DNA of 64,000 nt from positions 52,824,001 to 52,888,000 of the forward strand of contig OZ024745.1 in NCBI GenBank assembly GCA_964016885.1, written 5' to 3'. Of the stretch, positions 1 through 64,000 are shown in pieces (position 1 is the first letter of the stretch; each line of letters opens with the position of its first letter). The notes beneath the pieces are model-generated. The model worked only from the letters and a program-made list of their open reading frames with translations. It had not been told where the DNA came from and ran no database searches. This DNA is from Eledone cirrhosa (Eukaryota). The translations under genes were made by a program, and so were the position numbers.

Positions 1-325
1 ATTTAGATATACTTACGCTGTTTATATTTATCTCTTCATGCACTCTATTTTCACTATCAATATATATAATCGTTTTTTCTTTCCTCTTCTATCTTCTCCT
101 TTCTTTTTTTCTTTTTTCTTTTTTTCTATTTTTTTCTTCTTCCAACAGTTTAATTTAAATAAACCGTTATCTTTTCAACCTTCCGGACACTTATTTGCAT
201 ATTCACTCATAATTTTGTATCACCCTTAATACATGTATTATCTCCACTATCCAGGAAGCTCCAACAGTTAAGTTAGTGTTTTTTTCCGGGTATGTCAATA
301 TTTATTTATAAAACAAATCTGTATT

Positions 326-383
326 TTATCTGATGAAAGAGCACCATAATTTGCCTTGGTTGCCCTTGAAATATGTATAATAA
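326..383 (+). ncRNA. Minimal type I hammerhead ribozyme in a PLE pLTR-like 3' end
   Basis: Stem I TTAT/ATAA, extended by TTTATAAAAC/GTTTTATAAA. Core CTGATGA (330-336), stem II AAGAGCA-CCA...TGG-T-TGCCCTT, GAAA (368-371), near-palindromic stem III ATATGTAT, predicted AUA cleavage triplet. The sequence runs into (TA)n at ~430. Confidence 0.7.
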
Positions 384-425
384 CATAAATATGGTTTTAT
401 AAATATAGTTTCCATTTATTAATAT

Positions 426-429
<4 letters not shown>

Positions 430-507
<78 letters not shown>

Positions 508-600
508 CACATACACATAAATACACAAACACATAGATACATATATATATATATATATACACACATACATACATATACACATATATATATATATATATAT
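430..600. repeat. (TA)n/(CA)n microsatellite
   Basis: Direct reading; source of the YI/CV ORFs at 306-642. Confidence 0.97.
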
Positions 601-709
601 ATCGGCGTTATCTTATGGCCAAAACAGCACGACGTGCTGTGACTAGCGGCGACGATTGCCGCCGACAGACTGGTCTGTCAAGGTGAACATACATACGCAG
701 ACATATATA

Positions 710-760
<51 letters not shown>

Positions 761-766
<6 letters not shown>

Positions 767-999
767 TAAAATAACAGATTAAAGTTTAAGCAAAGAATCG
801 CTGCTTTCACCCTTAACGGGATCTTCTGTTACTAACAAAGTCAATCTGTAAACGCAGAAGTGGATATTTCAAAAAACGTTGCTTAAACTTTAATCTGTTA
901 TTTTAATAAATATTTGCTCTACGGTTCTTATACATTTGATATATATTTATCCTTATCGAGCCGTCTTTGGATTTTAGTCTTCAAATTTATTATTATTAC

Positions 1000-1000
<1 letters not shown>
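761..1000. mobile_element. Inverted PLE pLTR fragment pair, same family as 61518-61730
   Basis: ATTTATTAAAATAACAGATTAAAGTTTAAGCAA (~761-793) is inverted at ~879-911. The minus strand of 761-881 and the plus strand of 879-1000 both match 61518-61730. Degenerate HHR-like CAGAAGA..TCCCGTTAAGGGT..GAAA on the minus strand. (TA)n on both sides. Confidence 0.75.
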
Positions 1001-1033
<33 letters not shown>

Positions 1034-1187
1034 CACACACACACATATAATTATAAGAATAAATAAAAATCAATAAACAAACAAAATACATATACATGAA
1101 GTCAAAGAAAAGTCAAATATAAAAAATTAAAAATAAGGGAATAAAAAAATGATTAAGTTGACAGCGATGCGAAAGAGGAGAAAGGCG

Positions 1188-1218
<31 letters not shown>

Positions 1219-1222
<4 letters not shown>

Positions 1223-1400
1223 GTTTCTACTTTTGGCACTAGGCCATCAATTACCCAGTGCAGTACTGGTACTTTATTTTATCGACCCCGTAAGGATGAA
1301 AGGCAAAGTTAACCTCGGCGGGATTTGAACTCAGGTCATACAGGGAGGTAACTCTATGATTCAAAGCATGGCGTCCGACCCTCTACCGATATTGCCAATC
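1219..1400 (-). mobile_element. tRNA-derived SINE (Meta-domain type)
   Basis: Reverse complement has the B-box GAGTTCAAATCCCGCCGAGG and the central CTTTGCCTTTCATCCTTACGGGGTCGATAAAATAAAGTACCAG shared by about ten copies in the window. Confidence 0.85.
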
Positions 1401-1453
1401 CTAGGCAAACAGAGGACTCGACCAAATAGTGCAAGAGAGCACGGCAGGTGGAG

Positions 1454-1454
<1 letters not shown>

Positions 1455-1539
<85 letters not shown>

Positions 1540-1630
1540 GTGTGTGTGTGTGTGTGTGCGTGTGTGTGTGTGTGTGCGTGTGTGTGTGTGTGTTTATCTG
1601 TGTGTCTGTGTGTGTGTCTGTGTGCGCGCG
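1455..1630. repeat. (GT)n microsatellite
   Basis: Direct reading. Confidence 0.97.
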
Positions 1631-2178
1631 AGTTTCTGTGTGTTCAGGCTAATCGGTAGAATAGTCTCTAGCAATTCGATACATGCAAGACTGGCTTCCT
1701 ATGGGACATCCTGGTCATGTTCTCTCCTAGATAACTAATTGCAAATGTCTTATATCATTTATTCATATATTTATATATTTTATTCGAAGCTAATGCTTCC
1801 CTACGTCGTTGATCTGATGTATGTGATTAACGTTTCAGCGATATCGATAAATTATTTGGTAGACTTAGGGCGCCACCGTCCATATTTTCCAATATTTATT
1901 TGCTTATTTCAAATCCCTATGACGATAATGTTTCATTTAAATCAAACAATTGTATTTGAATAATTAGCAGCAGCATTTATATATTACAATGATTAACATT
2001 GCCAAAATTGATTAAAACTTCGAAATTTGACTGATTGCTTTCAAGGCTTTTCAGATTTGATGACGTAGAGTAAATTATTACCTTGAAGTGTAGAAAATAA
2101 AATTTAATTTAGTTTTCTTTTGGGAATCGACCTCCCTCCCTCCAACCGTTTATAAATATATATAGGAAAATGTTCAAG

Positions 2179-2272
2179 ACCCCGACGACACATCTCAAGC
2201 CGTTTCGACGGCTATTTCTGGACTAAATTAGATTTTTAGCGTGGTAATAAATAGCCGAACTTTTCAAGGGGT
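2179..2272 (-). ncRNA. Type I hammerhead ribozyme, U3-A8 core variant
   Basis: Minus strand: ACCCC, TTGAAAA, G-TT-CGGCTATTT...AAATAGCCG-TC, GAA, ACGGC...GTCGT, C^GGGGT. Stem I 5 bp, stem II 9 bp plus a G-C closing pair, stem III 5 bp, GUC cleavage triplet. Same family as the palindromes at 28.7 and 39.8 kb. Confidence 0.8.
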
Positions 2273-2567
2273 AATTCCATATATGGGAAGATTGTAGTTG
2301 TCAAAAGGATTGGTCAAAATTTGATGTGAACACAATTGAATCTTTCATGGCGGTGGGTGGTGGCTGAACTTGCCTGTAGAACAATGAAGGAGTGGGTGGA
2401 GCCGGTCAAGCGTTGAAAGTGAATTCTATACAGCAAATTCCAAGGAGTGTGTATGAAATTAGGCTAGCTAGAAAGCAGGCGAAAAAAGAATTCTGTGAGT
2501 GGGAAGTTATAAAATTTAAAAAAAGTTCATAAATTGAAATAAAAAAATAAAAAAATGACATATAAAA

Positions 2568-2778
2568 ATAATTGTTTCTTATATAGGCACAAGGCCAGCA
2601 ATTTTAGGGGAGGGGATTAAATCGACGCCAGTGCGTGGCTGGTACTTTATTAACTCCGTAAGGATGAAAGGCAAAGTTAACCTCGGCAGGATTTGAACTC
2701 AGATCATAAAGGGCCGTAACTCTATGCTGCAAAGCATGGCGTCCGGCCGTCTACCGATATTGCCATTCCAACGCCCTT
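2568..2778 (-). mobile_element. tRNA-derived SINE
   Basis: AAGGATGAAAGGCAAAGTTAACCTCGGCAGGATTTGAACTC matches the SINE family. Confidence 0.85.
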
Positions 2779-3267
2779 GATAAATAAAAATAATATAAAA
2801 AAATTAAATAAAAAGAATAATTAAAAAAATAAAACTAGAGTCTAAAACAACTGCTATATTTTTAGCTGGTATTGCGTTTTCGGCCAATAATATATAGAAT
2901 TTACTGGGGTGGGGTACTGAGGCAACAAAATCCAGATGGGTTGCCTCAGAGCAGGCGAAAGAGGAAAAAAGGAAAAGGAAGAGGAGAGGGAGTGGAAGGA
3001 AGTGAGAAGAAGAGATAAGGCCATCTACCTCTGTATGCTGGGGTTTTCCCTATCTTGTTCGGGAAGGGGCAAAAAGAATTATGTTGCGGCCATTGTCTAC
3101 CCACCCGGGTCATGAGGGTGAGTAAACAAAAAAGAGGAACTTGTAACCGCATGTAAACGTCGATCGCCCTCAAACCCCCTCATGATACGGGTTGCTTCAC
3201 CCTTCGTGTATGTTTACAGTTTTTTCTCTCTTTCTCCCCTTTTTTTATCCCAATATCTTATTTTATC

Positions 3268-3326
3268 TACGTATGGATTCACCGAACATTTATTATAATG
3301 CTCGTATATATATATGTGTGTGCATG

Positions 3327-3383
<57 letters not shown>

Positions 3384-3915
3384 TACTGTACGTAAGTATA
3401 CATATATGTATGTACGTATACATACTTATATTTAAGTAACAGCCGTACTAAGTGTCGGCAATGAAATTTCGTTTCATTTTTCCGGTTTATCGTTTTCGAT
3501 GCACCCGGCCGATTAACCCACTCGATATGCAAATTAGGCTACTCAGCCGTTAATATACATAAGGAAAGTATATACTTTCAGACGTTGCATCGTCTGGCAG
3601 GAGGTATATGTTGCTGACGTTAGCTAATAAGCTTGAAACTAGTACAGCGTTCCTTTGTCAGTGTTGAACAAACGAGCAACGATGGTTGCAAGACACTACG
3701 GCTTAATACCGGATGTTTGTTTACAAACACACCGTCCATTATAATAAATGTTCGGTGAATCCATACGTACATATATATATATGTGTGTGCATGTATTTAT
3801 ATATATATACATACTACTGTTAATGTGTATACATATATGTATGTACGTATACATACTTATATTTAAGTAACAGCCGTACTAAGAGTGGGAAATGAAATTT
3901 TGTTTCATTTTTTCC

Positions 3916-3921
<6 letters not shown>
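3268..3921. repeat. 33-bp perfect inverted repeat combined with a ~150-185-bp direct duplication
   Basis: TACGTATGGATTCACCGAACATTTATTATAATG at 3268-3300 is inverted at 3737-3769; 3305-3489 resembles 3771-3921. Confidence 0.85.
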
Positions 3922-3991
<70 letters not shown>

Positions 3992-5934
3992 TTGTGGGTG
4001 TGCGTCTATATATGTATGTGTGTCTATATATGAATAAACTAAGATTTAGATTTAGTAGAATGTATTACTCGTTCCAGCTATTTGCACTATCTTATATTTT
4101 GGTTTCTAGTAATTCCCTGGGGAATTGGTTGACCAAATGTTTGGTTAGTTGTTTTATTTATTTGTTTAAAATATATTCTTTCGTTTAGACTTCAGGTATT
4201 TTTGAAAGCTAGAAATTGGCCCGTAAAATATTACTGTGGTTTCCTGCAACGCTACTTTGGGCTATTGCAATGATATTGTGGTCCCACTGGGCCCCACCTG
4301 CCACTGGGCTACCTGGAAATCTTGCCAGTCTACTAATGTATATATATATATTATTTATTTTTTAAAAGAATTAAATTAAATTAATTCAACAGTTAAACAC
4401 ACATAGGAATAATAAGATTGTTACCAAAGAGCCAGAACATTGACAAGTCGCCCATAAATATGACAAATAACACTAAGGAAAGCCATGAATGACACCACAA
4501 CTTTTCAACATTGATTTTGAAATTAGGTTTATAATTATTAATTTTCATCATACTTTCGTAGCTGTCAAAGCGACCTAGTTGGAGGAAGCATAGTCTGTGG
4601 TGATCCAGGTCTGGAGTTCGATCCTGGTCGTGAGTAAGGTTCCCGGTAAACCTTTTCAGTTTTTTTTCTATGGTATGTAAAATAATCTTCTAAAAGCACA
4701 TACACGCCAAGTGTTTCAGTCAAATTGGGTAACGGCTTAATCTGTAACAATCTTGTAAACCACAGTCGGGTTTGAACTCAATATTTTCGTATGCCGTATT
4801 ATATTGTGTGTCAAATATCATTAGGTCCCTTACTTTTATTGTTCTTGTTTCGGCAAACTAGATTACGATACAAACACTAGTATAGATTTAAGATGTTATA
4901 CTCTGACACAAGGCATAACTGATGTTTTGACATAGTTCATAGGCGGTTAATTAGCAGAATCGGTAGGACATTAATGAAAATGCATTGTATTATTTCTACA
5001 TGTATATTTTCTTTCTAACACGCATTGGCCAAATTTGAATATATTTATTTGGGATCAATAAAAATAAATAGCATTTACATACTTATGTGGGAAAGAAAAG
5101 ATTTCTTTGCGTATACTCTCACAGAAAATAATTGTTCCTATGCTAAATTTAAAAATTATCGTCTGTTGGCATAAGAGAAGCTTATAATTTATGTTCGAGT
5201 TACGGCTAGCAACGAGGTCAAATTTCAATTCTATAATCCGGCGTTCTGTAAAAAAGAACATTCAGCTACTTGGATGAACCTAAATCAAATCAGCCCTCGT
5301 CCGAAATAAGCGACATGGACACTACATCAGAAGCAATATGTCTCTTCTTTTCAAAGGAGATTATAAAATAAGTACTAGTCAGCTACTGATGTCAATTTAA
5401 AGGATTTTACATATTAATCAAAACGGCTGTGATATCAAAGATAGAGTTAAGTAACGATATATCGCCACTAAGGTAATAGTTACAATCGGACACCTATTCA
5501 CTGTCACCTCTGCAACACGAACTGGGATGCTATTAGGAGACAAAATGTTACTAAACAACAGATAATATCTTGTTAAACATAAACTGATATAAAGATATAT
5601 ACGTGTAGAACGACATCATACGGGATGATAAGCACGCTAAACGAACACAGCAACAATTCCAACCAAGGATATGTTAGAGAGAGTGTACAATACAAATACG
5701 CATCTGTATATATATATATTTTCCAATAGGTTGTTACAACGATGTTTATTTTAATAAATGGCTCTTTAGTATGATGTAATATATGTCTTACTTTATGATA
5801 TTATTGCCATTATGTAAGTATTCCATGCCGAAGCTTTATCTTGCAGCTTCATTTAAACGCAATCTCTGTTGATGAATATAGTCGCAGTTAATACACGAAC
5901 ACAAACAAACATAAACACAAACACACACAATCAA

Positions 5935-6600
<666 letters not shown>

Positions 6601-6869
6601 GTGTATAATGTATGTATTAGCTTATGATATCTGCATATATTCATATTTATAAGTACAAGCACACTTCCTTCTTATATACTACCTTGCATAAACGTTTCTC
6701 TTATGAAAGAATTATATTTATGAAATGAAATTTCAATGAAGTCTCAAAGGGTCACATTGGAATTCATATATTTATGAGAATCGATTCAATGGAGAAATAT
6801 AACATATATATGGTGCGTTTCTTTGTAGAACTACATAAAACTATGTATCAGAATATATTTATTAGTATT

Positions 6870-7262
<393 letters not shown>

Positions 7263-7574
7263 TATATTCTCCTTCTTGATCAATCTCTTATGCCTTATTA
7301 TATATTTATGTATACACGCATAAATTAATGGATAATTATGTAAATTTATAAGTAAAAATGTGTGTCGATACACAGATACACATATAAATACATATATACA
7401 TAGATATACATACACACTCACATCTGGAGATGTAAAAACATTGATGTAGTCCCCGGCCACATATGTATGTGTTTGTGTGTGCGTGGGTCTATGTGTTTAT
7501 GTTTGTGTGCGATGTATTGGTAATAAGCATATATAAATATATTATTATATATAAATGCAAATGTATATCTATAT

Positions 7575-7615
<41 letters not shown>

Positions 7616-7625
7616 GGTGTGTGTG

Positions 7626-7658
<33 letters not shown>

Positions 7659-7661
7659 GTA

Positions 7662-7815
7662 GTCAATACTCATCTTTTTCCATTTATCTGAGGGTTCTAA
7701 ACCCCATTATCAGGCTAACATTTCTTTAGTCAAGAATACGGTAAAAGCTATTCTATTTAGTAATATTTAGTAATTTCAAACCTGCTCACTATTTCAAAAC
7801 ACACTTACTTGTCAT
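7662..7815 (+). repeat. Dispersed ~150-bp repeat with a second copy at ~22000-22145; possible pLTR tail
   Basis: TCAATACTCATCTTTTTCCATTTATCTGAGGGTTCTAAACCCC...CAAAAC(A/T)ACTTACT occurs in both places, and both end in (TA)n. The 22-kb copy has CGGTGAAAGCTATTC, resembling the 3' half of a minimal HHR. Confidence 0.7.
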
Positions 7816-7999
7816 ATATATATATATATATTATATATACACACACGCACACACAGACACATATATATAAATATATATATATATATATATTCACATAGAG
7901 ATGTAGGGAGAGAGTGTGAGGTAGAGAGAAACGAGAGAGCGGGAAAGAGATAAATAGATAGATAGTTTCAAAATTCCATACACAAACGCATACGTACAT

Positions 8000-8022
8000 A
8001 TATAGATAGATAGATAGAAAGA

Positions 8023-8072
<50 letters not shown>

Positions 8073-8123
8073 GAGAGAGGGAGAGAGAGAGAGAGAGGGG
8101 GAGAGAGAGTGTGTGTGTGTGTG
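8000..8123. repeat. (GA)n/(GT)n microsatellite
   Basis: Direct reading. Confidence 0.95.
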
Positions 8124-8963
8124 CCAACTACATACCAATATATAAATGTTTTTTATATAATTAAACGTGTAGAAATACCAATGGTATGAATCATTTATAG
8201 ATATATTAATATAAACAGAAGCAGACTCGATATGATATATGTGAACTGATATATGTTCATAACAGGAAAATAATACTCACAAATACACCGATATTTTCGA
8301 TATCACACAACCAGGAACATACCATCAATACACACACAGGCATCCACACACTAACACATGTGGTGAAGTAACCTATCAGCTAATTCATACCAAATATATT
8401 GTCGGTTTCATGTATTTAGACGAGTATGTTAATGAAACCGTATAAACTACTACAAGGAAATAGATGATATATTTACCTTCTATTGAAAACCCAGCTTGAC
8501 AAAAGGACCAGCTAAGAGTGGCTATTAATGTTGTTCTCCATTTTACAGGGAAATTCTCATATTTGGTATGTTTGTATATCTATGTAATAAATATGTGTTC
8601 AATATAGTAAAGGAGTTATGCATTTTCAGCTGCTTTTCTTCATGATGTGTACAGGTTTAATTTATCATATATTGCGAGTGTCTAAAGCATAGATTATATC
8701 TTCTACTTCTTCTTACAGATTTGCCATTATGTTCTGATAATGTCAGATATCGTTGATTCGAGATTTGTTAATATTTCGTCAGTGACGATCTTCCAACACA
8801 CACTGGCATAAAAGAGACTATAGTCTATAGAGAGATTTGTTCGATGTCCAATTGTTGTTCATGCTCTTTTGCGAATAACAAATAGAAAGTTTCGACTGGA
8901 AATCGTCAAATATATATTGTGCGAGCCAGGCTGGTCATATTTCATTGAAGGTTGCTCTAACAC

Positions 8964-9049
8964 AGCTTTTAAGCACACGTGTAGGTGAAAACACACATAT
9001 ATATATATATATATATATGTGTTTTCACCTACACGTGTGCTTAAAAGCT
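8964..9049. repeat. Palindrome centred on (TA)n
   Basis: AGCTTTTAAGCACACGTGTAGGTGAAAACAC-(AT)n-GTGTTTTCACCTACACGTGTGCTTAAAAGCT. Confidence 0.95.
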
Positions 9050-9181
9050 ATTAAGTTGTGCGTGTTGGACTGTTATTTCTGTTCAATACGCGCTTACCAC
9101 GTTTGACTGGCGGCGCACGAGGTGATAAATTCATCTTTCTGTGTGAACGTTGGCAAATAGTGTTTGTGACATTTAATTGCA

Positions 9182-9263
9182 ATCTCTCGCTGATGAAGGC
9201 CAGGATTATCTGTTACAAACACACTCAGGGCGAAACAGATTAGGGATAATCTGTCCGAGAGAT
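9182..9263 (+). ncRNA. Complete type I hammerhead ribozyme in a non-coding ~430-bp element (9050-9482)
   Basis: Stem I ATCTCTCG/CGAGAGAT (8 bp), CTGATGA 9190-9196, stem II GCC/GGC with a large loop, GAAA 9232-9235, stem III CAGATTA-GGGA-TAATCTG (7 bp), GTC cleavage triplet ending at 9255. Confidence 0.9.
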
Positions 9264-9479
9264 ATAATGGTTATTGAGGCGGTTTGTATTATGATAATAT
9301 ATTTTTATTTTCATTTTGTCATCCTGTCTGTTTCTTGGTTAAATATTTCAAGCATATGTGGTTTTTCAACCCTTGTAATTTTAGACACACGGTTTACTGT
9401 GTTTCTTACTATATATTGTTAATCGGCTCAGTATTTATTTGTACTTTATACTTAGAGCTTAATGGTTACAGGGTTCTAA

Positions 9480-9566
<87 letters not shown>

Positions 9567-9703
9567 GTGAGGTTTTTTTTTACAAAATGAAAAATAACCG
9601 AGGTATCCTACACGAGTGAAATGAAAGTATAAAGAAAAAAAGATGAAATCGAAAATGCAACTGGAGTCTTATTTTTTTTAAAGTATATATATTTATTTGG
9701 TTC

Positions 9704-9739
9704 CTTTACCGGTTTCGCAGTTCTTCTACTTTTCAAAAG
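9704..9739 (-). ncRNA. Minimal hammerhead, U3-A8 variant, within a pLTR-like repeat (9560-9760)
   Basis: Minus strand: CTT-TTGAAAA-GTAG-AAGAA-CTGC-GAA-ACCGGT-A^AAG, with palindromic stem III ACCGGT. Homologous to 56545-56710. Confidence 0.7.
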
Positions 9740-11077
9740 TAGAGTTGAGATGGAGGGTCTATATATATATATATGGGTAGCCTCGCTGCCGAAAGAAAAT
9801 GTTTTTTGTCTCTACAACAAATTACACATGTCAATATTTCTTAAGTCATAACATTTCATATAACATAAATATATTTTTATAAAGAAAGTTATGTCCAACA
9901 GCTCTAAGTAAAATACTATAAGACTATTGAAACCTCATTGCGAATCTGTAGAATGTTCCTGTGGATATTATTGCAGTTTTCTAATAATCATGTGAACTCT
10001 GATTATGCTTAATGTTTTCTACGTTGTTCGATGTAATTTTATCAATATTTGTCTGCTGAAATAGCTACACTAATGCTACTATTGTGCACCATTACTCCTT
10101 CACTTCTTCTTAGCTCAATGTAATTCGTATATTCTGTGTTAATGCATCTCAATGTACATTATCTAATTATTTTTTTATGGTCCTTTTAGATAGTGGAATG
10201 TTATTGGAAGCGGGCTCTTTTGTTATTTCTCATAAGTGTTCCATTATTTAGAGCCTCCTAAGACTTGTTCTAATAGATTTTTGACGGCGTGATAATCCAT
10301 ATACTTCTTCATTGTTTTGAAGAAAGTACTTGCAAAAATATCAGGAATAATTGTCGAAGAAGAACATAAGCAACAGGATGGAAATAATGTTATACGTTGA
10401 GGAAGAGAAACGGGAAGAATATGAGACAACAGATCTATGGAAAATATTACGATATAAATTTACTTATTCAGAATTTAAGGTATATTAAAATTGTTGACAT
10501 TCATGACGAAATACAGAGATTCCTTGAAATGAAGTTGCGTTGGCATTTTCACAAAGTAATACGAGGTAAATCATGATAAAATTAACGATTTTCTAAGAAG
10601 ATTACTTATCCTAAACTATAATTGATTATCAGTTACAAAATGATGTCTTCGAAAGTATAAATTAAAGTAACATTTCGCCGAAGGATAATACATGGAGGTA
10701 GCAACCAGCAATTTACTGTATATAACCTCAGACATTATTGAACAAATTTGTAATAAATGGATTCTTTGGCGGACTACGGTAAAGGTATCGGAGAATTTTG
10801 AATCATATTTGACGTTGATCAATATGACATTTTTAAATCGGTGTTACGTGTGTACACATCGTTGGACAGTTTCTGTACATATCATTTGTACTACGAGAAG
10901 ATGTTGCTGCATTATCACATAATCCTACTTTAGAGAAAAAAGAACATAATTACTTTGGACCAAGGCCAGCTCCAGACTCTCTGGCACCCTAGGAAGGTTG
11001 ATATCAATTTCAAAGTTTATAAACGACTAAACCATCTGTCACCGGTTGGGTACGAGTAATCTAGTAATATATATATA

Positions 11078-12168
11078 CAGGGTGCAGACGGTATTTGAGG
11101 ACAGATTTATGGTTTTAATAAAACGATTATATAATAACAGAAAAAAACTGTATTCTTATGAAAATAACATAAACATGAAGCTAAATTATCTATTTAATAA
11201 TTTCATTCAATTAAACTACCATAAGCATCAATAACTGCCTCTAGGCGGGTTCGAAATGGTTTACAAGCTAGGATTAAGTGGTCCTTGTTCATATGAAAAT
11301 AGTCGGCCATCCATTCTTGTGTCAATTGAGACTTGTGTGATGGGGCAGAATCTGGTTGAAAGACATAAGGCCTTCCATCGCATATACTGTTTAACCAAGG
11401 CTTAACAACGTTATCAAGAATCTCAATATATGCAGCAGCATTCACCCTTGTGGAAAAAAGTGAGGAGGAATCACATGTTCTTCATTGCTAACAATACCCA
11501 AAACCATGACACTGCAGGAAATGTTGTGTGCATTACTCTTGGAACATCAGAAGGGTCTGCACATAGCCACCTGTCATTTCTTCTGTTAGTTTTCTGGTCC
11601 TGGTCAAAGTTTTTCTCATCTGTGAAAAACCTAATCACACCATCTTCTGATGGATTTTTAAGTTTGTCCAAAAGTCTTTTGGATCTGATTAAACGCTTTG
11701 CTTTTGTTTTTTCTGACATGTATCGACCTCTCCTCATCACGTAAGATTTGTATCTGATGTCTTCATCCACAACATTTCCGATTGTTTTTCTGATACACCA
11801 AAATGTTTTGCAATTAACCACATTGATTTTCCTTGATTGTCATCAATGTTTTGCTTAACCTCCTGAATAAATTGAGGTGTCCTGATAGAATCAGAGCATT
11901 TGCAATGTTTTACATTTTGATACAGGTGATACGCTTCCAACTTCTTTCTCTAACTAATACCAAATCTTGTGGACAAAGGATCTTGCAACTTTCAGAAAAT
12001 GAGAAATTTCTAAATCAGCATGCTTAGCCTTCAAAGCCACAATCACAGCAGGCCTTTTCATTTCATTAGTAAGCATAGTTATTTTCATTCTTATTTTCTG
12101 AAATCGAAATTAGTCAAATAAAATTATGACTAAAAATACATGTGTCCCCAAATACCGTACGCACCCTC
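11078..12168 (-). mobile_element. Decayed Tc1/mariner-superfamily DNA transposon (maT/DD37D-like)
   Basis: Imperfect TIRs CAGGGTGCAGACGGTATTTGAGGACA / TGTCCCCAAATACCGTACGCACCCTC, TA-flanked. Frameshifted transposase fragments FTDEKNF...NRRNDR and YVFQPDSAPSHKS; the third-Asp region appears deleted. Confidence 0.9.
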
Positions 12169-12214
12169 TATATATACTGTGGGTTATAATATATAGAAAG
12201 AGTGGTATTATAAT

Positions 12215-12335
12215 ATTCTGAGGTCAAATCCCGCCGAGGTTAACTTTGCCTTTCATCCTTACGGGGCCGATAAAATAAAGTACCAGTAATGCACTGGGTA
12301 ATTGCTGGCTTTGTGCCTAAAAGTAGAAACAATTA
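12215..12335 (+). mobile_element. 5'-truncated tRNA-derived SINE
   Basis: GGTCAAATCCCGCCGAGGTTAACTTTGCCTTTCATCCTTACGGGG...GTAGAAACAATT. Confidence 0.85.
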
Positions 12336-13305
12336 TAATATATATATAGAGGGCTATTGGTTATCCCGGAGCTGTTGGCTATTTAAGAAGGTACTCGCTA
12401 AAAACCCATATCTCGGGAACCTGTGCTCCAATTTACGCGAAACTTGTGTTATCCCATTTGTATTCCCGTTTCAGTGGCAACATCCTTTCAAAGTATTTTC
12501 GCATCATGCGCCATTTTGGCTGCATTAAATTACAAACACACAATCACACAGTTTAAAAAGGTTATCTATCTAGATAAACTTTTTAAACATTTGCACACAG
12601 ACCAAGGGTAATCTTTCAAAAAAATTACTCTTTTGTACTCAAATGTCCGGACACCTCCCCCAAAGCTCTACTTGATACTATTGTATTTGCAAATTTATGA
12701 CAAGAATAAAGATAAACATTAGTGATGAACTAAGAACATAATGGACAGAAGAACAAACGCTCAATACTAATTAGTGGCGGTTCAACTGGGGGGTAATAAT
12801 AATTATATTTTTCTTCCCAAACTACCAAAACACACATCTATTTGTATATGCGCTACAATTTATGTACATGTTATGTTGAGACAGATGGGAGGGATATATA
12901 CAGAGGGGGAGGAGTTTGGTGGTAATTGATATAGAGAAGGTTCGGAAACTGCGTTGTATATTATATATAGAAAGGGGGAGAGATTGATGTTTATTGCTTG
13001 AGACAGAGAGAGGAATTTGCAGAGTCCTGTGTAGTAGATATACAAAGGGGGAGAGTTTGGCGTTAATTGATATAAATTTCTATTTATTTGCCACCAGGGC
13101 ATCAAAGATTGGGACAAATACAAAGGGGGAGTTTACATACATTTAAAAAGACGTGTAAAAAAAATATAACAAATTAAATTTAGTCCTCAATAGAGAGGGG
13201 CGTTGACATGGGTCGCACACAGCCCCGAAAAATTGAGCAACCCTCCTCTTCAGGAGCACAAAGAGCGAGTGCTTCCTTCCTCTTCTCATTCTTCTCCTCT
13301 CTCAC

Positions 13306-16300
13306 CTACAGGCTGATATAGAGAGAAGGCCCATTCACTCGGGCCATTCTCGCTACTTTCACCCACCTTTCATAAAACTTGCTGGGGTAGAGCACCTCTC
13401 TCTCCATTCTGATCTTTCTTCTAAAGTGGTACTTGAAAAAAAAGACCAGTTGTTGGCCGGAGAGAAAGGTGTCTGACCTCAGCCCTTTCAACCTTGTCCA
13501 CCATACAACTTCTTTCGCCATAGCTATCACACAGAGGAAAACCGCCTCTCCTTCGTTTTTGAAAGGGGAGGCGGTTTGATCGTGACAATGTTCTCGGTGG
13601 TCAACCGGATTTGTCCCACCCGCGACAGTAGTCGTTCCACATAGCCCCACAGGTCAGCAACGCCCGGGCAGTGTACGAATGCGTGTGCGACGGTTTTCTC
13701 GTCACGCACGCATCTCGGAAAGATATTCGAGGGGTCCCTACCCGGGTGCCCGTGTCTGTAGAGCTTGTCCCGAACGGGTAGAGCTCCTCGGTAACATTGC
13801 CAAGCCAGGGACTTTTGGAAGTTGTCCATCGGTCTCGGGCCAAACGTCCTACCGAACAGACTGGCCAGCTCGTCTTCCTCCATGCGCAGAGCCTCTCCGA
13901 GAGCCTCGTCGCACTTACTGCCCACCAACCCTCTATAGAATGTTGAGGTTGAGTCTCCACTGATTGCCGGATCCGCTTGCCAGAGGGCCGTGAGCGCCTG
14001 GGCATATTCAATGTGCCAGTCGCCCACTTTTCTCGGTCTTTGCTTGACTCAGGATTGCAGCTCCGTGAGTGAGACGAGTCTCGGAAAGGCTCGCCTCACA
14101 AACAGGGCCCACACCGGCTGACCGGTGAGGAATACCTGGAGGTGCCGTAGCCTTAATGCGTGTCTACGCATCGTCAGCCACGGCATCCCCAGCCCTCCGT
14201 TCGAAGGGTGTTGACAGCAGATGGATCTTCTCACCAAAGGAGCCCGCTTCTTCCTAAGAAATCAGAAGAGCGCGCGCTCCATTTTGGCGAGTGTTTTCTC
14301 TGGGCAAGGCACGACGGTCAAGCGGTAGTAGATGACGGACGCTATATAAGCGTTCGCCACCTCCGCTCGACCTTTCAGGGATAGTTTGCAATCGGCCCAC
14401 TTCTGGGCGAGTGCAAACACCTTACCCGTTACCGCGTCCCAGTTTTTCTCCACCTGGAGGTCCGGTCCAAACCAGACCCCGAGCAGCTTCACCGGTCCCT
14501 CGGTCCAGCGTCCGACGATGCCGTCGGTGGGAATCGTTTTGCCCCACCACGTCCCGAGTTGCAAACCGACGGACTTGTCCCGGTTCAGCTTGGCTCCTGT
14601 GAACCTTTCATATTCCTCCAGTAAGGTGCCGATCTGCCCGATTTCCGAGGTGCACGACACCATTACTGTCACGTCATCTGCGTAGGCCGACACCGCTTTC
14701 CGCAATCCCGGTTCCAAGGGGATGCCCTGCAACAGCTCCAGCTTCCGCAGTAGTGGCTCGAGAGCCAGCACATACAGGAGGGAGGAGAGTGGGCATCCCT
14801 GTCGGATGGATCGTGTGATTTGGAACAGCTCCGAGAGGTAGCCGTTCACCTTGACCCTCGAGCAGGTGTTGCTGCTGTGCATTGCAGCAATCCAGCCATT
14901 GAAAACGGGACCGAAGCCTGCCGCTGCGAGCACCGCATCCAGGTACCGATGGTAAACCCTATCGAACGCCTTGAAATTGATCCAAGTTGATCAGGGCCCC
15001 ACCAAAGCCGGGTTCGTTCCCTACCCTCTCTACGATGTATCGCATGAGGTGGGGGTTGTCGTGTATGGACCTGGACGGGATTGCGCATGTCTGCGCTTCT
15101 CCCACCAGGTTCCCGACGACAAGCGCCAACCTCTTCGCTAACACGTTGGCCAAAATCTTTAACTCTGTGTTTAGCAGAGTTATGGGCCTGAAGTTATCTA
15201 TGTCATCCCCCTTGTTCTCGTCCTTCCTCACCAGCGTGACTACGCCCTTGCTTACAGAACTGGGAATTCACCCGTTCTGTTGCCAGTTGCAGTAGACCGC
15301 CTCGAGGAGACTGGAGAACAAACCCGGCATCGCTACATAAAGTTCGTATGATAGACCATCGAGACCCGGAGATTTGCTTTTGCCGCATTGGCTCAGCGCT
15401 TCCCCTATTTCAGCGGCTGAAATCGGCCTCTCGCAGGATTTCATCTCCTCGTCCGAGAGCCGCGCCAGACCGTCGAGGTCTGGACCGAAATACATGGCCC
15501 CACCCGGCCCGCCGCCAATCCCGAACAGGTTCAAGTATCACGCGTCCATCCTGGTCCTTCAAAGACCGAATCGTGGACTTGTTTCCACTTTTTGCCTATG
15601 TCACTCGGGCCCAGCTAACAGCTTTGGCTCCCTCATTACCCAGAGCACGTATTTTACTCCTGGCAACGCAGCCCTCGTGCTTCGCATCAAAGAACTGGTC
15701 TAGGGCCGTTCAAGACGCCAGCAAGCCGGCCACGTTGCCACTCCTAATCGCCTCTTCTACTCTATTTGTTAATTCCCTTTCAGTTCTATTCCTATCTGAT
15801 GCTAATACCCGACTAAAACCTATCGATTCTATTCTAATTTCTCTCTTGAGAGAGACCCACCACCTGCTGTTGACAATTGCCCCCGTCAAACGCTGCTTAA
15901 CTAGTGTGCTAATCCGCTTACTATAAGCTTTGTTTGTCGGTAAAGACATGTTTAGCTTCCAGTAACCGGGTCCCTGTCTATGAGTTCTATCAAGGTTTAC
16001 CACTCCGGTCACCAACTTGTGATCCGAATAGTCAACCATGAACATTCGTGGACAGCTTAATATGTCCCTATCCTTATTTCTAACTAGGAACCTATCTAGG
16101 TACCACCTAGATTTTCTGCTGCGATTACTCAACGTCCACCGTGGCACAGTCGGAAAATCTAGTCGATATCTATCAGCCGATTAATCGTTTGAGGCTGTTA
16201 CACCCCCCTCTATCGGGACATGCCCCTACATAGTCCCAACGTGCATCCAGGATACCATTCCAGTCCCCCACTAAAAGCAAGGAGCGAGACGTTCCCAGGA

Positions 16301-16551
16301 AATTCTCCAGGCGTCGGAAGAAGTCCGGTCGCGGTGTCCCAGATGGGGCATACGCTGCCACCAGCCTGAAAGCTCCACCTTCACCACTGCCGACGTTTAA
16401 AACCACCAGTCGACCCTCCGGGTCCAGGTGTACCTCTGTGTTGCAAGACCCAGGTATTTTCGCAGCAGAACGACAACCCCACCCCCACCCCTCGGCTGAC
16501 AGAGAGATGCGTAGATCTCAAAGTCGTCGAAGATGGGGGCCTGTTGGCCAT
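13306..16551 (-). pseudogene. Tx1 ORF2 (APE endonuclease + reverse transcriptase), frameshifted
   Basis: LLVGDWNG, YLDRFLV, YSDHKLV, GPGYWKLN, KSPGLDGL, FRPITLLN, RQGCPLS, AYADDV, CVRDEKTVAHAFVHC spread over several ORF pieces. Confidence 0.9.
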
Positions 16552-16593
16552 GTTGGAGCTGAAGAGTTAAAAAGGAAGAGGAAAGGAAATTAC

Positions 16594-18411
16594 TTACCTC
16601 TTCGTCTCCTGGAGACCAAGCTGCACAATTTCCATGGGGATGTTGGAAGGGTTGTTTGGTGGGGTGGTGGTTTGTGGTGGGGTGAGAACATCAGTGTGTG
16701 GTGGAATTATGGTGTTTGGTGGGGTGTGGGTGGCTGGTGTGGGGGGTGGGGATACATCTCAATAGGACGCTGTTATGTGGTTTGGTGCAGTTGGCCCCCA
16801 CATGCATTGGATAGTTCTTTTTCAAAGTTACATAGGTTTCCGTTGGCACCCTAATCATCATTAGGGGCGGTTTGTTCGCTGCGTAGGTGAAAGTGATCCC
16901 TTCGGTTTCCACCGAAGGGTTATTTTCTATCGCTTTCATCAACGTTTTATTGTTCTTGTTAATGTATGTATACAGTTTTTGTTGTGTTGTGTTTGTTTTT
17001 GTTTGTTGTTCTTGTGAGTGTTTGCGTTTTGTAGTATGTGTTATGTTTTGGGGAGGGGTGGGTTTTTTATTTGTGATGTTTGTTCTGTTTGTGCTGGTGG
17101 TTGTGTGTTTGTGGCATTTTTGTTAATGTGGTGCCTTTTTGTTTTCCTTTTCACCTGTTGAAAGGGTTCTCCCTCGTCGTCACTGGGTGACGTTGATACG
17201 GAGTCCTCTTACGTGTTGTTGGGGAGGGGTTTATTTGGAGGTTTTGTTGTGGTTGCTTTTGTATTTGTTTTAGGTGGGGAGGGGTTGGGTCGAACAGTGT
17301 TTTGTGTTATTATTTTTCCGTGTTGTTGTGGTTGTTGTTGTTGTTGTTGTGGTGGTGGTGGTGATGGTGGTGGTGGTTGTTTTGTGTTCGGGGTTGGCAG
17401 AAGAGCCTTTTTTTTTACTCGTTAATTGAGGACAGGCAGCCCTCGGGTGACCCCTGATTAAGCAGTGGTAACATGACGGCCGCCTTCCCTCCACTGAAAT
17501 GTTTATATAAGTTAGCCCGTCCAGAGGCACGCGTTGTGGGATATTCGATATTCGTTCTGGGCTCATTTTCACCAGAACTTCTACGCTGGTCCCACCGAAT
17601 ACACCTCCGGAGGACTTTCCTATTGAAATCATCTTGTCTTCGTCAAAGTCAATGATTCCACATAGTATCCACCAAATATTTACATTTGGTGTGATACTCA
17701 TTATTTTTATTCTTTGTGTCCTTTTTCCCCTGTATGTGGGGAAAAAGGTGAAGCGGGGACACACAATGGGTGATACCGAGTACTTGTGTGCTGTTGACTG
17801 GTTGTTCATTAGCACCGAAATGCTACCAAACAGTTTACCTTTTGTATGAAGGTTAAGTCCTTCATTGAATCTTTTAGAACCAGCTCAATGTCATTTTGTG
17901 ATAATTGAGCTGGTTTTCTTGTTTCGTTCGATATTGTCCTGAAAACTGTGGTTTTCAGGACAGCCTCTCTACGTAATTCCTGTGGAGAATTGATGCTAAA
18001 AGCACCGTTTTCGCCAAAACTCATGAATTGTTTTGCGTCTTGTAATAGTTGTTTAGCATTTGTTATGTCTATTGGCGTGTATAGTTAGTTTTTTTTTACA
18101 GTCTGTGCGAATGTTGTTTTGGTGTTGTTGTCTTTTTTGTTGCTGTCACTGTTGGTAATATTGTTCATGTTTTCCTTGGTGTTGCTATTGTTGCAGTTGT
18201 TGGTTGTGGTGTTATTGTCATTGTTCTTGTTGTTGGTGCTGGTATTATTTACCGGGTTTGGTTTCGTGGTTTCAATATTTGTTTTAACGTTTTTCGATAA
18301 TGCGAGGGGGGAAGGCTGCAAGCTTTGTACTCCTACCTTCCCTCCACCACTTTTCTTAGTGGGCGTGGCACTCACAACAGTGTGCGAGGTGGAAATGGCA
18401 TCCGTTGCCAC
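16594..18411 (-). pseudogene. Tx1 ORF1 (gag-like nucleic-acid-binding protein), disrupted
   Basis: N/T-rich N-terminus, zinc knuckle CYHCLIRGHPRAAC, C-terminus MEIVQLGLQETKR* similar to copy 2 GETVLPLREVR*. Confidence 0.8.
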
Positions 18412-19077
18412 CAGGTCTACACAGTTTTGAGATGAAATTGAAAATTTCGCCCCAGAAAGGGGCGAAAATTAGTTGACTCAACGTCTGACGGCCCAGGCAA
18501 GGGGTTAAACTAAACAATGCTATTAAATTGAGCAATGAACTCACAGTTTTTTTGACAATAATCCGTAAAAGTCCTGAGAAAAGTAATTCACGTCTATATC
18601 AAGTAGTAATTGATATAGAGAGTACCGTGTAGTACATATAGGTATGCGGATAACTTGATGGTTGTAGATATATATTGAGGGATAATCGGAGAGTGCCGTT
18701 TAGTAGATATAGAGAGGGTGAGAGTTTAGGGTTGATTGCTATACAGTGGGGGATCGGGACAGATAAGTGTAGATATGTATAGAGAGTGAGAGAGTATATT
18801 AGTCGCAGATGTAGAGAGTGGGATAAGTGAGGTGGTGTCGTGGTTTATCTTTAGAGAGGGGTAGATTATGGTTTTAGTAGATACAGGGAGGGTGATTAAA
18901 AGAGATTTTCTGTGATAGACATAGAGAGCAGGAGTATTTTGTGGCTCTGTCGGGTCCCAAATAATAGGAGGGGTAGCAATAATGGGATATGGGTGTCAGA
19001 AATCATTAATTGTATAGTGTACGTCCTTAAATATGGGATTTCTTTCAATTTTCTTCTTTTGTTATATATAATTTTTT

Positions 19078-19158
19078 AGGCAGTATCGGTAAGAGACGGA
19101 CGCCATGTTATGCAGCATAGAGTTGCAGTCATTTACGGTATGAGATCAAATCCCGCCG
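19078..19158 (+). mobile_element. 5' half of a tRNA-derived SINE, interrupted by the RTE
   Basis: GGCAGTATCGGTAAGAGACGGACGCCATG...GATCAAATCCCGCCG, then an abrupt switch to RTE sequence. Confidence 0.7.
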
Positions 19159-21962
19159 TTGTTAACGGGTGGTGTCAGAGCTATGCCGTCGGGAACTTCG
19201 GTTCCTGGTAGAACCACCCAAGGCGGATTGGTCTGGCACCCAGCGGTATTATGGTCCGCAAACCGGCAAAAGGGGCTCTGGTGAAAATCCAAGAGGTGTC
19301 TGTTCCGGTAACCGGCAGCTTCGGGTCGTTTCTGTCCCTGCGTCTGTGGAGAATCTGCGGCAAACAGGATGTTTTTTCCCCTCATTCGGGATATACATGC
19401 GGGTTTTATTGGGGACCGCTTGTGAATTTGCTACGCCCGTGACACTTCTTCCATGAATCCTACAAATTCGAACTATGAATACGAATTGCCTTCCCGCTAC
19501 GAACGCAATGCAAAACAACAGCGCCCCTACCGCTATGGCTCTACAGACTACCCCCGCAGTAGTCCCACTCTTCAGTCGATGGAAGGAATTGAGGGTGGCG
19601 TGCTGGAAGGTCCGAACACTTCGTGACGACGGTGTCCAGGCACTTACAATGGAGGCTCTGCACAGGTATTGCGTTAGTGTCATTTGCCTTTCAGAGGTTC
19701 GACTTCCCAATGTTGGTCATCTTCCGATCAAAGTTCCAGGCGAGGATATCTCCTACCACTTGTACCATAATGGCGTGACTGACAACAGTGGCCTTCACGG
19801 GGTCGCTGTAGCGCTCAGCCCCGATGCGCAAGCGGCTCTGCTGGCGTGGCAGTCGACCTCACACCGACTCGCGCTGGTTCGTTAGAAAGGTCAAATCTCC
19901 AACGTCAGCGTAATTGCCGTCTACGCTCCCATACTCAATGCGGACGAGGCGGACAAGACGCAATTCTATGCCGATCTCCAAACAACAGTGAATGGCCAGC
20001 CCTCCAGTGATGTTCTCATTGTCGCTGGGGACTAGAATGCGCGGACGGGGCCGGCTGATGATACAATACGGCATATTCTAGGACACTTCGCCCTAGGCGT
20101 ACGCTGTGACAATGGTGAACGGCTCGTGTCCTTCGCGGATGCCAATCGGCTTATCGTCACCAACACCCGGTTCCAACATCCTCGGCGTCACCTCGTCACG
20201 TGGTGATCCAATGACGGAAGAATGGCCAATCAGATTGACTACATCCTGGTCAGATCATTGATAGACTCGCGTGCGTGGGAGGAGGGGGGGGGGGGGTACG
20301 AGCAGTGAGCATGGGTCAGACCATACTCTTGTTCGAGAAGCCCTTCGTCTGAGGCTGCGGGCGAAACCTCCTCCCAACCGCCAGAAAAGGATCGACATCT
20401 CGCGACTCAAGCTCGATGCTGGAAATGATTTCCGGCTGAGCTGCGAAACCGATTCCAAATGCTGAGTAACGAAGTGGAACAGCAACCGGAGCAGGAGTGG
20501 AACACGCTCAGGGCGGCGACGGTTGAGGTGGCCACGGAGCCTATCGCATCAACCCAAAGACGCTATCGAGACTGGATCTCCGGCGACACCCTTGAACTCG
20601 TGGAGAGAGAGAGATTGGCCCGATTCGAGGGTGCACCCAATCTTCAGGATCTCCGACGTCACACATCCCGGGCTATTCGGGCCGATCGGAATGCACACTG
20701 GCTCGAATTTACGGAGCAGACGGAGAGGGCAGCAGCCTGTGGTGATTCGCGCAAGCTCTAGCAACTGGTGACGCGGGCCAGCTGAAGCAGTACGAGTATC
20801 AGTGAGACGATCCGTGATCGGAACGGGACGGTCATTACCAATGTTAATGACCGGCTAGTCCGATGGCGGGACATTTCTTCGAGCTGCTTAACCACCCGCC
20901 ACCGTCCACGCCAACCTACGTGCATTCTTCTTTTGGGTGCAGCACTGCCCCTCCAACGGTCGACGAGGTAAGTAGTGTCCTGACACATCTCCGGAACAAC
21001 AAGGCGACGGGCGAAGATGGAGTTCCAGATGAGGTCTACGAGGCCGAGCCTGCTGTCTTCGCAGCTTGGCTCCATCGAGGCATCTCCTCGGTGTGGGCGA
21101 CGAAGCGGTTCCCTGGTGACTGGAGCGAGGCAACTCTCCTACCCTTGTTCCAACTACAGGGGTATTAGTTTAATTGACGTTGCTGCCAAAACCTTCGCAA
21201 TGCTTCTGCTGAAGAAGTTCCTGGCCATCCGTGATATCCGTACCCGTCCTTCTCAGGGCGGCTTTCGTCCGGGGAGGGGGTGCGTTGATCAAATCTTCAT
21301 TCTCCGGCGTGTCCTGGAACAACGGTGGGCACATCAACAGCCTACCGTCCTCTGCTTCATCGACTTTGCAGCTGCCTTCGACTCGGTAGGTCGAGAAGCC
21401 CTACGGCGTATGATGCGGACGGCATCCCAGTGCTGCTGCTTCGTCTCATACAAGGCTACTACCGGTCAATTCGGGCTCGAGTGAGGGTCTATGGTGGGGT
21501 GACGTAGTCCTTCCATGTTTGGGCCGGTGTTCGGCAGGGGTGTGCGTTATCGCCAACTCTCTTTAACTAGGCCATTGACTACACTCTCAACATAGCGCTC
21601 CGGGATTATCCAGGCGTAGAGGTCGGGAGAGGGGTCGTGGTGACGGACCTGGCCTACGCGGATGACATCGTGCTGATGGGCGCTAACGGGACAGATGTAC
21701 AAGGTGCTCTCAAAAGGGTGCACACTGCAGCCGCCGCTGTTTTTCTACGAATCAATGCCGCCAAGTCGAAAGTCATGACGTCACTGGTCTCGCCTGATCC
21801 CTGGCAGCCAATATCTCTCGAGGGCGTGGACCTGGAGGATGTGGAGTCCTTCGTTTACCTGAGCTCAACAGTGGTTCCAACGGGACAGGGCGCAGCCGAG
21901 GTCAAGCGTCGCATAGGTGCTGCCAGATCCGCTTTTGCGCGCCTGCAGCGGTGTCTGTGGGA
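19159..21962 (+). mobile_element. RTE-clade LINE, decayed, 3' end missing
   Basis: GC-rich. APE motifs (LRVACWKVRTL, ICLSEVR, VYAP, QIDYIL, GSDH) and RT motifs (NYRGISL, QGGFRPGRGCVDQIF, FIDFAAAFDSV, GVRQGCALSP, LAYADDIV); many stops and frameshifts. Confidence 0.92.
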
Positions 21963-22954
21963 CATGATATATGTATATATATATATGCACTCCCATGTAC
22001 ATCAATACTCATCTTTTTCCATTTATCTGAGGGTTCTAAACCCCACTATCAGGCTAAAATTTATTTAGTCAAAAATACGGTGAAAGCTATTCTATTTTCT
22101 AATTTAAACCTGCTCACTGTTTCAAAACATACTTACTCGTCATATATATGTATGTGTGTATGTATATAGGAGATGAATAAATTGCATATTATATCAGTTT
22201 CTTTCCAAAAGTGAGGAATCTCTATATATTAACCCCTTAGGAAAGGGCACATAGAATTTGTTTTAAATTATATATATAGATGTGTGTGTGTGTTTGTGTG
22301 TGTGCGTGTGTGCGTGCGCGCGCGCACGCGTCTGTTTGTGTGTGTTTGTTTGGGTGTGTGTGACGTTAATTTAGTGGTTAATATTTTCAGCCCATCAGAT
22401 TAATGTGAGTGTGATTCATTCCAGAATCTCATGTCTTTGACGAGCAAGAAATTTTACTTTCTGTTGTTGAATTCTCTAGCCTGTGAGTATGCGTTGTTCC
22501 TGTAATTGAAAGGACAAGCTTTGTCACACATATTGTGACGCTGAATCCCCCAGAAAACTCCATTATTTGTTTGAGCGTTTTCGAAACAATCGAGTAATTC
22601 ACTTTAAAATCACGAGCACGCTATTGTATTTTCGAAACTACTTGAACATATGGAGATTTTACAACAACAAGAACGTATGGTTATATATGTATTCCTTTAT
22701 TTAATATTCTAATTAAACTGCGATTATCCAATAAATAAAAAAAACAGAAACCACGTACACACAGGTACAGCTATTCAATCGGAAATAACTTTTGCATTGA
22801 ACAAACAAGCAATCCTTCATTTTATCCGTACATGCACATACAAACAAAAACATCCACTTCCGGATAGAAAGCCTCACCGGAAATAAACTTTATAAGTACA
22901 CAATTTTCAGACGCCCAACACAACCCGATGAAGCATGTATGAATACTCATTTAC

Positions 22955-22993
22955 CTGTTCCAGCCGATTGGTTGAGGTTGTGCTGGGGCACCT
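22955..22993 (-). other. Candidate 39-nt internal exon of an unidentified host transcript
   Basis: Minus strand: polypyrimidine tract TCTTTCTTTCTCTCCCACAACTCTCTTTGGCGCTTTATAG, a GC-richer 39-nt segment open in all three frames (e.g. GAPAQPQPIGWN), then CAG|GTAAAT. Confidence 0.4.
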
Positions 22994-23829
22994 CTATAAA
23001 GCGCCAAAGAGAGTTGTGGGAGAGAAAGAAAGATAAGTTAGTTATTTTTATGTAACTGAAATATAACAAACAATTTACATATTTGAGAAAACTCAAATTT
23101 TGTACGCTGTATTTGCTTCTAATATGAATTGCACAGAATATGAGTGCACACTTCATTCGTTTGTACTCATAAACTTAAAGAAACATAACAATGTGTATCA
23201 TATAATCAGACAGCAGAACTATTAGTAAAAATGAATATAAATAAATACATTACAATTCCAATGAAACATCATAATAAATATAAACAAATATACTGGAACA
23301 TAAAGTAGCAAAAAAAATAAAATATTATGGTAAATATATCAAATTGACAAAAAATAAATTTAGTTTTGACTCAAAACTAAATTGTCACAGAAATTAAATA
23401 TATATTTCCTAACAATATTTATACGAGCAAGGTGGATTTATTTATTATCTATTTCTTTTTTTTTTATTTGCATCATTTTTTTAAACTTTTCAATATTTTT
23501 GATATAATTTACAGAGATATCTATTTACAGTCGAAATGTTTCTTTCTTCATCAAGTTCATCTATAAAACTCATGAGAAATAAAAACTTAATATATGATAA
23601 ATATATATTATTTTTATATATTGTTTAAATGTTAAAAAGTTAATTCGCAATATAAGCATGGCCAGTTTCCTTATCATCATTTATACAAATATTATGAATC
23701 TACCATATATTTTTTTCTTTTTCTTATTATTGTTATTATTTTAAAGTGTAAACGGGCTATAAATGAGATTTTATATAATTCTAGAATTTACTAAATTTAG
23801 CTGGTCGGCAACACATATCGCGTATCTAT

Positions 23830-23889
<60 letters not shown>

Positions 23890-23908
23890 CACAACGACCA
23901 CCACGACT
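23830..23908. repeat. (ACT)n trinucleotide microsatellite
   Basis: Direct reading. Confidence 0.95.
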
Positions 23909-25381
23909 AGTATTTCGTCTTTCGTCTATGTAGGATGCATAGACAGACGACAGCTTATATTGGACAGCTAGAAATTGGATATGTCGTCCTCGACGCGGAA
24001 ATCCTCTGGTATAAGATTAACATTTTTCGTCAGATGAAATTGATAAAGAATGTGAGAAAACTGATTTGAGTTATTAGAATCGACATGAAAAACAAAGAGT
24101 TGTCGATATAAATTAGTAGATTAGAGTTTTCTTCTGTGTAGAGAGGGAAAGGGATAGAGAGTGTGAGACCTTTGCAAATTGTTTGAAACGGTCAAATTAA
24201 GGCATCACTACCGAATTGATGACAACGTAAATGGTGCGTAGGCATTTGAACAGGTTTGCCTGGCCCTATATTGTACAGGGTTATCTAAATACAAATTGCG
24301 CAGTACTTTATTAATAGCTGAGATAAGATTATCTAGTCACATATTGCGTGGGTTGCCGTAAACTGCAGCGGCACTTTAGTAACGGGATAAGGTTATTGCA
24401 AACGGTAGAATAGTTGAAGCTGTCTCAACCGTGCTATTCGGAGACCTGTGAAGTTGTAAAAGAAAGATGATAATCAATGAATATTTTCCGGTCCAAACTC
24501 TATTGATAGATGAGTCTAGTCGCACAAGAATCATATTTCGCAAGTAGTGTAGATGGGCGTATATATACTTATGAAGTTTCAAGAAGTATTAGGCGTGACA
24601 TCTTGCTATGCATCGTAGAGTGTGGGAGTAATATGCCTGGAGGTGATTTACTTTGTTTTAATACTAAAATATGCCACAAAATCAAACGCCTCATTACCAT
24701 GAGAAACAAAATAAATTAATACTGTGGTCTCGGAGATGTTGGTTACAATCGGCTTGCTAGAAATAAAATGGAAATAGATTTAAAATCACACTCGATGTCT
24801 ATTTAAACATAGATAATATGAAATGAAGTAGTATTAAATGAAAACCTATGGTTACCGTTAGATTGTTTAGTACATAGGTTTGCTTGACACATCGAATGGA
24901 GTAACAATGAATGTTACGATTAAGCAAACGAGCATCGTGTAGTGAACCTATCTAGTTTGAATCAGTATTGGTACCTACTCAGTCTAAGAAAATATAGAAA
25001 CATGAATGTTAGAGCTCTTCGAAAAACCCATCTTGTATTAATGCAGTGTCAGTGAGATTGGAACTATGGGGTCGAAATGGATGAAACTGCAATCCAATGC
25101 ACAAGACAGAAAATGTTGATGATATATTATTGCATTGCTATATGCCTAATAAAATGTTCATAGCCTTTGAAATTATAATACAATGTCCTATTAAAAGTCC
25201 TACAGTTTTCGTAAAATAGCGAGTATATAATCATGTATCAAGCAATAACGTTTTAGATTTATCTCCGATAAGGGATCTTATTTTTTTTCCGCACCTGTCT
25301 TATCTGTATTACGAATACAATTTATATGTACGTCTGGCTCAGATTCAGAATGAAATTATTTATTAAAGCAATAATTAATAA

Positions 25382-25412
<31 letters not shown>

Positions 25413-26169
25413 CAGTCGCAGAGTAATCTGCACATAAATATCAGTATGTTAAACTAGGGTGTTTTGCGTAGTTTTTCAATAACTAAAATGTTCAGGTAAT
25501 TTTCGTAAGACCACAACTGTCTGCCTTAAAGTATGTTGAATCTAGTACATAAATAATATCTAGATAATACAGACCTAAAACAAAATAAAGGCACATTACG
25601 GTTTGGATGTCAGCAATAATACATACATTTGTGACAGACGACATGAGATTAAACAACAAAATCAAACAAAACAATACAAAACAACTTCTCTTCTCAAAAT
25701 CATATTATTTACCGACTTGGCTACTCAGTACGGGTGCTTCGAAATCATTGCTAGAAATAGCAGTCAAATGTTGTTCAGAAAATAGATTTATCGATTTATC
25801 GTCTAAATAAATTACGGCTACATCTTGAATATATTTGATTATTGGTCTATTAGAAGGGACTAAAATATGGTTATACGGCTTAAAAAATAATAAGTGAATT
25901 CTCTTAAATCATAACCTGTAAAAGAGAACAAGTACAGACAATTGTATTGAAGAGTTTTAGGTTAGCCACCGTACATGATATCTTGGCTTTGACTTATGAT
26001 CATAAGGTTGAATATATTATTTCAATGCAGTAGACTGAAAGGAATACGAATTCTGATTAATTGTAAATTCTATAACTTTCAGCATATTGTCAATATTTGT
26101 TACTATTTCCTATATATGTATATATGTATGTATGCATATAACTGTACGTATATGCATGTGGTTTATGGA

Positions 26170-26625
<456 letters not shown>

Positions 26626-27109
26626 AACACACTCGGAAATAATATGTATATATGTATACATATTTACATATATACATATTATTTCTCTATAACTATATAA
26701 TTCCTTGTATTGAAGTTGAGAAATGTCAGTATTCAGAAATATGACAAAGAGGATTGACACACTCTAATAGACTAATTTAATATAAAATATAGCGAAGGAA
26801 TTAAAAGATAATAAGTAGGGAAATAAACATCTGTAAAAGAAAAAAATCCAATATAAAAGAGTAATTCCATTATTGCTATCAATCCTATTAGAGACGAGAA
26901 AATATTGCTAATTAAATTCTCTTCTCCTAACAAATTTTAATTGCTAAAATATTGTCATGTGCTCTTATGACGTCTGTTGTTTTAGATGACTAGTGCAACA
27001 CGTGTGTATGTGTGTGCATGTGTGTATGTGTGTGTATCTGTGTGTATGTGTGCGTGAGTGTGTAAATACGTCTGTATGTATGCATGCACAGTCACTTAAA
27101 CACACACAT

Positions 27110-27175
<66 letters not shown>

Positions 27176-28368
27176 GCATGGGTGGATGTACATATGTGCG
27201 GGCGTGTGCGCCTCTGTTTATATGTATTTGTGTGTATATGACTATATGTATGTGAATATAATTTGCTGTGTGTTTCTATCTGTATTGTTATTAACCTAGG
27301 CATATCTTCAGAAAAGCTTCTGTTAATTGTTTTTTAACGTGTCTGCATCTACGTCCGTGAATGTCTCGTTTTCTATCAACTAAAAGCTAAATTAAAGTGG
27401 TTCATTCTACGAAATTAAGCAGGACAATGACAGAGTTTCTACGTAGTTGTCTGACATGCTAAAAATAGAAGTGAAATATGGTTGAAATCGCACACTGTCT
27501 TTGTAAAAAATAGCACGCAAGATAATATGATGATGGGTTACTTACATCTTGGAATCATGTTTTTGTCAGAATTGATATGCTCTTGACCTGCTCGATCATA
27601 TCAAACCTTGTGCTAAGCTACATATTATGTGAACAAACACACACACACATACACACACACACACACATAGAGACCCCACACACACACACACACACACACA
27701 CGCACGCACTAAATCAAACACAGAAACAAACATACACACATTTAAAAACCTTCACCTAGAAGTGATATATCAATAATAGGATTCACACGAGGCGGATTGA
27801 GCATTAGAATGAATAGAAACCAGGGAAATATATATTTTTGAAACTTAGTTACGTTATATTATGTTAGATTTGAACCGTCTATATTATAAATGAGACCTTT
27901 GGGAGGTATAGCACTGTGGTAGACGGTTATGTTCTATTAGCTATTATAATGAACTTCTCGCATACAAAGTGAGGCAGCTCAAAATGAGAGAATTCCAAAA
28001 TGCACATTCTTTATCCTTAGTTGAAAGGAAAGTCTAAGTTCAGCCCAAGACGTACTAGAATACATATATATATATATTAGAGAGAGAGAGATAGAGAGTG
28101 AGAGAGTGAGAGAAAGAGAGGGAGAGAGAAAGGGAAGTAATGACAAAGCTGACGAGAGTCGTATAGGAACTGAAATGAGTTATAGATAGCTACAGTAAAC
28201 GAATATAAGAGCCTGTTTAGAACGATGTTTTGTTAGTATGTTGCTATGAATTACTAGCTAAAAACGCCTGTCTTATATGCAAATAAACAACTCCATAGAA
28301 TTACTATTTGCAAACATGTTTATACCCAAGAAAGATAATTGTTGACCTGATACTGAGTAAATATCATC

Positions 28369-28542
28369 GAGGTTGAATGAAATAGCTTGATATACAAGTT
28401 GTTTTCTCACTTTTACTGGCGTAGTTGTGAAACGACCACAGCTTAAAATACAACGAATCATATGTATGCTTGATATATATAGACATATTGTATATGTTTA
28501 CATACCACCTCAATTCTAAGACCGTGTGAGTGCTGCTGCTAA

Positions 28543-28606
<64 letters not shown>

Positions 28607-28819
28607 CATGCACACACATATATATATATATATATATAGGAACGAGTAGGACCCCGACGGCTGAGCTCAAGCCGTTTCGACGGCTAATTCTGGACTAAGT
28701 CCAGAATTAGCCGTCAAAACGGCTTGAGCTCAGCCGTCGGGGTCCTACTCGTTCCTATTACCTACTCTACTACCCTAAGTATTGAGTATTTTGGTGCGTC
28801 ATGGTCCACATTTCCTTCG

Positions 28820-28884
<65 letters not shown>

Positions 28885-29059
28885 TTATCAGCAGCACTCA
28901 CATGGTCTTAGTATTGAGGTGGTATGTAAACATATACAATATGTTTATATATATCAAGCATACATATGATACGTTGTATATTAAGCTGTGGTCCTTTCAC
29001 AGCTACGCCAGTAAATGTGAGAAAACAACTTCCATCTCAAGCTATCTCATTCACCTTCA
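28369..29059. repeat. Diverged ~190-bp inverted duplication enclosing an HHR-derived palindrome
   Basis: 28369-28562 is the reverse complement of 28867-29059 with scattered mismatches (e.g. AAGTTGTTTTCTCAC vs GTGAGAAAACAACTT). Confidence 0.9.
28637..28822. mobile_element. Head-to-head inverted pair of hammerhead 3' halves with a one-sided tail
   Basis: Near-perfect ~120-bp palindrome TAGGAACGAGTAGGACCCCGACGGCTGAGCTCAAGCCGTTTCGACGGCTAATTCTGGACT-A-AGTCCAGAATTAGCCGTC...CTCGTTCCTA, plus a ~60-nt tail on the right. (TA)n on both sides. Homologous to 2162-2225. Confidence 0.85.
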
Positions 29060-29080
29060 TATATATATATATATGCATAT

Positions 29081-29125
<45 letters not shown>

Positions 29126-29203
29126 CTACAGTGTTTTAAGAATCAACGCATCAACGGTAAGGAAATCCGAAATCTCATCACAGCAAACGAGAGAGATGAC
29201 TTC

Positions 29204-32200
29204 ATGAGCGTCATCCGACGCGAAACGAAATATGCTCAAAACGAATGCTGTAGGCATTTCAAGAAGAAATTAGAATGGATGAATAAGAAAAAACTACAAG
29301 AAAGGAAAATCGAATATTCTCAAAAATACCCAGATAACATCGACAACATCCGTATGAGTGATGTAAAACTACCGGAAGAATTTACCAATGACCACACAGT
29401 AAATATCTATGGGAACACTTTAATCAGTGAACAAGAACAACAAATCCTAAAGTTACCACCAAAATTTGCCATCTACAAAAAGATTAATCCTATGGAATGC
29501 AAAACGGAGCTGGAAAAGTGTTTCACAAAAATACGTTGGAATGCAAAGGTAAACAACAACAACAATAATAACGGTAGTAGTAATATAAACAATAACTCTG
29601 GGTATAGAAATAACAGCCATAACCATAACAATGGCAGGAAAGTGAGAAATAGTGATAATGGTAATAATACTAGCGATAGACAGAACAACAACAACCACAA
29701 TAATAATAATAATAGAAACGTTAACCACAGACACAGCAACAGTGACCACAGTAGTAATAACGGTAACAATACGAACAACAACAACAACAATAACCACAGT
29801 GGTAATAATGGAAATAGTACATGTAGCAACATCAACAAAAACAAGAAACATAATAATAGTAACAACCACAATGGTAGAAATAGCAGTAACAACAACAACA
29901 ATAACGGTGAAGTAAACAACAATACATCTAGCAATCATAACAATAATAATATTAATGCTAAGGATAGAAACAACAACAACCACCATGATAACAATAATAG
30001 CAACACACACAACTATGACGATAGAAATAACGACAACCCCTTAGAGAAACTATTTTTCAACCCAGCTGACAAAACATATAAGATGGGTAATATCTATCCT
30101 ACGAGGTTACCCTTTAATAAAAGAGTTTGCATACCACAACAAATAGATGACGAGACGGAGGCACAGTTCACCATAGCTAGAAATAAGATTAGACAAGTAG
30201 TAGACAGGTACACTATGATACAGAGCAGACCAGAGGCCCAACAACTTGGGATAAAACCTGTAGAAGGCTTGGTTAGCCTCAAGCAGCGCACAAGGGATGG
30301 TGAGGTAGTGTGTCTACCCACAGATAAGTCTGGTAGGATGTCAATAGATAGCATGCCGAACTACATCGAGGCAATGCAACCCCACATCACCAACACGAGC
30401 GAAGTTGCACAACTAACACACGATGGGAGAGAAAAAATCCTCAACGCTCACATGATGATGTGGACTGACATCCTAAAGCCAAGCAGACGCACTGCCAACA
30501 ACTTCCAGGCGTCTAACAATGGCATACCACCCTTGTATGGGCTCCGCAAAGACCACAAGACAGTCGACGACCCGACAATAGGACCACCAACAAGACCTGT
30601 ATGCGGAGCTAATATAGCTAGCAACTACAGGATCTCCTACTTCCTCTCAATGGTTATACGCCCCATAATCAAGATGTCCCCAGATGTATGTGAAAGTACA
30701 GAGGACCTCCTCAGCAGAATCAGTGAGTGCAACAAAAACAGGAGCCTATCCAACTGCATAATAGGCAGCATGGATGTGGTGTCACTGTACCCATCCATTA
30801 ACATTGATTTTGCTGTGAAAAGATGTGTGGAGATGATCATTGAGAGTGAGGTGGAGTTCTGCGACGTCGACACAGACGAACTGGGCCTCCTACTTAGACT
30901 TACCTACGACACTGACTACCTAGACAGCCATGACCTTAGATGTTTCTGCCCTAGTAGACCTATAAGAGGTAGACCCCCCACCATAACCTCAATGGCTAAA
31001 AAGACTCCCATAGGAAGGTGGATTGGGTGGACCAAAGCTATACGGACCCCCCAAAACACTGATCAGGTAAGAAAAATGGTCGCACATGCAATAGGGGCTA
31101 GTATCAAAACTACCCTAAAGGGCCACATATTTAAGTTCAATGAGAAAATCTACACCCAAAATGAGGGAGCAGCCATCGGCGTCAGCATAGCTGGCGATGT
31201 TGCCAACCTTTTCATGGTATGGTGGGAAAGGAGACTTAAAGATCTCCTTAATGAAAGCTCCATAGACCTCATCATGTACTCTCGTTATGTAGACGATATC
31301 AATATAGTTATAAGAACACCCCCACTAGAGAGCACTAACAAGTTTGATTTAGAACGTAGCACGATGGAAAGCATCCAGCAGATAGCTAATTCCATACACC
31401 AGAGTATAACTGTAACTATAGACTTCCCTTCCAAACACCCTAACAATAGACTACCTGTATTAGACACAGAACTCTGGATTAACACTATAGACGAGAGAGC
31501 CCAAATTCTCCACTCACACTATGCTAAACCCATGGCCTCCAAATACCTGATACTCAAAAACTCAGCAATGTCCAGTAGTGCTAAGTTTAATATTCTGATC
31601 GCAGATTTGGTACGAGTGATGAAGAATGTGTCCAGCATGTGCGACCCAACAGAAATGGAAGGACACATCCAACACTTCATCAACCGCATGCAGTTCTCTG
31701 GCTACAACCAAAGAGACAGAGTCAGAGTATACGAAGGAGCCATGGAAAAGTATAAGACCCTCATAGAACTGGACATGAAAGGAATTTGCCCACTATACAG
31801 GAGCAAATCATGGAATAGCTTAGATAGGGCTAGACATAAGATAGGGAAGGCCACATCATGGTACGACAACCAGAGATATCAGAGTGTCATGTTTGTGGAC
31901 GCCACCCCTGGAGGGAAATTAGCTAACCAGTGTAGAAAGGCCCTGAGAAAGACCCACTTAAAAATAAAGGTGGTAGAAAAGCCAGGAACCACCATAAAAT
32001 CCCTGATCAGCAAAACCTACCCTTTTAAGAAAACCCACTGTACCAATAGGAAATGTATCATATGTAAGGTGAACCCCCGGATAAACTGTAAAACTAGAAA
32101 CGTAGTCTATAGCATAAGATGTACAGAGGGTACTTGCAGAAACACGACAACAACATACATAGGTGAGACAGCTCGTAGCATAGGTGAAAGGATAGACCAA

Positions 32201-32443
32201 CACTGGGGGGAACTAAAAGGACGAAAAAACGGGTCAGTACTATACGAACATGCTAGACAACATCATGACGGTAACATAGACAACATAGAAATTAGAATAA
32301 TATCTAAACATAGGAATGACCCAGCAGATAGGCAAATCAGAGAGGCCAGTGAAATAGAAATTAGAAGACCAAAGCTAAACAGAAAGAATGAGTGGAACAA
32401 CAACAACACCCAAACAAACAACACTGACCTAAGAGAAGTATAA
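29204..32443 (+). CDS. PLE reverse transcriptase with C-terminal GIY-YIG endonuclease (1079 aa) and Asn-rich insert
   Basis: PTDKSGR, LYGLRKDHK, PTRPVC, SMDVVSLYPSI, YTQNEGAAIG, YSRYVDDI, LPVLD, Cys-rich linker CTNRKCIIC..C, and VVYSIRC...C...YIGETAR...R...H. Confidence 0.95.
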   Translation: MSVIRRETKYAQNECCRHFKKKLEWMNKKKLQERKIEYSQKYPDNIDNIRMSDVKLPEEFTNDHTVNIYGNTLISEQEQQILKLPPKFAIYKKINPMECKTELEKCFTKIRWNAKVNNNNNNNGSSNINNNSGYRNNSHNHNNGRKVRNSDNGNNTSDRQNNNNHNNNNNRNVNHRHSNSDHSSNNGNNTNNNNNNNHSGNNGNSTCSNINKNKKHNNSNNHNGRNSSNNNNNNGEVNNNTSSNHNNNNINAKDRNNNNHHDNNNSNTHNYDDRNNDNPLEKLFFNPADKTYKMGNIYPTRLPFNKRVCIPQQIDDETEAQFTIARNKIRQVVDRYTMIQSRPEAQQLGIKPVEGLVSLKQRTRDGEVVCLPTDKSGRMSIDSMPNYIEAMQPHITNTSEVAQLTHDGREKILNAHMMMWTDILKPSRRTANNFQASNNGIPPLYGLRKDHKTVDDPTIGPPTRPVCGANIASNYRISYFLSMVIRPIIKMSPDVCESTEDLLSRISECNKNRSLSNCIIGSMDVVSLYPSINIDFAVKRCVEMIIESEVEFCDVDTDELGLLLRLTYDTDYLDSHDLRCFCPSRPIRGRPPTITSMAKKTPIGRWIGWTKAIRTPQNTDQVRKMVAHAIGASIKTTLKGHIFKFNEKIYTQNEGAAIGVSIAGDVANLFMVWWERRLKDLLNESSIDLIMYSRYVDDINIVIRTPPLESTNKFDLERSTMESIQQIANSIHQSITVTIDFPSKHPNNRLPVLDTELWINTIDERAQILHSHYAKPMASKYLILKNSAMSSSAKFNILIADLVRVMKNVSSMCDPTEMEGHIQHFINRMQFSGYNQRDRVRVYEGAMEKYKTLIELDMKGICPLYRSKSWNSLDRARHKIGKATSWYDNQRYQSVMFVDATPGGKLANQCRKALRKTHLKIKVVEKPGTTIKSLISKTYPFKKTHCTNRKCIICKVNPRINCKTRNVVYSIRCTEGTCRNTTTTYIGETARSIGERIDQHWGELKGRKNGSVLYEHARQHHDGNIDNIEIRIISKHRNDPADRQIREASEIEIRRPKLNRKNEWNNNNTQTNNTDLREV

Positions 32444-32711
32444 ATAAATAAGTAAATTAAATTAAATAAAATAAGATAAATAAATACATACACAAGCACA
32501 TAAACACACACTAGTCACCCAGCAGACACAACACTATACACACTAGTCACACATCACACATAACACTATACACACACGCAAACGCATGCGCAAAGAAGAC
32601 AAAATAAAATAAGATAAACAAACAAGCAAATAAATAAATAAATATATAGACAGACTGAACAAAAAAATGGCGTAGACATACAACACAACAGGAGGAACAA
32701 TGAATATAAGA

Positions 32712-32751
32712 CCACTGACGATGTTGCAGATGTGCAACGAAAGATTTATGT
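32712..32751 (+). ncRNA. Minimal hammerhead in the PLE 3' pLTR
   Basis: CTGACGA (32715-32721), T, GTTGCA-GATG-TGCAAC, GAAA, GATTTA^TGT. Stem I is imperfect in this copy; the consensus with the 58.2-kb copy is ACA/TGT. Confidence 0.75.
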
Positions 32752-32955
32752 AAACTATATATATATGTGTTTGTCTATATTGTATCTGTATTATTTTTGA
32801 CCGCCGGTCAGTCAATGGCAACATTGAGGACCGAGTAAGTTAGATCGCAGATATATATATATAAAAGACAGCGAGAAGCGAAAACCAACCAAACAGTGAG
32901 TGTGTTCTGTTATTAATTCTGGCAATATTACGCAAATATGACCCTCCCCAAATAT

Positions 32956-32999
<44 letters not shown>

Positions 33000-33113
33000 G
33001 TTTGAATATGTGTAATAAAGCCAAAACAATGCAGTTATGGACATAGAAAAAGGAATGCAATAGTGAAAGATATTGATGAGAATTCGTCTATCACCTTGAA
33101 TTTATTTAAATGT

Positions 33114-33148
33114 CCTTAACTTTCGAGATAATATCTCTTCTTCGGAGG
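33114..33148 (-). ncRNA. Minimal hammerhead-like motif, U4C variant (left arm)
   Basis: CCT-CCGAAGA-A-GAGAT-ATT-ATCTC-GAAA-GTTA^AGG. Confidence 0.6.
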
Positions 33149-33556
33149 GAAGTAAAGGTCTCAAACCAGCGTCTTTAAATCTCTAGCCAAGCCATGCTGA
33201 CCGGAAATAGTATAGAGTATCTGTTCTAACTCTAATATCAAAGAATTAAAATTAGGTGGATAAAGAGTAGTCTCCCTTTAAGAGGGGTTTGTTTAGGGTT
33301 TTTTTTATTTTTTTTTTTATTTCATATACGTGCCTGTATATGTGTGTGGGAGAATGCATGAAGGTGTAGGTATGTGGGTGTGTGTGTGTGAGTGTTGAAA
33401 GATAGGTCTAATCGTAAAAGTGGGGGGTAGGTGTTATCTGGTGTTAGAACTGGTTTTGTGTGTGTATATGTGTGAGAGAGAAAAAGTGGAGGTGTAAGCG
33501 TGTGTGTGTGCGCGTGCGTGTGTGTGGGGTGTGTAAAAATGGGGCTAGAGGCCCTA

Positions 33557-34335
33557 TCAGGTTATAAATTGGGTGTTGAGCTCTAGTCTATTATTGATTG
33601 GTGGAAGTGTTCTATCTATAATAAGTGCTTCCTTAATTCTAAGATTGCCGAGGTTTCTTTCCTTAGTTTCTATCCTAACTGTTATGTTTTTATCGGTGTT
33701 TTTGCATTTAACTAGGTGTTTCTTAAATGAGGAAGCGTTAGTATTGAGGTGTTCTTTTATTCTTATGTGGAGTGGTCTGGTGGTGCTCCCTACGTAGAAG
33801 TTGTTGCATTTGTCACACTCTAATCTGTATACTACGTAAGCCTGGTGGCATAGGTCTGTGTCGTTGATGGGGCAGTTGGCTAGTCTGCAGCAGTTGTCAT
33901 GTCTGGTGGAGTGTCTCTTGGCCAGCCGTCCGCGCAGAGAAGGACCCGAGTGGGCCAGTTGGATATCCAGTCCCTCTCGTCTGATGGCTCTGCGGATGGC
34001 TGTTGTTGTTTCTTCACTGAAGTGTGGGAGCTTCAGGAAGCAAGTGTTAGTGCCTCGGGTGTGGTGTCCTCTGTTCTTTCTGGCACGGTTTGTGGTGGAT
34101 GTCGTGTATCCGTTCAGTTTGAGTACTTCCAGGAAATGTGTGGTGTGTGTGTCTCGGTCTCTGGCGTCGGTGCATTTGTTCTTGATACGTGCCAGTTCGT
34201 TCTTTATGTATCCGAACTTGGGAGGGCCGATCTGAAATGTACGAACAGGTCCCTGCTGGCGGATTTTTTATAGAAGCAGGTGTGGATGTTGCCTTCCTCT
34301 GTTACCCTGAGTTGGAAGTCCAGTAGGGATAGGGA
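33557..34335 (-). pseudogene. PLE RT thumb + GIY-YIG C-terminal fragment
   Basis: Manual translation: LDFQLRVTEEGNIHTCFYKKSASRDLFVHFRSALP (frameshift) ...FLEVLKLNGY...LKLPHFSE...CRLANCPINDTDLCHQAYVVYRLECDKCNNFYVGSTTRPLHIRIKEH...IKEALII...INNRLE. Confidence 0.9.
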
Positions 34336-34873
34336 TCCGGATTAGGATAGAAACTAAGGAAAGAAACCTCGGCAATCTTAGAATTAAGGAAGCACTTATT
34401 ATAGAGAGAACACATCCACCAATCAATAATAGACTAGAGCTCAACACCCAATTTATAACCTGATAGGGCCTCTAGCCCCATTTTTACACGCCCCACACAC
34501 ACGCACGCGCACACACACACGCTTACACCTCCACTTTTTCTCTCTCACACATACACACACAAAACCAGTTCTAACACCAGATAACACCTACCCCCCACTT
34601 TTACGATTAGACCTATCTTTCAACACTCACACACACACACCCACATACCTACACCTTCATGCATTCTCCCACACACATATACAGGCACGTATATAAAATT
34701 TAAAAAAAAAAAAAAAAAAAAACCCCTAAACAAACCCCTCTTAAAGGGAGACTACTCTTTATCCACCTAATTTTAATTCTTTGATATTAGAGTTAGAACA
34801 GATACTCTATACTATTTCCGGTCAGCATGGCTTGGCTAGAGATTTAAAGACGCTGGTTTGAGACCTTTACTTC

Positions 34874-34908
34874 CCTCCGAAGAAGAGATATTATCTCGAA
34901 AATTAAGG
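34874..34908 (+). ncRNA. Minimal hammerhead-like motif, U4C variant (right arm)
   Basis: CCT-CCGAAGA-A-GAGAT-ATT-ATCTC-GAAA-ATTA^AGG. Confidence 0.6.
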
Positions 34909-35067
34909 ACATTTAAATAAATTCAAGGTGATAGACGAATTCTCATCAATATCTTTCACTATTGCATTCCTTTTTCTATGTCCATAACTGCATTGTTTTG
35001 GCCTTATTACACATATTCAAACGTTTATACCTCATTACACAATGCTTCAAGTGAACTATAACCTCCT

Positions 35068-35202
<135 letters not shown>

Positions 35203-35748
35203 TTGAAAATTGCGAACTTAACTGTCACCACTGAATATGAACCTGAAGATTACGAAAGTATGAAAGTACTTGTTCAATTAACATTTAACATTTACTATTC
35301 TACCATACTATTTCATTATAATATCATTATAATTTTAAAGGATTGTAAATAAAACGAGTATATCAGACAAAGTTGGAATTCCTTTTATTAATATAATCTT
35401 TATACATACACAATCATACACACCCGTGTATATTTATATATATATATATATATATGCACATATGCACACATGGTCATACACACAGACACACTCACATATA
35501 TATATATAATAAGGAGTTGACGGAACCAGCATAGTTATCAATGCCAGGACCGGTTGTATCTCAGCGTACTCAATAGTTAGTTAATGTAGGTTACATTCCC
35601 AGAGTATACACATAGTTATTCGCTTCAATACAACACACGTAAAACAAGTGCCTATAATAGTAATACAATTAGTATAATTAACAAAGAGAAGACAACGAAT
35701 AAAAACAAAACAAAACAATAAACATTCAAGGGCAACCTTAACAAATCC

Positions 35749-35780
<32 letters not shown>

Positions 35781-36394
35781 TGGGAGTGGTAGAAAACAAG
35801 ATGGATGAGAGATAGACGGAGAGAGAGTGAGAGTGATTGAGAGAGTGTGTGAGAAGGTAGAATTGTTGATAAATATATTAATTAGATCAGGTTTTGTTGT
35901 AAATGATTTAGGAGGTTTAGAAAATAGTGCGTGTTTAGTATGCCCATTGTAATAATACATAATCTGATGTCAGGAAATGAGGAATTAAAATATCTAGTAC
36001 TTGATTCAATTCAGATTTAATGTGTATGCCTTTGAGATATTCGCATTTAATATGATTTATGAATTAAAAATGAGCAGGTGGACATTTTCTGATAAACTTG
36101 CAGTATACCTCATACACATTTGTACAAAATCAAAGCAAACTAATACATCGCAATGCATCATATATATATATATATATATCTATATATATATATATATAAA
36201 TATATATACATATTTATTTATTTATTTATATATTTATATTTATATATTTATATATATATATTTAAATATATATATACATATATATATATGTGTGTGTGTA
36301 TGTGTATATATATATTTATATGTATCGGTATGTTGATCAAAGATTATCTTCCTAAGTATGAATATATATATATATATATATATATATAATAAGA

Positions 36395-36560
36395 AAATGC
36401 GAAGGATGTGGTGCATATTTCAGTGACGACAGTGGCCACGCAATTCCCCGTACTTACTGCTATAATGTAATCTGACAGGTTACGTTCTCGAGGCAATCCA
36501 AGTTAAAACGACAAGGGAACGGAGAAAGATGTTCTTGAAGCCTTCACCCGTTCCCAATAC
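36395..36560 (-). repeat. Diverged copy of the 39.9-40.3-kb HHR element
   Basis: The minus strand shares the GGGAACGG..GAAG...CCGTTCCC hairpin, TTGGATTGCCTCG and GTGGCCACT.TCG.CA.TGAAATAT with 40002-40165; the HHR core is lost. (TA)n-flanked. Confidence 0.7.
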
Positions 36561-39088
36561 ATATATGTATATGATTTTTCTATGCATATATGCGTCAGCA
36601 AGAAAAGACTTTTCATATTTAAGTTCAAACAGAAAATCATATCATTTCATACATGATTATGAAGTAGTTAATCACGCCAAAGATACGTCCTGTTACATGG
36701 GTTGTATTTTGTTGGTATAAGAGACAATCGTACAATCAGCTGTAAGATTTGTTCTTGCAAACATATAAGCGACAAAACAATCATACTTGTAGGACAGAAT
36801 TTTCAACATTGTATATAGCAACATGTGAAATAATGATATATCCAACAGAAGTCAAAATGGCACTTAAAAAAATACTCACGAAAGTGATTACGTACAAAAG
36901 TAATTTAGAATATCAGAACTATTTCTGAAAATCTACCATTACTTTTTTTTTTGTTTTTAGTGTAATCTATTTATTTCTTTTAGTTTGAATCAATTTATTT
37001 GACTTGGTGAATTTGCCGATATATATGAAAAATATGTTGTACATCTCCCTACATATATATACATATATACATATTATACTAATTAGTGTATTTATTTTGC
37101 ACGTGTACATATATCTGAAATGGACAACGGGGAGTAAACTGGTTTGTATTAGCGTTCAATATTGCGGAATAGTTAGAATTCTATGAATTGAATATCTTCT
37201 CGTAAATTATCTACGGGTTATTTTTCGTTGTTTCGTTTGGCAAATTCAGACGTTAAGTACTTTTGAGAATTAATGAAACTGAGGTTTGCTTGTCCACAAG
37301 ATTCGAAAGATATACAGCACCTGTTACCAGTGCATTACTACCATGTTTAAATGGCACGTCTTAACATGTACGGTGCGTAAATCAATACTAGTTGTTCTAC
37401 TAACGTTGTCTCTATGTTGCAAAAGTGTGCTCAGAATAATATAATTAACAGATAATTTGCCAACAACAGTATATTTATTTTTTAAGTATTGTAGAACCGT
37501 TTCGCAACTTGCCAATCATTCTTAAGTGATCAGCTAGTCCTCTTCATTGAATTTTCTCAATTTCTACTAGCGTTACGTGTGATATATATTTGAGAATTCT
37601 TTAACTACATTGAACCCCTTTGCAATTGTTTAATAACATTTAATTGCACACAAGTATATATACAAATTATGCATACGTTGCAGAAACCACCTTGCATTGA
37701 TCAGGTGTGAAACATAACGTCGCAAAGCAAGTATTTCGTAACTAAAAGGAAGACGAAATATAAAGAAAGGGGCCCATGATAACATAGTTCTTCGTTTGTG
37801 ATTAGTATTTCATAAAGTTCTATAGACAATAGGCAAATTATGTGGCAATCTATTAATCTATTAATCCCATAAAATGGACTACTGCAGCATTCATACAAGA
37901 AGTAACCAAGGTATTCCCGAATATATTATGCAAAAATATATTGGTACATACCATATACAATATAATGGATACACTAAAAACATAATGCGTAACATATTCC
38001 ATAAATATATGGCCTAATCGATATTTCAAATTGCATCATTGACGATTACAAACACATCTGTCTGTTTCGTTCAACATGTATGTTATGGATCTTTGTTAAG
38101 TTACGTTTGCATAGACACAGGTTTCAAAATTTGTTCTGGTGTAACATTCAATTATCAAAGAGCATCAACATTCCCCATTGTATACTTGCATATACTTCTG
38201 TTAGTATAGTAAAACTGTCATATCTCATTTCCCAGGTGCTTGATAAAACATCAAATCCTACCATGTTGTTGTCTTCTCTTTTAAGCACTTTTCTTGTCTA
38301 TGCGTCATTGCTTGTCTATATATCATTTAATCGATTTGTATGCAGGATGACATATGACTCTAAAAGCCCATCGGAATTCATTTTCTCCCTTTTTTCTTTA
38401 GACAGAAATTGCAAATTATGTTTAGATCACCCATATGATGTCAAGTTTATGTAAGTTTTCGATACTAGCGTCTACTGATGCAGATTTATTAACGAAAGTT
38501 TGTTTTGTCATGACTCCTACCATCATTTCACAAATATTATCACAGCCTTTTTGGGTTAGTGTTGGGAAAATAATCGAAACATTCTGTATAAATGGATATG
38601 TAAGACTAAAACAGCTTTAGCTTCATAGTTAGATTGTCTAACGAGTATTTACTATAGTTCCGTGCTTCAGCATTCCAGATTGGAGTGGCAAATACGCCTT
38701 AGAAATTCGACCTTAATATTCAGTTAAGTGTCTATACGTACAATATCATATCGTGTACTAATGTTCAACTATTGAGCTAGTAAATCTCTATACAATTGTG
38801 CAGCTTAACGCCAGCTTTTGTAAATATTTCAGACTAGCATATGTTTTGATATAGATTTGTTTAATGATATTCCTTCCTGACTCATTATAGTTGAAATGTT
38901 ATTTTTCATATCGGAACTTAGTCTAACATTATTTAAGTTTACATTCGAAAGTAGGTGCTATTACGCAGCTTATAATTCAGAAAGAAACTTGTGCTTAATA
39001 TTGCGTTATTGCAATATTCTTGTACATAGGTACATATATATTTAAGTGCGTATATTAAATAAACGAATTTTTTCATATAAGTTGTGTT

Positions 39089-39132
<44 letters not shown>

Positions 39133-39329
39133 TACATACATATATACATACATACATACATGATGATGACTGCCCCCTCGTTATAGAGTATGGCCATTGA
39201 CGATATACCATTATTAATAATTATTAATTAATGATATCGTGCCTGTGCGTGAAGGTATTTTTTAAAGTGAGGAAATAATGTGCACAGAGCCAATCCCACC
39301 CTCTGAGCAACAGTAGCTATAACACGAAA

Positions 39330-39510
39330 AGAAGAAAGGATCAACATCATCGGTAACTACTGAGCCGCGGGTTTTATATCGGAGTTATCCCATTTTCCTG
39401 AGTTGCCTTCTCCTAGAAGAATGCCTTGACAAAGGCTAGAAGTTCTCCACTCCCAGTGGTTCAACAGCGCGTTCGGGTGTCCAGCCCGACTATTTCTATG
39501 TCCCCGCGCA
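39330..39510 (+). mobile_element. Probable LINE (RTE-like) 3' end; related inverted copy at 40340-40750
   Basis: TCAACATCAT..., TTATATC.GA and CTCCTAGAA...TGCCTTGACAAAGGCTA are shared by both copies, each ending near (ATAC)n. Confidence 0.45.
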
Positions 39511-39694
39511 TATATATACATACATACATACATACATACATACATACATACATACATACATACATACATACATACTGGTGGTGTATAGGAAAACATTACT
39601 ATATAGAATACGATTATGTATAATAAAATATGGGTAGCCTACCTCTATATCTCTATTTGGTTTCTTGGTGCTACTGCAAATATATATATATACA

Positions 39695-39881
39695 TATAAC
39701 GAAGGAAGTGTGGTAAGGTACCAGATGGACCATAACGCACCAGGGTACTCAATACTTAGGGTTGTAGCGTGGGTAATATGAGAATGTTTAACCCTGACGG
39801 CAGAGCTCAAACCGTTTCGACGGCTAGTCCAGAAATAGCCGTCGAAACGGCTTGAGCTCTGCCGTCGGGGTTAAACATGTT

Positions 39882-39886
<5 letters not shown>
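39695..39886. mobile_element. Second inverted pair of hammerhead 3' halves (tail on the left)
   Basis: AACCCTGACGGCAGAGCTCAAACCGTTTCGACGGCTA-GTCCAGAAA-TAGCCGTCGAAACGGCTTGAGCTCTGCCGTCGGGGTT. The tail matches 28760-28822 in reverse. (TA)n on both sides. Confidence 0.85.
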
Positions 39887-39922
<36 letters not shown>

Positions 39923-40091
39923 TAAATCTGCGGTAGCTAATGGTCAACTTCCCCCTGGACCTGCGCCTGCGCAGACTAGTGGGGGTGAATTGGTACTCAC
40001 AGGGGAACGGATGAAGAACCCAAAATCACATACTTCGTCCGTTCCCATGTCGATTCAATTTGGATTGCCTCGGAAACATAACCTTATTATG

Positions 40092-40178
40092 TAACAAGCT
40101 GTCTGACGATGTCGCGAGACTGGCGCACAGAACACTGTGGCCACTTTCGCCATTGAAATATATATCACAGCATTGTTA
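40092..40178 (+). ncRNA. Hammerhead-like motif with branched stem II
   Basis: Stem I TAACAA-GCTGT/ACAGC-A-TTGTTA, CTGACGA 40103-40109, inserted GTC-GCGA-GAC hairpin, TGGCG/CGCCA enclosing CACAG-AACA-CTGTG, GAAA 40155-40158, palindromic stem III ATATATAT, AUC cleavage triplet. Confidence 0.75.
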
Positions 40179-41439
40179 TTAAAGGACTTGAACATCTGAA
40201 ACTACTTTGCTTTTCCTTATTCGATATTTACTCCGTCACTCCTATGTGGTTGAGTGCTTGATTTGAATTGCATCAATGTTTACCCTAAGTATATATATAT
40301 GTATGTATGTATGTACGTATGTATGTATGTATATGTATGGGAGAGATGACCCCTTAGCCTTTGTCAAGGCAGAATTCTAGGAGATGGAAAATTCTGATAT
40401 AACACCTGCAACCCTGATGGTATCCAATGATGTTGACTTGTTCTTCTTTTTGGTAAATATCATCTTGGTTAAGAGAGTGGGACTGGCTTTGTGCAGTGCC
40501 TTTGCTCACTATAACAGCTTTACGGCACAGGCATTGCTTTATATCTGGAGATCTCTCTGCACTTGTCGTCACATGGTACCATGGGTCCAGCACTATGTGT
40601 CAATAATTGTCACAAGTGTAGTGTTTGTACCAGAGTTTTCAAGTCGCTGGCTGGACTAAACAGTCACACTCGTTCAGTGCATCGGCAGGGGTTCTCCTAC
40701 ATGGATATAAAGTAGTGGCCGTACTCGAAAACGAGTTGGCAGCCACCATATGTATGTATGTATATATGTATTGTATGTATATATGTATGTATGTACAGGT
40801 GTATGTGTGTGTGTGTGATAGTGTGTATCTTTCTCTTTATTTATATATATATATGTGTGTGTGTATGTATGTATATATATAGAGATATATGTTTGTGGTG
40901 TGCTTGCACCTGGTATTGCTTGTTTTATATTAGTATGTCTATTTTCTCAGACTTTACATATATGTATAATTAAGCATATATATACATCAATGTCACTGGT
41001 TTTGTTAGTCTGTCCGTTTATAATAACACTGGGATATGTTATGGTATACATTTCTATCATTTATTTAATGCTAACAAAATAAATATTATAAATAACTGTC
41101 TAGTTGCCTTGTTGTTGATCTCACTACTTTATATACATAATCTATCTTATTATCATGATTAATTCTTGAATAGGCTTATATTAGAAATGTCTTTCTTGAG
41201 AATGACATAGTTTTTACCTCCGTTTCCCCAGAATTTGCACCCACTGAACAGAGGCTAAAACTGAACCGACTTCTTTCCTTATCATGCATAATCGACTGCT
41301 TTCGTAGATACTCAATTTCAGCTCTGAGGTGCTCAAAGAGGATACGTACTATCCGGTTTGGCAATCAGAATCAGGTCAATATGACATATAAAAACAAGTC
41401 TAGGCTAAGATCATTCCCAAAGCATTATTATTTCCAGTA

Positions 41440-41582
41440 TAGTTACGTCCCTTTACGATCTGAGTTCAAATTTCGCCGAGGTTCACTTTGCCTTTCATCC
41501 TTACGGGGTCGATAAAATAAAGTACCAGTAATGTACTGGGTATTTGCTGGCCTTGTGCCAAAAGTAGAAACAATTATTATTA
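41440..41582 (+). mobile_element. tRNA-derived SINE
   Basis: GAGTTCAAATTTCGCCGAGGTTCACTTTGCCTTTCATCCTTACGGGGTCGATAAAATAAAGTACCAG, with (ATT)n tail. Confidence 0.85.
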
Positions 41583-41859
41583 CGAGAATTATTGCGCTGC
41601 ATAAGATATCTTCGGGGATTTTGTTCAGGTCTGTTCGAGGAAAAAAAGCTCAAAATCGATATATGTTAATTAAATTTGACACAATGTTTTGATCTATTGT
41701 TTGTATGTTCGATGAATATACTTAAAATGATATTATAATAAAAAAAAACATTACTTTTAATTCTATAATTCATTCCTTGTTCATATGTGCATTCATGTGT
41801 GAGATGTGTGAGTAGAGGTAGCATATGTTACTTAAAGGTAAGGAGGGCTTAAATATAAA

Positions 41860-44148
41860 GCTGGTGTCGTCAGGGAGGATATTGCACCTAACGCAAATAC
41901 CTACATTCAAGGATATGTGTGGCTTCCTAACTGTCCTCTTAACAACACAGTGGTGTGCATGAGAGGGTATGCATTCTACAAGTTTACATATAAACAGTGT
42001 AGTTCCTCGTACATCAGAAGTAACGTTCGGATGCTGGATAAACTAATCAAGGAGCATATGACAAATGCCGCAGCCAAGGCATTGAGACCACCATAGCGGC
42101 GGTGGAATGGAATGTGGGAAATTTACGAATCAAAGAAACAATTATTATAAACCTGAGAAAGCCAGAAATAAATAAAGTTTTAGAAATGCACGAAGTAGAT
42201 GGCTACAATGCAGCTCCACGCATTCGTATTTTGACACTTAGATCATTTAGGGAAGGACACATCGACCGTTCGTTTTATTCTGAACCCTTTTCGTTTGTAC
42301 ATTTGAAAAGTAGGTGAAGCCCTGAAGGTTGAAATATACTGGGTAAAAACATGACTTCATTTAGTTTTATTTGTCATTGTTTACCGTTTGTATTTTTCTA
42401 CTGCTTTTTAAAACTTAGTCATTTATTACGAAAAGTGGCAGACAAGATTAAGATAATGTAGGGCTTGGTTTTTAAGCTGGAATCGGTTAATAATTTATTC
42501 CCCCTCAACACCTATTAGAAGCTTGTCTGGGGAGGCATCTCTTTGAACAGATTACTGCCTCCTGAGGAGAGGATAAAACGTTATCGATCTCCTTCGATCA
42601 AGAGAAGATATGATATACATGAGCTGTACGTATGCCTGACGACTATCCGCTCGGAGGCTGAAGTCATTAGAACAATTATAACGCTCAAATTTGGATTTCT
42701 TTGGCGGAATTAATTCGGTCTATGTTAAATTCTTTAAATAGAGAAGGTATTCTCTGGCTGACTTGTGTCTGCGTGATGGGCCGGATCACAGAAAAGGCAT
42801 CAAAGCAATAATAATCAGTAAAGATAATCCCATTTTTCCAAAAGTTGAGACATGGTAGATTGCTTTAATTATAGAAGAATCTCCTTGTTAAACCTCCACG
42901 TAAAATGTATGCTAATTGTCTAGCAGTGAGATGTAGGTGTATTTTTTAGTCTACGCTAGGAAACAAGCAATGTGGTTTTCGCATCTGGCGTAACGCAGCC
43001 GGCTAAATGTTCGCTCCATGACAGGTTTTCAGGTGATGGTGTGAATATTCCTAAGAAGTGTATGGTTGTTTTGTGTACCTGGAACGGGCATACGACTGCA
43101 CTCTAAGGGATTGATTTGGAGGATTTTGCTGGAGTATGCTATCTATAGACAGATTCTTGGTCCCTTGAAGTTACTATATATAATGGCCTAATATTTGTAT
43201 TAGAATAAATGGTGCTAAGTCGAAATCATTCAATATCAGAGCTGGACTCCACCAATGGTCTGTCATTTCATCTGCCTTGTTTATTATCTTGATGAACTGA
43301 ATTGATATGATAAGTCAGGTGGGAAAGGCTATCAGGTCTGGTGGGTGTCGGGTCACTCGGCTGGTATTTGCAGACGGCACGCTACTAGTCAACTCTTAAG
43401 GAAGTGATCTCGGACATACACTTGACAGTCTTGATGCCGTGTGCTGCACGGCAGAAATGAAAATCCGTGATGCAACAACTCAAATATTCAAGAAAGCTTG
43501 CGCTGGGTACTCTGCATGTGAGTGACGTTCTGGTGAAGCAGGACGAGGGTATCAAGTATTTCAAGGCCGTTTTCACGACTGATGGAAGAGAGGAGGCTGG
43601 ATTAAATGCAAGGATTTCAGGAGCTATTGCAGTAATGCGCTTGCTTCGCGTCTCTGTCATTATAAGAAGGAAGGTTGGAGTAAAGCCAAGATCCTTATAT
43701 TCCATTTCATGTAGGTGCATACACTTGGCTATCTTCATGAATAATTTGTAATATCCGACTGTATACGATCGAGAATAAAAGGGCCGAAAATTGGGTTCCT
43801 CCGAATGATCTTTATAGTAAGGTTACCAGACATAATGTTTAGGTCGGAGACAAGGAGGACACTTCTTGTAGAACCGCTTCTACTCCAACTTGTTATATAA
43901 CATTTCCGATAAATGTGGTTAGAAATTGTCAGGATGGTAACACTGGAAAATGTTTACCGGCAAAGCCATCGGGCAGAAGACCCAGCGATTGACCAGGAGT
44001 CAGATGGTTTGATATTATCTATAAGCTCGATTGGTTTCGGTTTGCGATCCAGCCAGATCAATTGAAGATGGTTGTTTCTGATAAGACCCTCTCGAAAGCG
44101 TGTATTTCCTTACTTACGGTCCGCCAAAGAAGAAGAAGAAGAAGAAGA
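41860..44148 (+). mobile_element. Old, heavily degraded RTE LINE
   Basis: Residual motifs WNVGNL, GLHQWSVISSALFIILMN, TRLVFAD, IKYFKAVFTTDG and GRRPSD.PGVRW; ends in a (GAA)n tail. Confidence 0.65.
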
Positions 44149-45144
44149 ATACACAATCACTGTTTATTGATCAGTTCCGTATAAACATGGACAGCACCTA
44201 TGTATTGTAACAAATCTGTAATCAAAAATGTAAATGACAATTCAGTAAAACGTGCATGGAATCATGGAAACGACTCGCATAGATTTCGCAAGAAAGAGTA
44301 ATATTTAAAACTGATTTCTTTTATTTCCCTCAAGGACACGTAAAGACGCCCTTATAACAATATCATAACATTCCAAGGACAAATGAAAATAGTTCTATTA
44401 GAAATTATATCTTTTTCATTATTTACTATTGATTTTACATTAAAATATTATCTCACAAATTTAGCTGCCAAACATTTACTCTGTAATTTAGAAAGCCTCC
44501 TTCGAGGAAACGACGCCAGAATATCAAACCTATTATATAAATGAATACAAAAATTAAATAAACGCAAATATTTAATAATAAAACACTATGTTAAAGAAAG
44601 AATAAATAAAATATCGATAGTATAAAATATTTAAGTAAATTAGTTTCTTTGTTTATTATTATATTCAGAGCCAAAAGTTTCTCAGTCGTTACAAACGGGT
44701 TTGTGACTCTTACTCTTCTACGGCGGTGCTTCAGTTAGCAGGGTTATTAGTATCAGGTGTACTGTGACGTATTTCTTTAATGTCAATGCTCTTCTCATCG
44801 TGTTCAAAAGATTCTACCATTTTACTGCACTCTATAAAATAAAACCCAGTCTAATTCTATAAGATATATATTTAATGTTTGTGCAATGTGCAAATACCAC
44901 CGAGGAAAACCATGAGATTCTCTACTTAGGAGTCGCTAAACTTAACATCAAGCTATTGTTAGTTTATTCACCCAAATCAATTAAATCTTTCAACAATAGT
45001 GTTTGGTTCTGATATATTTTCAGAAACCCGTGTTATTAATTAAAAACGTCGTGTTCAAGACTTCCTTCAGTCAACTTTCAGGTTCATTGTTCTGGATAGT
45101 ATTTTCTTTGCGACTGTGTATGTACTTGTTTGTTCATGTAACAA

Positions 45145-45542
45145 TAATTGTTTCTACTTTTGGCACAAGGCCAGCAATTACCCAGTGCATTACTGGTACT
45201 TTATTTTGTCGACTCCGTAAGGATGAATGGCAAAGTTAACCTCGGCGGGATTTGAACTCAGAATGGAAAGGGCCGTAACTATCTGCGTCATAGCATCGCG
45301 TCCGACCCTCTACTGATACTGCCAATCCACCGCCCGATGTTCATGTAACAATAATTGTTTTTACTTTAGGCACAAGGGCAGCAATTGCCCAGTACATTAC
45401 TGGTACTTTATTTTATCGACCCCGTATGGATGAAAGGCAAAATTAACCTTGCCTGGATTTGAACTCAGACCGTAAAGAGACGTAACTATGGTAGAAATCA
45501 TGGCGTCCAACCTTCTACGGATACTGCCAATTCACCGCCTTT
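45145..45542 (-). mobile_element. Two tandem SINE copies sharing a target site
   Basis: SINEs at ~45145-45335 and ~45355-45542. TGTTCATGTAACAATAATTG precedes both, and TTCATGAAACAAT follows the second. Confidence 0.88.
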
Positions 45543-47172
45543 CATGAAACAATCATATCAATTAAGGACCAGAATGCTGTATGAATATTTCGTGGTATTA
45601 CATTGAGTCTTCCTATAATCTGTCTCCGTATTTATATTTCGATGGTCAAAAATTAACTTAAATCTTTACATATTGTTACGAAACAACAATGGTGCGTGAT
45701 TTCCCCGCTTAGCCTCCTATCGTATCAGCTATAGTCCAGTAAATTACACTCTAAAGTCGATGCGAGTGTCAACAATTTTTATAATGCGTTCCTAAATATA
45801 TTTACCTTCCTTTGGCTCCTAGTTTGACATTTTGAACAGGCATGACAAATGAACAAGACCAAGAATGGAATTTTCAGACTTAGCATGATCCATCACACCA
45901 CAGTCTCAACGGTGTGTAGAATGCTGGATGTGAAATACAAGACTTCGACAATCAAAGGACCTATGTAACAAAGCCAGGAATTACAATTGTATTGAAATCC
46001 CTTGCCATTTGAGACACATTATGACCTGTCATGTACCAAGTGTCCAATCAAATACTACATTAAATACAAGAAAAAATACTAACGCAATGTGTTATAGATG
46101 AATTCCAGAGTATGCATTTGGAATTATCTATTTCAAGTTACCCGTTCAGGAATATTGTGAGACCATGTAGCAGAGACAAAACCGATGGATAAAGTCATTA
46201 ATAGCAATGCTCCCTACATAATTTATCTTTAATTGATCCAAATTTGTGTAGATCAATGTATGATTGGACTGATCAAATAGCACACAACTTTGGAATATCA
46301 TGAGTTAGATTTCGACGTCCTACTGGGATATCGGAAAAATAAAATATAGAGGCATTATTTTGAATTAATCAAACTTAGGATTTGTAATATAATTTTGTAA
46401 TACAATTAGTTTTGTAATATAATTCCTTTGTCCCCGGATGGAGTTAAGACTTTTGTGGACACGATAGCAACTGAACTCACAATATAAATAGAATTAATAA
46501 AATACAACAAATTATATTCAACGTCACATTACTTATTCTTCACATTCAGGGTTCATACACATGATGATGATGATGATAAAGATAAAGATAAGAAAGAATA
46601 GTATTGCAAACATAATGGTTGCGTCTGTGATTCTGATTCTGTTCGTATCGTTGTTAGTCGTTGTAATTGAAGGTTAAAAAGTGAACAAAACAAAAATAAT
46701 TTTATTCGCTTATGTTAGTTACCAATTTGTTGTATTTCTCTTTCTTGTTTATTTTCAACAATGGTTTCCTTATTTTATTTTATTCGTTTTTATATTTGTC
46801 GACTTTTAGCTAATAAACAAGGCGTCATTTCGTTAGGAGTGACGAATAAACAATGACAGCTATGTTTTTATCAGTTGACAGATGACTAATGGTTAGGCAA
46901 TTAGAGATAGTTAGATGCTTATACTTGTGACATTACTGAAGGTTTCGTGACGCCAAGCTCATCCTATAAGAATCATAAACTAAATCATTTTCAAATATAT
47001 ATATATATGCTTATGATATGAAACATATATCGCTTCTACTTGGTGTGAAAAATCATTGATAACATTTTGACGACTACATCTCACAAAACCTTCACCAGCA
47101 CCACCATTACCACTACTACTACCAATGATATTAATCATTATTAGTGTTGTTATTTTTATTATTATTATTATT

Positions 47173-48583
47173 GTTCTTTGATTCTCAGTCATTGATGTTA
47201 TTTAACTGGAAAGTTTGTTGAAATGAATATCAAGCCACTACCTACAGCCTCAGATATTCAGGACGTATCGGAGTGTTCTTGCTGTGCCAGCAAGCATGCC
47301 TTTTGAAGTGTTCCAAAAAGCGGGGCGGGACCAACTTTCTTTAACCATCTTTGCAAACTCTTTGAGATAGTCCCTAGTGCGCCTATGACAATCGGGACCA
47401 CTTTGACCTCATGGCAGTTCCAAATCCGTTTTACCTCCCACTTTAAGTCCTGGTATCGGTTAATTTTCTCCCTCTCCTCCTCTTGCACTCTCGTGTTGAA
47501 TGGGCAGGCCTCATACACAATCAGGCACGATCTTTTACCCTTGTCCAAATCCACCAGGTCAGGTATATTGTGTTCCAGTTTCTTGTCCGTCTGTGTCCTA
47601 AAATCCCACAACACCTTCACCTGATCGTTTTCCATCACCCACTCTGGCTTATGCTCATACCACTTCTAAGAATGTGGTAAATTGTTTACTTTGCATAGGT
47701 GCCAGTGGATCACCCTGCCCTTTCACATTATATCTCCAGCCTTTATAGTGAGTCTGGGCTAGCTGTTTACACTCGTATGCAATGTGAGCCACAGTCTCCT
47801 CTCTCTCTCTCCACAAATCCTACACAGTTGGCTAGCCTCCTCCGTGTAAATATGGTGTTTCAGCCACTTCATTTTGAGGGGCTGCTCTTGCACAGCCATT
47901 AGCATTCCTTCTGTAGCCTTTTTCAGGTCTCCTCTTTTCAACCAATTCTATGTCTGTGGATCTCTGAATTCCGTTTTCTCAAAGAAGGTACTATGAAGGG
48001 ATTTTTCATGAAGGCTGCACTTTCTCCTTGTTGTTATTTCATCATTGGACATCTCCTGGTCTATTGTCCTCTCCTTCAGTACAATTCTGAGCATTGGCTC
48101 CCTTCTATCAGGCACGTATTTGTGTAGGTTGTTTTTCTCCATCTGCACACAGTCCTATATGCTAATAAGACCTCTTCCACCTTCAGATCTCCTTAAGTAG
48201 AGTCTATTGACATCACTCCTCTTGTGGAACATGTTGTAGATAGTCAATAGCTTCCTAGTCTCCCTATCCATTTCTTTTTGTTCAGCAACATTCCATCTCA
48301 GAATTCCCGCACTGTACCTAATAATAGACACAGCACAGGAATTTACTGCACTTATGGCACTCCTACTGTTCAGATGTGACTTTAATACGCTCCTTATTCT
48401 CCGAATGTATTCAGATCTTATCAATTCCTTCATTTTTTTTGTTCTTGATGTCATCAGCCTCCAGAACACCCAAATACTTGTATCCTTCTTCAGTGTCAAT
48501 TTCCTTTATCATCTCACCTGTTGGTACCTGGATTCCGTTGCTTCTGCTCAATTTACCCTTCTTCATCACAAGGACTCCACACT
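47173..48583 (-). mobile_element. R4/Dong-type LINE 3' fragment (restriction-like endonuclease)
   Basis: RLYLRRSEGGRGLISI, CRICGE, LWDFRTQTDKKLEHNIPDLV...KINRYQDL...VVPIVIGALG; (TAA)n at both ends. Confidence 0.88.
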
Positions 48584-48820
48584 TATATTATTATTATTAT
48601 TATTATTGGCGACCTACGTAGTAAATCGTATTATCGTGAGCTCCGCAAAGGTTTGTTATTTTCAGTTGTTTAAAATTGCCATTTATGGAAATTTTTTATT
48701 GTTAACTGTATATACGTGCACATACATTGTTTTCTGAAAAGGACACTTAAAAAGATTGGGGCCTTGAGCCCAAAATTTAAACTTCTATAATTATCAAACA
48801 AAGATTTTTCTTTGAAAAAT

Positions 48821-50732
48821 CATGGACGACTCAGGTTTACACCTTCCTCTCAAACTAACACCTCACACCGACACCACAATTGTAAATATTACTACGTTTG
48901 CCAACACTAAAAAATATAAGCAGTAGCAATATTTTAAATTTGTCTCAGGCAGACATTCATTTCCCACCATTACCAATGACTGCAGGTGTTAAAGCCGCCA
49001 ACCCCACTACCACCACAGCGACAACAAAAACAAAAGAAAAAAATAAATTAGCTCGTGATATCGAAATGAATTCAACCAAAATGAACTCTTCCACACTGAA
49101 CACTACTGACGCCACCACGACCACAACTGAAACTAAAATTAACAATAACAAAAATAACGATAACAACAACAACAACAATGAAATTAAGAAAACCACCCTG
49201 AGTTTTGCCAGAGTAGCAAAAAAAGTGCGAAGCATTCCAGGTAACTCAGGAGGAATTAGAAGAAGCCAAAAAAATGGTAAAGAAAGATGGGTATAGGGTC
49301 AGCCTCACCCCCCCCCCCCTTTAATAAAATGGAGCATCGGCGTCTATGCACCGTGTCTTATCGGACGATTAACATAAAATCGCGCCGAGTGGAACGGGCA
49401 TCCGAGTCCCAAATCCAAAAAGGTTGGGACATGTGTGGGCAAAAAAAAACCACATCAGACGTGGGCAGAAATATGGAACCGTGGACGTGTTCTTTGAAAC
49501 ACCACAGGAGGCCAGAAAACACTCCATGGCCCCATTAAGAAGTGACGACTTCACACTCGTACCAATCTATTGTGGCCAGAGACTAGTGAAGATCAGGGTG
49601 ACCCACGTTCCACCGGCCATCGAAATTCCCTGGCTAATAGCTGCCGTCCTCGCCCGCATCGAAGCCAACACCAAGATAATCGAATTAGCGAAAGAAAAGC
49701 AGGAGAACTGGTCCGGATCTGGGATGGAGCTCCTGATCCAAGCGGACCAAAAAAGCATTGAGGAGTTCCCAGAGGTAATTGACCTCACTGACGGCAGCCA
49801 CCTCACCGTAATCGTCTAGGGCAGAAGGCCTAGGTGTGTCGTTTGTGGTGAAGGAACCCACCTAAGAGCTTTCTGCCCTCAGGCTAAAAGGTTGAGGCCA
49901 CCTATCTTACCCACCCCAGTGACTCAACCATCAACACCACCAGCAGGAGAAATGGCAGCAACAACTGTAGCAGCATCAACAGAAGCAACGGTAACAGCAA
50001 CAACCCCAGCAACAGTAACAAAACCAACACCACCACCACCCAACGCGCCAGAACTAGCACCAGCGCCTACACCATCCACCACGCCACAACCAAAACCAAC
50101 GCCCGTGGAGGATTTTGCACTCCCCGACCTATCGCAACTGGAGACAGATTGTGACGACGAGGAGTGGGAACGGTATCAGAAAAAAAGAAAAAAAGAAAAA
50201 AAGAAAAAGAAACCAAAAAAGAAAAAATCCCCTTCCTTCCCCCTCCAAAAACAAAATACAGAGGGAAACAAATAAACTATCAACCAAAAAAGTTAGGACA
50301 GCTATGCCACCATCCACACCAGCATCACCAACCCAATCACCACAAACACCAACACCATCACCATCATTAACCCCAACACCACCATCACGAACACCACAGA
50401 GGTCACCAAAAAGCGAAACAGAAACAAACCCGCAACAAACGCAAACAAAACAAAACAACCAAAACGATACACACTACACATCATTAAATTTGAACAACAA
50501 CCATTTATTACACTACATCAAACACAACACCAGCATCACAGAAAAAGAGTACGCAACAACCCAAAAGTTCACACAGAAAACGTACACGACACTAAAACAA
50601 AAATTCCCCAAAGACATCGAAGACTTCCGACAAGCACTCTCCAGGAGGATTTATAAGGAAATCCTTCCTGAGGAGGCCACAAGCAGTGAAAAGGATGGAG
50701 AAACCGTCCTTCCTCTACGAGAAGTAAGGTAA
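48821..50732 (+). pseudogene. Tx1 ORF1, disrupted
   Basis: N/T-rich N-terminus, RRM-like YGTVDVFFETPQEA...VKIRVTHVPP, knuckle CVVCGEGTHLRAFC, P/T-rich linker. Confidence 0.8.
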
Positions 50733-50766
50733 GTAGTCTTTCCCATCTTTTCCACTCCATTTCAAC

Positions 50767-53700
50767 ATGACCTCACTCAGAATAGGCAGCATAAATGCGC
50801 GTGGCTTGGGGTCGTCATGGAAGCAGGGCCACCTGCTCAACGACCTCAGGTCACTAAACATAGATGTAGTGGCCATCAGCGAGACCAGAATCTCCGAAGC
50901 ACGGGCCTTGGCACCGATCTTCGGTGGCTACGATGTGTACGCATCTCCCAGCCGTCCTGGATCGGGGGAGGAGTTGTATTTTTTCGGAGAGTTTTGGATC
51001 TCGCCATATTGACCATCTTCCTGGACCCAGAAGGTAAGTTGGTGGTGCTGGACGTGACCAGCGGAGACGCGCAAGCTTTCAGGCTAGTGGCCGTCTATGC
51101 CCCGACAGGAGCAGGGCGGCCTGATTTCTTCCGGCGTCTGGAGACCTTTCTTAGAACGTTCCGCTCTTTAGTGTTAGTGGGCGATTGGAACGGGATCTTA
51201 GATGCACGCTGGGATTGTGTGGGATTAGCGGATAGGGGAGGAGGGTGCAAGAGCCTCACCGACCTGCTCATGCGTTTTTAACTGTCTGACAGGTACCGAT
51301 TGGATTTCCCGAATGTGCCAATATGGACTTGGAAAAATCCCATAGGGTCATCCAGATCATATATAGATAGAGTATTTTGTAGGGAAATAGATAGGTCTAG
51401 CATAGGCTGTCAACAATTCAATATAGTCAGCTACACGGACCACAAATTCGTGATCTGTGTGCTTGACTTAGATAGGCTTCATAGACGAGAACCCGGCTAA
51501 ACGCGTCCTTACCAGCGCGCAAGACCTACAGAGACCGGATTAGCGAACTAGTTAAGCGGGCGTTGACGGGGGCCATCATCAACAACAAGTGGTGGTTTGC
51601 TCAGAAAAGAGCGATTAGAATAGAGTCCATTAGGTTTAGTAAGGCTTTAGCAATGGAGAAAAATAGAGCAGAGGGAGAACTAGTAAGAAAAATAGACGAG
51701 GCGCTTAGCAAAGGCTTCGCGACCGACGTACTTGCGGTGAAATTGGCCCTTGACCATTTCTTCAATGCAAAGCACGAAGGCTGCGTAGTCAGAGCTAGGG
51801 TGCGCGCTCTCAGACACGAGGGGATGAGAGCTCTTCAATGAGCCCGAGTGGTGGAGGCGCGTCGTGGCAGCAAAGCCACGATCCGGTCTTTGGTGGATCA
51901 CCACGGGCGCATGCTACTCGATCCCGTGCAAATGTGTGAAGATTTTCAGCGACACTTCGCAGAGCTGTTCGGGGCAGCGGCGGGCCAGATCGAGGGATGG
52001 ACTTTAGTGTCTACCTCGACGGACTGCCGCGGCTCTCGGCCACTGAGGCGGAGTGTTGCGAAAAGCCGATAACAGCCGCTGAAGTACGGGAGGAAATGAC
52101 TGGCTGCACAAGGGGTAAATCGCCTGGTTTGGCTGATCTGCCCTATGAACTTTACGTACAGATGCCAGACTTGTTCTGAGGCCTCTTGGCGGACGCCTAC
52201 TGCAACTGGTGACAGAACGGGAGAATTCCCAGCTCTGTGAGCCGAGGATCTGTGACGCTGCTGAGAAAGGATCCGAAACAAGGGGGATAACAGATAATTG
52301 CAGGCCCATAACTCTGCTAAACACAGAGTTCAATATTTTGGTCAAGGTGCTAGCAAAGAGGTTGGCGCTTGTCGTTGGTGGTCTGGAGGGTGCGGCGCAG
52401 ACATGCGCATTCTCGACAGATCCATCCACGACAACCTCCACCTCATGCGATACATCGTAGAGAGGGTAGCTAGGGAACCTGGTACGGGGGGGGGGGGCTT
52501 GATCAATTTAGATTAGTCGAAAGCTTTCGATAGGGTCGACCATCGTTACCTAGCGGCAGTCCTGAGGGCGGCTGGCTTTGGGCCCGTCTTCAGAGGCTGG
52601 ATCGCTGCCATGCACAGCGGCATCTGCTCTGTGGTGAGAGTGAACGGTCACCTTTCGGAACCGTTCAATATCATGCGCTCGGTGCGCCAAGGATGTCCCC
52701 TCTCGTCCCTCTTGTACGTATTGACTCTCGAGCCATTGCTGCACAAACTGGAGACGTTGAGGTGGGTCCCGTGCGAACTAGGATGCGGAAGATCCAAGTC
52801 AGCATGTGCGGACGATGTCACCGTAGTGGTGTCGAACGCCAAATATCGAGGTGATCGGCACTACACTAAGAGAATACGAAGCGGTGACAGGAGCAATGAT
52901 CAACCAGGCAGGTAAGCCCTCCAAAAGCGTCGCCGGGCGCTGGACGACGGACCAGTTAAATTGCTAGGGGTCTGGTTCGGTCAGGACCTCCAGACTGACA
53001 AAAACTGGGACGAGGGGACGAGCAGGGTGGCTTCTCTCAGCCAGAAATGGGCGAAGAAGAAGCTATCCCTGAAAGGTCGAGCGGAGGTGACTACCCCGTA
53101 CATCGCGTCCGTCATCTACTACAGCCTGGCCGTCGTACCTTGTCCTAAACCCCGTCTGACTGCGCTGGAGCGTTTGCTATTTCGCTTTTTGTGGAAGGGA
53201 CACGCTCCGAAGGTCAGGCGGTCCATCTGCTGTCAACACCCGCTAAGTGGAGGGCTGGGCATGGCGTGGCTCATGATGCGCAGACACGCGCTCAGGCTAC
53301 GACATCTCCATCTCTTCCTCGACGGTGATCAGGTGTGGTCGCCGTTTGCTAGACACGTCTTTCCCCAGCTCGTCTCCTTGACGGAGCTGCAGTCCTCGGT
53401 CAAGCGAAGACCGAGAGGGAGCGCTTGGAGACTGGATTGTCTTCAGGCGCTCACAGCCCTCGACCAATCGGGCAATGTGATCGGTGGAAACTCCACCTTG
53501 GCGTTCTATAGAGGATTAGTGGAGAGGAAGAGCGACGACGTAGTTGGAGAAACTCTAGGCGTCGACGAAAATCAACTAGCCAATCTCTTCGGAAGGACTT
53601 TCGGGCCGGGGCTTATGGACAACTTCCAGAAATCCCTGGCCTGGCAGTGCTACCGAGGAGTTTTACTAGTTCGGGATAAACTATAGGCATGGAGGTGCCG

Positions 53701-54128
53701 TCAGCCGGGCATGTCCGAGATGCGTGCAGCGCGACGAAACCGTCCTGCACGCACTCGTCCAGTGTCCGAGCATTGCTGACTTGTGGGTTTATGTCGAACA
53801 CCTGCTGTCACGTGTAGGACGGATCCAGCTATCAGCTGAGTCCATCGTGAGGATTGCCCCGCCCTCTTCCTCTAGCCGGGAAGGGCAGGCAGTTTTTGTC
53901 GGTCTGGTGGCCATGGCGAAAGAGATAGTATGGTGGACACGTTTGAAAGGGCTGAAGACGAGCACTTACCTCTTCGGTGATGCCCTGATTAACTTTTTCA
54001 AATTTCATTTGAAAAGGAAAATCAAGGTAGAGAGGGAAGTGCTCTCTTCCCAGCATTTTGTTGAAAGATGGGTGAGAGAAGCAAGTATGGCCCGAGTGAA
54101 TGGGCCTACTCCGAATATGTGTCTGTAA
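50767..54128 (+). pseudogene. Tx1 ORF2 (APE + RT), frameshifted
   Basis: IGSINARGL, ISET, VYAP, GDWNG, YIDRVF, YTDH, RPITLLN, RQGCPLS, CADD, CPRCVQRDETVLHALVQC. Confidence 0.9.
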
Positions 54129-54372
54129 ATTAAAGGTGGAAAACTGGGAGAGGGCACTTGCCCTGGTGGTCAGAGTCACTGTGGCCTTTTAATGGGCTTT
54201 CTCCACAAATGTCTCTCGGAAGTCTCCCCACTATTGGGGAATTTTTCATTGTTATTTTTTATTACATCCTCTGTTTTTTTACACGCAGAAATGCCCATTT
54301 GTACCGTCCTGTATTGTCCTGTACTGTCCTTAATGTCAACTTTATGTAAACCCTTGTGGTTAATAAAGAAAG

Positions 54373-54409
<37 letters not shown>

Positions 54410-54411
<2 letters not shown>

Positions 54412-55330
54412 GCATTTATCTTGCTTTATGTTCATACGAGTTATTACCAAGTCACAACCAGTGACCTCAAGAGACACCAAGGTCCGCCATGTTCAAGAAA
54501 GAACATACATACTGACACATGCATCTTTAGTGTCTAGACTTGTGATGTACTTATATTGACAGAAGCTTCCTTAGTATATGGGCAGTTCCCATTAGTACTA
54601 TCTTTTGTATTTCTCCTATACGCGGGTTTCCTGGGTTTTGCGATAAGTAATCATTAGACCCCTCAGGTATCATTCTTAGAGCGCCTACAACCACTGGTAT
54701 TGTTTTAGTTCTCAATTTCCACATTTTTCCAATTTCTATCTCCAGGTCCTTATACTTGCTCAATTTTTCAAATGTTTTTATAGATACATTCTTGTCTATT
54801 GGAACGGACATATCAATTAGCAGGCATACCCTCTTTTTAAAGTCCTTCAATATTATATCAGGTCTATTTGCATCTATTTTTCGGTCTGTTTGGATGCTAA
54901 AGTTCCACAAGATTGAGATGTGATCTTTTTCAAGTATGGAGGTGGTTGATGCTCCCACCAATTCTTTTGATGGGCAGGTCAAAATGCTTACACATTATCC
55001 AATGCATGTATTGTGCAGCTCTGTCATGCCTGTTTAGGTATTCGGTTGGAGCTATAGGACTGCACATTGAAATTATATGGTCAATGGTCTCTGGTTGTTT
55101 TTTACATACACGGCATAATGGGCTGCATCCATTTTTTATTATGTTGGCTTGGTAATTTTTTGTTGGCAGACACTGATCTTGTGCTGATATAATCAGTCAT
55201 TCAGTCTCCGATTGCAGTCCAGAGGATGCCAACCACTGATGGGTTAAAGTTTTGTCAACATCAGGATTGTTAGCTCGTTCTGGGTATTTTCCATACAGAG
55301 GCTTTTGTTGCCATTTCTTAGCCAGTTTCT
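54410..55330 (-). mobile_element. Second R4/Dong-type LINE 3' fragment
   Basis: CRVCKKQPETIDHII, ILWNFSIQTDRKIDANRPDIIL...LIDMSVP...KLSKYKDL...IPVVVGAL; (TAA)n at both ends. Confidence 0.9.
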
Positions 55331-55351
55331 ATTATTATTATTATTATTATT

Positions 55352-55533
55352 GTGGATTGGCAGTATCGGTAGAGGGTCGGACGCCATGCTTTGACGCATA
55401 GAGTTACGGCCCTTGCTATTCTGAGTTCAAATCCCGCCGAGGTTAACTTTGCCTTTCATCCTTACGGGGTCGATAAAATAAAGTGCCAGTAATACACTGG
55501 GTAATTGCTGGCCTTGTGCCTAACGTAGAAACA

Positions 55534-55535
<2 letters not shown>
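55352..55535 (+). mobile_element. Full-length tRNA-derived SINE with (ATT)n tail
   Basis: GTGGATTGGCAGTATCGGTAGAGGG (A-box region), GAGTTCAAATCC (B-box), Meta-like core, GTAGAAACA(ATT)n. Confidence 0.9.
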
Positions 55536-55581
<46 letters not shown>

Positions 55582-55909
55582 GTTATTGTTGTTGTCGTTG
55601 TTGTTGTTGTTCTTATAATTACTATTATCTTTGCTGTTGAGTCTATCAAGACGTGTGTACATGTCACTCCATAAGCTTTGATAATTGTCATGTTTTTACT
55701 TAAGATTCATCGTTATATATTTGACATAAATTGTGAATAGGGTGCCATACATTGCTTTCCGAAAAGGAGACCTATAATATTTCGGCTTTTGACCAAAATA
55801 TTTAATTTTTATGTTATTTTGCATGCTTACTAGCGGTAACAATTGGAGGAAATATGCCATTCCGCTTTCCGACAGCGGTCAAGTGACTGCAACTCAAAGG
55901 TTACCAGTG

Positions 55910-56170
55910 CCGCCAACACTAATATCACCACTGTTACGACTACTATGACTACAGGCTACAAGGCCACTGTCACTACGAACAACAACACCAACAACAACGG
56001 CAACTGCAACAACCACAACAACAGCAACAAGAACAATTACGACCCCAACAGCAACTAGAGCAGAAGCAACAGAAATGGCAACAACAGTAAGATTAGCAGA
56101 AATAATGTCAACAATAGCAGAAGCACCAACATCAACGGTAATATTATCAACAGCAAATACACAGTGGCAG
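55910..56170. repeat. Degenerate (AAC/AGC)n trinucleotide tract
   Basis: Direct reading. Confidence 0.75.
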
Positions 56171-56289
56171 CATAAGCTGCGAAAACTGTGGAATTGTTTC
56201 AATTTTACATCACAGGAAGAGAGAAATTGTTCGCTCTGGTGGTAACTGCACTGAAGGGCTTAATACCAGACTTTCAAAATATATATATA

Positions 56290-56807
<518 letters not shown>

Positions 56808-56839
56808 GAAGTGGTTACACAACAGTTAGTTCACCATAC

Positions 56840-56877
56840 CGAGAACAATTGTTTCACCTTAGCGGATCCTCAGCTCG
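56840..56877 (-). ncRNA. Minimal hammerhead ribozyme
   Basis: Minus strand: CGAG-CTGAGGA-TCC-GCTAA-GGT-GAA-ACAATTGT-T^CTCG. Stem I is extended by CCAT/ATGG, and the 3' end runs into (TA)n about 30 nt later. Confidence 0.75.
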
Positions 56878-57620
56878 TAATGGACATGGTTATACGGAAA
56901 AAGAAGGACAACCGCACGAACACGCATGCGCAGAAACGATCACTTCCCACAGGCAATACTAAATTGCCTGCGAGAGGTGTAAGGGAGATAACTGCGAAAG
57001 TCCGAAAGTTTCTAGTTGATGAGAAAATTAGGATGTTGTTGTAATTTATATATATATAAAGCAACCCTCTGTTTAATAATACGCTCCGAGCAGCGATGTT
57101 TGTAGCGTTAGTATTTCTACCTAATGCAGTGGTTAAAAGGCTCAAGCGGCAACCACCTACCTTACAAAACTATTAATATATGTTTCAGAATAACATTATA
57201 TGATATACGTTCGGATAATAATAACAGAGAGATAATTGTTCTATCTTATAATACAGTTCACAATCTAAGCTACAAATACTAGGGATTTTAATGATATATA
57301 AAAGATTCATTGAATGCATTTTAGCTCTCTCATTCATAAATAAATATGATAGGATAAAAAAAAAATAAGTTCAACTCTTTTTTTATTATGGAGGTATGTG
57401 ATTCGTGTTGAATAGTTCTCATGGATGAATGATTACGCTTTATATAGATAGGAACTACACATCTTCCGATTTACTACTTCCTTTCTTTCGATGGGTCATC
57501 AATTCCTCAATATGACACTTTTACACCATTAAACATGTACATACTTTCTAGAAATATTCCACTTAAAGATTAATATTAATTTCTTTCAGGTTCAAAAATA
57601 CAGATATTTACGAGCCTCTC

Positions 57621-57727
57621 AAGAAGAAGAAGAAGAAGAAGAAGAAGAAGAAGAAGAAGAAGAAGAAGAAGAAGAAGAAGAAGAAGAAGAAGAAGAAGAA
57701 GAAGAAGAAGAAGAAGAAGAAGAAGAA
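57621..57727. repeat. (GAA)n microsatellite
   Basis: Direct reading. Confidence 0.97.
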
Positions 57728-57982
57728 TGAGACAAATTGTTGAATCGAATCAATCAGATCTTCTAGTCACATAGTACATCTGTATACTTGTATACATTTC
57801 GTTATCCCTGTGTAAATTGTAATTACGAAAGAATGAACACTTTACACGAAGCTGAACCTGAACAATAAAACCCTCAATGTGGAACCTCCTTTTGTCCTTC
57901 ATATATAATCTCTGCTATATCATAGAATGCTGATATTGCACCTTCCTCAGTAAACCATAAATTTATTGAATCAACTATCTCC

Positions 57983-58024
<42 letters not shown>

Positions 58025-58030
<6 letters not shown>

Positions 58031-59368
58031 ATACTTGGGGAGGGTCATATTTGTGTAATATTGCCAGAATTAATAACAGAACACGCTCACTGTTTGGTTG
58101 GTTTTCGCTTCTGCGTCTTTTATATCGGTTAATTTAATTTATTCGGTCCTGAATGTTGCCATTGACTGAACAACGGTCAAAAATACAGATACGATATAGA
58201 CACAAACACATATATATAGTCTATCAAAGTTCTTTCGTTGCACATCTGCAACATCGTCAGTGTTGCTATTATGTTCCCTCCCGTTGCATTGTATATTTAC
58301 GCCATCGTTATTTAGTCTGTTTATTTATTTATTTATTTGTTTATTTGTTGTCTTCTCTGCGCATGCGTTTGCGTATAGTGTTTTGTTTGATGTGTGTTCT
58401 TGTTTGGGTGACTGTGTATTGGCTAATGTATTCTATCTTAGTTTACTAGTGTGTGTTTATATGTGTTTGTTGTTATTATGCTTGTGTATGTATTTATCTA
58501 TTTATTTATTTATCTATCTATCTATTTATACTTCTCTTAGGTCAGTGTTGTTTGTTTGGGTGTTGTTGTTATTCCATTCATTTTTTCCGTTTAGCCTTGG
58601 CCTTCTAAGTTCTATTTCGCTGGCCTCTCTGATTTGCCTATCTGCTGGGTCATTTCTATGTTTAGATATTATTCTAACTTCTATGTTGTCTATGTTACCT
58701 TTGTATTGTTGTCTGGCATGTTCGTATAGTACTGAACCGTTTCTTCGTCCTTTTATTTCCCCCCATTGTTGGTCTATCCTTTCACCTATGCTACGAGCTG
58801 TCTCGCCTATGTATGTTGTCATGTTTCTGCAAGTACCCTCTGTACATCTTATGCTATAGACTACGTTTCTAGTCTTACAGTTTAACCGGGGGTTTACTTT
58901 ACATATGATACATTTCCTATTAGTACAGTGGGTTTTCTTAATAGGGTAGGTTTTGCTGATCAGGGATTTTATGGTGGTGCCTGGCTTTTCTACAACCTTA
59001 ACCTTTAAGTGGGTCTTTCTCAGGGCCTTTCTACACTGGTTAGCTAAGTTACCTCTAGGGGTAGCGTCCGCAAACATGACACTCTGGTATCTCTGGTTGT
59101 CATACCATGAGGTGGCTTTCCTATCTTATGTCTAGTCCTATCTAAGCTATTCCATGATTTGCTCCTGTATAATGGCCAAATTCCTTTCATGTCCAGTTCT
59201 ATGAGGGTCTTATACTTCTCCGTGGCTCCTTCCTATACTCTGATTCCGTCTCTTTGGTGGTAGCCAGAGAATTGCATGCGGTTGATGAAGTGTTGGATGT
59301 CTCTTTCCATTTATGTTGGGTCGCACATGCGGAACACGTTCTTCATCACTCGTACCAAGTCTGCGATC
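58025..59368 (-). mobile_element. 5'-truncated diverged copy of the 29-33-kb PLE
   Basis: ORF 58526-59077 is nearly the same as the C-terminus of the 1079-aa protein. Same pLTR with HHR (CTGACGA-T-GTTGCAGATGTGCAAC-GAAA at 58224-58263) and the same 3' end at (TA)n. Confidence 0.95.
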
Positions 59369-60732
59369 GTTAATTACCTCTATGTTACCCTCAATTTGTC
59401 GAATGGCTTGCACTACCCGTATAGAAAGCCGAATAATACGCTTAATTACATAAGTAAGCATCCCTCACTATCCTGCCAGTATAACCAAGAACCTGGTAAG
59501 AAACGTGTCTTTGAGGCTTTCCCGTCTATCTACAAACGAGGATATTTTCAACGACCATTCCACATATTACAATGAAGCTCTTGCTCGGAGTGGATTTATC
59601 CATAAGGTAGCATATACAGTGTACGAGAATAGACCTAGAGAAGATAGAACCTGACGCATTATATGGTATAACCCACCATATAATATGGAGGTGGCCACAC
59701 CATTACCTAAGATCTTTCTCTCCCTTATTATGAAGCATTTCCTCCCAGCACATAAATATAGTAACATTTTTAATAGAAATACCATTAAAATTTCTTACTC
59801 TACGACTCCTAACCTTGCACATAACATCACGGCTTCAAATTTAGCTAAAATACCTAGCCGTGGGAACACGTGCAATCCTGTAGCTAGTACTAACTGTAAT
59901 TGTAGGAATCGGGTTGACTTCCCCCTATCCTGGAAATGACTCTCTAGTAGCATTGTCTACAAATGTAAGGTTGAAACACCCATGTCCCGTAGAGCCTACA
60001 TAGGGGTAACCGCCAATAGATTCTAGCAGCGTCTTTACATGCATACCCATTCTTTTCTTAACCCTTAAAGAAGGAATATGACGTCACTATATCTGGAGTC
60101 TAAAAGACGACCACACCCAATATAAGTTACACTGGGAGATCTTAGCTAGGGATAGATCGTATAACGGAAATAAAAGACCATGTGACGTCTGCGCCGTTGA
60201 GGCCCTGGAAATACTCTACGCCAAAAACCACATCTTAAACAAAAACTCTGAGGCGATTTCGGCTTGTCAACATAAATTGCACAAAACTTCCCTGTATTAC
60301 AGCCCAACATTATACCCTAACGTATAGTACGAACTATACGCGGATATTTTACGTCACGATGTGGTAGCTAAGTATATGTTATGTTTATATCATTACTTAT
60401 TTGTATAGGTAAGTATATATTACCTGTATGTTTTGTGAAGGTACGTATACTTTCTCGTACGTATATTTGCTTGTATATATTATAGCGTATATATTATATA
60501 TACTGTTACATGTGCATTTGGTTATGTGTATACGTGAGTTTTGCGTCTGTGTGAGTATGCGGGTTTGTACGTATGTAGGGTGTGTGTATATGGGTACTTT
60601 GTGTTTTGGTTGACGTACGTCTGCGAACATATGTGTATTTACATGTAGGTATGTGTGTGCGCGCGTTATATACGTATTTATGTGTGTATATTTATATACG
60701 TTTATTTAATTATGTATACACGCACACACACG

Positions 60733-60768
<36 letters not shown>

Positions 60769-61729
60769 TATACTTGTATGTGTATTTGGTGTATACGTTG
60801 GTATGTGTGCGGGTACAGGCGTAGCGTCGGTCCTGTATGTGCGTGCGTGTTTTTTTGTATACGTGCTTGTATTTTCATACCCATGGCGAGTGTTTTCGCG
60901 TATGCTTGTGTATGCACCTATATGGATGCGTGTATGTATATATTTAATTTCAATTACCTCTGTATTTTATTTACTTTATTCTTAACTCTGAAGCCGAGAA
61001 TCATTCGGTTTCCTAAATATAATTGTAGCCTAAGACTTCAGTTATACCATTTACGTTCTTTTGTCTTTGCGTGTAATTGTTCTCACCGCTCCACACCATG
61101 ACGTATTATCTTCATTTTTTCGTTATTTGCCAGAGAACGTCTCCATGAACCACTTACTAGAATATTAGTCTACGACTTCATTTATACCACCACCGTGGTT
61201 TTGTCTTTGCGTGTAATTGTTTTCAACGCACCAAATAATTATTTCTACGTTAGGTACAAGGCCAGCAATTACTCAGTGCATTACTGCTACTTTATTTTAT
61301 AGACACGATAAGGATGAAAGGCAAAGTAAACTTAGGCGGGATTTGAACTCAGAATGGCAAGGGCCGTAACTCTATACGTCAAAGCATGGCGTCCGAACCT
61401 CTACCAATACTGCCAATCCACCGCACCAAATAATGACGTATTATCTTCGTTTTTTTCGTTTTTTGCCAGGGAACGTTTCCACGAACCAAAGTATCGTCTT
61501 CCTATCTTCCTTCGGTTGCAACGCTTTTTTGAAATATTTACTTCTGCGTTCACAGATTGACTTTTTTAGTTTCAGAAAATCCCGTTAACGGTGAAAGCAT
61601 CGATTCTTTGGTTAAACTTTAATCTCTTATTTTAATAAATACTTCCTCTACGGTTCTTATATATTTGATATATATTTATCCTTATCGAGCCCTCTTTGGA
61701 TTTTAGTCTTCAAATTTATTATTATTACT

Positions 61730-61730
<1 letters not shown>
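59369..61730 (+). mobile_element. Third PLE family (degraded RT thumb + GIY-YIG, long 3' region, pLTR)
   Basis: VNYLYVTLNLSNGLHYPYRKPNN, YNEALARSGF, IIWYNPPY, KHFLPAHKYSNIFNRNTIKISYS, CNC, IVYKCKV...YIGVT, CDVC..E, LNKNSE...CQH. Inclusion of 60330-61730 is inferred from the terminal pLTR/HHR-like motif at ~61570-61605. Confidence 0.8.
61240..61421 (-). mobile_element. SINE with 13-bp TSD
   Basis: CGCACCAAATAAT at 61227-61239 and 61422-61434; it interrupts the second unit of a ~140-bp tandem duplication. Confidence 0.88.
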
Positions 61731-62132
<402 letters not shown>

Positions 62133-63527
62133 AGGAAGAATGATATATTAGAGGGATTGTATAAAGTAAAGTATAGAGAAAACTATGAGCTTTTAGTAAT
62201 GCGCAAGGGGTTGTATCACTTGTACTCTACAATCATGTGCTCTACAATCACTATACCTTGAATACATTGGGATTAATAAATATAGTTTAATACTTCGTGG
62301 TAATTTGTATATCATCCTTTGAAAATGTTATTTGATCCCAAGAAATTCTCCGCTTAAACACGTATAATTTGGACATAGATACAAAAATTTACAGCTTCTA
62401 TGCATACACTAAAGACAGTAAGATTAATGTATGGTATTGATTTGTGCATTTCATTTTGTGTATCTAATGATAATTGATACTGTTGATTTTGTGTTCCACT
62501 AATCCTTATACCCCATCTGGATGTCTCCTTAACAATCAACAGTTTCTCACAGTCTTAAAATGTTTAAATGTGTGATCAGCTTTACTGTGTGGTTGAACGG
62601 TTCATAAACATTTGGATATATGTGCATTAATACACCTTTCTCCCTGCTACTAATTGATAACTAGTTACAACTGAAGGTTTAGTAAGATGAAATGCATATA
62701 GATTGTAACATTATGTCATCCGTTTTCCATCTATACCCAGTAAGGTATGCATTCCAAACGTAAATGTCAGAATGTATGTCAATTTGGGCTCTACTTTGCT
62801 GCCATTGTCACTGGCTTTCTATCTAAATATCAATTCTTCTATGCTTCTCAATTATATACATCTAATATCATTGGATTTATGACCAAGTCAACTATATATT
62901 TCTTTAAATATTGGATTATTTCTGACTACGCAGGTTATAGAATCCGTATGCTGATCTCTATTTGTTCTTGGTGTCATTAGCAATGTTAATTGGGAAACGA
63001 ATTTGATTGCAACTGATATCCACTATCTAGCATTCATTACTCATCATAATATTGATTTAACATACAAATGATTACGCTATACCCTGCTATATATACCAGT
63101 CAAATTTCCTTCAAATCACCTTCTACCCACTTAAAACGTCTGTATACTAATATAGATCTCATGCCAATATTTCTGATAACACTCAGAATGTTCTATAATT
63201 GTAATTATTTGCAACAGAGATCTGCCCACAGAAAGTTTAACTGCAGCTAAGCAACAGCTGTAAAAGAAAATTTTAAATTAAAACTGAAAATTTCGTCGGA
63301 ATTAATCTCGCAAACCTAAATGCATTACTCCCTACTTCTAATGCAAATGTAGGTGCTGTAATAAACTATGTAAATTCTTATATCACTATATTTTTAACTT
63401 TATGAAATAATTTCTGATTATGAATACGCATTCTGGCTGAGACGTAAATACATAAATAAGAATATAGTTTTTGTCACTGAGAGTAGAAATCATTTAATAT
63501 TATTGATATTTGCTGTGTGTGCAAGAT

Positions 63528-63720
63528 AATGGATTGGCAGAATCAGTAGGGCGACAGACAACAAGCTTTGCCACATAGAGTTACATTCCTGTACGTTCTG
63601 ATTTCAAATCCAACCGAGGTTAGCTTTGCTTTTTATTCTTACGGGTGTCGATAAAATATTTACCAGAAACACACTGGTGTCGATTTAATCTATTCCCCTC
63701 CGAAATTATTAGCGTTGTAT
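63528..63720 (+). mobile_element. Diverged tRNA-derived SINE
   Basis: GGATTGGCAGAATCAGTAG...TTCAAATCCAACCGAGGTTAGCTTTGC...GTCGATAAAATA. Confidence 0.75.
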
Positions 63721-64000
63721 AAACCAAAATTTGGTGTATGTTTTACGATTGTAGATACGGAATTTTGTTCTATATACATCTAAGCAAGATATTTCAATAT
63801 ATTCTACTTCTGCCAAATAATCGTTCTCTGAAGAATTTGACACAACGCACATATAATTCTATATCCATTCAAAGCTCTAAATTTGGAAAATATTGTTTCT
63901 ATTACATATCAAATTTTACTTTGCAATAAGAATCATTGCTGCCAAGATCATCACAACATTACAGCCAACCATTGTAAAACGTTTGATACAATAGATGCAA

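Follow-up and report, generated by a model that had tools for sequence, protein, structure and literature searches.

Loop II of a predicted type I hammerhead at positions 9160–9263 of the window (the whole 64,000-nucleotide stretch of Eledone cirrhosa DNA analysed here) is long, and most of it is complementary to the leader that lies 5' of stem I. The same duplex occurs at the same place in families of very different sequence, and for this reason the contact is very likely real and under selection. On balance we favour the view that loop II and the leader form, in cis, a two-part extended pseudoknot with frayed ends that pre-organises the ribozyme for cleavage. The leader contact may also help to time the cutting of the RNA circles of the element.

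The window sequence contains a complete hammerhead core—CUGANGA, GAAA and NUH—with all three stems, stem I being open as in type I (Table 1). Cleavage is predicted to take place directly 3' of C9255. Two-sided changes are found at seven of the eight pairs of stem I and at four of the eight pairs of stem III. In family A, to which the window copy belongs (the labels A to M are our own), stem II is GCCC/GGGC, with the G10.1–C11.1 closing pair present. The window copy has G9199 in place of the C of other copies, and this leaves either a G·G mismatch or a register-shifted, 3-bp stem II behind a 2-nt insert. A genome-wide pattern for any base other than C at this site finds two places, the window copy and one with T. 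Families E and F normally have inserts of 2–3 nt there, so the G9199 copy need not be dead. No Rfam family reaches its gathering score in the window, and at E values up to 10 there are five weak matches, none to a hammerhead family; the long loop II is probably to blame. A hidden second hammerhead that uses the leader as its stem I is ruled out, since no CUGANGA occurs 3' of the leader.

Table 1. Predicted parts of the ribozyme and of the element that carries it (window coordinates).
Feature	Positions	Strand	Remarks
Single 5'-truncated copy of the 467-bp tandem non-coding retrozyme unit, family A	9046-9490	+	3' end enters (TA)n target
Inverted duplication, ~40 bp of flank around TA run	8964-9049	.	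5' junction of insertion
Leader, outer strand	9160-9171	+	12 bp with 9211-9222; outer 8 bp nearly invariant, families A-E
Leader, inner strand	9174-9178	+	5 bp with 9204-9208; ends 3 nt 5' of stem I
Stem I, 5' strand	9182-9189	+	pairs with 9256-9263
Core CUGAUGA (9190-9196) and additional A9197	9190-9197	+	
Stem II, 5' strand	9198-9201	+	pairs with 9228-9231
Loop II, 26 nt	9202-9227	+	2-nt linker; 19-nt leader-complementary strand, 9204-9222; 5-nt return linker, 9223-9227
Stem II, 3' strand (9228-9231) and GAAA core (9232-9235)	9228-9235	+	
Stem III, 8 bp (9235-9242/9247-9254), and GUC triplet	9235-9255	+	
Stem I, 3' strand	9256-9263	+	
Internal TA run	9411-9421	+	second preferred 3' end, 26/60 arms
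(TA)n target at main 3' end	9483-9560	.	31/60 arms end here

An earlier, sequence-only reading of this DNA had paired 9160–9171, GTGTTTGTGACA, with 9211–9222, TGTTACAAACAC, over 12 bp, and had matched loop II to stem III in two ways: over 8 bp, GATTATCT (9204–9211) with GGATAATC (9244–9251), and over 7 bp, ATCTGTT (9208–9214) with AACAGAT (9234–9240). All three pairings are there, the first with a single G–U, at 9168/9214. Absent from that reading is the inner 5-bp helix, which already uses GATTA, the very segment that was claimed to invade stem III. The whole duplex comprises the outer 12 bp, a 2 × 2 pyrimidine loop, and the 5 bp beside stem I; it amounts to 17 bp and covers 19 nt of the 26-nt loop II. 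Elsewhere in the window, five of 1587 stretches of 40 nt can form a helix of at least 12 bp with loop II. Chance helices of at least 8 bp occur in 159 of 2646 24-nt stretches, and of at least 7 bp in 454 of 2646. Helices of these sizes are common by chance, and the two stem III matches are thus weak taken alone. The leader duplex is worth –20.0 kcal, which none of 300 shuffles equals; the loop II/stem III duplex is worth –10.0 kcal, equalled by 38 of 300.

About a dozen related families are present in the one genome. Families B–F are progressively diverged from A (unit identity ~85–88% for B, ~73–75% for C), and families G, I, J, K, H and M have little sequence in common with A beyond the core. 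Within A–F, loop II hardly varies, and it is the leader that takes almost every change: A–U becomes G–U at 9169, 9175 and 9176; C or U stands opposite G at 9178; and C–E have mismatches at 9168–9169 that affect one or two of the 12 pairs. Family F forms 12 Watson–Crick pairs around a bulge. The bases just 5' of 9160, and those at 9179–9181, vary freely in A–F. The leaders and loops of G and H differ from those of A–F, yet they are again complementary to each other, with a short inner helix by stem I and a longer outer one. Families G–K (loci L227–L295; G alone yields 1856 search candidates) have A·C in place of G10.1–C11.1, a stem II of 2 bp and a GUA site, and their hammerheads would represent a natural core variant. 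Loop III of A/B is the reverse complement of the family C loop minus one base (L076 compared with L004), which suggests a hairpin micro-inversion.

When representatives of the families are compared, the duplex is found to be worth –17.0 to –29.8 kcal, with no more than 5 of 300 shuffles equal, in 15 of 16; a family K copy has no significant duplex (–9.5 kcal; 65 of 300 shuffles equal). The duplex spans about 16–22 bp, loop II is 26–36 nt long, and the inner helix starts 0–4 nt from stem I and 0–3 nt from stem II. Cross-pairing of the representatives shows that leaders pair best with the loop II of their own group, except that H1 and H2 leaders reach –14 to –19.5 kcal with the loops of A–F.

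Covariation was assessed on an alignment, made by sequence only, of the window copy and 26 of 91 listed copies picked to span the families. Of the cells in the 17 duplex pairs, 80% are paired vs 68% after shuffling, and the covariation score is 0.359 vs 0.161, with none of 500 shuffles as high, although six H and M rows lie out of register and kinship inflates the test, as related sequences can beat such shuffles without structure. Partners slid out of place pair in 34–49% of cells. Two-sided changes occur in eight of the 17 pairs, a count not above that of shuffles (143/500). Family H was analysed on its own in 19 of 25 copies (four with truncated or inverted leaders, one near-duplicate and one family M row being omitted): the two helices are 86% and 93% paired, and the outer helix includes one two-sided change, U–A in nine copies and C–G in seven. 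Family M keeps the duplex in four of five copies. On 23 rows, RNAalifold recovers stems I and III but misses the leader helix. Within A–F we found no two-sided change, and a search for a compensatory pair at 9161/9221 yielded three leader variants and seven loop variants that never occur in one copy. Conserved and covarying across families of very different sequence, the proposed contact between leader and loop II holds up well.

How might such a contact serve the ribozyme? In the pseudoknot that we favour, the leader would capture loop II during transcription as soon as 9222 emerges; predicted nascent folding makes the duplex the first to form, at that position. The result would be a hairpin whose 25-nt loop displays CUGAUGA together with the 5' strands of stems I and II, and onto which the 3' half (GGGC–GAAA–stem III–GUC–CGAGAGAU) would dock. 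The inner helix, of 5–6 bp, would join the tips of stems I and II, replacing the usual loop–loop contact; the outer helix would guard the long loop against misfolding, and a few of its end pairs (~2–3 in family A) would open so that the short return linker could reach. Stem I–stem II pseudoknots are known activators, occurring in ~40% of hammerheads and tested on one with a stem II of 1 bp, according to the accessible text of PMC3088659. The inner helix would occupy the place of these activating pseudoknots, as the available portions of PMC3088659 and PMC11300833 describe them.

Predicted energies put the leader-free hammerhead 1–8 kcal below the duplex fold in stability in families A–F, and 9–16 kcal below it in G and H, in which stem II has 2 bp plus A·C only. 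Since core and stems are conserved nevertheless, most of the duplex should persist in the active state. When the leader is included, nested folding loses stems I and II, but the method cannot represent pseudoknots. Rough pseudoknot energies, with an assumed penalty of +13 kcal, come within ~4 kcal of the closed hairpin in A–F and are 2–8 kcal worse than it in G and H. In straight A-form geometry, a model that leaves out bending at internal loops, the full duplex needs 66–78 Å and the linkers supply 24–84 Å, and the number of end pairs that need to open is 0–2 in D–F, 1–3 in A–C, 3–4 in G and 5–7 in H. Energies and geometry are borderline for a duplex that would coexist with stems I and II and raise the rate of cleavage.

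The same short linkers can be read in the opposite sense. The full duplex and the return linker might together block the closing of stem II within one unit, the hairpin loop of that unit instead supplying an enzyme half to the 3' half of its neighbour; multimers would then be cut by a swapped dimer, and monomer circles would stay intact. The return linker is only 4–10 nt long across the families, and the linkers fall short of the full duplex by 10–52 Å in A/B, C, G and H. The outermost pairs, those that would need to open, are among the best conserved in A–F, and stem III is stable (5–8 bp), so the usual dimer control by a weak stem III is missing. In satRPV (sBYDV), a plant-virus satellite with a short loop–loop helix, peripheral pairing between stems I and II is said to go with attenuated cleavage and a double hammerhead; the double hammerhead is reportedly required, and an alternative tertiary structure reportedly attenuates cleavage. 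If true, a leader clamp of 16–22 bp would be a new dimer control independent of stem III, and it would explain how animal retrozyme circles stay closed; the accessible part of PMC7229834 calls the block on the hammerhead in these circles unexplained. We nonetheless consider this reading unlikely. The linkers of D, E and F (8–10 nt) span or nearly span the duplex with 0–2 pairs to open, opening 2–3 pairs should cost only a few kcal, and the shortfalls come from a geometry that omits internal-loop bending.

We find it distinctly improbable that the duplex acts as an inhibitory rod of the kind seen in plant retrozymes and viroids, one that would have to be melted, perhaps by the PLE protein or a chaperone, for a hammerhead to form. 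A rod is the best nested fold of both linear and circular monomers, and a PLE hammerhead required its own protein for cleavage, in the available text of PMC11167929. In every family examined, however, the duplex leaves the core and the three stems untouched and stops at stems I and II. It would be simpler for a blocker to pair with the core or the stems themselves, and G and H hammerheads misfold in silico without the duplex.

The sequence-only reading had offered a switch: left unheld by the leader, loop II would invade stem III and so inactivate the ribozyme. Its 7-bp helix is indeed the predicted best fold of a leaderless RNA that ends at 9240, but it is gone by the time the RNA reaches 9254. 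Leaderless family A RNA is predicted to fold correctly as a hammerhead, stem III having a probability of ~0.97 in the ensemble and the two invading helices 0.00 and 0.01; the off-switch thus finds no support in the very family for which it was proposed, the invaded state making up no more than 1% of the ensemble. Invasion is more prominent elsewhere. Without the leader its probability is 0.40 in family C, and the leader cuts loop II invasion of GAAA/stem III from 0.40–0.95 to 0.00–0.09 in C, G and H, H3 being an exception that stands at 0.04 already without the leader; in G2 and I the leader fails to suppress invasion (0.78 and 0.88 with the leader). Besides the two matches in the window copy, TCTGT recurs in loop II of families A–E and G, and the duplex of loop II with stem III is better than shuffles in families C, D and E (0, 7 and 1 of 300 as good), but not in the other 13 of the 16 representatives (21–242 of 300). 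The 8-bp match is confined to A/B, where it apparently arose after the inversion of loop III, and the 7-bp match, broken in F, is missing from H and I. Neither helix gives a covariation signal: 0.170 vs 0.146 shuffled (29/500) for the 8-bp helix, 0.128 vs 0.106 (50/500) for the 7-bp one. Precursors and circles alike always carry the leader in cis; it would take an outside agent to produce a leaderless state, and no such state is evident in nature. We regard the switch as highly improbable. Plausibly, the leader prevents misfolding through registers that vary from family to family, rather than through one conserved switch helix.

Least credible of all is a role outside cleavage—compaction of the circle, recognition by reverse transcriptase or ligase, or an inverted motif at the DNA level, such as one of forkhead type. 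In its favour, the entire unit is strongly self-paired, and loop II of A–F is more invariant than pairing demands. Against it, the register to stems I and II is fixed across unrelated sequences, and family F, by holding its 12 pairs around the bulge though its leader 7-mer is broken, favours RNA pairing and disfavours a DNA motif.

Judged from its sequence, the element is a non-LTR retrozyme, built of tandem non-coding units with one type I hammerhead each. The spacing of arrays gives a repeat unit of 467 bp, rather than the ~430 nt first suggested; a further array has 7.2 copies of 457 bp, and unit spacing in other families is 463–556 bp. The unit has no LTR pair, no long ORF and a GC content below 50%, and none of 100 shuffles folds as well as its monomer (z –4.3). 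Search of the 3.0-Gb genome gave 1330 candidates, of which the 40 that were scored are 98–100% identical, with arrays at 467-bp spacing. The core pattern occurs at 237 places in the genome (control 0), and the broader family pattern at 520 places in the 3.0 Gb (control 1). Contigs from sequencing runs include a joint of 9490 to 9046; this is the tandem junction, and it is present in genomic arrays, too. Contigs of three runs coded X5, X6 and X7 (organisms B, C and D) contain low-depth pieces of the same families, through shared ancestry or carried-over DNA.

The ends of the copies are informative as to how they move. Among 60 complete arms, taken from loci L001–L060 and including a few duplicates, 57 stop at their 3' ends at two TA-linked sites ~70 nt apart, and 33 extend beyond a single unit. 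The 5' ends of the arms are scattered, and head-to-head pairs are frequent; in these loci, selected for a whole ribozyme, the 5' ends show no clustering at the cleavage site (one of 60 lies within 5 nt). In the window, the inverted copy of the flank meets the element at a short microhomology, and this 5' junction resembles what a template switch would leave once the target end had folded back and primed synthesis. The inverted 5'-truncated partner, the two 3' ends (a tail) and the (TA)n targets together point to mobilisation by PLEs. The arms match the layout described for Penelope-like elements in the accessible parts of PMC8557442, which covers the tail, the inverted truncated partner and the (TA)n targets, and of PMC11167929, which covers two internal start sites. 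Multimeric transcripts would be cut to monomers and circularised, and a Penelope-like reverse transcriptase/endonuclease, starting at two internal sites, would copy the circles into (TA)n targets; such copying would lead to tandem and head-to-head arrays. The retrozyme copies share this layout with a GIY-YIG PLE fragment of the window. One GIY-YIG peptide, compared by tblastn with the retrieved loci, gave four matches, counted wherever they lie relative to the element.

That PLE, at 32990–35070, is 5'-truncated, with a GIY-YIG frame at 33560–34267 on the minus strand, an inverted pLTR and TA-run ends; it also has a minimal hammerhead-like motif, whose core begins CCGA, not CUGA. Other features of the window are a 1140-codon stop-free frame at 29021–32443 (+), likely a retroelement, with an Asn-rich stretch and a weak RVT_1 match (E 2e-4, below the cut-off); an RVT_1 fragment at 14262–14990 (–; E 8e-15); and a 79% inverted repeat, 9483–9756 and 56548–56790, that adjoins the TA run of the element and is probably the end of another repeat. 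Elsewhere in the genome, an internally deleted family D unit (208 bp) is present at many sites (L101:1293–1600, L105–L128), inside a larger duplication and with several copies near contig ends. In L200 and L226 a family F copy comes immediately after the TA-run end of a family G copy, and such adjacency may reflect targets or a mobiliser common to the two families. Loci L286, L287 and L098:1053–1187 have another type of long-loop hammerhead, with a short palindromic stem III and a hairpin within loop II, and, in L286, a 6-bp match to the leader. This type is possibly an intermediate between minimal PLE hammerheads and the leader-clamped motif.

Several known systems resemble this one in part. 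The metazoan non-LTR retrozymes (Cervera and de la Pena 2020, PMC7229834; Li, Clavereau and Pollet 2026, bioRxiv 10.64898/2026.07.22.740005), as the available text of these sources presents them, likewise have tandem, low-GC non-coding units of a few hundred bp, each with a single type I hammerhead, as well as self-paired monomers and co-occurring PLEs. The motifs described in the accessible part of PMC7229834 have short loops with loop–loop contacts, or a weak stem III, and most animal circles are predicted there to leave the hammerhead free; the motif here differs in its loop II of 26–36 nt, paired to the 5' leader, and in its stable stem III. Minimal PLE hammerheads (Cervera and de la Pena 2014, PMC4209133) are also of type I, with an extra nucleotide between 9 and 10.1 and a PLE context. 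Their stem III is not stable, and it is through this stem that they cleave, as dimers, whereas here stem III is 5–8 bp. The earlier remark that the window hammerhead is unlike ordinary ones of this kind is supported. The A·C of families G–K, in place of G10.1–C11.1, sets these families apart from them, too.

Closest in principle are the pseudoknot-stabilised hammerheads. Those of Perreault et al. (2011, PMC3088659) have, in the accessible text, a Watson–Crick contact linking stems I and II that is found in all three hammerhead types and can support a very short stem II; their contacts are of 4–6 bp, whereas the contact here is in two parts, of about 16–22 bp, and leaves little of loop II unpaired. 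The crystal structure of a PK hammerhead (Zhan et al. 2024, PMC11300833) is alike in setting a loop II pseudoknot on a minimal stem II; as the available portion describes it, the partner is the loop of a separate hairpin (helix IV), joined by 6 bp, whereas here it is a linear leader, and the duplex is some three times longer. Our literature search, which covered part of the text of PMC7229834, found no type I hammerhead with a loop II of 26–36 nt almost wholly paired to its leader, nor a long two-part contact spread over about a dozen families, nor the A·C variant. These families, some of them with A·C, form a natural covariation series for peripheral helices that support a weak core, and they make an open question testable, with constructs of less than 150 nt: what prevents the re-cutting of animal retrozyme circles? 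Retrozymes and pseudoknotted hammerheads are known already; apparently new is the long, two-part contact with the leader.
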